From NCBI RefSeq assembly GCF_017348835.2, contig NZ_CP071375.1: a stretch of DNA of 64,000 nt. The stretch is one strand, 5' to 3'. A program made the position numbers and the translations under genes. This DNA is from Escherichia coli (GTDB lineage Bacteria; Pseudomonadota; Gammaproteobacteria; Enterobacterales; Enterobacteriaceae). A model generated the notes under the pieces. The model worked only from the letters and a program-made list of their open reading frames with translations, searched no databases and was not told where the DNA came from. Positions 1 through 64,000 of this stretch are shown piece by piece; position 1 is the stretch's first letter, and the number at the start of each line of letters is the position of its first letter.

Positions 1-13838: not shown

Positions 13839-15383
13839 ATGGCTGACTCGCAACCCCTGTCCGGTGCCCCGGAAGGTGCTGAATATTTAAGAGCGGTGCT
13901 GCGCGCGCCGGTCTACGAAGCGGCGCAGGTCACGCCGCTACAAAAAATGGAAAAGCTCTCGTCTCGTCTTGATAACGTGATTCTGGTGAAACGCGAAGAT
14001 CGCCAGCCAGTGCACAGCTTTAAGCTGCGCGGCGCATACGCCATGATGGCGGGCCTGACGGAAGAACAAAAAGCGCACGGCGTGATCACCGCCTCGGCGG
14101 GTAACCACGCGCAGGGCGTCGCGTTTTCTTCTGCGCGGTTAGGCGTGAAGGCCCTGATCGTTATGCCAACCGCCACCGCCGACATCAAAGTTGATGCGGT
14201 ACGCGGCTTCGGCGGCGAAGTGCTGCTCCACGGCGCGAACTTTGATGAAGCGAAAGCCAAAGCGATCGAACTGTCACAGCAGCAGGGGTTCACCTGGGTG
14301 CCGCCGTTCGACCATCCGATGGTGATTGCCGGGCAAGGCACGCTGGCGCTGGAACTGCTCCAGCAGGACGCCCATCTCGACCGCGTATTTGTGCCAGTCG
14401 GCGGCGGCGGTCTGGCTGCTGGCGTGGCGGTGCTGATCAAACAACTGATGCCGCAAATCAAAGTGATCGCCGTAGAAGCGGAAGACTCCGCCTGCCTGAA
14501 AGCAGCGCTGGATGCGGGTCATCCGGTTGATCTGCTGCGCGTGGGGCTGTTTGCTGAAGGCGTTGCGGTAAAACGCATCGGCGACGAAACCTTCCGTTTG
14601 TGCCAAGAGTATCTCGACGATATCATCACCGTCGATAGTGATGCGATCTGTGCGGCGATGAAGGATTTATTCGAAGATGTGCGTGCGGTGGCGGAACCCT
14701 CTGGCGCGCTGGCGCTGGCGGGAATGAAAAAATATATCGCTCAGCACAACATTCGCGGCGAACGGCTGGCGCATATTCTTTCCGGTGCTAACGTGAACTT
14801 TCACGGCCTGCGCTACGTCTCGGAACGTTGTGAGCTGGGTGAACAGCGTGAAGCGTTGCTGGCGGTAACCATCCCGGAAGAGAAGGGCAGCTTCCTGAAG
14901 TTCTGCCAGCTGCTTGGCGGGCGCTCGGTCACCGAGTTCAACTATCGCTTTGCCGATGCGAAAAACGCCTGCATTTTTGTTGGCGTGCGCTTAAGCCGCG
15001 GTCTCGAAGAGCGCAAAGAAATTTTGCAGATGCTCAACGATGGCGGCTACAGCGTGGTTGATCTCTCCGACGACGAAATGGCGAAGCTGCATGTGCGCTA
15101 TATGGTTGGCGGGCGTCCGTCGCATCCGTTGCAGGAACGCCTCTACAGTTTCGAATTCCCGGAATCGCCGGGCGCGCTGCTGCGCTTCCTCAACACTCTG
15201 GGTACGCACTGGAATATTTCTCTGTTCCATTATCGCAGTCACGGTACCGACTACGGGCGCGTACTGGCGGCGTTCGAGCTTGGCGACCATGAACCGGATT
15301 TCGAAACCCGGCTGAATGAACTGGGCTACGATTGCCACGACGAAACCAATAACCCGGCGTTCAGGTTCTTTTTGGCGGGTTAG
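13839..15383 (+). CDS. ilvA: Biosynthetic threonine deaminase
   Basis: 514 aa. PLP lysine motif HSFKLRGA and two C-terminal ACT-like regulatory repeats. Confidence 0.96.
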   Translation: MADSQPLSGAPEGAEYLRAVLRAPVYEAAQVTPLQKMEKLSSRLDNVILVKREDRQPVHSFKLRGAYAMMAGLTEEQKAHGVITASAGNHAQGVAFSSARLGVKALIVMPTATADIKVDAVRGFGGEVLLHGANFDEAKAKAIELSQQQGFTWVPPFDHPMVIAGQGTLALELLQQDAHLDRVFVPVGGGGLAAGVAVLIKQLMPQIKVIAVEAEDSACLKAALDAGHPVDLLRVGLFAEGVAVKRIGDETFRLCQEYLDDIITVDSDAICAAMKDLFEDVRAVAEPSGALALAGMKKYIAQHNIRGERLAHILSGANVNFHGLRYVSERCELGEQREALLAVTIPEEKGSFLKFCQLLGGRSVTEFNYRFADAKNACIFVGVRLSRGLEERKEILQMLNDGGYSVVDLSDDEMAKLHVRYMVGGRPSHPLQERLYSFEFPESPGALLRFLNTLGTHWNISLFHYRSHGTDYGRVLAAFELGDHEPDFETRLNELGYDCHDETNNPAFRFFLAG

Positions 15384-16270
15384 TGGTTCGGTAAAATCCT
15401 CCAGAACGCCTCAATCAGCGGCTCATGCAGCCGCTTTTTCTGCGCACACACGCCCAGTTCAAACGGCGTTTTCTCATCGCTGCGCTCTAAAATCATCACG
15501 CGGTTACGCACCGGTTCTGGGCTGTTTTCCAGCACCACTTCCGGCAACAATGCCACGCCACAGCCGAGCGCCACCATCGATACCATCGCTTCATGCCCGC
15601 CAACCGTGGCGTAAATCATCGGGTTGCTGATTTTATTGCGTCGAAACCACAACTCAATGCGGCGGCGTACTGGCCCCTGATCGGCCATGATAAACGGTAC
15701 CGTTGACCAGTCCGGCTTCTCTACCGAGACCTGATTACGCACCGGGCAGGGCAGCGCGGGCGCAATCAGCACTACCGCCAGATTCTCCAGCATCGAAAAC
15801 GCCACAGCGCCGGGTAGCGTCTCCGGTTTCCCGGCAATCGCCAGATCCGCTTCGCCAGTGACCACCTTTTCCATTGCATCTGCCGCATCACCAGTGGTGA
15901 GTTTAATCTCCACCGACGGGTGTTCCGCGCGGAAGCGATCCAGAATCGGCGGCAGATGGCTGTAGGCAGCAGTCACCGAGCAGAAGATATGTAATTCGCC
16001 AGAGAGCGACGGCCCTTGCTGATCGATGGTGTGGCGCAGCTGCTGATACTGCAACAGCGTTTGCTGGGCGAAAACGCGCAGCTCTTCGCCCGCTTCCGTC
16101 AGCGTTACCGTGCGGTTATCGCGCACAAATAGCGGCTGACCAAGATCTTCTTCCAGGCGCTGAATCTGCCGTGAGAGCGTGGATGGGCTAACGTGCATCG
16201 CCCGCGCGCTGCGGCCAAAATGGCGGCTTTCCGCCAGATGCAGGAAGGTTTTCAGATCGCGTAAATCCAA
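15380..16270 (-). CDS. ilvY: LysR-family activator of ilvC
   Basis: ORF 15380-16354. The probable TTG start gives (M)[39 protein letters not shown]. Its stop overlaps the ilvA stop region. Divergent from ilvC. Confidence 0.88.
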
Positions 16271-16419
16271 TGGCGCAGCCCTCAATGTTGACGTTGCAGA
16301 AATTGCAATGTGACGTTGTGAATATATCAATTTCCGCAATAAATTTCCTGTCATATAGTGAATTCAATCTCGCAAACGCGAACCGAACAATAAGAAGCAC
16401 AACATCACGAGGAATCACC
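16271..16419. promoter_or_regulatory. Divergent ilvY/ilvC promoter-operator region
   Basis: 149 bp between the divergent ilvY and ilvC starts. Established IlvY operator location. Individual sites not resolved by eye. Confidence 0.55.
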
Positions 16420-17895
16420 ATGGCTAACTACTTCAATACACTGAATCTGCGCCAGCAGCTGGCACAGCTGGGCAAATGTCGCTTTATGGGGCGCGATGAA
16501 TTCGCCGATGGCGCGAGCTACCTTCAGGGTAAAAAAGTAGTCATCGTCGGCTGTGGCGCACAGGGTCTGAACCAGGGCCTGAACATGCGTGATTCTGGTC
16601 TCGATATCTCCTACGCTCTGCGTAAAGAAGCGATTGCCGAGAAGCGCGCGTCCTGGCGTAAAGCGACCGAAAATGGTTTTAAAGTGGGTACTTACGAAGA
16701 ACTGATCCCACAGGCGGATCTGGTGGTTAACCTGACGCCGGACAAGCAGCACTCTGATGTAGTGCGCACCGTACAGCCACTGATGAAAGACGGCGCGGCG
16801 CTGGGTTACTCGCACGGTTTCAACATCGTCGAAGTGGGCGAGCAGATCCGTAAAGATATCACCGTAGTCATGGTTGCGCCGAAATGCCCTGGCACCGAAG
16901 TGCGTGAAGAGTACAAACGTGGATTCGGCGTACCGACGCTGATTGCCGTTCACCCGGAAAACGATCCGAAAGGCGAAGGTATGGCGATCGCTAAAGCATG
17001 GGCGGCAGCAACCGGTGGTCACCGTGCGGGCGTGCTGGAATCGTCCTTCGTTGCGGAAGTGAAATCTGACCTGATGGGCGAGCAAACCATCCTGTGCGGT
17101 ATGTTGCAGGCTGGCTCTCTGCTGTGCTTCGACAAGCTGGTGGAAGAAGGCACCGATCCGGCATATGCGGAAAAACTGATTCAGTTCGGCTGGGAAACCA
17201 TCACCGAAGCGCTGAAACAGGGCGGCATCACCCTGATGATGGACCGTCTCTCTAACCCGGCGAAACTGCGTGCTTACGCGCTCTCTGAACAGCTGAAAGA
17301 GATTATGGCACCGCTGTTCCAGAAACATATGGACGACATCATCTCCGGCGAATTCTCCTCCGGCATGATGGCGGACTGGGCCAACGATGATAAGAAACTG
17401 CTGACCTGGCGTGAAGAGACCGGCAAAACCGCGTTTGAAACCGCGCCGCAGTATGAAGGCAAAATCGGCGAGCAGGAGTACTTCGATAAAGGCGTACTGA
17501 TGATCGCGATGGTGAAAGCGGGCGTTGAGCTGGCATTTGAAACCATGGTTGATTCCGGCATCATCGAAGAATCTGCTTACTATGAATCACTGCACGAACT
17601 GCCGCTGATTGCCAACACCATCGCCCGTAAGCGTCTGTACGAAATGAACGTGGTTATCTCTGATACCGCCGAGTACGGTAACTATCTGTTCTCTTACGCT
17701 TGTGTGCCGTTGCTGAAACCGTTTATGGCAGAGCTGCAACCGGGCGACCTGGGTAAAGCTATTCCGGAAGGCGCGGTAGATAACGCGCAACTGCGTGATG
17801 TGAACGAAGCGATTCGCAGCCATGCGATTGAGCAGGTAGGTAAGAAACTGCGCGGCTATATGACAGATATGAAACGCATTGCTGTTGCGGGTTAA
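16420..17895 (+). CDS. ilvC: Ketol-acid reductoisomerase
   Basis: The internal start [23 protein letters not shown] of ORF 16270-17895 gives 491 aa. Rossmann motif GCGAQG. Confidence 0.96.
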
Positions 17896-17911
17896 TAGCG
17901 ATTCAGAGTTC

Positions 17912-17936
17912 AAGGCCTTCTCCTGGAGAAGGCCTT
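17912..17936. terminator. Bidirectional terminator between the convergent ilvC and ppiC
   Basis: AAGGCCTTCTC-CTG-GAGAAGGCCTT perfect hairpin. Confidence 0.8.
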
Positions 17937-17940
17937 ACTG

Positions 17941-18246
<306 letters not shown>

Positions 18247-18319
18247 TCAGGCGGCGATTTTAGCATGATCCGCAGATGCTAACGTAATTGTCAGTCAGGG
18301 AGGGGCTGGTACATATATG

Positions 18320-18345
18320 GCAAAAGCCCGGAAAATCCGGGCTTC
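18320..18345 (-). terminator. Probable terminator downstream of yifN
   Basis: On the minus strand, GAAGCCCGGATTTTCCGGGCTTTTG: a hairpin plus a short T tract about 75 nt after the yifN stop. Confidence 0.55.
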
Positions 18346-18420
18346 GCAGGTCCCTCAAGGGGAGAAAACTTAGGGCCTCTATGGGCTACAAAGTCATTAT
18401 CAGGGATGGTGATTTTATTG

Positions 18421-18870
18421 TCAATTTATGAGCGATATGGCATTGATTGACTTGATGACCGCCCTCTGTATGTCTGCAACCAACTCATGTGGCAAACATT
18501 GATTAAGATATCCTCTGTAAGTTCTTGCTCTGTTTAATCTGTTTCGACTGACTTGTTGTACCAGGTCGGCTTTGGCCCAACGAATCTGCTGATCAAAGAA
18601 TTGCAGGTCATTGATAATATTACTGGCTATTTCAACATGCATTCCACGATTTAACTTGTCATGGTCGCGAGTGGTTGATAATGGAACGACGATACATGCG
18701 TTGCCATTAATTTTTCCGTTGAGCACGACAACTAACCTGTTTTTTATCATTTCAGGAGGAATGCGGCCATCGTAATACGTGGTGCTGAACGGTCCATTTT
18801 GGCTAACAGGATAGTTACCAAAGTTGCATTCCAGTATTTCACCAACCTTAGGGCTGAAATTAATCGCCAC
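18421..18870 (-). CDS. yifN: Intact PemK/MazF-like protein YifN, with no adjacent antitoxin gene
   Basis: ORF 18421-18912. A GTG at 18870 lies 7 nt after AAGGAGAGG and gives 149 aa (M)AINFSPKVGEILECNFG...NRLVVVLN...CIVVPLSTT. This is the MazF/PemK-like pattern G-E-I-x-x-x-F, [RK]-x-x-V-V-L, V-V-P-x-[ST]-T. Confidence 0.8.
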   Translation of the reverse strand: MAINFSPKVGEILECNFGNYPVSQNGPFSTTYYDGRIPPEMIKNRLVVVLNGKINGNACIVVPLSTTRDHDKLNRGMHVEIASNIINDLQFFDQQIRWAKADLVQQVSRNRLNRARTYRGYLNQCLPHELVADIQRAVIKSINAISLIN

Positions 18871-19024
18871 GAGTAAACCTCTCCTTAGTAAACTCTGAAA
18901 AAGTAATAACACAACGTTACGACCCGATATTTCCTAAGTCTAATGGATTCACGATGAACTCCGATTTCGGTTTTCTCTCTCTGATTTAAACATCCGCAGC
19001 CAACCGGTTAGCGGCTTACACGCG

Positions 19025-19053
19025 GTCACATTCAAATGCGATTCTGCTACAAT
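19025..19053 (+). promoter_or_regulatory. Candidate rep promoter
   Basis: GTCACA at 19025-19030 and an extended -10 TGCTACAAT ending at 19053, with a 17 nt spacer. About 35 nt upstream of the rep ATG. Confidence 0.45.
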
Positions 19054-19086
19054 CCTCCCCCCGTTCGAAGATTGAGCAATACACCT

Positions 19087-21108
19087 ATGCGTCTAAACCC
19101 CGGCCAACAACAAGCTGTCGAATTCGTTACCGGCCCCTGCCTGGTGCTGGCGGGCGCGGGTTCTGGTAAAACTCGTGTTATCACCAATAAAATCGCCCAT
19201 CTGATCCGCGGTTGCGGTTATCAGGCGCGGCACATTGCGGCGGTGACCTTTACTAATAAAGCAGCGCGCGAGATGAAAGAGCGTGTAGGGCAGACGCTGG
19301 GGCGCAAAGAGGCGCGTGGGCTGATGATCTCCACTTTCCATACGTTGGGGCTGGATATCATCAAACGCGAGTATGCGGCGCTTGGGATGAAAGCGAACTT
19401 CTCGTTGTTTGACGATACCGATCAGCTTGCTTTGCTTAAAGAGTTGACCGAGGGGCTGATTGAAGATGACAAAGTTCTCCTGCAACAACTGATTTCGACC
19501 ATCTCTAACTGGAAGAACGATCTCAAAACTCCGGCGCAGGCGGCGGCAGAGGCAAAGGGCGAGCGGGATCGTATTTTTGCCCATTGTTATGGGCTGTATG
19601 ATGCACACCTGAAAGCCTGTAACGTTCTCGACTTCGATGACCTGATTTTATTGCCGACGTTGCTGCTGCAACGCAATGAAGAAGTACGCGAACGCTGGCA
19701 GAACAAAATTCGCTACCTGCTGGTGGATGAGTATCAGGACACCAACACCAGCCAGTATGAACTGGTGAAACTGCTGGTGGGCAGCCGCGCGCGCTTTACC
19801 GTGGTGGGTGACGATGACCAGTCGATCTACTCCTGGCGCGGTGCACGTCCGCAAAACCTGGTGCTGCTGAGTCAGGATTTTCCGGCGCTGAAGGTGATTA
19901 AGCTTGAGCAGAACTATCGCTCTTCCGGGCGTATTCTGAAAGCGGCGAACATCCTGATCGCCAATAACCCGCACGTCTTTGAAAAGCGTCTGTTCTCCGA
20001 ACTGGGTTATGGCGCGGAGCTAAAAGTATTAAGCGCGAATAACGAAGAACATGAGGCTGAGCGCGTTACTGGCGAGCTGATCGCCCATCACTTCGTCAAT
20101 AAAACGCAGTACAAAGATTACGCCATTCTTTATCGCGGTAACCATCAGTCGCGGGTGTTTGAAAAATTCCTGATGCAAAACCGCATCCCGTACAAAATAT
20201 CTGGTGGTACGTCGTTTTTCTCTCGTCCTGAAATCAAGGACTTGCTGGCTTATCTGCGCGTGCTGACTAACCCGGACGATGACAGCGCATTTCTGCGTAT
20301 CGTTAACACGCCGAAGCGAGAGATTGGCCCGGCTACGCTGAAAAAGCTGGGTGAGTGGGCGATGACGCGCAATAAAAGCATGTTTACCGCCAGCTTTGAT
20401 ATGGGCCTGAGTCAGACGCTTAGCGGACGTGGTTATGAAGCATTGACCCGCTTCACTCACTGGTTGGCAGAAATCCAGCGCCTGGCGGAGCGGGAGCCGA
20501 TTGCTGCGGTGCGTGATCTGATCCATGGCATGGATTATGAATCCTGGCTGTACGAAACATCGCCCAGCCCGAAAGCCGCCGAAATGCGCATGAAGAACGT
20601 CAACCAACTGTTTAGCTGGATGACGGAGATGCTGGAAGGCAGCGAACTGGATGAGCCGATGACGCTCACCCAGGTGGTGACGCGCTTTACTTTGCGCGAC
20701 ATGATGGAGCGTGGTGAGAGTGAAGAAGAGCTGGATCAGGTGCAACTGATGACTCTCCACGCGTCGAAAGGGCTGGAGTTTCCTTATGTCTACATGGTCG
20801 GTATGGAAGAAGGGTTTTTGCCGCACCAGAGCAGCATCGATGAAGATAATATCGATGAGGAGCGGCGGCTGGCCTATGTCGGCATTACCCGCGCCCAGAA
20901 GGAATTGACCTTTACGCTGTGTAAAGAACGCCGTCAGTACGGCGAACTGGTGCGCCCGGAGCCGAGCCGCTTTTTGCTGGAGCTGCCGCAGGATGATCTG
21001 ATTTGGGAACAGGAGCGCAAAGTGGTCAGCGCCGAAGAACGGATGCAGAAAGGGCAAAGCCATCTGGCGAATCTGAAAGCGATGATGGCGGCAAAACGAG
21101 GAAAATAA
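19087..21108 (+). CDS. rep: Rep ATP-dependent DNA helicase (SF1)
   Basis: The internal start [31 protein letters not shown] gives 673 aa. Motifs [13 protein letters not shown] and YRS. Confidence 0.96.
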
Positions 21109-21112
21109 TCAA

Positions 21113-21146
21113 GGCCGGAAAAGATGCGTCAGCATCGCATCCGGCA
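21113..21146. repeat. REP (repetitive extragenic palindrome) element
   Basis: GGCCGGAAAAGATGCGTCAGCATCGCATCCGGC between the convergent rep and gppA. The same GATGCGTCAGCATCGCATCCGGC unit recurs at 42718-42740. Confidence 0.8.
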
Positions 21147-21154
21147 CTTACTCA

Positions 21155-22639
21155 TTAATGCACTTCCAGCGGCCAGTGGACATAGCTCTGCCACTGGCTT
21201 TCCTGAGCAATAATCTCTTTACCCAGCGGATGTTGGGTTAGCCAACCGTGCGGAAGCGTCAAGGTCAACAGTTCATGGTTAGCCTGTAATGTCATCTCTG
21301 GCACGAGATCGTCACGGCGACGGCTGGCAAAAATGATAGCCAGGCGGAGTAAACGGCAGAGTTGTTCTGCGACGCGCGGCGGTACGGCATTTTGCTGATG
21401 CAGCGATGAGAGATCGACCGGATTAGTCTGGTTGAGCAGTAGCGTCGCCAGCAATTTTTTCTGTGCGGGGGTAAAACCGGGAAGATCCAGATTACGCACC
21501 AGATAAGCAGCGTGTTGCGGCGCTTGTTTGAAGTCAACGCTCAGGCCGATTTCATGAAGCTGACAGGCGCTGATGAGCAAATCGCGGCTTATTGCTTCAA
21601 GATGCCATTCGTTTTCCACCTGATCGAAGAAGTTAGCCGCAACTTTGGCTACGCGCTGTGCCTGATCAATATCGATCATAAAGCGGCGTTGAATATTACG
21701 CAGCGTACGGCTGCGAATATCCTGCTCGACGGCCAGATGCAACATGCCGTAGACCAGGCCTTCACGCAGCGCACCGCCCGCCAGGGTCATACACTGAATA
21801 TTCAGTTCGGTAAAAATGGCGATCAGGATCGCCAGACCACTCGGGAACACTAACGCACGTTCCAGCGTCAGCCCGTCAATCTCTAGCTCTTCCAGCCGAC
21901 CGCAATGAATGGCGCGTTGTTTCAGTTGCTGCAACTTTTCCAGGGTAATGCGTTCATCCATCCCCTGTGCCATCATGATTTCCTGTAGCGCCTGCACGGT
22001 GCCGGAAGCGCCAACGCACACTTTCCAGCCGTGATACCGTAATTCATCGGCAACCGGACGTAACACTTCGCGTGCCGCTTTTTCTGCAGCATCAAAATTT
22101 TCCTGCCCCAGATTACGATCGGCAAAATAGCGTTCCAGCCAGGTGACGCAGCCCATCGACAGGCTAAACAACGAGGTGGTTTGTGCACCCGTGCCGGTTA
22201 CCAGTTCAGTACTGGCTCCGCCTATATCCACCACCAGGCGCTGATCGGCACCACCAGTGGTGTGAGCAACGCCCTGATAAATCAGACGTGCTTCCTCTTC
22301 ACCGCTGATCACCTGTACCGGACAACCGAGAATTTCCTGCGCTTTGGCAATAAAATCACCCGCATTGACGGCAAGGCGTAACGTCGCCGTAGCGACAACG
22401 CGAATTTGCGAGGGAGGAATATCTTGCAGACGTTCAGCAAACAGGCGCAAACATTGCCAACCGCGCTCCATTGCTTCATTGGAGAGGGCATTTTCGCTAT
22501 TCAGGCCAGCAGCCAGACGCACTTTGCGTTTTATTCGCGTCAGCGTCTGGATGCTTCCAGCCACCTCGCGCACAACCAGCATATGAAAACTATTCGAACC
22601 GAGATCAATGGCTGCATACAGCGACGAGGTGGAACCCAT
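21155..22639 (-). CDS. gppA: Guanosine pentaphosphate phosphohydrolase / exopolyphosphatase
   Basis: The internal start [22 protein letters not shown] gives 494 aa. Ppx/GppA family. Confidence 0.95.
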
Positions 22640-22684
22640 ACTCTTCATCCTTCAATCTGTCTCTGTGTTGGCTGCATTCTTTCA

Positions 22685-22716
22685 CCTGAATCACTTACTA
22701 CAGTAAGTGATTCAGG
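22685..22716. repeat. 32 bp near-perfect palindrome in the rhlB-gppA intergenic region
   Basis: CCTGAATCACTTACT-AC-AGTAAGTGATTCAGG, with 15 bp arms. Confidence 0.85.
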
Positions 22717-22772
22717 ATTCATTCTCTTGCCATCTTGATACAGTTTGAATGATTTTGAGTATGACATTTTAT

Positions 22773-24038
22773 TTAACCTGAACGACGACGATTACGCGGA
22801 GCGCCAGTACGACGCGGACCATTGCCTGTACGCGGGCGCGTGAGGCGCAGCGGTTTTGGCAGATCGGTCATCAATGCGTCCGGATTGTATTTGCTTACCG
22901 GAATTGAGTGACCAATATAGGTCTCAATAGCAGGCAAATTCAATGCATACTCTTCACACGCTAGGCTAATAGAGTGACCGCTTGCGCCTGCGCGACCTGT
23001 ACGACCAATACGGTGAACGTAATCTTCACAGTCATCGGGTAAATCGTAGTTAAAGACGTGCGTCACTGCCGGAATATGCAAACCACGCGCGGCAACGTCG
23101 GTGGCAACCAGAATATCCAGATCGCCACGGGTAAATTCATCAAGAATACGCAGACGTTTTTTCTGCGCGACATCGCCTGTCAACAAACCGACACGATGAC
23201 CATCTGCCGCCAGGTGGCCCCAGATCTCTTCACAACGGTGTTTGGTATTGGCGAAAATAATCGCTCTGTCTGGCCACTCTTCTTCGATCAGCGTTTGCAG
23301 CAAACGCATTTTTTCTTCGTTAGAAGGGTAGAAAAGTTCTTCTTTAATACGGTGGCCCGTTTTCTGTTCCGGTTCCACTTCAATATATTCGGCATTGTTC
23401 ATCTGCTCGAACGCCAGTTCACGTACCCGGTACGAAAGCGTGGCGGAGAACAGCATGTTGAGGCGCTGGTTTGCAGGCGGCATACGGCGGAACAGCCAGC
23501 GGATATCTTTAATAAAGCCTAGATCGTACATGCGATCGGCTTCGTCCAGTACCACTACCTGAATGGCACCGAGGTTAATGTGGTTCTGCTTGGCGTAGTC
23601 AATTAAACGACCCGTGGTGCCAATCAGAATGTCAACGCCGCTTTCCAGCACTTTCAGCTGTTTGTCGTAGCCATCACCACCGTAAGCCAGACCCAGCTTC
23701 AGGCCGGTAGCTTCCGCCAGCGGTTCTGCGTCGGCATGGATCTGCACGGCAAGTTCACGCGTCGGTGCCATAATTAAGGCACGCGGTTGATTCACCTTGC
23801 GATCGGCAATCGCAGGATGAGAGAGAAGATAATGAAACGTTGACGTAAGAAACGCCATCGTTTTCCCGGTACCGGTTTGCGCCTGCCCGGCTACGTCACG
23901 ACCCGCCAGCGTCAGCGGAAGGGCCAGTGCCTGAATGGGCGTACAGTTATGAAACCCTTTTTTTTCAAGGGCTTCTACAACCTTCGGATGCAGGGCGAAG
24001 TCGGAAAACTTCTGTTCTGTTAAATGTGTTTTGCTCAT
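22773..24038 (-). CDS. rhlB: DEAD-box RNA helicase RhlB (degradosome component)
   Basis: 421 aa. Motifs [15 protein letters not shown] and HRIGRTGR, with an Arg-rich C-terminal tail. Confidence 0.96.
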
Positions 24039-24168
24039 AGTGTGGTAGAATATCAGCTTACTATTGCTTTACGAAAGCGTATCCGGTGAAATAAAGTCAA
24101 CCTTTAGTTGGTTAATGTTACACCAACAACGAAACCAACACGCCAGGCTTATTCCTGTGGAGTTATAT

Positions 24169-24498
24169 ATGAGCGATAAAATTATTCACCTGACTGACGA
24201 CAGTTTTGACACGGATGTACTCAAAGCGGACGGGGCGATCCTCGTCGATTTCTGGGCAGAGTGGTGCGGTCCGTGCAAAATGATCGCCCCGATTCTGGAT
24301 GAAATCGCTGACGAATATCAGGGCAAACTGACCGTTGCAAAACTGAACATCGATCAAAACCCTGGCACTGCGCCGAAATATGGCATCCGTGGTATCCCGA
24401 CTCTGCTGCTGTTTAAAAACGGTGAAGTGGCGGCAACCAAAGTGGGCGCACTGTCTAAAGGTCAGTTGAAAGAGTTCCTCGACGCTAACCTGGCGTAA
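24169..24498 (+). CDS. trxA: Thioredoxin 1
   Basis: The internal start [20 protein letters not shown] gives 109 aa. WCGPC active site. Confidence 0.97.
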
Positions 24499-24567
24499 GG
24501 GAATTTCATGTTCGGGTGCCCCGTCGCTAAAAACTGGACGCCCGGCGTGAGTCATGCTAACTTAGTG

Positions 24568-24596
24568 TTGACTTCGTATTAAACATACCTTATTAA
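24568..24596 (+). promoter_or_regulatory. rho promoter
   Basis: TTGACT at 24568-24573 and TATTAA at 24591-24596 with a 17 nt spacer, upstream of rhoL. Confidence 0.6.
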
Positions 24597-24638
24597 GTTT
24601 GAATCTTGTAATTTCCAACGCTTCCCGTTTTATCTTAA

Positions 24639-24740
24639 ATGCGAAGTGAACAGATTTCTGGCTCGTCACTCAATCCGTCTTGTCGTTTCAGTTCTGCGTA
24701 CTCTCCTGTGACCAGGCAGCGAAAAGACATGAGTCGATGA
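24639..24740 (+). CDS. rhoL: rho leader peptide
   Basis: 33 aa MRSEQISGSSLNPSCRFSSAYSPVTRQRKDMSR in the long rho leader. Confidence 0.7.
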   Translation: MRSEQISGSSLNPSCRFSSAYSPVTRQRKDMSR

Positions 24741-24824
24741 CCGTAAACAGGCATGGATGATCCTGCCATACCATTCACAACATTAAGTTCGAGATTTACC
24801 CCAAGTTTAAGAACTCACACCACT

Positions 24825-26084
24825 ATGAATCTTACCGAATTAAAGAATACGCCGGTTTCTGAGCTGATCACTCTCGGCGAAAATATGGGGCTGGAAAACC
24901 TGGCTCGTATGCGTAAGCAGGACATTATTTTTGCCATCCTGAAGCAGCACGCAAAGAGTGGCGAAGATATCTTTGGTGATGGCGTACTGGAGATATTGCA
25001 GGATGGATTTGGTTTCCTCCGTTCCGCAGACAGCTCCTACCTCGCCGGTCCTGATGACATCTACGTTTCTCCTAGCCAAATCCGCCGTTTCAACCTCCGC
25101 ACTGGTGATACCATCTCTGGTAAGATTCGCCCGCCGAAAGAAGGTGAACGCTATTTTGCGCTGCTGAAAGTTAACGAAGTTAACTTCGACAAACCTGAAA
25201 ACGCCCGCAACAAAATCCTCTTTGAGAACTTAACCCCGCTGCACGCAAACTCTCGTCTGCGTATGGAACGTGGTAACGGTTCTACTGAAGATTTAACCGC
25301 TCGCGTACTGGATCTGGCATCACCTATCGGTCGTGGTCAGCGTGGTCTGATTGTGGCACCGCCGAAAGCCGGTAAAACCATGCTGCTGCAGAACATTGCT
25401 CAGAGCATTGCTTACAACCACCCGGATTGTGTGCTGATGGTTCTGCTGATCGACGAACGTCCGGAAGAAGTAACCGAGATGCAGCGACTGGTAAAAGGTG
25501 AAGTTGTTGCTTCTACCTTTGACGAACCCGCATCTCGCCACGTTCAGGTTGCGGAAATGGTGATCGAGAAGGCCAAACGCCTGGTTGAGCACAAGAAAGA
25601 CGTTATCATTCTGCTCGACTCCATCACTCGTCTGGCGCGCGCTTACAACACTGTTGTTCCGGCGTCAGGTAAAGTGTTGACCGGTGGTGTGGACGCCAAT
25701 GCCCTTCATCGTCCGAAACGCTTCTTTGGTGCGGCGCGTAACGTGGAAGAGGGCGGCAGCCTGACCATTATCGCGACGGCGCTTATCGATACCGGTTCTA
25801 AAATGGACGAAGTTATTTACGAAGAGTTTAAAGGTACAGGCAACATGGAACTGCACCTCTCTCGTAAGATCGCTGAAAAACGCGTCTTCCCGGCTATCGA
25901 CTACAACCGTTCCGGTACCCGTAAAGAAGAGCTGCTCACGACTCAGGAAGAACTGCAGAAAATGTGGATCCTGCGCAAAATCATTCACCCGATGGGCGAA
26001 ATCGATGCAATGGAATTCCTCATTAATAAACTGGCAATGACCAAGACCAATGACGATTTCTTCGAAATGATGAAACGCTCATAA
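24825..26084 (+). CDS. rho: Transcription termination factor Rho
   Basis: The internal start [25 protein letters not shown] gives 419 aa. Walker A is PPKAGKT. Confidence 0.97.
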
Positions 26085-26097
26085 ATTTGTCTTATGC

Positions 26098-26134
26098 CAA
26101 AAACGCCACGTGTTTACGTGGCGTTTTGCTTTTA
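26098..26134 (+). terminator. Rho-independent terminator after rho
   Basis: AACGCCACG-TGTTTA-CGTGGCGTT hairpin followed by TTGCTTTT. Confidence 0.85.
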
Positions 26135-26323
26135 TATCTGTAATCTTAATGCCGCGCTGGCGATGTTAGGAAAATTCCTGGAATTTGCTGGCATGTTATG
26201 CAATTTGCATATCAAATGGTTAATTTTTGCACAGGACAGGTGGGTTCGGAACGGACTTTCCCTTCTGAATAAAGGTCTTCGTGGTTATACTTCTGCTAAT
26301 AATTTTCTCTGAGAGCATGCATT

Positions 26324-27427
26324 GTGAATTTACTGACAGTGAGTACTGATCTCATCAGTATTTTTTTATTCACGACACTGTTTCTGTTTTTTGCCCGTAA
26401 GGTGGCAAAAAAAGTCGGTTTAGTGGATAAACCAAACTTCCGCAAACGTCACCAGGGATTGATACCTCTCGTTGGGGGGATTTCGGTTTACGCAGGGATT
26501 TGCTTCACGTTCGGAATTGTCGATTACTATATTCCGCATGCATCTCTCTATCTCGCTTGTGCCGGTGTGCTTGTTTTCATTGGCGCGCTGGATGATCGTT
26601 TTGATATCAGCGTAAAAATCCGTGCCACCATACAGGCCGCTGTTGGCATTATTATGATGGTGTTCGGCAAACTTTATCTCAGTAGCCTGGGTTATATCTT
26701 TGGCTCCTGGGAGATGGTGCTCGGACCGTTTGGTTACTTCCTGACGCTATTTGCCGTCTGGGCGGCCATTAATGCGTTCAACATGGTTGATGGCATTGAT
26801 GGCTTGCTGGGCGGGTTGTCCTGCGTCTCGTTTGCAGCAATCGGTATGATTTTGTGGTTCGACGGGCAAACCAGCCTCGCAATCTGGTGCTTTGCGATGA
26901 TCGCCGCCATCCTGCCATACATCATGCTTAACCTTGGTATCCTGGGTCGCCGCTACAAAGTCTTTATGGGTGATGCGGGCAGTACGCTGATTGGTTTTAC
27001 CGTGATCTGGATCCTGCTCGAAACGACCCAGGGCAAAACCCATCCCATCAGCCCGGTTACCGCTTTGTGGATAATCGCCATTCCGCTAATGGATATGGTG
27101 GCGATTATGTACCGTCGCCTGCGTAAAGGCATGAGCCCATTCTCTCCTGACCGGCAGCATATTCACCATTTGATCATGCGTGCCGGGTTTACTTCCCGCC
27201 AGGCGTTTGTGCTGATTACCCTTGCCGCAGCACTGCTCGCTTCCATTGGCGTGCTGGCAGAATATTCTCATTTTGTCCCGGAGTGGGTCATGCTGGTGCT
27301 CTTTTTGCTAGCATTCTTCCTCTATGGATATTGCATTAAGCGTGCCTGGAAAGTTGCTCGCTTTATTAAGCGCGTAAAACGCAGACTGCGTAGAAATCGT
27401 GGTGGCAGCCCCAATTTAACCAAATAA
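26324..27427 (+). CDS. wecA: UDP-GlcNAc:undecaprenyl-phosphate GlcNAc-1-phosphate transferase
   Basis: 367 aa polytopic membrane protein with a GTG start. MraY/WecA motifs NMVDGIDGL and MGDAGS. Confidence 0.95.
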   Translation: MNLLTVSTDLISIFLFTTLFLFFARKVAKKVGLVDKPNFRKRHQGLIPLVGGISVYAGICFTFGIVDYYIPHASLYLACAGVLVFIGALDDRFDISVKIRATIQAAVGIIMMVFGKLYLSSLGYIFGSWEMVLGPFGYFLTLFAVWAAINAFNMVDGIDGLLGGLSCVSFAAIGMILWFDGQTSLAIWCFAMIAAILPYIMLNLGILGRRYKVFMGDAGSTLIGFTVIWILLETTQGKTHPISPVTALWIIAIPLMDMVAIMYRRLRKGMSPFSPDRQHIHHLIMRAGFTSRQAFVLITLAAALLASIGVLAEYSHFVPEWVMLVLFLLAFFLYGYCIKRAWKVARFIKRVKRRLRRNRGGSPNLTK

Positions 27428-27438
27428 ATGAGGATGTG

Positions 27439-28485
27439 ATGACACAACCAATGCCTGGGAAACCGGCCGAAGACGCTGAAAATGAACTGGATATTCGTGG
27501 GTTGTTTCGTACCTTGTGGGCTGGGAAGCTATGGATTATTGGCATGGGGCTGGCGTTTGCGTTAATCGCGCTGGCGTATACGTTTTTTGCTCGTCAGGAG
27601 TGGAGCTCGACGGCGATTACCGATCGTCCAACGGTGAATATGCTGGGGGGATATTACTCGCAGCAGCAATTTTTGCGTAACCTGGATGTCCGTTCAAACA
27701 TGGCTTCTGCCGACCAACCATCGGTCATGGACGAAGCCTATAAAGAGTTTGTTATGCAACTGGCCTCGTGGGATACCCGCAGAGAGTTCTGGTTGCAAAC
27801 CGACTATTACAAGCAGCGGATGGTGGGCAACAGCAAAGCCGATGCGGCGTTGCTGGATGAAATGATTAACAACATCCAGTTTATCCCCGGAGACTTTACC
27901 CGCGCGGTCAATGACAGCGTGAAGCTTATTGCCGAAACCGCGCCTGACGCTAATAACCTGTTACGTCAGTATGTTGCTTTTGCCAGCCAGCGTGCAGCCA
28001 GCCATCTGAATGATGAGCTGAAAGGCGCATGGGCGGCACGCACCATCCAGATGAAAGCTCAGGTGAAGCGTCAGGAAGAGGTGGCGAAAGCCATCTACGA
28101 CCGCCGGATGAACAGCATTGAGCAGGCGCTGAAAATTGCTGAGCAGCATAATATTTCGCGCAGTGCGACAGATGTGCCTGCCGAGGAATTACCTGATTCA
28201 GAAATGTTCCTGCTTGGGCGTCCAATGCTCCAGGCTCGACTGGAAAATTTACAGGCCGTCGGTCCGGCCTTTGATCTCGACTATGATCAGAATCGGGCCA
28301 TGTTAAACACCCTGAATGTTGGTCCAACCCTGGATCCGCGTTTTCAGACCTATCGCTATTTGCGTACGCCGGAAGAACCGGTAAAACGCGATAGCCCACG
28401 TCGTGCCTTCCTGATGATTATGTGGGGCATTGTCGGGGGGCTGATCGGGGCTGGTGTCGCATTAACCCGCCGTTGCTCGAAATAG
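27439..28485 (+). CDS. wzzE: ECA polysaccharide chain-length modulator (PCP-1 family)
   Basis: 348 aa from ATG 27439 (the ORF track starts at GTG 27436). One TM segment at each end flanks a large coiled periplasmic domain. Confidence 0.93.
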
Positions 28486-28540
28486 CAACACTGCTGCGGT
28501 GAGCGCAAAGGCGCTCGCCGCTTATTCGAAGAGAATCGAT

Positions 28541-29671
28541 GTGAAAGTACTGACTGTATTTGGTACGCGCCCGGAAGCCATCAAGATGGCTCCGTTGGTG
28601 CATGCGTTGGCAAAAGATCCTTTTTTTGAGGCTAAAGTTTGCGTCACTGCGCAGCATCGGGAGATGCTCGATCAGGTGCTGAAACTCTTTTCCATTGTAC
28701 CTGACTACGATCTCAACATAATGCAGCCAGGACAGGGCCTGACAGAGATAACCTGTCGGATTCTGGAAGGGCTAAAACCTATTCTTGCCGAGTTCAAACC
28801 AGACGTCGTGCTGGTTCACGGCGATACGACGACGACGCTGGCAACCAGCCTGGCGGCGTTTTATCAGCGTATTCCTGTTGGTCACGTTGAGGCTGGTTTA
28901 CGCACGGGCGATCTCTATTCGCCGTGGCCGGAAGAGGCTAACCGTACATTGACCGGGCATCTGGCGATGTATCACTTCTCTCCAACCGAAACTTCCCGGC
29001 AAAACTTGCTGCGTGAAAACGTTGCGGATAGCCGAATCTTCATTACCGGTAATACTGTCATCGATGCACTGTTATGGGTGCGTGACCAGGTGATGAGCAG
29101 CGACACGCTGCGTTCAGAACTGGCGGCAAATTACCCGTTTATCGACCCCGATAAAAAGATGATTCTGGTGACCGGTCACAGGCGTGAGAGCTTCGGTCGT
29201 GGATTTGAAGAAATCTGCCATGCGCTGGCAGACATCGCCACCACGCACCAGGACATCCAGATTGTCTATCCGGTGCATCTCAACCCGAACGTCAGAGAGC
29301 CGGTCAATCGCATTCTGGGGCATGTGAAAAATGTCATTCTGATCGATCCCCAGGAGTATTTACCGTTTGTCTGGCTGATGAACCACGCCTGGCTGATTTT
29401 GACCGACTCAGGCGGCATTCAGGAAGAAGCGCCTTCGCTGGGGAAACCGGTGCTGGTGATGCGCGATACCACTGAGCGTCCGGAAGCGGTGACGGCGGGT
29501 ACGGTGCGTCTGGTAGGCACGGATAAGCAGCGAATTGTCGAGGAAGTGACGCGTCTTTTAAAAGACGAAAACGAATATCAAACTATGAGCCGCGCCCATA
29601 ACCCGTATGGTGATGGTCAGGCATGCTCTCGCATTCTGGAAGCGTTAAAAAATAATCGGATATCACTATGA
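28541..29671 (+). CDS. wecB: UDP-N-acetylglucosamine 2-epimerase
   Basis: A GTG start gives 376 aa (M)[19 protein letters not shown]... with motif HVEAGLRT. Confidence 0.94.
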
Positions 29672-30930
29672 GTTTTGCGACCATTTCTGTTATCGGACTG
29701 GGTTACATCGGGCTGCCTACAGCAGCAGCGTTTGCCTCACGGCAAAAACAGGTGATTGGTGTCGATATCAACCAACACGCGGTTGATACCATCAATCGTG
29801 GCGAAATCCATATCGTCGAACCTGATTTGGCGAGCGTAGTAAAAACTGCCGTAGAAGGCGGTTTTTTACGAGCGAGCACGACGCCAGTTGAAGCGGATGC
29901 CTGGCTGATTGCTGTGCCCACGCCGTTTAAAGGCGATCATGAGCCAGATATGACCTACGTTGAATCGGCTGCTCGCTCCATTGCGCCAGTGCTGAAAAAA
30001 GGCGCGCTGGTGATCCTTGAATCCACCTCGCCGGTGGGGTCAACCGAGAAGATGGCAGAATGGTTAGCAGAGATGCGTCCAGATCTCACTTTCCCACAGC
30101 AGGTGGGCGAGCAGGCGGACGTCAACATTGCTTACTGCCCGGAACGCGTGTTACCGGGCCAGGTTATGGTCGAGCTGATTAAAAACGATCGCGTGATTGG
30201 TGGTATGACGCCGGTTTGTTCGGCCCGCGCCAGCGAACTGTACAAAATTTTCCTCGAAGGTGAGTGTGTCGTCACTAACTCGCGGACGGCGGAAATGTGT
30301 AAGCTCACCGAAAACAGCTTCCGCGATGTGAATATCGCTTTTGCTAATGAATTGTCGCTGATTTGTGCCGATCAGGGGATTAACGTCTGGGAACTGATTC
30401 GCCTGGCGAATCGTCACCCTCGCGTTAATATTCTTCAGCCTGGCCCTGGCGTGGGCGGTCACTGCATTGCTGTTGATCCGTGGTTTATCGTGGCACAGAA
30501 CCCCCAGCAGGCGCGGCTTATCCGTACCGCGCGCGAAGTGAACGATCACAAACCGTTCTGGGTTATCGATCAGGTGAAAGCGGCGGTGGCTGATTGCCTG
30601 GCGGCTACCGATAAACGCGCCAGTGAACTGAAAATCGCCTGCTTTGGTCTGGCGTTTAAACCGAATATTGATGACCTGCGCGAAAGCCCGGCGATGGAAA
30701 TCGCTGAACTGATCGCCCAGTGGCATAGCGGCGAAACTCTGGTTGTTGAGCCTAACATCCACCAGTTGCCGAAAAAACTGACCGGGCTTTGTACTCTGGC
30801 GCAGCTTGATGAGGCGCTGGCAACGGCAGACGTGCTGGTGATGCTGGTCGATCATAGTCAGTTCAAAGTTATCAATGGCGACAATGTCCATCAGCAGTAT
30901 GTCGTCGATGCCAAAGGAGTCTGGCGCTGA
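29668..30930 (+). CDS. wecC: UDP-N-acetyl-D-mannosamine dehydrogenase
   Basis: 420 aa. Rossmann motif [14 protein letters not shown] overlap with the wecB stop. Confidence 0.94.
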
Positions 30931-31997
30931 TGAGAAAAATTCTGATAACAGGTGGTGCCGGGTTTATTGGCTCGGCGCTGGTGCGTTATATCATCAACGA
31001 AACGAGCGACGCGGTGGTAGTGGTCGATAAGCTGACCTACGCCGGAAACCTGATGTCGCTGGCACCGGTCGCGCAAAGCGAGCGCTTTGCCTTTGAGAAA
31101 GTTGATATCTGCGATCGGGCAGAACTGGCACGCGTATTCACTGAGCATCAGCCAGACTGTGTCATGCATCTGGCAGCCGAAAGCCATGTTGACCGTTCTA
31201 TTGACGGCCCGGCAGCGTTTATTGAAACCAACATTGTCGGGACTTATACATTGCTTGAAGCGGCGCGGGCTTACTGGAATGCGCTAACGGAAGATAAAAA
31301 ATCAGCGTTCCGTTTTCATCATATCTCCACTGACGAAGTATATGGTGACCTGCACTCGACGGATGATTTCTTCACCGAAACCACGCCGTATGCGCCGAGC
31401 AGCCCTTATTCCGCGTCAAAAGCCAGCAGCGACCATCTGGTGCGCGCCTGGCTGCGGACCTATGGTCTGCCGACGCTTATCACCAACTGCTCGAATAACT
31501 ACGGTCCTTATCACTTTCCGGAAAAACTGATCCCGCTGATGATCCTCAACGCGCTGGCGGGTAAACCGCTGCCGGTATATGGCAACGGGCAGCAAATCCG
31601 TGACTGGCTGTATGTTGAAGATCACGCCCGCGCGCTGTATTGCGTGGCGACCACCGGGAAAGTCGGTGAAACCTATAATATTGGTGGTCACAACGAGCGT
31701 AAGAATCTCGATGTTGTGGAAACCATTTGCGAGCTGCTGGAAGAACTGGCTCCGAACAAGCCGCACGGCGTGGCGCACTATCGTGACCTGATCACCTTTG
31801 TCGCTGACCGTCCAGGGCATGATCTGCGTTATGCCATTGATGCTTCGAAAATTGCCCGTGAACTTGGCTGGCTGCCGCAGGAAACCTTTGAAAGTGGAAT
31901 GCGTAAAACGGTGCAGTGGTATCTGGCTAATGAAAGCTGGTGGAAGCAGGTGCAGGACGGCAGCTATCAGGGCGAGCGTTTAGGTCTGAAAGGCTAA
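30930..31997 (+). CDS. rffG: dTDP-glucose 4,6-dehydratase 2
   Basis: 355 aa. SDR motifs GGAGFIGS and YSASK. Confidence 0.95.
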
Positions 31998-32015
31998 TTT
32001 TCAGCGGAGGCAAAC

Positions 32016-32897
32016 ATGAAAGGTATTATCCTGGCGGGCGGTTCCGGTACCCGATTGCATCCGATTACGCGCGGCGTATCGAAGCAACTGTTGCCGATTT
32101 ACGATAAGCCAATGATTTACTATCCGCTGTCGGTGCTGATGCTGGCCGGTATCCGCGAAATTCTCATCATCACTACGCCGGAAGATAAAGGTTATTTCCA
32201 GCGCCTGCTGGGTGACGGCAGTGAGTTCGGTATCCAGCTGGAATATGCCGAACAGCCCTGTCCGGACGGTCTGGCGCAGGCCTTTATCATCGGTGAAACC
32301 TTCCTCAACGGTGAACCTTCTTGTCTGGTGCTGGGTGATAACATCTTCTTCGGTCAGGGCTTCAGTCCGAAGCTGCGTCATGTTGCGGCGCGCACGGAAG
32401 GGGCGACGGTATTTGGCTATCAGGTGATGGACCCGGAACGCTTTGGCGTCGTGGAGTTTGACGACAATTTCCGCGCTATCTCGCTGGAAGAAAAGCCAAA
32501 ACAGCCGAAGTCAAACTGGGCGGTGACCGGACTTTATTTCTACGACAGTAAAGTCGTGGAGTACGCAAAGCAGGTGAAGCCGTCGGAGCGTGGTGAACTG
32601 GAGATTACCTCCATCAACCAGATGTACCTCGAGGCGGGCAACCTGACCGTTGAACTGCTCGGGCGCGGATTTGCCTGGCTGGACACTGGCACTCACGACA
32701 GCCTGATTGAAGCCAGTACCTTTGTGCAGACAGTAGAAAAACGCCAGGGCTTTAAGATTGCCTGCCTGGAAGAGATCGCCTGGCGTAACGGCTGGCTCGA
32801 TGACGAGGGTGTGAAGCGTGCTGCCAGTTCATTAGCGAAAACTGGCTACGGCCAATATCTGCTGGAGTTACTTCGTGCCCGTCCGCGCCAGTATTGA
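32016..32897 (+). CDS. rffH: Glucose-1-phosphate thymidylyltransferase 2
   Basis: 293 aa [18 protein letters not shown]... Confidence 0.95.
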
Positions 32898-33549
32898 GCC
32901 ACTAACCTGGGAAAACGCCTTCTTTGGTGTTAACAGCGCCATCGTGCGCATTACGTCTGAAGCACCGCTCCTGACGCCAGACGCGTTAGCGCCGTGGTCA
33001 CGGGTGCAGGCCAAAATTGCGGCATCAAATACGGGTGAACTGGATGCCCTGCAACAGCTGGGATTCTCCCTGGTAGAAGGTGAAGTTGATTTGGCGCTAC
33101 CCGTGAACAATGCCAGTGATAGCGGTGCTGTAGTGGCACAAGAGACCGATATTCCCGCATTACGTCAGTTAGCCAGCGCCGCATTTGCGCAAAGCCGTTT
33201 TCGTGCGCCGTGGTATGCGCCTGACGCCAGCAGTCGCTTTTATGCACAGTGGATTGAAAATGCCGTGCGCGGCACCTTTGATCATCAATGTCTGATTTTA
33301 CGTGCGGCGTCCGGCGATATTCGCGGCTATGTCTCTTTACGGGAACTCAATGCGACAGATGCGCGAATTGGCCTGCTGGCTGGACGCGGTGCAGGTGCTG
33401 AGCTGATGCAAACGGCGCTAAACTGGGCGTATGCTCGCGGTAAAACAACTTTGCGGGTGGCGACCCAGATGGGCAACACCGCCGCGCTTAAACGATACAT
33501 ACAAAGTGGTGCGAATGTAGAAAGCACCGCGTACTGGTTATACAGGTGA
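32875..33549 (+). CDS. wecD: dTDP-fucosamine acetyltransferase (GNAT)
   Basis: 224 aa, overlapping rffH by 23 nt. GNAT-like C-terminal half. Confidence 0.9.
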
Positions 33550-33553
33550 TCAC

Positions 33554-34684
33554 ATGATTCCATTTAACGCACCGCCGGTGGTGGGAACCGAACTCGACTA
33601 TATGCAGTCGGCAATGGGTAGCGGCAAACTGTGTGGCGATGGCGGTTTTACCCGTCGCTGCCAGCAGTGGCTGGAGCAACGTTTTGGCAGCGCCAAAGTG
33701 TTACTGACGCCATCCTGCACCGCTTCGCTGGAGATGGCGGCGCTGCTGCTCGATATCCAGCCTGGCGATGAAGTGATCATGCCGAGCTACACCTTTGTCT
33801 CCACCGCCAATGCCTTTGTGCTGCGTGGCGCGAAAATCGTCTTTGTGGATGTTCGCCCGGACACCATGAACATCGACGAAACGCTGATTGAAGCGGCGAT
33901 CACCGACAAAACGCGCGTTATCGTGCCGGTCCATTACGCGGGTGTGGCCTGCGAAATGGACACCATTATGGCGTTGGCGAAAAAGCATAATCTGTTTGTG
34001 GTGGAAGATGCCGCTCAGGGCGTGATGTCCACTTACAAAGGGCGTGCACTGGGAACCATTGGTCATATTGGCTGCTTTAGCTTCCATGAAACCAAAAACT
34101 ACACGGCGGGCGGTGAAGGCGGCGCGACGCTGATTAACGATAAAGCGTTGATCGAACGAGCCGAGATCATCCGTGAAAAAGGCACTAACCGCAGCCAGTT
34201 CTTCCGTGGTCAGGTCGATAAATATACCTGGCGCGATATTGGCTCCAGCTATTTGATGTCCGATCTGCAAGCTGCGTACCTGTGGGCGCAACTGGAAGCA
34301 GCGGATCGTATCAACCAGCAACGTCTGGCGCTGTGGCAAAACTACTACGATGCGTTAGCGCCTCTGGCGAAAGCCGGGCGTATCGAGCTGCCGTCGATTC
34401 CCGATGGCTGCGTACAGAACGCGCATATGTTCTACATTAAACTGCGGGATATTGATGACCGGAGCGCGTTGATTAACTTTCTGAAAGAAGCGGAAATCAT
34501 GGCGGTGTTCCATTACATTCCGCTGCACGGTTGCCCTGCGGGGGAACGCTTTGGTGAGTTCCACGGTGAAGATCGCTACACCACCAAAGAGAGCGAGCGC
34601 CTGCTGCGCCTGCCGCTGTTCTACAACCTGTCGCCCGTCAATCAGCGTACGGTAATTGCGACTTTGTTGAACTACTTCTCCTGA
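33554..34684 (+). CDS. wecE: dTDP-4-amino-4,6-dideoxygalactose transaminase (DegT/DnrJ family)
   Basis: 376 aa. PLP-dependent sugar aminotransferase fold (FSFHETKN lysine region). Confidence 0.94.
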   Translation: MIPFNAPPVVGTELDYMQSAMGSGKLCGDGGFTRRCQQWLEQRFGSAKVLLTPSCTASLEMAALLLDIQPGDEVIMPSYTFVSTANAFVLRGAKIVFVDVRPDTMNIDETLIEAAITDKTRVIVPVHYAGVACEMDTIMALAKKHNLFVVEDAAQGVMSTYKGRALGTIGHIGCFSFHETKNYTAGGEGGATLINDKALIERAEIIREKGTNRSQFFRGQVDKYTWRDIGSSYLMSDLQAAYLWAQLEAADRINQQRLALWQNYYDALAPLAKAGRIELPSIPDGCVQNAHMFYIKLRDIDDRSALINFLKEAEIMAVFHYIPLHGCPAGERFGEFHGEDRYTTKESERLLRLPLFYNLSPVNQRTVIATLLNYFS

Positions 34685-34685
34685 T

Positions 34686-35936
34686 ATGTCGTTGGCAAAA
34701 GCGTCCTTGTGGACGGCGGCCAGTACACTGGTCAAGATTGGTGCCGGGTTACTGGTCGGTAAGTTGCTGGCGGTGTCATTTGGTCCGGCGGGGCTTGGGC
34801 TGGCGGCAAATTTCCGCCAGTTGATTACCGTGCTCGGCGTGCTTGCCGGGGCTGGCATCTTTAACGGTGTAACCAAATACGTTGCCCAGTACCATGATAA
34901 TCCCCAACAGCTGCGCCGCGTGGTCGGCACTTCATCAGCGATGGTACTTGGCTTCTCTACGCTGATGGCGCTGGTTTTTGTGCTGGCAGCTGCGCCAATC
35001 AGCCAGGGATTGTTTGGTAATACCGACTATCAGGGGCTGGTGCGTTTAGTGGCGCTGGTGCAAATGGGGATCGCCTGGGGCAACCTGTTACTGGCGCTGA
35101 TGAAAGGCTTTCGCGATGCCGCAGGTAATGCGTTATCGCTGATTGTTGGCAGCTTGATTGGCGTTCTCGCGTACTACGTCAGTTACCGTTTGGGCGGTTA
35201 TGAAGGGGCGTTGCTGGGTCTGGCGCTGATTCCCGCGCTGGTGGTGATTCCTGCCGCCATCATGTTGATCAAACGTGGTGTCATCCCGTTAAGCTATCTG
35301 AAACCCAGCTGGGATAACGGTCTGGCAGGGCAGTTGAGCAAATTTACGCTCATGGCGTTGATTACGTCGGTGACCTTGCCTGTTGCTTACATCATGATGC
35401 GCAAACTGCTGGCAGCGCAGTATAGCTGGGATGAAGTGGGGATCTGGCAAGGGGTGAGCAGTATTTCCGATGCCTACCTGCAATTTATTACGGCATCGTT
35501 CAGCGTATATTTGCTGCCCACGTTGTCGCGGCTAACGGAAAAGCGCGATATCACCCGGGAAGTGGTTAAATCGCTAAAATTCGTCTTACCGGCAGTGGCG
35601 GCGGCGAGTTTTACCGTCTGGTTGCTGCGTGATTTTGCTATTTGGCTGCTGTTGTCGAATAAATTTACCGCTATGCGCGATCTCTTTGCCTGGCAGTTAG
35701 TGGGTGATGTGTTAAAAGTGGGCGCTTATGTCTTTGGTTATCTGGTGATCGCCAAAGCGTCACTGCGGTTTTATATTCTGGCGGAAGTCAGCCAGTTCAC
35801 TTTATTGATGGTATTTGCCCACTGGCTAATCCCTGCGCATGGTGCACTGGGCGCGGCGCAGGCATATATGGCAACTTATATCGTCTATTTTTCTCTTTGT
35901 TGTGGCGTGTTTTTACTCTGGCGTAGGCGGGTATGA
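34686..35936 (+). CDS. wzxE: ECA lipid III flippase (MOP/Wzx family)
   Basis: 416 aa with about 12 TM segments. Starts 1 nt after the wecE stop. Confidence 0.92.
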
Positions 35937-37012
35937 CTGTACTGATTCACGTACTGGGATCGGATATCCCTCACCATAACCGAACCGTTCTGCGGTTTTT
36001 CAACGACGCGCTGGCCGCGACGAGCGAGCACGCGCGCGAGTTTATGGTTGTTGGCAAGGACGACGGCTTAAGTGATAGCTGTCCGGCGCTTTCTGTGCAA
36101 TTTTTCCCTGGGAAAAAAGCGCTGGCGGAAGCGGTCATCGCGAAAGCAAAAGCTAACCGTCAGCAGCGTTTTTTCTTCCACGGTCAGTTCAATCCCAAAC
36201 TGTGGCTGGCTTTGCTGAGTGGTGGCATTAAGTCCCGCCAGTTTTTCTGGCATATCTGGGGGGCAGATCTGTATGAGCTTTCCAGTGGTTTGAGATATAA
36301 GCTTTTTTACCCGCTACGTCGCCTGGCGCAAAAGCGAGTCGGCTGTGTATTTGCCACCCGCGGTGATTTGAGCTTTTTTGCCAAAACGCATCCAAAGGTG
36401 CGGGGCGAACTGCTGTACTTCCCGACGCGGATGGACCCTTCTCTCAATACGATGGCGAACGATCGGCAACGTGAAGGGAAAATGACCATTTTGGTGGGGA
36501 ACTCCGGCGACCGCAGCAATGAGCATGTCGCCGCCTTACATGCCGTTCATCAGCAATTTGGCGATACGGTAAAAGTGGTGGTGCCGATGGGATATCCGCC
36601 TAATAACGAAGCGTACATTGAGGAAGTTCGTCAGGCGGGGCTGGAGTTATTCAGCGAAGAAAATCTGCAAGTTCTGAGCGAAAAACTGGAATTTGACGCC
36701 TATCTGGCGCTACTTCGTCAGTGCGATCTCGGTTACTTTATTTTTGCCCGCCAGCAGGGCATTGGTACGCTGTGCTTACTGATTCAGGCGGGCATTCCTT
36801 GTGTGCTTAACCGGGAAAATCCGTTCTGGCAGGATATGACGGAACAGCATTTGCCGGTGCTGTTTACTACCGACGATCTCAACGAGGATATTGTGCGTGA
36901 AGCGCAGCGCCAGTTGGCGTCGGTGGATAAAAACACCATTGCCTTCTTTAGCCCTAACTATCTACAAGGCTGGCAGCGGGCGTTGGCGATTGCCGCCGGG
37001 GAGGTCGCATGA
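35933..37012 (+). CDS. wecF: TDP-Fuc4NAc:lipid II Fuc4NAc transferase
   Basis: 359 aa. ATGA overlap with wzxE. Position and sequence match rffT/wecF. Confidence 0.92.
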
Positions 37013-38361
37013 GTCTGCTGCAATTCAGTGGCCTGTTTGTGGTCTGGCTGCTCTGCACGCTGTTTATTGCCACGCTGACCTGGTTTGAGTTTCGCCGTGT
37101 GCGCTTTAACTTCAATGTCTTCTTTTCATTGCTGTTTTTGCTCACCTTTTTCTTCGGCTTCCCGCTGACCAGCGTGCTGGTATTTCGCTTTGATGTTGGT
37201 GTCGCGCCGCCAGAAATCTTGTTGCAGGCGTTGCTTTCTGCGGGCTGCTTCTACGCGGTTTACTACGTCACCTACAAAACCCGCCTACGCAAACGCGTTG
37301 CTGATGTACCGCGCCGTCCGCTGTTTACCATGAACCGCGTGGAGACCAATCTTACGTGGGTGATCCTGATGGGTATCGCGCTGGTAAGCGTCGGCATCTT
37401 CTTCATGCACAACGGCTTTTTGCTGTTCCGGCTTAACTCCTACAGTCAGATCTTCTCCAGTGAAGTCTCCGGCGTGGCGTTAAAACGCTTCTTTTACTTT
37501 TTCATCCCGGCGATGCTGGTGGTCTACTTTCTGCGCCAGGACAGCAAAGCGTGGCTGTTTTTCCTCGTCAGCACGGTCGCCTTTGGCTTGCTGACTTATA
37601 TGATTGTCGGCGGCACTCGCGCCAATATCATCATCGCATTCGCTATCTTCCTGTTTATTGGCATTATTCGCGGCTGGATTTCGTTGTGGATGCTGGCGGC
37701 GGCGGGCGTGCTGGGGATTGTTGGCATGTTCTGGCTGGCGCTAAAACGCTATGGAATGAATGTGAGCGGCGATGAAGCGTTCTATACGTTTCTCTATCTC
37801 ACTCGCGACACCTTCTCGCCGTGGGAGAATCTGGCGTTGCTGTTGCAGAACTACGACAACATCGACTTCCAGGGCCTGGCTCCAATTGTCCGCGATTTCT
37901 ATGTCTTTATCCCTTCCTGGCTGTGGCCGGGTCGCCCGAGTATGGTGCTGAACTCCGCCAACTACTTTACCTGGGAAGTGCTGAATAACCACTCCGGACT
38001 GGCGATCTCGCCTACGCTTATAGGCTCACTGGTGGTGATGGGCGGCGCGTTGTTCATCCCGCTCGGGGCGATTGTGGTTGGACTGATCATCAAATGGTTC
38101 GACTGGCTGTATGAGCTGGGCAACCGCGAGACTAATCGCTATAAGGCTGCGATATTGCACAGTTTCTGCTTTGGGGCGATCTTCAATATGATCGTGCTGG
38201 CACGTGAAGGGCTGGATTCGTTTGTCTCACGCGTAGTCTTTTTTATCGTGGTCTTCGGCGCATGTCTGATGATCGCAAAACTGTTGTACTGGCTTTTTGA
38301 AAGCGCCGGGCTCATTCATAAACGTACAAAATCATCGCTCCGGACGCAGGTTGAAGGATAA
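37009..38361 (+). CDS. wzyE: ECA polymerase
   Basis: 450 aa polytopic membrane protein. ATGA overlap with wecF. Confidence 0.92.
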
Positions 38362-38363
38362 CA

Positions 38364-39104
38364 ATGAATAACAACACCACGGCACCGACCTATACGCTGC
38401 GTGGCTTACAGTTGATTGGTTGGCGTGATATGCAGCATGCCCTCGATTATCTGTTTGCTGACGGGCAGCTTAAGCAGGGAACGCTGGTTGCCATTAATGC
38501 TGAAAAAATGCTGACCATTGAAGATAACGCTGAGGTCAGGGAGCTAATTAACGCTGCCGAATTTAAATATGCGGATGGCATCAGCGTTGTACGTTCAGTA
38601 CGTAAAAAGTACCCGCAGGCGCAGGTTTCCCGCGTTGCCGGTGCCGATCTCTGGGAAGAGCTGATGGCGCGCGCAGGCAAAGAAGGGACGCCGGTATTTC
38701 TTGTGGGCGGTAAACCTGAAGTGCTGGCGCAAACTGAAGCTAAACTGCGCAACCAATGGAATGTGAATATCGTTGGCAGTCAGGATGGTTATTTTAAACC
38801 CGAGCAGCGTCAGGCGCTGTTTGAACGCATTCATGCCAGCGGAGCGCAAATCGTCACCGTTGCGATGGGATCGCCAAAGCAGGAGATCTTCATGCGCGAC
38901 TGCCGTCTGGTGCATCCAGATGCGCTGTATATGGGCGTTGGCGGGACTTACGATGTTTTCACCGGTCACGTAAAACGCGCACCGAAAATCTGGCAAACGC
39001 TGGGACTGGAGTGGCTCTACCGCCTGCTTTCGCAGCCGAGCCGCATTAAGCGTCAGCTTCGTTTGCTGCGTTATTTACGCTGGCACTACACCGGCAACCT
39101 CTGA
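38364..39104 (+). CDS. wecG: UDP-ManNAcA:lipid I transferase (WecG/TagA/CpsF family)
   Basis: 246 aa, the last gene of the ECA cluster. Confidence 0.93.
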
Positions 39105-39122
39105 TTTTCCTCTCTTTGTAAA

Positions 39123-39160
39123 GCGACGGAGTGGTCACTCCGTCGCCTGTCTGCTTTTTT
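39123..39160 (+). terminator. Terminator of the wec operon
   Basis: GCGACGGAGTGGTCACTCCGTCGC hairpin, followed by CTGTCTGCTTTTTT. Confidence 0.8.
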
Positions 39161-39294
39161 ATTACACAAAGCATTCAAATTTTTAATGCTTTATTTGCCA
39201 TTTCTCCTGAATTACGAAAACATTCGCAACACTCGATGTACCCATAACGATAACCGGTAACACCGGAAAGCATGCAAACACAACACGAGGATTT

Positions 39295-40680
39295 ATGGCA
39301 GATAACAAACCAGAGCTACAGCGTGGGCTGGAAGCTCGACATATCGAACTCATCGCCCTGGGGGGCACCATTGGCGTCGGCCTGTTTATGGGGGCCGCCA
39401 GTACCCTGAAATGGGCCGGGCCATCCGTATTGTTGGCCTATATCATCGCCGGGCTGTTCGTCTTTTTCATCATGCGTTCAATGGGCGAAATGTTGTTCCT
39501 CGAACCGGTTACCGGTTCGTTCGCCGTTTATGCGCATCGTTATATGAGCCCGTTCTTTGGCTATCTCACCGCCTGGTCTTACTGGTTTATGTGGATGGCC
39601 GTGGGGATCTCTGAAATCACCGCCATTGGCGTTTATGTCCAGTTCTGGTTCCCGGAGATGGCGCAGTGGATACCCGCATTGATCGCAGTGGCGCTGGTGG
39701 CGTTGGCGAATCTGGCGGCGGTGCGGTTGTACGGCGAAATCGAGTTCTGGTTCGCGATGATCAAAGTCACCACGATTATCGTGATGATTGTCATTGGCCT
39801 GGGCGTGATTTTCTTTGGCTTTGGCAATGGCGGGCAGTCGATTGGTTTTAGCAATCTCACAGAGCATGGCGGTTTCTTTGCGGGTGGCTGGAAAGGGTTC
39901 CTGACCGCGCTGTGTATTGTGGTGGCGTCCTACCAGGGCGTGGAGCTGATTGGCATTACTGCCGGTGAAGCGAAGAATCCGCAGGTGACGCTGCGCAGTG
40001 CCGTAGGCAAGGTGCTGTGGCGGATCCTGATTTTCTACGTAGGCGCGATTTTCGTTATCGTCACCATCTTCCCGTGGAATGAAATAGGCAGCAACGGCAG
40101 CCCGTTCGTACTGACTTTTGCCAAAATCGGTATTACCGCAGCGGCGGGCATTATCAACTTTGTGGTGCTGACGGCTGCGCTCTCTGGCTGTAACAGCGGC
40201 ATGTACAGTTGCGGACGTATGCTCTACGCACTGGCGAAAAACCGTCAGTTACCGGCGGCGATGGCGAAAGTTTCCCGTCACGGCGTACCGGTTGCGGGTG
40301 TGGCAGTATCTATTGCTATTCTGCTAATTGGCTCATGCCTGAACTACATCATTCCCAATCCGCAGCGTGTGTTTGTCTACGTCTACAGTGCCAGCGTGCT
40401 TCCGGGGATGGTGCCATGGTTTGTGATATTGATAAGCCAGCTGCGTTTTCGGCGTGCACATAAAGCGGCGATTGCCAGCCATCCGTTCCGCTCAATCCTG
40501 TTCCCGTGGGCCAACTACGTAACAATGGCATTCCTGATTTGCGTTTTGATCGGCATGTACTTTAATGAAGATACGCGTATGTCGCTGTTTGTTGGCATCA
40601 TCTTTATGCTGGCGGTGACGGCGATTTATAAAGTTTTTGGGCTTAATCGCCACGGGAAAGCGCATAAACTGGAGGAATAA
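39295..40680 (+). CDS. yifK: APC-family amino acid permease YifK (Thr/Ser transporter)
   Basis: 461 aa with 12 predicted TM segments. N-terminus [31 protein letters not shown] is typical of AroP/LysP-type permeases. Confidence 0.92.
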
Positions 40681-40732
40681 GCAACAAAACGCACAAACCG
40701 TAACCAAACGCGCAATTTATTTAAAAAGGGAC

Positions 40733-40761
40733 TAGACAGAGGGGTGGGAAGTCCGTATTAT
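40733..40761 (+). promoter_or_regulatory. Promoter of the argX-hisR-leuT-proM tRNA operon
   Basis: TAGACA at 40733-40738 and TATTAT at 40756-40761 with a 17 nt spacer, then the GC-rich discriminator CCACCCCCGC typical of stringently controlled stable-RNA promoters. Confidence 0.7.
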
Positions 40762-40782
40762 CCACCCCCGCAACGGCGCTAA

Positions 40783-40859
<77 letters not shown>

Positions 40860-40916
40860 TTTAGTCCCGGCGCTTGAGCTGCGGTGGTAGTAATACCGCG
40901 TAACAAGATTTGTAGT

Positions 40917-40993
40917 GGTGGCTATAGCTCAGTTGGTAGAGCCCTGGATTGTGATTCCAGTTGTCGTGGGTTCGAATCCCATTAGCCACCCCA
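40917..40993 (+). tRNA. hisR: tRNA-His (GUG), with the extra 5' G(-1)
   Basis: GGTGGCTATAGCTCAGTTGGTAGAGCCCTGGATTGTGATTCCAGTTGTCGTGGGTTCGAATCCCATTAGCCACCCCA, 77 nt. Confidence 0.96.
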
Positions 40994-41013
40994 TTATTAG
41001 AAGTTGTGACAAT

Positions 41014-41100
41014 GCGAAGGTGGCGGAATTGGTAGACGCGCTAGCTTCAGGTGTTAGTGTCCTTACGGACGTGGGGGTTCAAGTCCCCCCCCTCGCACCA
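41014..41100 (+). tRNA. leuT: tRNA-Leu (CAG), class II with a long variable arm
   Basis: GCGAAGGTGGCGGAATTGGTAGACGCGCTAGCTTCAGGTGTTAGTGTCCTTACGGACGTGGGGGTTCAAGTCCCCCCCCTCGCACCA, 87 nt. Confidence 0.96.
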
Positions 41101-41142
41101 CGACTTTAAAGAATTGAACTAAAAATTCAAAAAGCAGTATTT

Positions 41143-41219
41143 CGGCGAGTAGCGCAGCTTGGTAGCGCAACTGGTTTGGGACCAGTGGGTCGGAGGTTCG
41201 AATCCTCTCTCGCCGACCA
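41143..41219 (+). tRNA. proM: tRNA-Pro (UGG)
   Basis: CGGCGAGTAGCGCAGCTTGGTAGCGCAACTGGTTTGGGACCAGTGGGTCGGAGGTTCGAATCCTCTCTCGCCGACCA, 77 nt. Confidence 0.96.
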
Positions 41220-41225
41220 ATTTTG

Positions 41226-41254
41226 AACCCCGCTTCGGCGGGGTTTTTTGTTTT
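41226..41254 (+). terminator. Terminator of the tRNA operon
   Basis: AACCCCGCTTCGGCGGGGTT hairpin followed by TTTTGTTTT. Confidence 0.9.
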
Positions 41255-41365
41255 CTGTGCATTTCGTCACCCTCCCTTCGCAATAAACGCCCGTAATAAC
41301 TCATTGCCCCACGGTATGATTTCGCCCTTAACGTATTGAAGGATGACTTCAGGCAAGGAGCGACC

Positions 41366-42601
41366 ATGCTGCAACAGGTTCCAACGCGTGCTTTTCATGT
41401 GATGGCGAAACCGAGCGGTTCCGATTGTAATCTGAACTGTGACTACTGTTTTTATCTCGAAAAACAATCCCTTTACCGCGAAAAGCCAGTCACGCATATG
41501 GACGATGACACGCTGGAAGCGTATGTCCGTCACTATATCGCTGCCAGCGAACTGCAAAACGAAGTGGCTTTTACCTGGCAGGGCGGCGAACCAACGCTAC
41601 TCGGGCTGGAGTTTTACCGCCGTGCCGTAAAGTTACAGGCGAAATACGGTGCTGGCAGGAAGATAAGTAACAGCTTCCAGACTAACGGCGTGCTGCTCGA
41701 TGATGAATGGTGTGCATTTCTGGCAGAAAATCATTTTCTTGTTGGGTTATCGCTGGATGGTCCGGCTGAGATCCACAATCAATATCGCGTGACCAAAGGC
41801 GGCAGACCCACGCATAAACTGGTGATGCGTGCCCTGACGCTGCTGCAAAAACATCATGTCGACTATAACGTGCTGGTCTGCGTTAATCGCACCAGCGCGC
41901 AGCAACCGTTGCAGGTATATGATTTTTTGTGCGATGCGGGAGTGGAATTCATCCAGTTTATTCCGGTGGTCGAGCGCCTGGCTGATGAAACGGCTGCCCG
42001 CGAAGGACTGAAATTGCATGCGCCTGGTGATATTCAGGGGGAACTGACGGAATGGTCGGTGCGCCCCGAGGAGTTCGGTGAATTTCTGGTGGCGATATTC
42101 GACCACTGGATTAAACGCGACGTCGGCAAGATTTTCGTGATGAATATCGAATGGGCGTTTGCCAATTTTGTCGGTGCGCCGGGTGCGGTTTGCCATCATC
42201 AGCCAACCTGTGGGCGCTCGGTGATTGTTGAGCACAACGGCGACGTTTACGCCTGCGATCACTATGTTTATCCGCAATATCGACTGGGGAATATGCACCA
42301 GCAAACAATTGCAGAAATGGTAGATTCTCCGCAGCAGCAGACTTTTGGTGAAGATAAATTTAAGCAGTTACCGGCGCAGTGTCGCAGTTGTAACGTGTTA
42401 AAAGCATGTTGGGGAGGCTGCCCGAAACACCGCTTCATGCTCGATGCTAGCGGTAAACCGGGGCTGAATTATTTGTGTGCCGGATATCAGCGTTATTTCC
42501 GCCATCTACCGCCATATCTTAAAGCTATGGCTGATTTGCTGGCGCACGGTCGTCCGGCCAGCGACATTATGCATGCGCATTTGCTGGTGGTGAGTAAGTA
42601 A
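41366..42601 (+). CDS. aslB: Anaerobic sulfatase-maturating enzyme homolog (radical SAM/SPASM)
   Basis: The internal start MLQQVPTRAFHVMAKPSGSDCNLNCDYCFY gives 411 aa. CxxxCxxC radical-SAM motif plus a C-terminal Cys-rich SPASM region (CRSCNVLKACWGGCPKHR). Confidence 0.93.
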   Translation: MLQQVPTRAFHVMAKPSGSDCNLNCDYCFYLEKQSLYREKPVTHMDDDTLEAYVRHYIAASELQNEVAFTWQGGEPTLLGLEFYRRAVKLQAKYGAGRKISNSFQTNGVLLDDEWCAFLAENHFLVGLSLDGPAEIHNQYRVTKGGRPTHKLVMRALTLLQKHHVDYNVLVCVNRTSAQQPLQVYDFLCDAGVEFIQFIPVVERLADETAAREGLKLHAPGDIQGELTEWSVRPEEFGEFLVAIFDHWIKRDVGKIFVMNIEWAFANFVGAPGAVCHHQPTCGRSVIVEHNGDVYACDHYVYPQYRLGNMHQQTIAEMVDSPQQQTFGEDKFKQLPAQCRSCNVLKACWGGCPKHRFMLDASGKPGLNYLCAGYQRYFRHLPPYLKAMADLLAHGRPASDIMHAHLLVVSK

Positions 42602-42636
42602 AAAAGCGGCCATTTTGTGGCCGCCTGCGGTTGATT

Positions 42637-42740
<104 letters not shown>

Positions 42741-42768
42741 AAAGGCAGATCTCAGCGATAGCGCCGAC

Positions 42769-44424
42769 TTAATCAGATTTAATCTGCGCGCGTGGTGGAT
42801 ATTTTTTCAGGATCTCCATATACGCGTGCATTTCGGTCTGTAGCGGTACACCCATCGGAATATGGCGCACGCCGATAGAGTCGCTCTCCTGCGGATCGGT
42901 GTAGAGGTTAAACACCGACGATCCGGCTGTTTGCATTACTGTGCCGGTGAATCCACCCTGATATCCGCTCTGAGTATAAGCGTAAGGTTGCTGAATCAGG
43001 ACGTGATACTTGAATTCATCCATACGCACAGCAGCGAGTTTACCGTTGAGGAAGTAGTGCTCGGCCTTACGGTTAGACTGACCATTTGTTCCCAGGAAGA
43101 AAGATGTCTGGTCCACACCATCGATAAAGGTGGTTTTCGGCACTAAATTCGCGACTTTCGCGCCAGGATGCCCCGCCAGATCCAGTGCTGTTGGGAAGAG
43201 ATCTGCCAGATCAACAATGCCGTCAGATTTACGCGGTTGGATCATGCCTTTCCAGTACACGAAAGTTGGAACGCGAACGCCGCCTTCCCAGGTAGACCCT
43301 TTCGCACCACGGAACGGTGTGCGACCGTGCGGAGGCACTTCGGCTTCCGGACCGTTATCGGAGGTAAAGACAATAAGCGTGTTATCCAACTGACCGTTTT
43401 TCTCCAGCGTTTTGTAGAGATTAGCGAACACATCGTTCATCTCCACCATGCAGTCGCCATACGAGGTGCGTGCCGGAGAACTTCCCGCATATTTGGCGTT
43501 CGGGTAGTTATCGAAGTGACAGCCGCGCGTACCGTAATATAAGAAGAAAGGTTTATCGCTCTTCGCCATCTTGTCGAGGAACTTAACGCCATATTCCATC
43601 CAGCGTTGATCCAGGTCTTCCATATATTTCGGCGTAATGTCAGCAATGGCCTCCTGTTCGCCGCCGCGTACAGCATGAACATCATCTTTGCTAAATGGTA
43701 ATTGCTTGATGTATTCAGAACGGTCCGGACTCAGGGCGACTTCCGGGTTGACGTGAACATCGCGCCATTCGGTGTACATATCAGACACCGAGTTAAAGCC
43801 ACGGAAATCATCAAAGCCAACGTTCTGCGGCTGCGACTCTTTGTTTTCCCCCATATGCCATTTCCCGATAGCCTGGGTGACGTAGCCCTGATCGTGCAGC
43901 AACTGCGGCAGCGTGGTTAACCCTTGCAGCCCGCCCGGTTGCCCGTACATTGGCGGCATCAGAATGCCGTGGTGGATGGAGTATTGTCCGGTGAGAATGG
44001 TGGCGCGGGTTGGGGAAGAGCTTGGTTGAGAATACGCCGAAGTTAAAATCAGCCCCTGGCTGGCAACGGCGTCGATATCTGGTGTAGGGTTACCCACCGC
44101 CACGCCGCCACCGTTAAAACCGACGTCCATCCAGCCCACATCGTCCAGCAAGAAAACAACCACATTCGGTTTCTTACCGGTTTTTTTCTCAAGTTCTGCC
44201 AGCTTCTGCTGGGTTTCTTTATCCTGCGCCGGATGCTGCATTACTGGCATCATATTGTCGGCAATAGTGGTCGCCGGTTTAACCAGATACTGGTTTGGGT
44301 GATCGTATCCGGCAAAGCCTTTGCGTGCGGTGGCAGTTGACGGGGTATCTGCTGCGCTGGCCATGAGAGGAAGAGCGGCGGCGACAGCAACAACAAGACG
44401 TTTGGGTGAAAACGAAAATTCCAT
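42769..44424 (-). CDS. aslA: Putative arylsulfatase AslA (exported)
   Basis: 551 aa. N-terminal signal peptide (...[11 protein letters not shown]). Sulfatase signature S-x-P-x-R in [16 protein letters not shown], a Ser-type FGly motif. Metal-binding LLDDVG. Confidence 0.93.
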
Positions 44425-44848
44425 GCAAAATGCTCCGGTTTCATGTCATCAAAATGATGACGTAATTAAGCATTGATAATTGAGATCCCTCTCCCTGACA
44501 GGATGATTACATAAATAATAGTGACAAAAATAAATTATTTATTTATCCAGAAAATGAATTGGAAAATCAGGAGAGCGTTTCCAATCCTACCTCTGGCGCA
44601 GTTGATATGTAAGGCAGGTTTATTATATCGCGTTGATTATTGATGCTGTTTTTAGTTTTAACGGCAATTAATATATGCGTTATTAATTGAATGAATTTTA
44701 TCATTCATAATAAGTATGTGTAGGATCAAGCTCAGGTTAAATATTCACTCAGGAAGTTATTACTCAGGAAGCAAAGAGGATTACAGAATTATCTCATAAC
44801 AAGTGTTAAGGGATGTTATTTCCCGATTCTCTGTGGCATAATAAACGA

Positions 44849-45055
44849 GTAGATGCTCATTCCATCTCTTATGTTCGCCTTAGTGCCTCATAAACTCCGG
44901 AATGACGCAGAGCCGTTTACGGTGCTTATCGTCCACTGACAGATGTCGCTTATGCCTCATCAGACACCATGGACACAACGTTGAGTGAAGCACCCACTTG
45001 TTGTCATACAGACCTGTTTTAACGCCTGCTCCGTAATAAGAGCAGGCGTTTTTTT
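44849..45055 (+). ncRNA. glmZ: GlmZ small RNA (activator of glmS translation)
   Basis: GTAGATGCTCATTCCATCTCTTATGTTCGCC...AACGCCTGCTCCGTAATAAGAGCAGGCGTTTTTTT. 207 nt, located between aslA and hemY, with a terminal Rho-independent terminator. Matches the remembered GlmZ (SraJ/RyiA) sequence. TGGCATAAT lies just upstream. Confidence 0.9.
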
Positions 45056-45102
45056 ATGTATCAGGAAGGCCCCGGAGGTGCTTGCCTCCGGGTGAGAAGG
45101 AA

Positions 45103-46299
45103 CTACTGTGGTGGGTTGTTCTGCAACGTTAACATCAAACCGTCGCGACGCATCGCTGCAGCTTCTTCCGGCTTGTGCAGTCTGTCCAGCGCGTCGGCAA
45201 GCCATGCGTAATCGTAGGCGTCCGGACGTTGTTTCAGCGCTGCGCGGAAGGCGAGCGATGCTTCCTGCCATTCTCCGTGCTTCATCAGTGACTGGCCCAG
45301 TGTGCTCCACAACAGCGGGCGATCGCCGACGTTTTTGATTTGCTGGCGCAGCACTTTTTCCAGCTGTTCCGGATTGTTTGTTTTCAGTCGAGGAATCGGC
45401 AGCAGTAGGCGATCGTCGTACTGGCGTTTCAGGCCATCGATGATAATTTGCTGGGCAGTATCATGATCGTCACATTCAATAAGATGTTCCGCCATTGCCA
45501 CCTGCAACGCTACCTGATGACGCGTTTTCCGGCTTTGGTTTTTCCACCAGTTACGCAAACCTTCGCTACCGTTATCGGCACGCGCCTGATCCATCAGGCC
45601 AATCCATGCCTGTTGTTCCAGCATTGCACGATGTTCTTCATCACCAACATGGGCTTTCGCCATTGATGGGATAATATCCAGCAGCGAACTCCATGCACCT
45701 GTGCGGATATACGCCTGTTCCGCCAGACGTAATACTTCCGGATGGCGTGGCGTAACTTCCAGCAGCTTATCCACGCCGTGGCGTGCAGCATGGTTTTCAT
45801 TACGGGCCAGTTGCAGACGTACACGGGTGATTTCTACCGGAATGGTGTCATTGCCGGCCAGCTCCGCTGCGCGTTCCAGATGTTGGTTGGCGCGCGCTTC
45901 ATCACCACGTTGTTGCGCGGCTTCGGCAGCCAGTAGATAGTTCACCACCGGTTGTTCAGCGTGATCGGCATTTTTCGCCATCAGCTTTTCAACTTGCTGA
46001 TAATCGCCTTCCGCCAGTTTCAGCAGCGCCTGTTCGGTCTGCTTACGTGCACGGCGACGCTTACGCCCGACAAACCACCCACGGGTGTGCGCGCCAGTGC
46101 GGAAGATCCGCCGCAGTAGCCACTCAATGGCAAACAGCACTACCATCGCCAGAATCAATATGATCGCCAGGCCCGTGACGCTGGTTTCGATATTGTAGTT
46201 GTCGGTCTGGATCAGCACATAACCCTGATGACCGGCAATCATCGGGCCAACCACGATCCCCGCAATCAGCAACACAAAGAGCAATAACACTTTTAGCAT
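45103..46299 (-). CDS. hemY: HemY (TPR-containing inner membrane protein of the hem operon)
   Basis: 398 aa. Two N-terminal TM helices followed by TPR-like repeats. Confidence 0.93.
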   Translation of the reverse strand: MLKVLLLFVLLIAGIVVGPMIAGHQGYVLIQTDNYNIETSVTGLAIILILAMVVLFAIEWLLRRIFRTGAHTRGWFVGRKRRRARKQTEQALLKLAEGDYQQVEKLMAKNADHAEQPVVNYLLAAEAAQQRGDEARANQHLERAAELAGNDTIPVEITRVRLQLARNENHAARHGVDKLLEVTPRHPEVLRLAEQAYIRTGAWSSLLDIIPSMAKAHVGDEEHRAMLEQQAWIGLMDQARADNGSEGLRNWWKNQSRKTRHQVALQVAMAEHLIECDDHDTAQQIIIDGLKRQYDDRLLLPIPRLKTNNPEQLEKVLRQQIKNVGDRPLLWSTLGQSLMKHGEWQEASLAFRAALKQRPDAYDYAWLADALDRLHKPEEAAAMRRDGLMLTLQNNPPQ

Positions 46300-46301
46300 G
46301 G

Positions 46302-47507
46302 TTATTCTCCTTGCGGCGCGGCTGCCGGAGTATCAGCTTGCGGTGCAGGTGCAGGTGCAGGTGCAGGTGCAGGTGCAGGTTTAGCTTCCGTTGTCCCCGC
46401 TGCCGGTTGTGCCAGCAGGTTACGCACGCGAGTCTGCATCAGTTTTTCCAGCATCGCCTGGCTTTGCAGGGTTTCCGGAAGATCCATCGAGATATTTTGC
46501 TGGCTTAACTGGTCCACCTCGTCGAGGAACGCTTTGGTGGTGGCATCATCAGTATCGTAGTAAGCACGTACCCAGGTGGAGACGTTCTCCAGCGCCTGGC
46601 GATAAGTCTCTTGCTGGTGACGCGGTACAGCTTGTGCTGCGACCAGCAGGCGAGAGCGAATATTTTCGCGCAGATAGATATCCTGATTTGGCGCTAACAG
46701 CGGTACGGCGGTGTCATCACGACGGCGAATCGTAATGAAGTTGTCCATAAAGTTCTGCCAGCTTTTTTGCAGATTGATACGCCATTCGCTGATGGAACTG
46801 GAAAGCTCTTCACCGTCGGAATCCATCGGCGAACCATCGCTGTCATTATCGGCCAGACGCAGGTTATCTACCTGATTTGAAAGCTGATTAAGCTTAAGGA
46901 TGATGCCGTCATAATCCACCTGCGATACTGCTGAAAGGCTGGCGATATCATCGGTAATTGCCCTACGAACGGTAATCAGACTCGGGTCATTCATATCCGC
47001 CAGGCTGGCGTCTGCACTTTTCAGCAACGCTGCAGCGGTCGTGACGTCCTGATCGCTCCACAGCTTCCGTCCGGCGAGTTTCACCAGAAAATCGGCCTGA
47101 GCCAGCAGCCAGGTTTTAGCATCGCTGCCGGAAATTGTGGCGACCTTTTGTTGGACTTCATCCAACTGTTTTGCCAGCGTTTCTTGCTGACGATTCGCCT
47201 GCTTAAGTTGTGCAGCTTGTTGCTTAATAATGCCTTCCAGCTCGGCTTTTTGGCTCTCCTGGGCTTTTTGCAATGCCGTCAGTTGGTTAGCCAGGGCATC
47301 GCTGGTGGCGGTCTGATTGACGGCCTGTTGTTTACCCCAGCCATACAAACCGACGCCCGCCGCCAGAGCAATAGCGATAGCCACCGCGCTGAGAATCAAT
47401 GCGGTATTGTTCTTACTCTTTTTTTCTGTTGCGACAGGTTGTGACGTGGTGTCCACGGCCTCCCTGGTCTCTTCAACCACGGCGGAGGTTTTTTCTTGTT
47501 CCGTCAT
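46302..47507 (-). CDS. hemX: HemX (membrane-anchored coiled-coil protein), with an expanded C-terminal Pro-Ala repeat
   Basis: 401 aa. One TM helix ([22 protein letters not shown]). The C-terminus is ...EAK(PA)6[13 protein letters not shown]. Confidence 0.92.
46345..46380. repeat. Perfect hexanucleotide tandem repeat (GCAGGT)x6 inside hemX
   Basis: Six perfect GCAGGT units, preceded by a degenerate TGCGGT. On the coding (minus) strand this is (CCTGCA)n = (Pro-Ala)n. Confidence 0.95.
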
Positions 47508-47528
47508 TATGGCTTCCTGTTATGAGAG

Positions 47529-48269
47529 TTATTGTAATGCCCGTAAAAGCGCATCGTTGTCAGCGTTATCGGCGACCTTAATGTCTTGCCAGCCCAGTTC
47601 CCGGGCGAGTTTCGCCAAACGCTCACTGACGACCAATAGTCGACAGTGTAGTAACCAGTGCTCACGATACCATTGTGGGATCAGCGACCAGAGTTGCTGC
47701 AACATTTCACCGCTGGTAACAACGACCGTCGTCACCTCGCGGGATTGCCAGCGCATCGCTTCTTCTGCACCATCGTAATGGATTGCGCATCGTTGATAAC
47801 ATTCACAAAAAGTGACCTCAGCACCGCGCGCCGTCAGGGTATCCCCAATTAGCTCACGACCGCCATTGCCACGTAATATCAGCGCACGTTTGCCCGCAAT
47901 ATTTTGTAATTCAGGTAATTGTAGCAAGACTTCGCTGATTTCCCGATCCTGTGGGTAGAGAATCTTCTGTCCGCTTACGGTATGTAGCGCCAGTGCGGTG
48001 GTGCGTCCAATGGCGAAATAAGTAGGTAGTTGGGGCCATTTACGATCTTGCTGATGCAGCTGTGATTGGGCAAAAGCAACCGCGTGTTGCGAGAGGGCAA
48101 ACAACAGATCGCTCTCCCCCAGCGCTGCCAGTTGATCAGCAAGTTGCGGTAATTGTCGACCCGGAGAAAACTCAATCAGCGGAAAATGCCAGGCCACCTG
48201 CCCCAGTGTGCGCAGACGGCTCACTAACTCTTCTCCAGCGGGAGACGGGCGGGTGACAAGGATACTCAT
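47529..48269 (-). CDS. hemD: Uroporphyrinogen-III synthase
   Basis: 246 aa [34 protein letters not shown]... Overlaps the hemC stop. Confidence 0.95.
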
Positions 48270-49207
48270 GCCGGGGCGTCTCCGTTATAGACTTCAGCGA
48301 GGATCTCGCGCGCGCCGTTATTCAGTAGCTCTTCTGCCAGCGAAATCCCCATTTGTTCGGCATCTTGCGGCGCACCGCGGCGTTCACCGCGAATAATCTG
48401 CGAACCGTCCGGCGCGCCGACCAGTGCACGCAGCCAGATTTCGCCATCAATAAGCTCGGCGTAGCTACCAATTGGCACCTGACATCCGCCTTCGAGACGG
48501 GTATTCATGGCGCGTTCTGCGGTAACGCGCAGTGCAGTTTCGTGGTGATTCAGCGCGGCAAGCAGCTCGCGAGTGCGTGCATCATCAAGGCGGCATTCAA
48601 TACCCACCGCACCTTGCCCTACCGCCGGAAGAGAAATCTCGGGTGGCAACGCGGCGCGAATACGTGACTCCAGACCTAAACGTTTTAGTCCGGCTACGGC
48701 AAGAATGATGGCATCGTATTCGCCGTTATCCAGTTTGCTCAGGCGAGTGCCGACGTTGCCGCGCAGGGAGCGGATAATCAGATCCGGGCGGCGTTCAGCC
48801 AGTTGGCACTGGCGACGTAAACTGGACGTCCCGACGATACTGCCTGCCGGTAACGCATCCAGACTGTCATAGTTATTGGACACAAAGGCATCGCGAGGAT
48901 CTTCACGCTCACAAATAGTGACCAGTCCCAGACCTTGCGGGAATTCAACCGGCACATCTTTCATTGAGTGTACGGCGATATCGGCGCGATTTTCGAGGAG
49001 CGCGACTTCCAGCTCTTTTACAAATAAGCCTTTTCCGCCTACTTTCGCCAGCGGCGTATCAAGAATCACATCGCCGCGCGTCACCATCGGTACCAGTTCA
49101 ACGACCAGGCCCGGATGGCTCGCCATCAACTTGTCTTTGACATAGTGTGCCTGCCAGAGTGCAAGTGGGCTTTGGCGTGTGGCAATTCTTAAAACATTGT
49201 CTAACAT
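48266..49207 (-). CDS. hemC: Porphobilinogen deaminase (hydroxymethylbilane synthase)
   Basis: The internal start [23 protein letters not shown] gives 313 aa. Confidence 0.95.
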
Positions 49208-49545
49208 GCTTGTTACCGTCATTATCATCCGTGGTCCATCCTAACATCCTTGCCAGAGTGATGTCAGTGTTGTGGTGAAACGTAGACGCCTGCGCAAACC
49301 GTAAAATGAGGTCTGGCAGTGGATCCTGACAGGCGTTTCACGCCGTCGTAATAAGGAATTTACAGAGAATAAACGGTGCTACACTTGTATGTAGCGCATC
49401 TTTCTTTACGGTCAATCAGCAAGGTGTTAAATTGATCACGTTTTAGACCATTTTTTCGTCGTGAAACTAAAAAAACCAGGCGCGAAAAGTGGTAACGGTT
49501 ACCTTTGACATACGAAATATCCCGAATGCCGCGTGTTACCGTTGA

Positions 49546-49561
49546 TGTTGGCGGAATCACA
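49546..49561. promoter_or_regulatory. Candidate CRP binding site in the cyaA promoter region
   Basis: TGTTG-GCGGAA-TCACA resembles TGTGA-N6-TCACA. It lies about 35-50 nt upstream of the cyaA TTG start, consistent with the known CRP repression of cyaA. Confidence 0.45.
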
Positions 49562-49593
49562 GTCATGACGGGTAGCAAATCAGGCGATACGTC

Positions 49594-52140
49594 TTGTACC
49601 TCTATATTGAGACTCTGAAACAGAGACTGGATGCCATAAATCAATTGCGTGTGGATCGCGCGCTTGCTGCTATGGGGCCTGCATTCCAACAGGTCTACAG
49701 TCTACTGCCGACATTGTTGCACTATCACCATCCGCTAATGCCGGGTTACCTTGATGGTAACGTTCCCAAAGGCATTTGCCTTTACACGCCTGATGAAACT
49801 CAACGCCACTACCTGAACGAGCTTGAACTGTATCGTGGAATGTCAGTACAGGACCCGCCGAAAGGTGAGCTTCCAATTACTGGTGTATACACCATGGGCA
49901 GCACTTCGTCCGTAGGGCAAAGTTGTTCCTCTGACCTGGATATCTGGGTCTGTCATCAATCCTGGCTCGATAGCGAAGAGCGCCAGTTGCTACAACGTAA
50001 ATGTAGTCTGCTGGAAAGCTGGGCCGCCTCGCTGGGTGTGGAAGTCAGCTTCTTCCTGATTGATGAAAACCGCTTCCGTCATAATGAAAGCGGCAGCCTG
50101 GGGGGCGAAGATTGTGGCTCCACCCAGCATATACTGCTGCTTGACGAATTTTATCGTACCGCCGTGCGTCTCGCCGGTAAGCGTATTCTGTGGAATATGG
50201 TGCCGTGCGACGAAGAAGAGCATTACGACGACTATGTGATGACGCTTTACGCGCAGGGCGTGCTGACGCCAAATGAATGGCTGGATCTTGGTGGCTTAAG
50301 CTCGCTTTCTGCTGAAGAGTACTTTGGTGCCAGCCTTTGGCAGCTCTACAAGAGTATCGATTCCCCATACAAAGCGGTGCTGAAAACACTGCTGCTGGAA
50401 GCCTATTCCTGGGAATACCCGAACCCACGTCTGCTGGCGAAAGATATCAAACAGCGTTTGCACGACGGCGAGATTGTATCGTTTGGCCTCGATCCGTACT
50501 GCATGATGCTGGAGCGTGTTACTGAATACCTGACGGCGATTGAAGATTTCACCCGTCTGGATTTAGTACGTCGCTGCTTCTATTTAAAAGTGTGCGAAAA
50601 GCTCAGCCGTGAACGCGCCTGCGTAGGCTGGCGTCGCGCAGTGTTGAGCCAGTTAGTGAGCGAGTGGGGTTGGGACGAAGCTCGTCTGGCAATGCTCGAT
50701 AACCGCGCTAACTGGAAGATTGATCAGGTGCGTGAGGCGCACAACGAGTTGCTCGACGCGATGATGCAGAGCTACCGTAATCTGATCCGCTTTGCGCGTC
50801 GCAATAACCTTAGCGTCTCCGCCAGTCCGCAGGATATCGGCGTACTGACGCGTAAACTGTATGCCGCGTTTGAAGCATTACCAGGTAAAGTGACGCTGGT
50901 AAACCCGCAGATTTCACCCGATCTCTCGGAACCGAATCTGACCTTTATTTATGTGCCGCCGGGCCGGGCTAACCGTTCAGGTTGGTATCTGTATAACCGC
51001 GCGCCAAATATTGAGTCGATCATCAGCCATCAGCCGCTGGAATATAACCGTTACCTGAATAAACTGGTGGCGTGGGCATGGTTTAACGGCCTGCTGACCT
51101 CGCGCACCCGTTTGTATATTAAAGGTAACGGCATTGTCGATTTGCCTAAGTTGCAGGAAATGGTCGCCGATGTGTCACACCATTTTCCGCTGCGCCTACC
51201 TGCACCGACGCCAAAAGCGCTCTACAGCCCATGTGAGATTCGCCATCTGGCGATTATCGTTAACCTGGAATATGACCCGACAGCTGCGTTCCGCAATCAG
51301 GTGGTGCATTTTGATTTCCGTAAGCTGGATGTCTTCAGCTTTGGCGAGAATCAAAATTGCCTGGTAGGTAGCGTTGACCTGCTGTATCGCAACTCGTGGA
51401 ACGAAGTGCGTACGCTGCACTTCAACGGCGAGCAATCGATGATCGAAGCCCTGAAAACTATTCTCGGCAAAATGCATCAGGACGCCGCACCGCCAGATAG
51501 CGTGGAAGTCTTCTGTTATAGCCAGCATCTGCGCGGGTTAATCCGTACTCGCGTGCAGCAACTGGTTTCTGAGTGTATTGAACTGCGCCTTTCCAGCACC
51601 CGCCAGGAAACCGGGCGTTTCAAGGCGCTGCGCGTTTCTGGTCAAACCTGGGGGTTGTTCTTCGAACGCCTGAATGTATCGGTACAGAAACTGGAAAACG
51701 CCATCGAGTTTTATGGCGCTATTTCGCATAACAAACTGCACGGCCTGTCAGTGCAGGTTGAAACCAATCACGTCAAATTACCGGCGGTGGTAGACGGCTT
51801 TGCCAGCGAAGGGATCATCCAGTTCTTTTTCGAAGAAACGCAAGACGAGAATGGCTTTAATATCTACATTCTTGACGAAAGCAACCGGGTTGAGGTGTAT
51901 CACCACTGCGAAGGCAGCAAAGAGGAGCTGGTACGTGACGTCAGTCGCTTCTACTCGTCATCGCACGACCGCTTCACCTACGGCTCAAGCTTCATCAACT
52001 TCAACCTGCCGCAGTTCTATCAGATTGTGAAGGTTGATGGTCGCGAACAGGTGATTCCGTTCCGCACCAAATCTATCGGCAACATGCCGCCTGCCAATCA
52101 GGATCACGACACGCCGCTATTACAGCAGTATTTTTCGTGA
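49594..52140 (+). CDS. cyaA: Class I adenylate cyclase
   Basis: 848 aa with a TTG start (TTGTACCTCTATATTGAG = MYLYIE...). Confidence 0.96.
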
Positions 52141-52179
52141 TGAACGTGCCGGAAAGCGAGGCTTATCCGGCATGCAATC

Positions 52180-52500
52180 TTAGCGGAAACTGACTGTTTC
52201 ACCCGCCTGCTGCGTCGCTGCCTGTTCCAGCAAATCCCAGAAGGTTTCGCCGCTGCGATCGCAAATCCACTCATCGCCTTTCAGATCAAAATGGTAGCCG
52301 CCTTGTTTGGTTGCCAGCCATACCTGGTGCAGCGGCTCCTGGCGGTTGATAATGATTTTGCTGCCATTCTCAAAGGTAATGGTCAGCACGCCGCCGTTGA
52401 TTTCGCAGTCGATATCGCTGTCGCCATCCCAGTCGTCCAGGCGTTCTTCAATGGTCAGCCAGAGTTGATCAGCCAGGCGATGAAATTCACTGTCGTTCAT
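52180..52500 (-). CDS. cyaY: Frataxin homolog CyaY
   Basis: 106 aa [54 protein letters not shown]... Confidence 0.96.
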
Positions 52501-52962
52501 TGTTGTATCCTGTTTTTAAGTGATGGCGGCAGTATAGCGGCATGGGGGCAGGGCTTCAAAGTTTGCACCTCTGCGGCTGCGTTCCGGCACGATTCATCCG
52601 TCACCGGAATAATGATGTCTCTGTGTAGCGAAAGATTTGTCTCTTCATTAGGGCGCAGTTACACCACGCCTTTCCCTGTTTCTGGTAAACATTATGATCA
52701 GGTTTACCGAGCGAGCATCCTCACGCTGACGGAACTAAAAAAGCCAACAAACAAACCACATTGCGATAGTGCATAAAGCCATCCTGGCGCGAGGTGACGA
52801 TCACGAAACTACCAGCAAAACATAAATCCCCACGAGTAAGCGTTATACTCGCAGCATTTCCTCACTTTTCAGACTTCATAAAGAGTCGCTAAACGCTTGC
52901 TTTTACGCCTTCTCCTGCGATGATAGAAAGCAGAAAGCGATGAACTTTACAGGCAATCCATA

Positions 52963-53166
52963 ATGAAAAACGTGTTTAAGGCACTTACTGTATTACTTAC
53001 TCTCTTCAGCCTGACGGGTTGCGGTCTGAAAGGTCCGCTCTATTTCCCGCCTGCAGATAAAAACGCGCCACCGCCGACCAAACCGGTAGAGACTCAAACG
53101 CAATCCACGTTGCCGGATAAAAACGATCGCGCCACTGGCGATGGTCCATCCCAGGTGAATTACTAA
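52963..53166 (+). CDS. lptM: Small lipoprotein LptM (YifL)
   Basis: 67 aa. Lipobox LTGC (MKNVFKALTVLLTLFSLTG|C) and a Pro-rich mature part. Confidence 0.9.
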   Translation: MKNVFKALTVLLTLFSLTGCGLKGPLYFPPADKNAPPPTKPVETQTQSTLPDKNDRATGDGPSQVNY

Positions 53167-53202
53167 AAGTCAGTTTCTGTACCCGCGTGATTGGAGTAAA
53201 TG

Positions 53203-54027
53203 ATGCAGTTCTCGAAAATGCATGGCCTTGGCAACGATTTTATGGTCGTCGACGCGGTAACGCAGAATGTCTTTTTTTCACCGGAGCTGATTCGTCGCCT
53301 GGCGGATCGGCACCTGGGGGTAGGGTTTGACCAGCTGCTGGTGGTTGAGCCGCCGTATGATCCTGAACTGGATTTTCACTATCGCATTTTCAATGCTGAT
53401 GGCAGTGAAGTGGCGCAGTGCGGCAACGGTGCGCGCTGCTTTGCCCGTTTTGTGCGCCTGAAAGGGCTGACCAATAAGCGCGATATCCGCGTCAGCACCG
53501 CCAACGGGCGGATGGTTCTGACCGTCACCGATGATGATCTGGTCCGCGTAAATATGGGCGAACCCAACTTCGAACCTTCCGCTGTGCCGTTTCGCGCTAA
53601 CAAAGCGGAAAAGACCTATATTATGCGCGCCGCCGAGCAGACAATCTTATGCGGCGTGGTGTCGATGGGAAATCCGCATTGCGTGATTCAGGTCGATGAT
53701 GTCGATACCGCGGCGGTAGAAACGCTTGGTCCTGTTTTGGAAAGCCACGAGCGTTTTCCGGAGCGAGCCAATATCGGTTTTATGCAAGTGGTTAAGCGCG
53801 AGCATATTCGTTTACGCGTTTATGAGCGTGGGGCAGGAGAAACCCAGGCCTGCGGCAGCGGCGCGTGTGCGGCGGTTGCAGTAGGGATTCAGCAAGGTTT
53901 GCTGGCCGAAGAAGTACGCGTGGAACTCCCCGGCGGTCGTCTTGATATCGCCTGGAAAGGTCCGGGTCACCCGTTATATATGACTGGCCCGGCGGTACAT
54001 GTCTACGACGGATTTATTCATCTATGA
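53203..54027 (+). CDS. dapF: Diaminopimelate epimerase
   Basis: 274 aa from the second ATG ([17 protein letters not shown]). Catalytic Cys motifs QCGNGARC and ACGSGACA. Confidence 0.95.
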
Positions 54028-54731
54028 AGCAACCAGGGGAAGAACTGCAGGAAACACTCACGGAGCTTGATGACCGGGCGGTTGTCGATTATCTGATTAA
54101 AAATCCTGAGTTTTTTATCCGCAATGCGCGCGCAGTAGAAGCGATACGTGTGCCGCATCCGGTACGCGGCACCGTTTCGTTGGTCGAGTGGCACATGGCC
54201 CGCGCACGTAATCATATTCATGTTCTGGAAGAGAACATGGCGCTGTTGATGGAACAGGCTATCGCCAACGAAGGCCTGTTTTATCGCCTACTCTACCTGC
54301 AGCGCAGTCTCACCGCCGCCAGCAGTCTCGACGATATGCTGATGCGCTTTCACCGCTGGGCGCGCGATCTCGGCCTGGCAGGTGCGAGTCTGCGCCTGTT
54401 TCCGGATCGCTGGCGCTTAGGTGCGCCGTCGAACCACACTCATCTGGCATTAAGCCGTCAGTCTTTCGAACCGCTGCGTATTCAGCGTTTGGGGCAGGAA
54501 CAGCACTATCTTGGGCCGCTTAACGGACCAGAGCTGCTGGTGGTGCTACCGGAAGCGAAAGCGGTGGGATCGGTGGCGATGTCGATGCTGGGAAGCGATG
54601 CTGATTTGGGTATTGTGCTGTTTACCAGTCGCGATGCCAGTCACTATCAACAAGGGCAGGGAACGCAGTTACTTCATGAAATTGCGCTGATGTTGCCGGA
54701 GCTTCTGGAGCGTTGGATTGAACGCGTATGA
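54024..54731 (+). CDS. yigA: DUF484 family protein YigA
   Basis: 235 aa. ATGA overlap with dapF and overlap with xerC. Conserved dapF-yigA-xerC-yigB arrangement. Confidence 0.88.
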
Positions 54732-55624
54732 CCGATTTACACACCGATGTAAAACGCTACCTACGTTATCTGAGCGTGGAGCGTCAGCTTAGCCCGATAA
54801 CCCTGCTTAACTACCAGCGTCAGCTTGAGGCGATCATCAATTTTGCCAGCGAAAACGGCCTGCAAAGCTGGCAACAATGCGATGCAGCGATGGTACGCAA
54901 TTTTGCTGTACGCAGTCGCCGTAAAGGGCTGGGAGCAGCAAGTCTGGCGTTACGGCTTTCTGCACTACGTAGCTTTTTTGACTGGCTGGTCAGCCTGAAC
55001 GAACTCAAAGCTAACCCGGCGAAAGGAGTTTCGGCACCGAAAGCGCCGCGTCATCTGCCGAAAAACATCGACGTCGACGATATGAATCGGCTGCTGGATA
55101 TTGATATCAACGATCCCCTCGCTGTACGCGACCGTGCAATGCTGGAAGTGATGTACGGCGCGGGTCTGCGTCTTTCCGAGTTGGTGGGGCTGGATATCAA
55201 ACACCTCGACCTGGAGTCTGGTGAAGTGTGGGTAATGGGGAAAGGCAGCAAAGAGCGCCGCCTGCCGATTGGTCGCAACGCTGTGGCGTGGATTGAGCAC
55301 TGGCTTGATTTGCGCGACCTGTTTGGTAGCGAAGACGACGCGCTTTTTCTGTCGAAACTGGGCAAGCGTATCTCCGCGCGTAATGTGCAGAAACGCTTTG
55401 CCGAATGGGGCATAAAACAAGGGCTGAATAATCACGTTCACCCGCATAAATTACGTCACTCGTTCGCTACGCATATGCTGGAGTCGAGCGGCGATCTTCG
55501 TGGTGTGCAGGAGCTGCTGGGTCATGCCAACCTCTCCACCACGCAAATCTATACTCATCTTGATTTTCAACACCTTGCCTCGGTGTACGATGCGGCGCAT
55601 CCACGCGCCAAACGGGGGAAATAA
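54728..55624 (+). CDS. xerC: Tyrosine recombinase XerC (chromosome dimer resolution)
   Basis: 298 aa. Catalytic signature ...GLRLSE..., [27 protein letters not shown]. Confidence 0.96.
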
Positions 55625-56340
55625 TGCGTTTTTACCGGCCTTTGGGGCGCATCTCGGCGCTCACCTTTGACCTGGATGATACCCTTTACGATAACCGTCC
55701 GGTGATTTTGCGCACCGAGCGAGAGGCGCTTACCTTTGTGCAAAATTATCATCCGGCGCTGCGCAGCTTCCAGAATGAAGATCTGCAACGCCTGCGCCAG
55801 GCGGTACGGGAAGCGGAACCCGAGATTTATCACGACGTGACGCGTTGGCGTTTTCGTTCGATTGAACAAGCGATGCTCGACGCCGGGCTGAGTGCCGAAG
55901 AAGCCAGTGCAGGCGCACACGCAGCAATGATTAGCTTTGCCAAATGGCGCAGCCGAATCGACGTCCCGCAGCAAACTCACGACACCTTAAAACAGCTGGC
56001 GAAGAAATGGCCGCTGGTGGCGATCACCAACGGTAACGCCCAGCCGGAACTGTTTGGTTTGGGGGATTATTTTGAGTTTGTGCTGCGCGCTGGCCCGCAC
56101 GGGCGCTCAAAACCGTTCAGCGATATGTACTTTTTGGCTGCGGAAAAACTCAACGTGCCGATCGGCGAGATCTTACATGTTGGGGACGATCTCACCACTG
56201 ACGTGGGTGGGGCAATTCGCAGCGGAATGCAGGCTTGTTGGATCAGACCGGAAAATGGCGATCTGATGCAAACCTGGGACAGCCGTTTACTGCCGCATCT
56301 GGAAATTTCCCGGTTGGCATCTCTGACCTCGCTGATATAA
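55624..56340 (+). CDS. yigB: HAD-superfamily phosphatase YigB (5-amino-6-(5-phospho-D-ribitylamino)uracil phosphatase)
   Basis: 238 aa. HAD motif I FDLDDTLY and motif IV VGDD. Confidence 0.9.
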
Positions 56341-56349
56341 TCAGCAAAT

Positions 56350-56365
56350 CTGTATATATACCCAG
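56350..56365. promoter_or_regulatory. LexA (SOS) box of uvrD
   Basis: CTGTATATATACCCAG matches CTGT-N8-ACAG apart from one mismatch in the right half-site (CCAG for ACAG), about 60 nt upstream of the uvrD ATG. Confidence 0.8.
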
Positions 56366-56423
56366 CTTTTTGGCGGAGGGCGTTGCGCTTCTCCGCCCAA
56401 CCTATTTTTACGCGGCGGTGCCA

Positions 56424-58586
56424 ATGGACGTTTCTTACCTGCTCGACAGCCTTAATGACAAACAGCGCGAAGCGGTGGCCGCGCCACGCAGCAACCTTCT
56501 GGTGCTGGCGGGCGCGGGCAGTGGTAAGACGCGCGTACTGGTGCATCGTATCGCCTGGCTGATGAGCGTGGAAAACTGCTCGCCATACTCGATTATGGCT
56601 GTGACGTTTACCAACAAAGCGGCGGCGGAGATGCGTCATCGTATCGGGCAACTGATGGGCACCAGCCAGGGCGGCATGTGGGTAGGCACCTTCCACGGGC
56701 TGGCGCACCGCCTGCTGCGTGCGCACCATATGGACGCCAATCTGCCGCAGGATTTCCAGATCCTCGACAGTGAAGACCAGCTACGCCTGCTTAAGCGTCT
56801 GATCAAAGCCATGAACCTCGACGAGAAGCAGTGGCCGCCGCGCCAGGCAATGTGGTACATCAACAGCCAGAAAGATGAAGGCCTGCGTCCGCATCATATT
56901 CAAAGCTACGGTAATCCGGTGGAGCAGACCTGGCAGAAGGTGTATCAGGCGTATCAGGAAGCGTGCGATCGTGCGGGTCTGGTGGACTTCGCCGAGCTGC
57001 TGCTGCGCGCTCACGAGTTGTGGCTTAACAAGCCGCATATCCTGCAACACTACCGCGAACGTTTTACTAACATCCTGGTGGACGAATTCCAGGATACCAA
57101 CAACATTCAGTACGCGTGGATCCGCCTGCTGGCGGGCGACACCGGCAAAGTGATGATCGTCGGTGATGACGACCAGTCAATCTACGGCTGGCGCGGGGCG
57201 CAGGTGGAGAATATTCAGCGTTTCCTTAATGATTTCCCCGGTGCTGAAACTATCCGTCTGGAGCAGAACTACCGCTCTACCAGCAATATTCTGAGCGCCG
57301 CGAACGCCCTGATTGAAAACAATAACGGGCGTCTGGGTAAAAAACTGTGGACCGATGGCGCGGACGGTGAGCCTATTTCCCTCTATTGCGCTTTTAACGA
57401 ACTCGATGAAGCGCGTTTTGTGGTTAACCGCATCAAAACCTGGCAGGACAACGGCGGGGCGCTTGCCGAGTGCGCCATTCTCTACCGCAGTAACGCCCAG
57501 TCGCGTGTGCTGGAAGAAGCACTGTTGCAGGCGAGTATGCCGTACCGTATTTACGGCGGGATGCGCTTCTTCGAACGCCAGGAAATCAAAGATGCGCTCT
57601 CGTATCTGCGCTTGATTGCCAACCGTAACGACGACGCGGCCTTTGAGCGTGTGGTGAATACGCCAACGCGGGGTATTGGTGACCGGACGCTGGACGTGGT
57701 ACGTCAGACATCGCGCGATCGCCAGTTAACACTCTGGCAGGCATGTCGTGAACTGTTGCAGGAAAAAGCCCTCGCCGGACGTGCTGCCAGCGCCTTACAG
57801 CGGTTTATGGAACTGATCGACGCCTTAGCGCAGGAAACTGCCGATATGCCGCTACATGTACAGACTGACCGGGTAATTAAAGACTCCGGCCTGCGCACCA
57901 TGTACGAGCAGGAGAAGGGCGAAAAAGGTCAGACGCGTATCGAAAACCTGGAGGAATTGGTGACGGCAACGCGCCAGTTCAGCTACAACGAAGAAGACGA
58001 AGATTTAATGCCGCTGCAGGCATTCCTCTCCCATGCGGCACTGGAAGCAGGTGAAGGGCAGGCGGATACCTGGCAGGACGCGGTGCAGTTGATGACGCTA
58101 CACTCGGCGAAAGGTCTGGAGTTTCCTCAGGTGTTTATCGTTGGTATGGAAGAGGGCATGTTCCCAAGCCAGATGTCGCTGGATGAAGGCGGGCGTCTGG
58201 AAGAAGAACGCCGTCTGGCCTACGTTGGCGTAACCCGCGCGATGCAGAAACTGACGCTGACCTACGCGGAAACTCGCCGTCTGTATGGCAAAGAGGTTTA
58301 CCATCGCCCGTCGCGCTTTATCGGCGAGCTGCCGGAAGAGTGTGTGGAAGAGGTGCGCCTGCGCGCCACGGTAAGCCGCCCGGTTAGCCATCAGCGGATG
58401 GGTACGCCGATGGTCGAGAACGACAGCGGCTACAAGCTCGGCCAGCGTGTACGCCACGCTAAGTTTGGTGAAGGCACCATCGTCAATATGGAAGGCTGCG
58501 GTGAACATAGCCGTTTGCAGGTGGCGTTCCAGGGCCAGGGAATCAAATGGCTGGTGGCGGCTTACGCCCGGCTGGAGACGGTGTAA
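56424..58586 (+). CDS. uvrD: DNA helicase II UvrD
   Basis: The internal start [38 protein letters not shown] gives 720 aa. DEFQD motif II. Confidence 0.97.
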   Translation: MDVSYLLDSLNDKQREAVAAPRSNLLVLAGAGSGKTRVLVHRIAWLMSVENCSPYSIMAVTFTNKAAAEMRHRIGQLMGTSQGGMWVGTFHGLAHRLLRAHHMDANLPQDFQILDSEDQLRLLKRLIKAMNLDEKQWPPRQAMWYINSQKDEGLRPHHIQSYGNPVEQTWQKVYQAYQEACDRAGLVDFAELLLRAHELWLNKPHILQHYRERFTNILVDEFQDTNNIQYAWIRLLAGDTGKVMIVGDDDQSIYGWRGAQVENIQRFLNDFPGAETIRLEQNYRSTSNILSAANALIENNNGRLGKKLWTDGADGEPISLYCAFNELDEARFVVNRIKTWQDNGGALAECAILYRSNAQSRVLEEALLQASMPYRIYGGMRFFERQEIKDALSYLRLIANRNDDAAFERVVNTPTRGIGDRTLDVVRQTSRDRQLTLWQACRELLQEKALAGRAASALQRFMELIDALAQETADMPLHVQTDRVIKDSGLRTMYEQEKGEKGQTRIENLEELVTATRQFSYNEEDEDLMPLQAFLSHAALEAGEGQADTWQDAVQLMTLHSAKGLEFPQVFIVGMEEGMFPSQMSLDEGGRLEEERRLAYVGVTRAMQKLTLTYAETRRLYGKEVYHRPSRFIGELPEECVEEVRLRATVSRPVSHQRMGTPMVENDSGYKLGQRVRHAKFGEGTIVNMEGCGEHSRLQVAFQGQGIKWLVAAYARLETV

Positions 58587-58600
58587 TTTACAACTCCGTT

Positions 58601-58631
58601 GCCGGATGCGGTGCGCCACACCGCATCCGGC
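58601..58631. terminator. REP-like hairpin, a bidirectional terminator between uvrD and the convergent DUF62 gene
   Basis: GCCGGATGCGGTG-CGCCA-CACCGCATCCGGC, a perfect 13 bp stem. Confidence 0.7.
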
Positions 58632-58640
58632 ATCAGCACC

Positions 58641-59543
58641 TTACTTAGCGCACTTCTTCACATCAATATTCCAGTCAGCACCAGACGCAACCTGATGTTT
58701 CTGCGCGAAATTATCCATATTCAGCGCCACGGAAACATTCAATAAGCTGTTCAGATAGACCATCGGCTGGCCTTCCGGCACATCGCCGAAGCTTGCGACA
58801 TACGGCATTTTCCCTGCGTATTTTTGCCGGGAACCTTCGGAAATGGTCACACACAACGTGTCGTTGAGTTTGATCCCCGCCTGATTCAGCAACTCGTCGC
58901 TGATATTGCTCCAGACGTTGCCGTACTGAATATCGAGAATCGGGATATTGCCCTTCACTTCACCTTTTGTTGCTTTGGCTTTCTGATAAGAAAGTTCGAC
59001 AACTTTTGCAGGAAGCTCTGGCCCCACCTGTTCGAACGTGATCGCCCCGGAAGCCAGACGCGCACCGGTGTAGGCATACACATCACGACCGTGGAAGGTA
59101 TATGACTTTTCGGAACCTTTCAGGCGGTTGGTTTTTTCATCGATTTGCCGGACGCTCTCAATACCCAGCGATTCCGCCACCAAAGTGAGCGTACCGTTAT
59201 CTGGTGAAACGAAGTATTGACCGTTTTTGGTTTTCAGCACTACCGATTTACGGTCTGTACCAACACCAGGATCGACCACACTGACAAATACCGAACCTTG
59301 CGGCCAGTAACTGGCGGTCTGATACAGGCGGTAAGCGCCTTCCCAGATGTTATACGGTGGAATTTCGTGTGTTAAATCAAATATTTTAAGATTATGGTCA
59401 ACGCCGAAAGCGACCCCTTTCATCGCCGAGACGGCACCATCTTTCAGGCTAAAATCAGTTTGTAAAATCAAAGCGTTATCCGCATAAGCGGATGATGATC
59501 CCAGACACGTTAATAAAAATAACGTTGCGAGCGTTTTTTTCAT
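58641..59543 (-). CDS. Exported DUF62 / SAM hydroxide adenosyltransferase-family protein (fluorinase-chlorinase superfamily); not in K-12 as far as I recall
   Basis: 300 aa. Signal peptide MKKTLATLFLLTCLGSSSAYA|DN. Family motifs LQTDFSLKDGAVSAMKGV, THEIPPYNI, VVDPGVGT, SPDNG and TFHGRDVYA. AAGGGA SD 8 nt upstream of the ATG. Confidence 0.85.
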   Translation of the reverse strand: MKKTLATLFLLTCLGSSSAYADNALILQTDFSLKDGAVSAMKGVAFGVDHNLKIFDLTHEIPPYNIWEGAYRLYQTASYWPQGSVFVSVVDPGVGTDRKSVVLKTKNGQYFVSPDNGTLTLVAESLGIESVRQIDEKTNRLKGSEKSYTFHGRDVYAYTGARLASGAITFEQVGPELPAKVVELSYQKAKATKGEVKGNIPILDIQYGNVWSNISDELLNQAGIKLNDTLCVTISEGSRQKYAGKMPYVASFGDVPEGQPMVYLNSLLNVSVALNMDNFAQKHQVASGADWNIDVKKCAK

Positions 59544-59625
59544 TTTTGTTTCCCTTCATTTATCTGATGATTTTCCAGCTGTGTAGCCAGCCCCAGTTTG
59601 TCTGGCCTCCTCGAGTGTACAATGC

Positions 59626-60390
59626 TTAACCTTTCCGCTCGACGGAAATCATGGTGACAAAAGGATAGCGTTGCCACGGGATTGCCCCGCCTTTCATATA
59701 CATATGTGAAATCGTGCCATCAAGATAAAGCAGCTGCTCAACGTTCAGTTTCGCTTTGGCATAACAGGCAAAATCATAAAAATTTGTCGCCTGCTGGCTC
59801 AACAAAAACACGGCATTCCCATGTTTATTAATCCCAACACCGTTACGAATTTTACGTGAGGCGACGTTGGGATGAATACGCGGATTAATTACACTGTTTT
59901 CCATCAACATTGGCCCTGACTGCACCGCAAACTGAATCTCTTTACTGGTTTTGAAGGCATCCAGACGAACGATGCCGACTTTATCTCCCGCGACATAAAA
60001 CACGCCGCCAGGACGGATAAAGAAATTCCCTTCACCTGAAGCGAGATTTAACGCCACCTTCTGCTGACCGTTTTCGATGTACAAACCGAGCGGCGCATAG
60101 CTTTCATCATAGATGCCGCCGTTCATCGCCATCTGCACCTGACCCTGACTATTCATATCCGCCAGCAGAGCATGTAAAGTTCCCCACGCTTCGCCATTGG
60201 CTTTTTGCCAGTACATTTTCACCCGCTCTGTTTGAGGATTAACGGTATACGCCTGTACGGTCAGCGTCGGATCTGAGAGTGCGCAATCATCAGCGGCAAC
60301 AGCAAACAAGGGAAGTAAGGTGAGGGCGAGAAAAATCCGTTTGAGATTCAAGGTGATCATTCCTTTACCAATGAGTAGCCGATGCGCCAT
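59626..60390 (-). CDS. yigE: Exported DUF2233 (phosphodiester glycosidase-like) protein YigE
   Basis: 254 aa. The alternative start MITLNLKRIFLALTLLPLFAVAA at 60360 gives a classical signal peptide. Ends 82 nt upstream of the DUF62 gene on the same strand. Confidence 0.88.
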   Translation of the reverse strand: MAHRLLIGKGMITLNLKRIFLALTLLPLFAVAADDCALSDPTLTVQAYTVNPQTERVKMYWQKANGEAWGTLHALLADMNSQGQVQMAMNGGIYDESYAPLGLYIENGQQKVALNLASGEGNFFIRPGGVFYVAGDKVGIVRLDAFKTSKEIQFAVQSGPMLMENSVINPRIHPNVASRKIRNGVGINKHGNAVFLLSQQATNFYDFACYAKAKLNVEQLLYLDGTISHMYMKGGAIPWQRYPFVTMISVERKG

Positions 60391-60490
60391 TATAGGTCCT
60401 GGATGTGGGATTTTTTTATCCTGTTAGCGACCTTGACGAGTACCAAAAAGCGCGAAGTTCAACTATTGTTCTGTGGTGTTCTGTTGCGTG

Positions 60491-60519
60491 TTGACGGCAA
60501 AATTTTGCTGGCGTAACAT
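60491..60519 (+). promoter_or_regulatory. Candidate corA promoter
   Basis: TTGACG at 60491-60496 and TAACAT at 60514-60519 with a 17 nt spacer. This predicts a leader of roughly 230 nt. Confidence 0.55.
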
Positions 60520-60551
60520 GCGCGCACGATCACTCTAAGAGGACATTCGCC

Positions 60552-60608
60552 TTGGACACACCCAGTAGATACTGGCTCACTATCCTGTCATCCAGGATCA
60601 ACTCCTAA
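60552..60608 (+). CDS. Candidate corA leader uORF (corL-like), 18 codons
   Basis: A TTG start 8 nt after AAGAGGA encodes (M)DTPSRYWLTILSSRINS. Its stop TAA (60606-60608) lies inside the left arm of the hairpin CTAAGGCTAT/ATAGCCTTAG (60605-60636). Confidence 0.4.
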   Translation: MDTPSRYWLTILSSRINS

Positions 60609-60758
60609 GGCTATCCCTTTTTGCTGATAGCCTTAGCGGTTGTCAGCGACCTCAATTTTCCCGTCGCGCTGAGTCAGGCTGTTTAATGGTCTGAAACCCA
60701 ATTTGTTTCTGTGTGCCCACCGAACTGTCCGATATTTTAAGCATTGGGAGTCCCGGTC

Positions 60759-61709
60759 ATGCTGAGCGCATTTCAACTGGAAAATAACCGACTGACCCGG
60801 CTGGAAGTCGAAGAGTCACAACCCCTTGTAAATGCAGTATGGATTGATCTTGTCGAACCGGACGACGACGAGCGACTGCGCGTACAATCTGAACTTGGCC
60901 AGAGCCTGGCAACCCGCCCGGAACTGGAAGACATCGAAGCATCGGCACGTTTCTTTGAAGACGACGACGGCCTGCATATTCACTCCTTCTTCTTCTTTGA
61001 AGATGCGGAAGATCACGCCGGTAACTCCACTGTGGCATTTACCATCCGTGATGGTCGTCTGTTTACTCTGCGTGAGCGTGAACTGCCCGCTTTTCGTCTG
61101 TATCGTATGCGTGCCCGTAGCCAGTCGATGGTAGACGGTAACGCCTACGAGTTGCTGCTGGATCTGTTCGAAACCAAAATCGAACAGTTGGCAGATGAAA
61201 TTGAAAATATCTATAGCGACCTGGAGCAGTTGAGCCGGGTGATTATGGAAGGGCATCAGGGCGATGAGTACGACGAGGCGCTCTCCACTCTGGCGGAACT
61301 GGAAGATATCGGCTGGAAAGTTCGCCTGTGTCTGATGGATACCCAGCGTGCGCTCAACTTCCTGGTGCGTAAGGCGCGTTTACCGGGCGGGCAACTGGAG
61401 CAGGCGCGTGAAATCCTGCGAGATATCGAATCCCTGCTGCCGCATAACGAATCCCTGTTCCAGAAGGTGAACTTCCTGATGCAGGCGGCAATGGGTTTTA
61501 TCAACATCGAGCAGAACCGCATCATCAAAATTTTCTCGGTGGTATCCGTCGTGTTCCTGCCGCCAACGCTGGTTGCTTCCAGCTACGGGATGAACTTTGA
61601 GTTTATGCCAGAACTGAAGTGGAGTTTCGGCTACCCAGGCGCGATTATCTTTATGATCCTCGCGGGCCTGGCACCGTATCTGTACTTTAAGCGGAAGAAC
61701 TGGTTGTAA
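60759..61709 (+). CDS. corA: Mg2+/Co2+ channel CorA
   Basis: The internal start [19 protein letters not shown] gives 316 aa. [10 protein letters not shown] (GMN) signature and two C-terminal TM helices. Confidence 0.96.
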
Positions 61710-61720
61710 AAAACGAGAGC

Positions 61721-61745
61721 GGTGGCTTAGTCTGGCTAAGCCACC
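61721..61745. terminator. Hairpin between the convergent corA and yigF
   Basis: GGTGGCTTAG-TCTGG-CTAAGCCACC, a perfect 10 bp stem. Confidence 0.6.
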
Positions 61746-61751
61746 TGTTAT

Positions 61752-62132
61752 TCAAAGGCTCCAGGTATTTAACCCTTTTACCTCTTTCTCATAGAACCAT
61801 TTGTTCGTGTTAACAGCAACATAGGCTGCTACGGCAATTCCCAGAATGTTAACGCCAATTAATGCACCAACAAATAGAGATAGAATGCCAAGTAATAGAA
61901 CTATAATTGCTTTTTTCCATAAGCCCAGAACAAATAAATAGATCCAGGAACAGAAGAAAGCAATGAAATTCATTTGAATAGTTAATCGTTGTCTTACTTT
62001 TAATGCTTTAAATGCTGCTTTATATTCTGGTGTTGCTCCCCAGAATCCAGGAAAGCCATGTTGATCATAAAAATTAAATCGGTATTTCTATTTTTCACTT
62101 AATGAACCATCGTTCATATATTCCTTACTCAT
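61752..62132 (-). pseudogene. yigF: yigF (DUF2628 small membrane protein) interrupted by an in-frame amber codon at codon 15
   Basis: The 127-codon frame reads MSKEYMNDGSLSEK*KYRFNFYDQHGFPGFWGATPEYKAAFKALKVRQRLTIQMNFIAFF... The TAG is at 62088-62090 (minus strand). Only the distal 73 codons are open in the ORF track. Confidence 0.7.
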
Positions 62133-62145
62133 AAATACTCCATAA

Positions 62146-62526
62146 CTATTGTTTTGATGAATCAGTAGGTGCAAGCATTAGCATACTGAAAGTGGAAAAA
62201 TAACAAATCAAAAAAATCATCGAACCATTGCCTGAACAGGCAAAATCTTCGGCTATCATTGTGATGATAGAGATGATATATACTGCTAATGTACCAAAAA
62301 CATAAGTTTTTATATAGATGAAACCACTATCACGGAGTCGCTGGCAATTCATGTTGATGACGAGATAATGGAGTACGATGGTAGAGACTATAACAAGAAA
62401 ACCTGCTTCCCCATCGTTAAAAAAGATAATAAGAAAGGCAAAAATGAAATTTATTAAAATAAATGAAAATATATATCGGCGTCTGGAAATCTTACCGTTA
62501 GATGTTGGGATAAACATACGTAACAT
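62146..62526 (-). CDS. yigG: DUF805-like inner membrane protein YigG
   Basis: The internal start [22 protein letters not shown] gives 126 aa. R-R-R-Y and QRLRDSG motifs typical of DUF805. Very AT-rich coding sequence. Confidence 0.8.
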
Positions 62527-62620
62527 AAATTTTACATCCTTGTGTGAGTCTCCTGTCAGCATGGCAATATGCCCACTCTCATACAAGAGTCGGCATATTT
62601 TTTCAGAATATATTTATTTT

Positions 62621-63511
62621 TTATTTGGACGTTCTACGCTGCGTATAAATCGCATCCATCACAAAAATTGCCAGCGCCACCCAAATAAAGGCGAAAGTCA
62701 CCATCTTATCGGCACCCGGTTTTTCACCATAAAACGTCACAGCCAGCAGGAACATCAGCGTCGGGCCAATGTACTGGAAAAAGCCTAACGTTGAGAGACG
62801 AAGGCGCGTGGCAGCGGCGGTAAAACACAACAGCGGTACGGTAGTGACAATACCGGCGGCAACCAGCAGTAAATTCAGCGACATCGGGTTTTGCCCCATA
62901 TGGCTGGTCGAGCTGTCGGCAATAGCAAACAGGTAAATCGCCGCCACAGGCAGCAGCCACATAGTTTCGATTAACATGCCGGTTTGCGCTTCAACGGCAA
63001 TCTTCTTGCGTACCAGACCGTAGAAGGCAAAACTAAATGCCAGCCCCAGCGCGATGATCGGCAGTGAACCAAAAGTCCACAGCTGAACCAACACGCCACA
63101 TATCGCCAGAATCACCGCCAGCCATTGCATCCGGCGGAATCGCTCGCCGAGGAAAATCATCCCCAGCACAATGTTCACCAGCGGGTTAATAAAGTAACCA
63201 AGGCTTGCTTCCAGCATATGGTGATTGTTCACCGCCCAGATAAACAGTAGCCAGTTGCCACCAATCAGCACGGCAGAGACTGCCAGCATAAAAATTTTTT
63301 GTGGCGTCTGAATCAGCGTTTTTAAATAGGACCACTGGCGGCAAATGCTCATCAGCACCACCATAAAGAAAAACGACCAGATCACGCGATGCGTCAGGAT
63401 CTCATCGGCGGGCACGTAGTAAATCAGCTTGAAGTACGCTGGCGCAATACCCCAAATAAAATAAGCGGCAAGAGCGAGTAATACGCCCTGCCGCGTTTGT
63501 TTTGCATCCAT
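62621..63511 (-). CDS. rarD: EamA/DMT-family transporter RarD
   Basis: 296 aa with about 10 TM helices. MDAKQTRQGVLLALAAYFIWGIAPAYFKLI... Confidence 0.93.
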   Translation of the reverse strand: MDAKQTRQGVLLALAAYFIWGIAPAYFKLIYYVPADEILTHRVIWSFFFMVVLMSICRQWSYLKTLIQTPQKIFMLAVSAVLIGGNWLLFIWAVNNHHMLEASLGYFINPLVNIVLGMIFLGERFRRMQWLAVILAICGVLVQLWTFGSLPIIALGLAFSFAFYGLVRKKIAVEAQTGMLIETMWLLPVAAIYLFAIADSSTSHMGQNPMSLNLLLVAAGIVTTVPLLCFTAAATRLRLSTLGFFQYIGPTLMFLLAVTFYGEKPGADKMVTFAFIWVALAIFVMDAIYTQRRTSK

Positions 63512-63562
63512 CGGGAATACTCATTTTTAATTGGTAACAGCAGTTTACCTGCTTTTATGTCT

Positions 63563-64000
63563 TCAACCTACCATATAGGTGGCGGTGGCACTGGCAATAT
63601 AAAGCTGTTCTTCATTGTGTAATTCAACGCGGGCGACGGCGACTTTATTGCCTGCACGCAACAGGCTACTGGTAGCAGTAAAACGCTCGCCCCTGCCTGG
63701 GCGCAGATAATCAACGCGAAGATCAATGGTCCCCATCCGCGATAGCCGCTGGCGTAGTTCATCTTCACTGATGGTTTCGTGGCGGGTTAAGGTACTTCCT
63801 ACGCACACCAGACCGGCGGCGACATCCAGCGCCGACGCAATGACCCCGCCGTGCAAAATGCTTTGCGCCCAGTTGCCCACCATCATTGGCTGATTTTTAA
63901 AGGCCAGCTGTGCGAACTCTTTTTCGTAACGCTCCAGTTCCATCCCCAATGCGCGGTTAAATGGCATGTGATAAACAAACATCTCACCCACTAATTTCAG
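63563..64000 (-). CDS. yigI: PaaI/hotdog-fold thioesterase YigI (5' end beyond the window)
   Basis: The reading frame stays open to the window edge (...[23 protein letters not shown]...). Hotdog thioesterase motif [10 protein letters not shown]. Confidence 0.88.

What the first reader, a model, noticed from the sequence alone, without database searches (positions are those of the whole stretch)
18421..18870. Intact, stand-alone PemK/MazF-like gene yifN with no antitoxin partner and a C-terminal extension
**Toxin-like core.** The ORF has a strong SD (AAGGAGAGG) and a GTG start. It shows the MazF/PemK SH3-barrel signature: GEILECNF..., NRLVVVLN, CIVVPLSTT.

**No partner.** The 165 nt upstream, up to the rep promoter, contains only 11-14 codon ORFs. 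The roughly 200 nt downstream, up to ppiC, contains nothing plausible. No MazE/PemI-type antitoxin gene is therefore present.

**Size and insertions.** At 149 aa it is about 35-40 aa longer than canonical MazF. It has an insertion after the first strand (YPVSQNGPFSTTYYDGRIPPEM) and a helical-looking C-terminal tail (...RNRLNRARTYRGYLNQCLPHELVADIQRAVIKSINAISLIN).

**Status elsewhere.** I recall yifN being annotated as a disrupted pseudogene in K-12, whereas here it is intact.

**Open question.** An orphan toxin-fold protein wedged between ppiC and rep is either domesticated (non-toxic), self-neutralised by its tail, or controlled in trans.
Basis: partly seen in the sequence, partly recalled or inferred. 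Interest (0 to 1): 0.45.

Follow-up and report, generated by a model that had tools for sequence, protein, structure and literature searches.

The report
MazF-like toxin with hidden RNA partner
The "orphan" toxin-like gene yifN is real and intact, but it is not alone: an unannotated ~80-base small RNA gene sits just after it and accompanies its relatives across many bacteria and plasmids, probably as an RNA antidote.

Summary

- **C-terminal extension.** There is none. The tail is the canonical MazF C-terminal helix. The extra length sits mainly in the beta1-beta2 loop.
- **Stand-alone gene.** No protein antitoxin exists, but about 30 nt after the stop codon lies a small-RNA gene at 18311-18390 (minus). 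It has a near-consensus sigma-70 promoter overlapping the stop codon, two short hairpins with C-W-U-x-G-A loops, and an intrinsic terminator.

This RNA was detected earlier by RNA-seq and northern blot in K-12 (ecr3777) with no function assigned. It has no Rfam family and no RefSeq annotation.

A covariance model finds it beside 46 of 51 intact yifN homologues, in Gamma- and Betaproteobacteria and on plasmids such as pCAR1. The other five are one truncated contig and four Pasteurellaceae loci with a divergent version. The RNA survives where yifN is broken, and upstream flanks are not conserved. Antisense pairing to yifN mRNA is not enriched.

Most likely this is a type III-like toxin-antitoxin module. 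The antitoxin role is inferred.

The parts
18421..18870 (-). yifN coding sequence: 149 aa, GTG start, TAA stop. A PemK/MazF-fold protein and predicted endoribonuclease toxin.
   Evidence: ORF; Pfam PF02452, 42.3 bits against a cutoff of 23.1; RefSeq WP_000996686.1, 100% identical locus; AlphaFold2 model with MazF as top structural matches; invariant E40, R45, S65 align to MazF E24, R29, T52.
18878..18886 (-). Shine-Dalgarno AAGGAGAGG of yifN, 7 nt before the GTG start.
   Evidence: Read directly from the sequence. Ribo-RET ribosome profiling reports initiation signals at the annotated yifN start and at an upstream in-frame start (bioRxiv 10.1101/520783).
18396..18424 (-). Sigma-70-type promoter of the small RNA: -35 TTGACA (18424-18419), 17-nt spacer, -10 GATAAT (18401-18396). 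The -35 hexamer overlaps the yifN stop codon.
   Evidence: 11 of 12 consensus matches. The promoter is conserved in the same register in 48 homologous loci: mean best score 9.46/12 against 7.10 for shuffles, 36 of 48 score at least 9, and 34 of 48 have TTGACA with at most 1 mismatch.
18311..18390 (-). Small RNA gene of about 80 nt. It corresponds to the K-12 transcript ecr3777 (MG1655 3957925-3958004). The covariance-model hit spans 18311-18395.
   Evidence: Romero et al. 2014 Table S5 and Fig. 7 give RNA-seq and northern detection, also seen by Conway 2014. Coordinates were transferred using (+/-1 nt). The 5' end falls 6 nt after the -10 hexamer. CM R1 scores 80.7 bits, E = 1e-18, and this is the only hit in the 64-kb window. 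The sequence is present in 4015 of 5426 E. coli genomes and lies under no annotated feature in the 10 sampled hits.
18375..18386 (-). Hairpin 1 of the RNA: GCC[CAUAGA]GGC.
   Evidence: All 48 sequences are paired. Stems are GCC/GGC in 38, GCC/GGU in 4, GGC/GCC in 3 and CCC/GGG in 3. In Pasteurellaceae the stem is CGG/CCG or CGC/GCG with the same loop.
18351..18363 (-). Hairpin 2 of the RNA: UCCC[CUUGA]GGGA.
   Evidence: All 4 pairs show changes on both sides in some sequences (for example UUCC/GGAA in Xenorhabdus and Photorhabdus, GUCC/GGAC in Shewanella). 85.6% of cells are paired.
18322..18345 (-). Intrinsic terminator hairpin (GAAGCCCGGA-UUU-UCCGGGCUUU) with a U-tract. It ends both the small RNA and any yifN read-through transcript.
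   Evidence: The stem has 10 pairs, 8 of them with changes on both sides, and 99.2% of cells are paired.
18235..19070 (.). Presence/absence cassette of about 835 bp that carries yifN, the RNA gene and the sequences immediately upstream of ppiC and rep. It is replaced by about 74 nt in E. coli genomes that lack yifN (for example JJ1887).
   Evidence: 3982 of 5426 genomes carry it. In the others the match ends 12 nt upstream of the ppiC ATG.

Best explanation
yifN and the small RNA gene immediately downstream form one two-gene module, best described as a type III-like toxin-antitoxin system.

**The protein.** YifN is a MazF/PemK-fold endoribonuclease. It has an enlarged beta1-beta2 loop and keeps the MazF active-site equivalents E40, R45 and S65.

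**The RNA.** It is transcribed from its own strong promoter, which overlaps the yifN stop codon. It is probably also carried as the 3' end of the yifN mRNA. It consists of two similar short hairpins with C-W-U-x-G-A loops, followed by a terminator.

**Proposed mechanism.** The RNA binds YifN directly, one hairpin per subunit of a MazF-like dimer, and keeps the RNase inactive. When synthesis of the unstable RNA stops (plasmid loss, phage-induced shut-off, stress), free YifN cleaves cellular RNA.

**Shown**
- The fold and the conserved residues.
- The RNA exists (RNA-seq and northern blot in K-12).
- Its structure is conserved.
- It is tightly and specifically linked to the yifN family.
- There is no protein partner.
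- There is no enriched antisense complementarity to yifN mRNA.

**Inferred**
- Toxicity and RNase activity.
- Direct RNA-protein binding and its stoichiometry.
- The biological role.
For: **Protein**
- Pfam PemK_toxin, E = 9.4e-11.
- AlphaFold2 model with pLDDT 77.8.
- The top 50 Foldseek hits in the PDB are all MazF.
- hhalign against MazF/Kid/YdcE/ChpBK puts YifN E40, R45 and S65 on MazF E24, R29 and T52. All three are invariant in 23 diverse homologues.
- The gene is translated: Ribo-RET shows initiation signals.

**RNA**
- The promoter matches 11 of 12 consensus positions and a terminator follows.
- A 79-nt transcript was mapped and northern-validated in MG1655.
- Its 5' end lies 6 nt after the -10 hexamer.

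**Linkage**
- Downstream 400-nt flanks share a 75-90-nt element at 75-90% identity from E. coli to Pseudomonas, Legionellaceae, Cupriavidus, Roseateles and Herbaspirillum, although the proteins are only 45-60% identical.
- Upstream flanks are conserved only within genera.
- CM R1 finds the RNA next to 46 of 51 intact homologues. The other 5 are one contig that ends 59 nt after the gene and four Pasteurellaceae loci. Those four carry a divergent promoter, two CGG[CAUAGA]CCG-type hairpins and a terminator.
- The RNA is also present after the gene on pCAR1 (86.9 bits) and on an E. coli IncX1/IncF plasmid (85.5 bits), in prophage-like contigs, and in a sister clade that lacks the loop insertion.
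- Linkage survives rearrangement. The RNA is convergent in a Shewanella plasmid. It is divergent and upstream, once or twice, in Massilia and Herbaspirillum.

**Structure**
- 96.3% of cells are paired, against 83.9% in shuffles (0 of 500 shuffles reach this) and 29-62% when partners are slid.
- 14 of 17 pairs show double changes.

**Decay pattern expected of an antitoxin**
- The RNA is intact where yifN is frameshifted (K-12), broken by a stop or frameshift (Shigella L004, E. coli L032, Serratia L023) or destroyed by IS21 (L163).
- No intact yifN lacks an RNA.
- 4015 E. coli genomes carry the RNA and 3982 carry the near-complete region.

**Antisense action is not supported**
- Duplex energies to the cognate yifN mRNA (the translation-initiation region, the whole mRNA, and -200 to +20) do not differ from shuffles. 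Mean z is -0.39, +0.30 and -0.04.
Against: - Nothing experimental shows that YifN is toxic, that it cleaves RNA, or that the RNA binds or neutralises it.
- The residue equivalences rest on a low-probability hhalign alignment (14.5%) plus the Pfam match, not on a superposed structure.
- Hairpins 1 and 2 are only 3-4 bp long and largely invariant in sequence. The covariation count was made on an alignment fitted to the model and is dominated by the terminator.
- The RNA is still made in K-12, where YifN is dead. It might therefore have an independent trans-acting function.
- In several small plasmids the yifN-like gene directly follows a replication or primase gene. This leaves room for a role in plasmid biology other than addiction.
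- The arrangement differs from every described type III system: the RNA is downstream, has its own promoter, and is not a long direct-repeat array.
- The paper library lacks most subscription journals, so an existing description may have been missed.
Confidence: 0.55

Rival explanations
1. YifN and the RNA form a non-toxic ribonucleoprotein. YifN would be a processing or binding factor for a small RNA whose real job lies elsewhere, such as trans-regulation of other mRNAs or control of plasmid replication or copy number.
For: - The linkage data show coupling but not its sign.
- yifN-like genes lie directly after replication or primase genes on small plasmids: pFS39, a Shewanella plasmid, and a winged-helix ORF in Herbaspirillum.
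- The RNA is kept and expressed in K-12 although yifN is a pseudogene.
Against: - The active-site equivalents of a toxin RNase are invariant.
- Most copies are chromosomal or on large plasmids, far from replication genes.
- Repeated inactivation of the protein with retention of the RNA is the asymmetry expected for a toxin and antitoxin, not for an obligate RNP.
- The gene shows presence/absence and frequent pseudogenisation within E. coli.
Confidence: 0.17
2. This is a type I-like system. The small RNA base-pairs with yifN mRNA and blocks its translation or triggers its decay, without touching the protein.
For: - RNA antitoxins of non-peptide toxins that act by base pairing exist (RalR/RalA, SymE/SymR; from my own knowledge).
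- The pyrimidine-rich stretch UUUUCUCCCC could pair with the SD AAGGAGAGG.
- A 15-nt, 80% complementary match exists between the hairpin 2 region and window 18970-18984, upstream of yifN (I3).
Against: - Predicted duplexes with the cognate mRNA are no stronger than with shuffled mRNA in 42-43 loci. Mean z is -0.39 for the translation-initiation region, +0.30 for the whole mRNA and -0.04 for -200 to +20. At most 1 locus has z below -2, and the sites are inconsistent.
- The upstream regions that would hold a target are not conserved between genera, whereas the RNA is.
- The Pasteurellaceae versions are not pyrimidine-rich.
- The RNA is on the same strand as yifN in nearly all loci, so it is not a cis-antisense RNA.
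Confidence: 0.1
3. One reading: a truly orphan, domesticated or decaying MazF-like gene. The conserved downstream element would be only its 3' UTR and terminator, or a passenger sequence of the mobile cassette.
For: - No protein antitoxin is present.
- The gene decays often in E. coli and Shigella.
- It is missing from 27% of E. coli genomes.
Against: - A terminator alone does not explain a conserved promoter in a fixed register, or two conserved hairpins with compensatory changes.
- Nor does it explain an independent transcript seen by northern blot, or relocation of the RNA to other positions and orientations while it stays linked to the gene.
- The RNA is better conserved in sequence than the protein.
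- The family-wide invariant residues argue against decay of the protein outside E. coli.
Confidence: 0.05

Closest known systems
MazEF / PemIK (Kid-Kis) type II toxin-antitoxin systems
   Same: - The toxin has the same fold and belongs to the same Pfam family, PF02452.
- Equivalents of MazF E24, R29 and T52 are conserved.
- The modules are found on plasmids, in prophage-like contigs and in chromosomes, and often decay.
   Different: - There is no MazE/PemI-type protein antitoxin gene upstream or anywhere adjacent.
- The protein is about 38 aa longer, mostly through an insertion of about 16 residues in the beta1-beta2 loop, which in MazF covers the active site and is displaced by MazE (that role is from my own knowledge).
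- The partner gene is an RNA lying downstream.
Type III toxin-antitoxin systems ToxIN, CptIN and TenpIN (AbiQ)
   Same: - A terminator sets the ratio of RNA to toxin transcript.
- The systems are carried on plasmids and prophages.
   Different: - The toxin belongs to the MazF/PemK sequence family, not to ToxN, CptN or TenpN.
- The RNA lies downstream with its own promoter overlapping the stop codon, instead of upstream as an array of 34-36-nt direct repeats.
- The units are two (in Roseateles three) 3-4-bp hairpins rather than pseudoknot-forming repeats.
- Processing and binding are untested.
AvcID (type III-like: deaminase toxin with the small RNA AvcI)
   Same: It is a precedent for a non-repeat small RNA that neutralises a protein toxin post-translationally and is encoded next to it (PMC10511110 abstract).
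   Different: The toxin is an unrelated enzyme (dCMP/dCTP deaminase), and the RNA has a different size and position.
sRNA ecr3777 of E. coli K-12 (Romero et al. 2014; Conway et al. 2014)
   Same: It is the same transcript: ppiC-yifO intergenic region, minus strand, 79 nt, validated by northern blot.
   Different: It is listed only as a new small RNA with no function, no family and no link to yifN. Its conservation beyond E. coli and its hairpin architecture are not described there.

Membership tests
PemK/MazF toxin family (Pfam PF02452) | Sequence match to the family profile above the curated threshold | tested here: met
   42.3 bits against a gathering score of 23.1, E = 9.4e-11. Residues 38-141 align to profile positions 15-108 of 109.
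PemK/MazF toxin family (Pfam PF02452) | SH3-like beta-barrel with a C-terminal helix (Kid/MazF/CcdB fold) | tested here: met
   [not shown]
PemK/MazF toxin family (Pfam PF02452) | Conserved active-site residues (E. coli MazF E24, R29, T52) | tested here: met
   hhalign of A1 against A5 aligns E40, R45 and S65 to them (low probability, 14.5%). S65 aligned to T52 is also seen. All three are invariant in A1.
PemK/MazF toxin family (Pfam PF02452) | Sequence-specific endoribonuclease activity that arrests growth | not testable with these tools
   No experimental paper on YifN was found.
Type II MazEF/PemIK module | Adjacent, co-transcribed protein antitoxin gene (MazE/PemI, AbrB or RHH type) | tested here: not met
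   No ORF family recurs next to yifN in 66 loci; the largest has 6 members. Upstream 300 nt are not conserved between genera by blastn or tblastx.
Type III toxin-antitoxin systems | Non-coding RNA gene genetically linked to and co-inherited with the toxin gene | tested here: met
   The CM hits beside 46 of 51 intact homologues, and divergent versions are present in four of the other five; the fifth is a contig cut 59 nt after the gene, with only a partial hit. Both genes are absent together from B2 E. coli.
Type III toxin-antitoxin systems | Antitoxin encoded as tandem direct repeats upstream of the toxin, separated from it by a terminator | tested here: not met
   The RNA is downstream, has its own promoter, and consists of two short hairpin modules plus a terminator.
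Type III toxin-antitoxin systems | Toxin belongs to the ToxN/AbiQ, CptN or TenpN families | tested here: not met
   [not shown]
Type III toxin-antitoxin systems | RNA binds the toxin protein directly and inhibits it; the toxin processes the RNA | not testable with these tools
   Inferred only, from the absence of antisense complementarity and from the two-module architecture.
Type I toxin-antitoxin systems | Antitoxin RNA complementary to the toxin mRNA | tested here: not met
   Duplex energies equal those of shuffled controls in 42-43 loci.
Any Rfam 15 RNA family | Match to a curated covariance model | tested here: not met
   In the window, no match has E below 0.4. At gathering score, nothing lies on the element in 19 loci from other genera.

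The most novel reading that the evidence does not exclude
YifN and its downstream RNA define a new, widespread family of toxin-antitoxin systems. In it, a genuine MazF/PemK-family RNase is neutralised by a small two-hairpin RNA rather than by a MazE-like protein. The RNA is made from a promoter embedded in the end of the toxin gene. The family would bridge type II MazEF and type III ToxIN-like systems. It is carried by about three quarters of E. coli genomes and by plasmids such as pCAR1.
Probability: 0.5. Interest if true: 0.8.

Novelty: new variant of a known kind. Interest (0 to 1): 0.7.

Why it matters
- MazF/PemK toxins are the textbook type II toxins, defined by a protein antitoxin. A MazF-family clade that has swapped the protein for a small RNA would show that the class of antitoxin is evolutionarily interchangeable on one toxin scaffold. 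It would link type II and type III systems.
- It would give a function to an unannotated E. coli small RNA that was northern-validated in K-12 and is present in 4015 of 5426 complete genomes.
- It would explain how an expressed, catalytically intact MazF-like gene can sit alone in genomes and on conjugative plasmids.
- Genes annotated as type II toxin with no antitoxin should be checked for RNA partners.
- The system is small (about 650 bp) and directly testable in E. coli.

Tried and rejected
- **C-terminal extension or self-inhibiting tail.** Rejected. Pfam and hhalign align the tail to the MazF C-terminus, and the model shows the canonical helix.
- **Hidden protein antitoxin.** I clustered all ORFs of at least 60 aa around 66 homologous loci and compared upstream flanks by blastn and tblastx. 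Nothing recurs. Several small ORFs just downstream turned out to be the RNA read as protein.
- **Database look-ups with no result.** NCBIfam, PADLOC and a PDB sequence search gave no hits. PHROGs gave only a family of unknown function, phrog_15698. Rfam gave nothing.
- **Single-sequence hhalign against E. coli MazF.** Too weak to use alone (probability 2.6%). I repeated it with a four-member MazF/Kid/YdcE/ChpBK alignment. MazF was verified against the PDB.
- **Long-range pairing between the two hairpin regions.** This is the MFE fold of the E. coli RNA alone. I rejected it in favour of two local hairpins, because compensatory changes in Xenorhabdus, Photorhabdus, Shewanella and Aeromonas fit the local stems.
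- **Fishing for the RNA without yifN.** I scanned metagenome and viral contigs with the 16-mer GTAGCCCATWGAGGCC. Of the 138 loci, 113 were scored with the CM. Most of these were chance matches (CM at most about 25 bits or none, no yifN). All 15 real hits (CM at least 68 bits) are E. coli-like and lie after yifN, or after an IS21 that replaced it.
- **Antisense mechanism.** Three duplex-energy tests were negative.
- **Literature.** Seven searches found no functional study of YifN and no description of the RNA-toxin pairing.
Full report
**1. The observation**

It lies at window 18421-18870 on the minus strand, with a GTG start, a TAA stop and 149 codons. The SD AAGGAGAGG sits 7 nt upstream. The window is E. 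coli: ilvC, ppiC (17941-18222, minus), yifN, rep (ATG at 19087), gppA.

A pig isolate (PE164) is 100% identical over 901 nt. There the gene is annotated "type II toxin-antitoxin system PemK/MazF family toxin", WP_000996686.1. In K-12 the gene is a pseudogene (b3777). A single-base deletion at nt 210 gives a stop at codon 73.

About 27% of complete E. coli genomes (for example ST131 JJ1887) lack the gene altogether. There ppiC and rep are only 86 bp apart. Window 18235 to about 19070 is replaced by about 74 unrelated or weakly related bases.

**2. The protein**

- Pfam PemK_toxin scores 42.3 bits against a cutoff of 23.1.
- An AlphaFold2 model built on 23 homologues has pLDDT 77.8 and pTM 0.73. 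It shows the barrel strands and one long C-terminal helix at residues 128-148.
- The best 50 Foldseek matches in the PDB are all MazF toxins.

The Pfam alignment runs to residue 141 and profile position 108 of 109. hhalign pairs residue 135 with MazF residue 103. The "C-terminal extension" is therefore the normal end of the fold, at most about 6 residues longer. The extra length is mainly an insertion of about 16 residues after strand 1, in the beta1-beta2 loop (residues 18-33; low pLDDT and variable in sequence). Smaller loop insertions account for the rest.

hhalign against an alignment of MazF, Kid, YdcE and ChpBK places YifN E40, R45 and S65 on MazF E24, R29 and T52. MazF was verified against PDB 3nfc/1ub4. 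The other three sequences are from memory. All three YifN residues are invariant in 23 homologues that are 44-85% identical to the window protein. The alignment probability is low (14.5%), so this equivalence is probable rather than proven.

The family is compact. A profile search of 1.84 billion representatives gives 480 clusters at E <= 1e-3 and 30 at E <= 1e-30. JGI calls the members "uncharacterized protein YifN (PemK superfamily)".

Ribosome profiling with retapamulin reports initiation signals at the annotated yifN start and at an upstream in-frame start, so the gene is translated.

**3. No protein partner**

I fetched 66 loci from other species, called ORFs and clustered them. Apart from YifN itself (57 members), no neighbouring family has more than 6 members. 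The 300 nt upstream of the gene are similar only within a genus or between syntenic loci, by both blastn and tblastx.

**4.

Romero et al. 2014 (PMC4681348) list a 79-nt small RNA, ecr3777. It lies in the ppiC-yifO spacer on the same strand as both genes (MG1655 3957925-3958004). It was validated by northern blot and also seen by Conway et al. 2014.

I transferred the coordinates. The RNA maps to window 18311-18390 (+/-1) on the minus strand.

- The consensus scan finds TTGACA-17-GATAAT (11 of 12) at 18424-18396 on that strand. The -35 hexamer overlaps the yifN stop codon, and the mapped 5' end lies 6 nt after the -10 hexamer.
- The 3' end follows the hairpin GCCCGGAUUUUCCGGGC and a U-tract.
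- Neither RefSeq nor Rfam knows this RNA.

**5. The RNA travels with the protein family**

An all-against-all blastn of the 400 nt downstream of the homologues shows one element of 75-90 nt, starting about 30 nt after the stop codon. It is 75-90% identical between E. coli, Superficieibacter, Pantoea, Serratia, Chimaeribacter, Photorhabdus, Xenorhabdus, Intestinirhabdus, Scandinavium, Pseudomonas, Aeromonas, a Legionellaceae MAG, Cupriavidus, Roseateles and Herbaspirillum. The proteins in these loci are only 45-77% identical, so the RNA is better conserved than the protein.

A multiple alignment shows a conserved -35 box, a -10 box, the RNA body and a terminator. I built a covariance model from 28 sequences (R1: 90 positions, 17 base pairs).

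- It finds full-length matches (E from 1e-23 to 1e-3) in 51 of the 66 loci. Nearly all are on the gene's strand, 25-60 nt after the stop.
- It gives exactly one hit in the 64-kb window (18311-18395, 80.7 bits).
- It gives none in the B2 genome that lacks yifN.

Scored against intactness of the gene:

| yifN | RNA found by CM | RNA not found by CM |
|---|---|---|
| intact | 46 | 5 |
| broken or partial | 7 | 8 |

The 5 intact genes without a CM hit are explained as follows.
- One is a contig that ends 59 nt after the gene, with a partial hit cut by the contig end.
- Four are Pasteurellaceae loci. Read by eye, they show the same layout with different stems: a promoter, two hairpins CGG[CAUAGA]CCG or CGC[CUUAGA]GCG, and a terminator.

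The RNA also follows the gene in these places.
- Plasmid pCAR1 (86.9 bits) and an E. coli IncX1/IncF plasmid (85.5 bits). tblastn finds the protein on 120 plasmid records.
- Three prophage-like IMG/VR contigs.
- A sister clade without the loop insertion. There the layout is TTGACG-17-TAGAAT over the stop codon, one hairpin and a terminator.

The linkage survives rearrangement.
- In a 2.2-kb Shewanella plasmid contig the RNA is convergent with the gene.
- In Massilia and Herbaspirillum it lies divergently 800-1000 nt upstream, beyond a winged-helix ORF, once or twice.

**6. Structure of the RNA**

The consensus is hairpin 1 GCC[CAUAGA]GGC, a U-rich linker of 8-24 nt, hairpin 2 UCCC[CUUGA]GGGA, then a 10-bp terminator.

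On the 48-sequence alignment:
- 96.3% of cells are standard pairs, against 83.9% in column shuffles (0 of 500 shuffles reach the observed value) and 29-62% when partners are slid.
- 14 of 17 pairs have changes on both sides.
- Hairpin 1 stems are GCC/GGC (38), GCC/GGU (4), GGC/GCC (3) and CCC/GGG (3), plus CGG/CCG in Pasteurellaceae.
- Both loops usually end in GA.

The two hairpins look like two copies of one module. Roseateles has three.

Two caveats apply. The alignment was fitted to the model, and the two small stems are short and mostly invariant.

The promoter is conserved in a fixed register. The mean best score is 9.46 of 12, against 7.10 for shuffles, and 36 of 48 score at least 9.

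**7. Which mechanism**

*Coupling.* Functional coupling of gene and RNA is strongly supported; I put it at about 0.9.

*Direction.* The RNA is kept where the protein is dead: K-12, Shigella L004, E. coli L032, Serratia L023, and L163, where an IS21 replaced yifN and left the promoter and RNA. No intact gene lacks the RNA. In E. coli, 4015 genomes have the RNA and 3982 have the near-complete region. This asymmetry is what a toxin-antitoxin pair predicts.

*Mode.* Three RNAduplex tests compared pairing with the cognate yifN mRNA against shuffled controls. They covered the translation-initiation region, the whole mRNA, and -200 to +20. Mean z was -0.39, +0.30 and -0.04, with at most one outlier. 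The upstream regions that could hold a target are not conserved. Pairing to yifN mRNA is therefore not supported.

That leaves direct binding to the protein, as in type III systems. Those toxins share this fold. Two like hairpins would suit a MazF-type homodimer. This step is inference.

**8. Comparison with what is known**

- The protein is a member of the PemK/MazF family.
- The module is not a type II MazEF system, because it has no protein antitoxin.
- It does not meet the layout criteria of ToxIN, CptIN or TenpIN. The RNA is downstream, has its own promoter, forms no long repeat array, and the toxin belongs to a different sequence family.
- It works most like a type III system. AvcID is a precedent for a non-repeat RNA antitoxin.

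Seven literature searches found no functional work on YifN and no description of this pairing. The library lacks most subscription journals, so this absence is not conclusive.

**9. Verdict**

The finding as written (orphan toxin, C-terminal tail) is half right. What is there is more interesting: an unannotated, conserved small RNA partner of a MazF-family gene. I rate it a new variant of a known kind, with interest 0.7. My confidence in the complete mechanistic statement is 0.55.

Noticed in passing
window 18235-19070: The whole yifN + RNA cassette is a presence/absence polymorphism in E. coli. In about 1440 of 5426 complete genomes (for example JJ1887) it is replaced by about 74 nt. The cassette also supplies the sequences immediately upstream of ppiC and rep, so those genes have different promoter regions in the two kinds of strain. 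Superficieibacter electus (L005) has the same rep-yifN-ppiC synteny.
   Followed up: partly
window 18871-18912 (minus strand): The reading frame stays open upstream to a GTG at 18912, giving 163 aa. Ribo-RET data report both the annotated start and an upstream in-frame start for yifN, which suggests two isoforms (bioRxiv 10.1101/520783). I did not establish which codon is the upstream start.
   Followed up: no
L163 284-2415: In this metagenome contig an IS21-family element (istA 390 aa, istB 266 aa) sits where yifN should be. The RNA promoter and RNA (81.2 bits) remain intact right after it.
   Followed up: yes
L074 (pFS39) 5221-7058; L036 22-723; L052 3459-4645: On small plasmids and in some Betaproteobacteria, the yifN-like gene directly follows a replication gene. 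This is a primase-C-terminal-domain gene in pFS39 (2-nt gap), a Rep fragment in a Shewanella plasmid (3-nt gap), and a 176-aa winged-helix ORF in Herbaspirillum. The arrangement looks like an operon and hints at a link with replication modules.
   Followed up: partly
L039 4531-4648, L041 4530-4646, L057 4532-4650: The Roseateles versions of the RNA carry three hairpin modules instead of two (an extra GCCC-UUCG-GGG-type hairpin is inserted). The number of modules is therefore variable.
   Followed up: no
L221 345-830: A sister clade of 134-aa proteins lacks the beta1-beta2 insertion but keeps the PEMVKRR-VVVL motif. It also has a promoter over its stop codon (TTGACG-17-TAGAAT), one small hairpin and a terminator downstream.
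   Followed up: partly
window about 18342-18343 (MG1655 3,957,957): An MG1655 line evolved for 1000 generations in simulated microgravity acquired a C-to-T change in the ppiC-yifN spacer (PMC5460176). The site falls in the 5' arm of the small RNA's terminator stem. Its significance is unknown.
   Followed up: no
window 18355-18369 and 18970-18984: A 15-nt inverted repeat, 80% complementary, links the hairpin 2 region of the RNA with a site about 100-115 nt upstream of the yifN start. It could allow sRNA-5'UTR pairing in E. coli only. No such enrichment is seen across the family.
   Followed up: partly
L031 6-108 and 3629-3731; L021 3095-3181; L013 6141-6300; L042 7702-8093: The homologous loci sit in mobile contexts: a ColE1-type plasmid (RNAI) in Aeromonas, a C4 antisense RNA (P1/P7-type prophage) in Pseudomonas, STAXI RNA in Xenorhabdus, and a tmRNA gene about 3 kb away in Pseudomonas batumici.
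   Followed up: no

What the first reader, a model, noticed from the sequence alone, without database searches (positions are those of the whole stretch)
58641..59543. Signal-peptide-bearing DUF62 (SAM hydroxide adenosyltransferase / halogenase-fold) protein inserted between uvrD and yigE
**Family.** The 300 aa ORF carries the hallmark DUF62 motifs: TDF...KG near the N-terminus, VVDPGVGT, PDNG and FHGRD. This is the fold of fluorinase FlA, chlorinase SalL and the archaeal/bacterial SAM hydrolases.

**What is odd.** It starts with a textbook Sec signal peptide, MKKTLATLFLLTCLGSSSAYA|DN. Every characterised member I know of is cytoplasmic, and its substrate SAM is a cytoplasmic metabolite. An exported member therefore implies a different substrate or an extracytoplasmic role, such as scavenging or degrading external SAM or adenosyl compounds, or nucleophile (halide/hydroxide) chemistry in the periplasm.

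**Accessory status.** From memory, K-12 has only a short (under 100 bp) uvrD-yigE spacer. If so, this is a roughly 1 kb accessory insertion in otherwise core DNA.
Basis: partly seen in the sequence, partly recalled or inferred. Interest (0 to 1): 0.55.

Follow-up and report, generated by a model that had tools for sequence, protein, structure and literature searches.

The report
Exported SAM-hydrolase-type enzyme shared with Helicobacter
This E. coli gene encodes a SAM-cleaving-type enzyme that, unlike every studied relative, is built for export to the periplasm; it is present in under half of E. coli strains, and its closest relative outside Escherichia and Shigella is an uncharacterised Helicobacter pylori gene.

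Summary
Window 58641-59543 (-) encodes a 300-aa protein with both DUF62 domains (SAM_HAT_N 3.5e-53, SAM_HAT_C 2e-18). An AlphaFold model (pLDDT 94) superposes on solved family members (TM 0.92).

- **Chemistry type.** It is the hydrolase type, not the halogenase type. The Asp91-Arg98-His151 water-activating triad is present and is invariant in 38/38 close relatives.
- **Export.** The 21-residue leader (MKK / hydrophobic core / AYA|DN) lies outside the fold. Relatives in about 20 genera keep the leader as a property but not as sequence. About half of the nearest 50%-identity clusters carry a signal-like leader.
- **Cysteine pair.** Cys231 and Cys298 are both present in 35/35 proteobacterial members, both absent in 3/3 non-proteobacterial exported members, and absent in leaderless homologs. 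This fits a periplasmic disulfide.
- **Distribution.** The gene is present in 2412 of 5426 complete E. coli genomes, always between uvrD and yigE. K-12-type strains have a 146-bp double-REP spacer there instead.
- **Unexpected relative.** Outside Escherichia/Shigella, the closest homolog is H. pylori/H. acinonychis HP0709: 88-91% aa, 83% nt, no indels, and homology running into the flanks. This indicates inter-phylum gene transfer.

No exported member has been characterised. The best reading is periplasmic cleavage of exogenous SAM, or its inactive (R)-epimer, into adenosine plus methionine. The substrate and the physiological role are inferred, not shown.

The parts
58641..59543 (-). CDS of the 300-aa exported DUF62 / SAM hydroxide adenosyltransferase-type protein (stop codon included)
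   Evidence: ORF call. Pfam SAM_HAT_N plus SAM_HAT_C. RefSeq annotation 'SAM hydrolase/SAM-dependent halogenase family protein' in the identical strain PE164. dN/dS about 0.06 against H. pylori.
59481..59543 (-). Signal peptide, residues 1-21 (MKKTLATLFLLTCLGSSSAYA), with predicted SPase I cleavage AYA|DN
   Evidence: Tripartite n/h/c organisation. AlphaFold pLDDT 56-59 with no secondary structure for residues 1-22. 13/22 identity to H. pylori over residues 1-22, against 251/278 for residues 23-300. Leaders of unrelated sequence but the same properties occur in about 20 genera.
59022..59468 (-). SAM_HAT_N domain (residues 26-174). Contains the ribose-binding Asp30 (TDF motif) and the PDNG motif (114-117).
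   Evidence: Pfam PF01887, E=3.5e-53, profile positions 2-145 of 145. D30 and N116 are invariant in a 50-sequence family alignment.
58671..58952 (-). SAM_HAT_C domain (residues 198-291). Contains the LDIQYGN variant of the family IDxxFGN motif.
   Evidence: Pfam PF20257, E=2e-18. G208 is invariant and N209 is 38/38 in the clade. The motif definition comes from PMC4859513.
59271..59273 (-). Codon of Asp91, first residue of the water-activating triad (equivalent to PH0463 Asp68; SalL has Tyr70 here)
   Evidence: 38/38 conserved in the exported clade. It aligns to Asp in the solved chain 2zbu and to Tyr in SalL. The triad is defined in PMC10491745 and PMC4859513.
59250..59252 (-). Codon of Arg98, second triad residue (equivalent to PH0463 Arg75)
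   Evidence: 38/38 conserved. 2zbu has Arg and SalL has Thr at this position.
59091..59093 (-). Codon of His151, third triad residue, in the FHGRD motif (equivalent to PH0463 His127; SalL has Tyr)
   Evidence: 38/38 conserved. 2zbu has His and SalL has Tyr at this position.
58851..58853 (-). Codon of Cys231, one half of the clade-specific cysteine pair (putative periplasmic disulfide)
   Evidence: Cys231 and Cys298 are both present in 35/35 proteobacterial exported members. Both are absent in 3/3 non-proteobacterial exported members and in leaderless homologs. The residue lies in strand 229-236 of the model.
58650..58652 (-). Codon of Cys298, the other half of the cysteine pair, directly after the last beta-strand (291-297)
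59551..59556 (-). Shine-Dalgarno AAGGGA, 7 nt before the ATG
   Evidence: Read from the sequence.
59544..59569 (-). About 26 nt of 5' flank that are still homologous to the H. pylori HP0709 locus (CATCAGATAA...GGAAA..ATG)
   Evidence: The blastn alignment of the E. coli and H. pylori loci starts 26 nt upstream of the ATG in L011 and L024.
58628..58640 (-). About 6-13 nt of 3' flank homologous to H. pylori. After the TAA stop the E. coli flank reads GTAAGGTGCT, and H. pylori has TAA(A/G)TAAGGTGCT.
58601..58631 (.). Perfect REP-like palindrome (GCCGGATGCGGTG-CGCCA-CACCGCATCCGGC) between the convergent uvrD and DUF62 genes. It equals the left arm of K-12 REP1 joined to the right arm of K-12 REP2.
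   Evidence: A weak REP-derived naRNA4 match lies at 58583-58632.
58587..59625 (.). The polymorphic uvrD-yigE spacer (1039 bp here). K-12-type genomes have an unrelated 146-bp double-REP spacer. Homology resumes exactly at the yigE stop codon.

Best explanation
The gene encodes a Sec-exported, probably disulfide-stabilised, hydrolase-type member of the DUF62 (SAM hydroxide adenosyltransferase) family that works in the periplasm.

**Proposed mechanism**
1. The 21-residue leader is cleaved at AYA|DN.
2. The mature 279-residue protein folds into the usual two-domain DUF62 fold. It is expected to form the family's trimer, with active sites at subunit interfaces.
3. Cys231 and Cys298 are oxidised to a disulfide.
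4. The enzyme binds an adenosyl-sulfonium compound. The most likely substrate is exogenous S-adenosyl-L-methionine, and possibly mainly its spontaneously formed, biologically inactive (R)-sulfonium epimer.
5. A water molecule activated by Asp91-Arg98-His151 attacks C5' in an SN2 displacement. The products are adenosine and L-methionine, which ordinary nucleoside and methionine transporters can import.

This would let mucosal and gut bacteria, which as far as I know cannot import SAM itself, salvage a purine nucleoside and methionine from SAM released by host cells, food or other microbes.

**Shown here:** family, fold, triad, retention of family-invariant ligand-binding residues, leader features and their conservation, the co-varying Cys pair, strong purifying selection, presence/absence in E. 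coli, and the Escherichia-Helicobacter relationship.

**Inferred:** actual export and cleavage, the disulfide, trimer formation, SAM as substrate, stereoselectivity, and the salvage role.
For: **Family and fold**
- Pfam assigns both domains.
- phmmer against PDB sequences gives E=4.5e-44 to 2zbu and about 1e-33 to PH0463.
- The AlphaFold model has pLDDT 94 and pTM 0.87.
- Foldseek gives TM 0.92, normalised to the target, to 2zbu and SalL.

**Hydrolase chemistry**
- D91, R98 and H151 are 38/38 conserved. They align with the triad positions, where SalL has Y/T/Y.
- The triad is described as the hydrolase hallmark in PMC10491745 and PMC4859513.
- D30, N116, G117 and G208 are invariant across exported and leaderless homologs.

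**Export**
- The leader has signal-peptide features.
- Leaders are present in orthologs from Aeromonas, Pasteurellaceae, Edwardsiella, Thorsellia, Neisseria/Burkholderiales, Cardiobacteriaceae, Leptotrichia, Chitinophaga and H. pylori. They share properties but not sequence.
- 68 of 128 nearest cluster representatives with an intact N-terminus carry a hydrophobic leader. 22 of these have a lipobox-like Cys.
- The Cys231/Cys298 pair co-varies with the proteobacterial exported clade.
- The leader is disordered in the model.
- Any start that would remove the leader is either the unsupported TTG at codon 25, or would delete the essential Asp30.
- H. pylori HP0709 appears in two OMV proteome lists. 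This is weak support, because ribosomal proteins are listed too.

**Function under selection**
- dN/dS is about 0.06 across Escherichia and Helicobacter.

**Weak hints for a methionine link**
- In H. pylori SS1 biofilm cells the gene (annotated 'salL') rises 2.87-fold. The methionine ABC permease metI rises 2.18-fold in the same list.
- From my own knowledge: H. pylori requires methionine and relies on purine salvage. Characterised DUF62 hydrolases cleave (R)-SAM.
Against: - No biochemical or localisation data exist for any exported member.
- SAM is a cytoplasmic metabolite, and its extracellular availability to these bacteria is unquantified.
- NCBIfam equivalog models for (R)-SAM hydrolase are matched far below cutoff (131.8 against 350 bits; 114.6 against 470 bits). 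This is therefore a separate subfamily whose substrate could differ.
- No conserved neighbouring gene, such as a transporter, nucleosidase or met/pur gene, was found across 22 genera.
- No riboswitch was found.
- MetJ and PurR operator searches did not exceed shuffled controls convincingly.
- E. coli and Aeromonas are prototrophs, so salvage cannot be essential.
Confidence: 0.5

Rival explanations
1. The protein is exported and catalytically active, but on a different 5'-activated adenosine rather than SAM. Candidates are decarboxylated SAM, other adenosyl-sulfonium or -selenonium compounds, 5'-halo-5'-deoxyadenosines, or 5'-O-sulfamoyl / nucleoside-antibiotic-type molecules. On this reading it detoxifies or scavenges such compounds in the periplasm.
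For: - It falls far below the cutoffs of the (R)-SAM hydrolase equivalog models.
- The exported clade has its own invariant residues that are variable in leaderless homologs: W67, K42, Q206, N209 and W211.
- The compartment is unusual for SAM.
Against: - All family-wide invariant ligand-contact positions are retained: D30, PDNG and the GN motif. Asp35, which aligns with an Asp in SalL, is also kept. That this Asp contacts the methionine amino group is from my memory of the SalL/FlA structures, not tested here.
- No candidate alternative substrate is suggested by gene context.
Confidence: 0.22
2. The main role is host interaction. On this reading the enzyme is a released or OMV-borne factor that depletes extracellular SAM or generates immunomodulatory adenosine at the mucosa. 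It would be a colonisation or virulence accessory, which would explain its presence in B2/E/F-type pathogenic E. coli, Shigella, H. pylori, Pasteurellaceae and Aeromonas.
For: - Among the 80 best genome loci, animal-associated taxa dominate.
- HP0709 is listed in H. pylori OMV proteomes.
- An HP0709 codon-49 D/N polymorphism is a gastric-cancer GWAS hit.
- The gene is present in O157:H7, APEC O2:K1:H7, O7:K1 CE10 and a Nissle-derived strain, but absent from K-12-type strains.
Against: - The OMV lists also contain ribosomal proteins, so they are not specific.
- The GWAS association is statistical only.
- Environmental members exist, such as Chitinophaga and Halioglobus.
- No secretion system or virulence island surrounds the gene.
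Confidence: 0.12
3. The protein is not exported. The hydrophobic N-terminus is an uncleaved anchor, or the true start is the internal TTG at codon 25. On this reading the protein is an ordinary cytoplasmic (R)-SAM repair hydrolase.
For: - A TTG codon at position 25 is conserved in E. coli and H. pylori. It would give a protein starting exactly at the domain boundary.
- No experimental localisation is available.
Against: - There is no Shine-Dalgarno in front of codon 25, whereas the ATG has AAGGGA at the right spacing.
- Leaders with n/h/c structure and an AXA-type site are maintained across about 20 genera despite sequence turnover.
- A co-varying Cys pair is confined to the leader-bearing proteobacterial clade.
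- Leaderless paralog-type sequences exist as a separate group.
Confidence: 0.06
4. It is a SAM-dependent halogenase (chlorinase or fluorinase) acting in the periplasm, as some database names suggest ('adenosyl-chloride synthase', 'salL').
For: - It has the same fold as SalL and FlA.
- UniProt-derived names of this kind are used in H. pylori papers.
- Chloride is abundant in the stomach and gut.
Against: - The Asp-Arg-His triad is present, where halogenases have Tyr70/Gly131 (SalL) or Thr80/Ser158 (FlA) and exclude water.
- The fluorinase equivalog model scores 84 bits against a cutoff of 400.
- Characterised triad-bearing members show no halogenation.
Confidence: 0.03

Closest known systems
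SAM hydroxide adenosyltransferases / (R)-SAM hydrolases of the DUF62 family (P. horikoshii PH0463, M. jannaschii MJ1651, T. maritima 2zbu, Salinispora StDUF62/SaDUF62, Sulfolobus Saci0719, Haloferax HVO_0781)
   Same: - Same two Pfam domains and the same fold (TM 0.87-0.92).
- 30-35% identity.
- Same Asp-Arg-His triad and the same PDNG and (I/L)Dxx(F/Y)GN motifs.
   Different: - Those proteins have no leader and act in the cytoplasm on the (R)-epimer of SAM.
- This protein has a cleavable-type signal peptide and a clade-specific Cys pair.
- It scores far below the NCBIfam equivalog cutoffs.
- Its substrate and role are untested.
SAM-dependent halogenases SalL (chlorinase) and FlA (fluorinase)
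   Same: Same fold, with Foldseek E about 1e-30 and TM 0.91-0.92 (SalL) or 0.81-0.85 (FlA), normalised to the target. Same SN2 chemistry at C5' of SAM.
   Different: Halogenases lack the triad (Tyr70/Gly131 or Thr80/Ser158), desolvate a halide, and sit in natural-product gene clusters. This protein has the triad and no such cluster.
H. pylori HP0709 (UniProt O25413; jhp0648), an uncharacterised protein
   Same: - Ortholog: 300 aa, no indels, 88-91% aa and 83% nt identity.
- Same leader type, triad and Cys pair.
- DNA homology extends into both flanks.
   Different: - It sits in a different genomic context, mraW-HP0708-HP0709-homA.
- It has lower GC (0.42-0.44).
- Its leader has a canonical lipobox LSAC, so it may be a lipoprotein.
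- It was recovered from every H. pylori lineage sampled in the genome scan, whereas the E. coli gene is in only 44% of complete genomes.
Periplasmic nucleotide/nucleoside scavenging enzymes of enterobacteria (UshA, CpdB, AphA). This is a functional analogy only, from my own knowledge.
   Same: They are exported enzymes that convert non-importable adenosine-containing compounds into importable nucleosides.
   Different: They have unrelated folds and chemistry (phosphoester hydrolysis). No evidence links them to this gene.
Phage T3 SAM-degrading enzyme (SAMase). From my own knowledge.
   Same: It destroys SAM.
   Different: It has an unrelated fold, acts as a lyase, and is a cytoplasmic anti-restriction factor. 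There was no PADLOC or phage link here. The only 'phage' record carrying the gene is an over-extended H. pylori prophage record that includes bacterial flanks.

Membership tests
DUF62 / SAM_HAT (Pfam PF01887 + PF20257) | Both domains score above the Pfam gathering thresholds | tested here: met
   179.7 bits against a cutoff of 26.3, and 66.9 bits against 25.5.
DUF62 / SAM_HAT (Pfam PF01887 + PF20257) | [quoted passage not shown] | tested here: met
   AlphaFold model with pLDDT 94. Foldseek TM 0.92, normalised to the target, to 2zbu and SalL, with 40 PDB chains at E<=1e-3, all but the weakest (E=1.6e-3) from this family.
DUF62 / SAM_HAT (Pfam PF01887 + PF20257) | Conserved substrate-binding motifs: N-terminal Asp (FlA D16), PxNG, and IDxxFGN with the Asn equivalent to FlA N215 | tested here: met
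   D30, P114-D-N-G117 and L203-D-I-Q-Y-G-N209 are present. D30, N116, G117 and G208 are invariant in 50 sequences.
DUF62 / SAM_HAT (Pfam PF01887 + PF20257) | Homotrimer with active sites at subunit interfaces | not tested
   Only a monomer model was made.
Hydrolase branch (SAM hydroxide adenosyltransferase / (R)-SAM hydrolase) | Asp-Arg-His triad (PH0463 D68-R75-H127) | tested here: met
   D91, R98 and H151 are 38/38 conserved in the clade and identical to 2zbu at the aligned positions.
Hydrolase branch (SAM hydroxide adenosyltransferase / (R)-SAM hydrolase) | Scores above the NCBIfam equivalog cutoffs (NF058624, NF053629) | tested here: not met
   131.8 bits against 350, and 114.6 bits against 470. 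It is therefore a homolog, but not an equivalog of the characterised proteins.
Hydrolase branch (SAM hydroxide adenosyltransferase / (R)-SAM hydrolase) | Hydrolysis of SAM or (R)-SAM to adenosine plus methionine | not testable with these tools
   This requires an enzyme assay.
SAM-dependent halogenases (SalL / FlA) | Halide-pocket residues (SalL Tyr70/Gly131, FlA Thr80/Ser158) and absence of the triad | tested here: not met
   The query has Asp91 and His151 where SalL has Tyr70 and Tyr130. The TIGR04507 fluorinase model scores 84.1 bits against a cutoff of 400.
Sec / signal peptidase I exported proteins | Tripartite leader (basic n-region, hydrophobic h-region, small residues at -3 and -1) preceding the folded domain | tested here: met
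   MKK / TLATLFLLTCLG / SSSAYA|D. The leader lies outside the fold and is conserved as a property across genera. SignalP was not available.
Sec / signal peptidase I exported proteins | Actual translocation and cleavage | not testable with these tools
   The only indirect data are the H. pylori OMV proteome listings.
Periplasmic disulfide-bonded proteins | A conserved even number of Cys in the mature chain, absent in cytoplasmic homologs | tested here: met
   Exactly Cys231 plus Cys298 in 35/35 proteobacterial exported members, and none at these positions in leaderless homologs. Spatial proximity was not measured.
Bacterial lipoproteins (SPase II) | Lipobox [LVI][ASTVI][GAS]C at the end of the h-region | tested here: inconclusive
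   E. coli has LLTC, with a non-canonical Thr at -1. H. pylori has a canonical LSAC. Only 13 of 38 clade members have Cys at this position.
Anti-phage defence systems (PADLOC) | Match to any defence-protein model | tested here: not met
   There were no hits for this protein or for YigE.

The most novel reading that the evidence does not exclude
Exported, disulfide-bonded DUF62 enzymes form an unrecognised class of periplasmic SAM (or SAM-epimer) hydrolases. They would give bacteria access to extracellular SAM as a source of methionine and adenosine.

One lineage of this class was exchanged between an Escherichia-like enterobacterium and the ancestor of H. pylori/H. acinonychis. There it became fixed as HP0709 in an organism that needs external methionine and purines.

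If this is right, extracellular SAM is a real nutrient or signal pool at mucosal surfaces. The gastric-cancer-associated HP0709 polymorphism would then have a biochemical handle.
Probability: 0.3. Interest if true: 0.72.

Novelty: new variant of a known kind. Interest (0 to 1): 0.6.

Why it matters
- **A compartment question.** SAM chemistry is treated as strictly intracellular. A widespread family of exported enzymes that keeps the complete SAM-hydrolase catalytic apparatus implies one of two things. Either there is an extracytoplasmic pool of SAM-like sulfonium compounds that bacteria exploit, or the fold has an unknown substrate. Both are directly testable with one purified protein.
- **A strain-variable trait.** The gene separates major E. 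coli lineages. O157:H7, B2-type ExPEC/APEC/Nissle-like strains, CE10 and Shigella carry it, and K-12-type strains lack it.
- **A link to H. pylori.** The gene has a near-identical, uncharacterised, widely mis-annotated ortholog in H. pylori (HP0709). That ortholog has surfaced in a gastric-cancer GWAS, in OMV proteomes and in a biofilm transcriptome. The relationship is also a clean example of gene transfer between Enterobacteriaceae and Helicobacter.

Tried and rejected
1. **Gene-neighbourhood inference.** I clustered the ±3 neighbouring ORFs of 34 loci and Pfam-scanned 84 neighbours from 22 genera. Only within-family synteny appeared (sbcB- and PHP-type genes in Pasteurellaceae, glycogen genes in Neisseria-like MAGs). 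No recurrent transporter or met/pur gene was found.
2. **Regulatory RNA.** There was no riboswitch or other Rfam family upstream in 14 diverse loci or in the window. The only matches were a weak REP-derived naRNA4 hit and a spurious one.
3. **MetJ, PurR, CRP and DeoR operator scans upstream of orthologs.** The best hits were 11-12 of 16 matches, against a maximum of 10-14 in shuffles. The conserved Pasteurellaceae element is better read as a TAGACA-17-TAnnAT promoter, with PurR-like half-sites in the spacer. The result is inconclusive.
4. **Deletion scars.** I aligned the K-12-type spacer against the 1039-bp spacer. Only the REP arms and 9 bp (ATCAGCACC) are shared, so the direction of the indel stays unresolved.
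5. **Mobile vehicles.** The 'plasmid' hits in E. coli and Aeromonas are 4.9-Mb chromosomes typed as plasmids. The Helicobacter 'phage' hit is a prophage record that includes the bacterial genes mraW-HP0708-HP0709-homA. No vehicle was identified.
6. **Defence-system membership.** There were no PADLOC hits.
7. **Promoter and terminator scan of 58400-60800.** There is no consensus promoter or intrinsic terminator in the 82-bp yigE-DUF62 spacer. Co-transcription with yigE is possible but unproven.
8. **Literature.** 'DUF62 + signal peptide/periplasmic' returned only DUF62xx false positives. A locus-tag search was swamped by an unrelated BMJ article number.
9. **A Biopython bootstrap timed out**. 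I replaced it with a numpy implementation.
Full report
**1. What is in the sequence**

Window 58641-59543 (minus strand) is an uninterrupted 300-codon ORF with an ATG start. An AAGGGA Shine-Dalgarno lies 7 nt upstream. The gene lies between uvrD (+, ending at 58586) and yigE (-, 59626-60390). It is convergent with uvrD and co-directional with yigE, which lies upstream of it.

The window is 100% identical over this stretch to E. coli strain PE164. There RefSeq annotates the gene as 'SAM hydrolase/SAM-dependent halogenase family protein'. A perfect REP-like palindrome (58601-58631) separates the two convergent genes. The simple scan found no consensus promoter or intrinsic terminator in the 82-bp yigE-gene spacer.

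**2. Family and chemistry type**

- Pfam assigns SAM_HAT_N (3.5e-53, full-length match) and SAM_HAT_C (2e-18).
- Sequence search of the PDB finds only this family: 2zbu at 4.5e-44, then the chlorinase ClA1 (7ccg), SalL, MJ1651, PH0463 and the fluorinases.
- An AlphaFold model built on a 50-sequence alignment has mean pLDDT 94 and pTM 0.87.
- The model superposes on 2zbu and SalL with target-normalised TM 0.92.

The literature defines the hydrolase branch by an Asp-Arg-His triad (PH0463 D68-R75-H127) that activates water. Halogenases replace it: SalL has Y70/G131 and FlA has T80/S158. In my alignment the query has Asp91, Arg98 and His151 at these positions. They are identical to 2zbu and are invariant in all 38 close relatives, whereas SalL has Tyr, Thr and Tyr.

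The ribose-binding Asp30, the PDNG motif and the GN motif are also retained. The protein is therefore a hydrolase-type member and not a halogenase. The fluorinase model scores 84 bits against a cutoff of 400.

It is not an equivalog of the characterised (R)-SAM hydrolases either: it scores 132 bits against 350 and 115 bits against 470. It is best treated as a separate subfamily.

**3. The export signal is real as far as sequence can show**

- Residues 1-21 (MKK / TLATLFLLTCLG / SSSAYA) followed by Asp22 form a textbook Sec/SPase I leader.
- Solved, leaderless family members align from their residues 2-15 onto query residues 23-29. The model leaves residues 1-22 unstructured with pLDDT 56-59.
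- Orthologs carry leaders that differ in sequence but keep the basic/hydrophobic/small-residue pattern, ending just before the conserved (D/E/N)xALVLQTDF. The orthologs come from Aeromonas, eight Pasteurellaceae genera, Edwardsiella, Thorsellia, Neisseria/Burkholderiales MAGs, Cardiobacteriaceae, Halioglobus, Leptotrichia, a Bacteroidetes MAG, Chitinophaga and H. pylori.
- Between E. coli and H. pylori the first 22 residues are 13/22 identical, against 251/278 for the rest of the protein.
- An all-against-all HMMER search of 1.84 billion cluster representatives found 8778 relatives. Of the best 150, 128 have an intact domain N-terminus. Among those, 68 carry a hydrophobic leader (22 with a lipobox-like Cys), 50 have no extension, and 10 have a non-hydrophobic extension.
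- An independent signature supports the periplasmic location. The mature chain has exactly two cysteines, Cys231 and Cys298. Both are present in 35/35 proteobacterial leader-bearing members. Both are absent in the three non-proteobacterial ones, and leaderless homologs lack Cys at both positions.

This is the pattern expected of a DsbA-formed disulfide.

A conserved TTG at codon 25 could in principle give a leaderless protein. It has no Shine-Dalgarno, so I consider this unlikely.

**4. Distribution in E. coli**

The CDS is found in 2413 of 5426 complete E. coli genomes and is full length in 2412. It is single-copy and sits at the uvrD-yigE position in every record inspected. Carriers include O157:H7, APEC O2:K1:H7, O7:K1 CE10 and a Nissle-derived strain. 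A laboratory K-12-type strain and many others lack it.

Gene-less genomes have a 146-bp spacer made of two inverted REP elements. Homology with the window resumes exactly at the yigE stop codon. Gene-bearing alleles have one palindrome, made of the left arm of REP1 and the right arm of REP2.

A divergent gene-less Escherichia (L003) and a divergent gene-bearing Escherichia sp. (L004) both exist. The polymorphism is therefore old, or has been spread by recombination. I could not decide between insertion and loss.

The window's allele is unusual. Only 2 genomes are at least 99% identical over the CDS, and the rest are 95.8-97.8% identical.

**5. The unexpected relative**

In a search of 5.8 billion proteins, Escherichia and Shigella come first. 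The next hits are not other enterobacteria but H. pylori and H. acinonychis, at 88-89% identity over all 300 residues. A scan of one genome per species confirms this. After H. pylori, the next best are an Enterobacteriaceae MAG (73%), a gammaproteobacterium (76%) and Aeromonas (about 74%). No other Campylobacterota appear among the 80 best loci, which reach down to 61% identity.

The H. pylori gene sits in bona fide H. pylori chromosomes between mraW/HP0708 and homA, with rpoN nearby. It is therefore HP0709 (UniProt O25413).

- The two genes are 83% identical in DNA with no indels. dS is about 1.0 and dN/dS about 0.06.
- DNA homology runs about 26 nt upstream of the ATG and about 6-13 nt past the stop.
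- In neighbour-joining trees of the mature region, Escherichia plus Helicobacter form a clade in 100/100 bootstraps. Each group is monophyletic (95 and 100 of 100). The clade is embedded among gamma- and betaproteobacterial sequences.
- GC content is intermediate in both hosts. In E. coli the gene is 0.46-0.48 against flanks of 0.52-0.53. In H. pylori it is 0.42-0.44 against 0.38.

The simplest reading is transfer from an Escherichia-like enterobacterial lineage, or a shared unsampled donor, into the ancestor of H. pylori/H. acinonychis. A thin hint for the Escherichia-to-Helicobacter direction comes from the 6 bp GGTGCT just after the stop. These bases are shared by H. pylori, by gene-bearing E. 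coli and by a gene-less Escherichia spacer.

I found no vehicle for the transfer. The 'plasmid' hits are mis-typed chromosomes, and the one Helicobacter 'phage' hit is a prophage record that includes bacterial flanks. I found no paper describing this relationship or the protein's function.

HP0709 appears only in a few contexts:
- in OMV proteome lists;
- as a gastric-cancer GWAS hit at codon 49, D/N;
- as 2.87-fold up in biofilm cells, in the same list as the methionine permease metI;
- as a gene adjacent to a prophage integration hotspot.

**6. How it most likely works**

What is shown is a hydrolase-type DUF62 catalytic core behind an export signal, held under strong purifying selection. 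What follows is inference.

After Sec export and cleavage, the enzyme would bind an adenosyl-sulfonium compound. Water activated by D91/R98/H151 would displace the sulfonium leaving group at C5', giving adenosine plus methionine.

SAM is the obvious substrate. Outside cells SAM is not turned over enzymatically, so it accumulates as the (R)-epimer. That is exactly the form that characterised family members cleave. A periplasmic (R)/(S)-SAM hydrolase would therefore turn a compound these bacteria cannot import into two importable nutrients.

From my own knowledge, E. coli lacks SAM uptake, H. pylori requires methionine and depends on purine salvage, and SAM is chemically most stable at acidic pH. 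These points make the idea attractive for a gastric organism, but I did not test them here.

Against the idea, there is no conserved neighbour, riboswitch or convincing MetJ/PurR site linking the gene to methionine or purine metabolism. Prototrophs also carry it.

I give about 0.5 to 'periplasmic SAM-type hydrolase'. Within that, about 0.3 goes to nutritional salvage as the selected role. The rivals are a different 5'-activated adenosine substrate, host modulation via adenosine or SAM depletion, a mis-called start, and a halogenase. They are listed with their refuting experiments.

**7. Novelty and verdict**

Family membership is already in RefSeq annotation, so the gene as such is not new. 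What seems undescribed is:
- a large leader-bearing, Cys-pair-bearing subfamily of an enzyme family thought to act on an intracellular cofactor;
- its status as a lineage-variable E. coli gene;
- the Escherichia-Helicobacter transfer that created HP0709.

I classify it as a new variant of a known kind, with interest 0.6. The puzzle is real and cheaply testable, but the mechanism beyond the catalytic core is inferred.

Noticed in passing
window 58641-59543, and H. pylori loci L006-L028 (gene at 5001-5903): Outside Escherichia/Shigella, the closest homolog is H. pylori/H. acinonychis HP0709: 88-91% aa, 83% nt, no indels. Homology extends about 26 nt upstream and about 6-13 nt downstream. The Escherichia plus Helicobacter clade has 100/100 bootstrap support. 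This points to inter-phylum gene transfer, and I found no description of it in the searchable literature.
   Followed up: yes
H. pylori loci, e.g. L011 5001-5075: The HP0709 leader contains a canonical lipobox (LSAC, Cys13), whereas E. coli has LLTC. The H. pylori protein may therefore be a lipoprotein and the E. coli one a soluble periplasmic protein.
   Followed up: partly
window 58641-59543: The window carries a rare allele. Only 2 of 2413 E. coli genomes are at least 99% identical over the CDS, and all others are 95.8-97.8% identical. Against divergent Escherichia lineages (L004, L005), dS reaches 0.25-0.37.
   Followed up: partly
window 58587-58596: A 10-bp stretch (TTTACAACTC) directly after the uvrD stop codon is absent from the O157:H7 and K-12-type sequences compared.
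   Followed up: no
window 58601-58631: A perfect 13-5-13 REP-like palindrome looks like a fusion of the outer arms of the two REPs found in gene-less strains. It gives a weak match to the REP-derived naRNA4 family (23.8 bits, below the gathering score).
   Followed up: partly
window 61752-62132 (-): In the identical strain's RefSeq record, yigF (a DUF2628 protein) is annotated as a pseudogene with an internal stop. In the window the ORF is only 73 aa (61752-61973).
   Followed up: no
window 59626-60390 (-): The upstream neighbour YigE (Pfam NAGPA, phosphodiester glycosidase) also has a hydrophobic N-terminal segment and is probably exported. It is present with or without the DUF62 gene, and it is not linked to the gene in other genera.
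   Followed up: partly
window 56235-58586 (+): The mechanical ORF for uvrD starts at a TTG at 56235 (783 aa), but RefSeq annotates a 720-aa UvrD starting at 56424. The longer ORF is an artefact of ORF listing.
   Followed up: no
databases and literature: The protein is widely mis-named 'acetolactate synthase' or 'adenosyl-chloride synthase / salL' in Shigella, E. coli and H. pylori records and papers. Neither name fits the Asp-Arg-His triad.
   Followed up: yes
H. pylori HP0709 codon 49 (E. coli Asp49, window 59397-59399): A D/N polymorphism at codon 49 of HP0709 is a reported gastric-cancer GWAS hit (PMC6090961). Asp is the majority residue at this position in the 50-sequence family alignment.
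   Followed up: no
L061, L062, L068, L074, L054, about 40-80 nt upstream of the orthologs: Pasteurellaceae orthologs share a TAGACA-(15-17)-TAnnAT promoter-like element, with PurR-like half-sites (GCAAACG / CGTTTGC) in the spacer. The scores barely exceed those of shuffled sequence.
   Followed up: partly
PLSDB records NZ_CP134663.1, NZ_CP141089.1, NZ_AP026896.1: Three 4.9-Mb chromosomes (E. coli and Aeromonas caviae) are catalogued as plasmids in the plasmid collection. This explains the single 'plasmid' place reported for this locus.
   Followed up: partly
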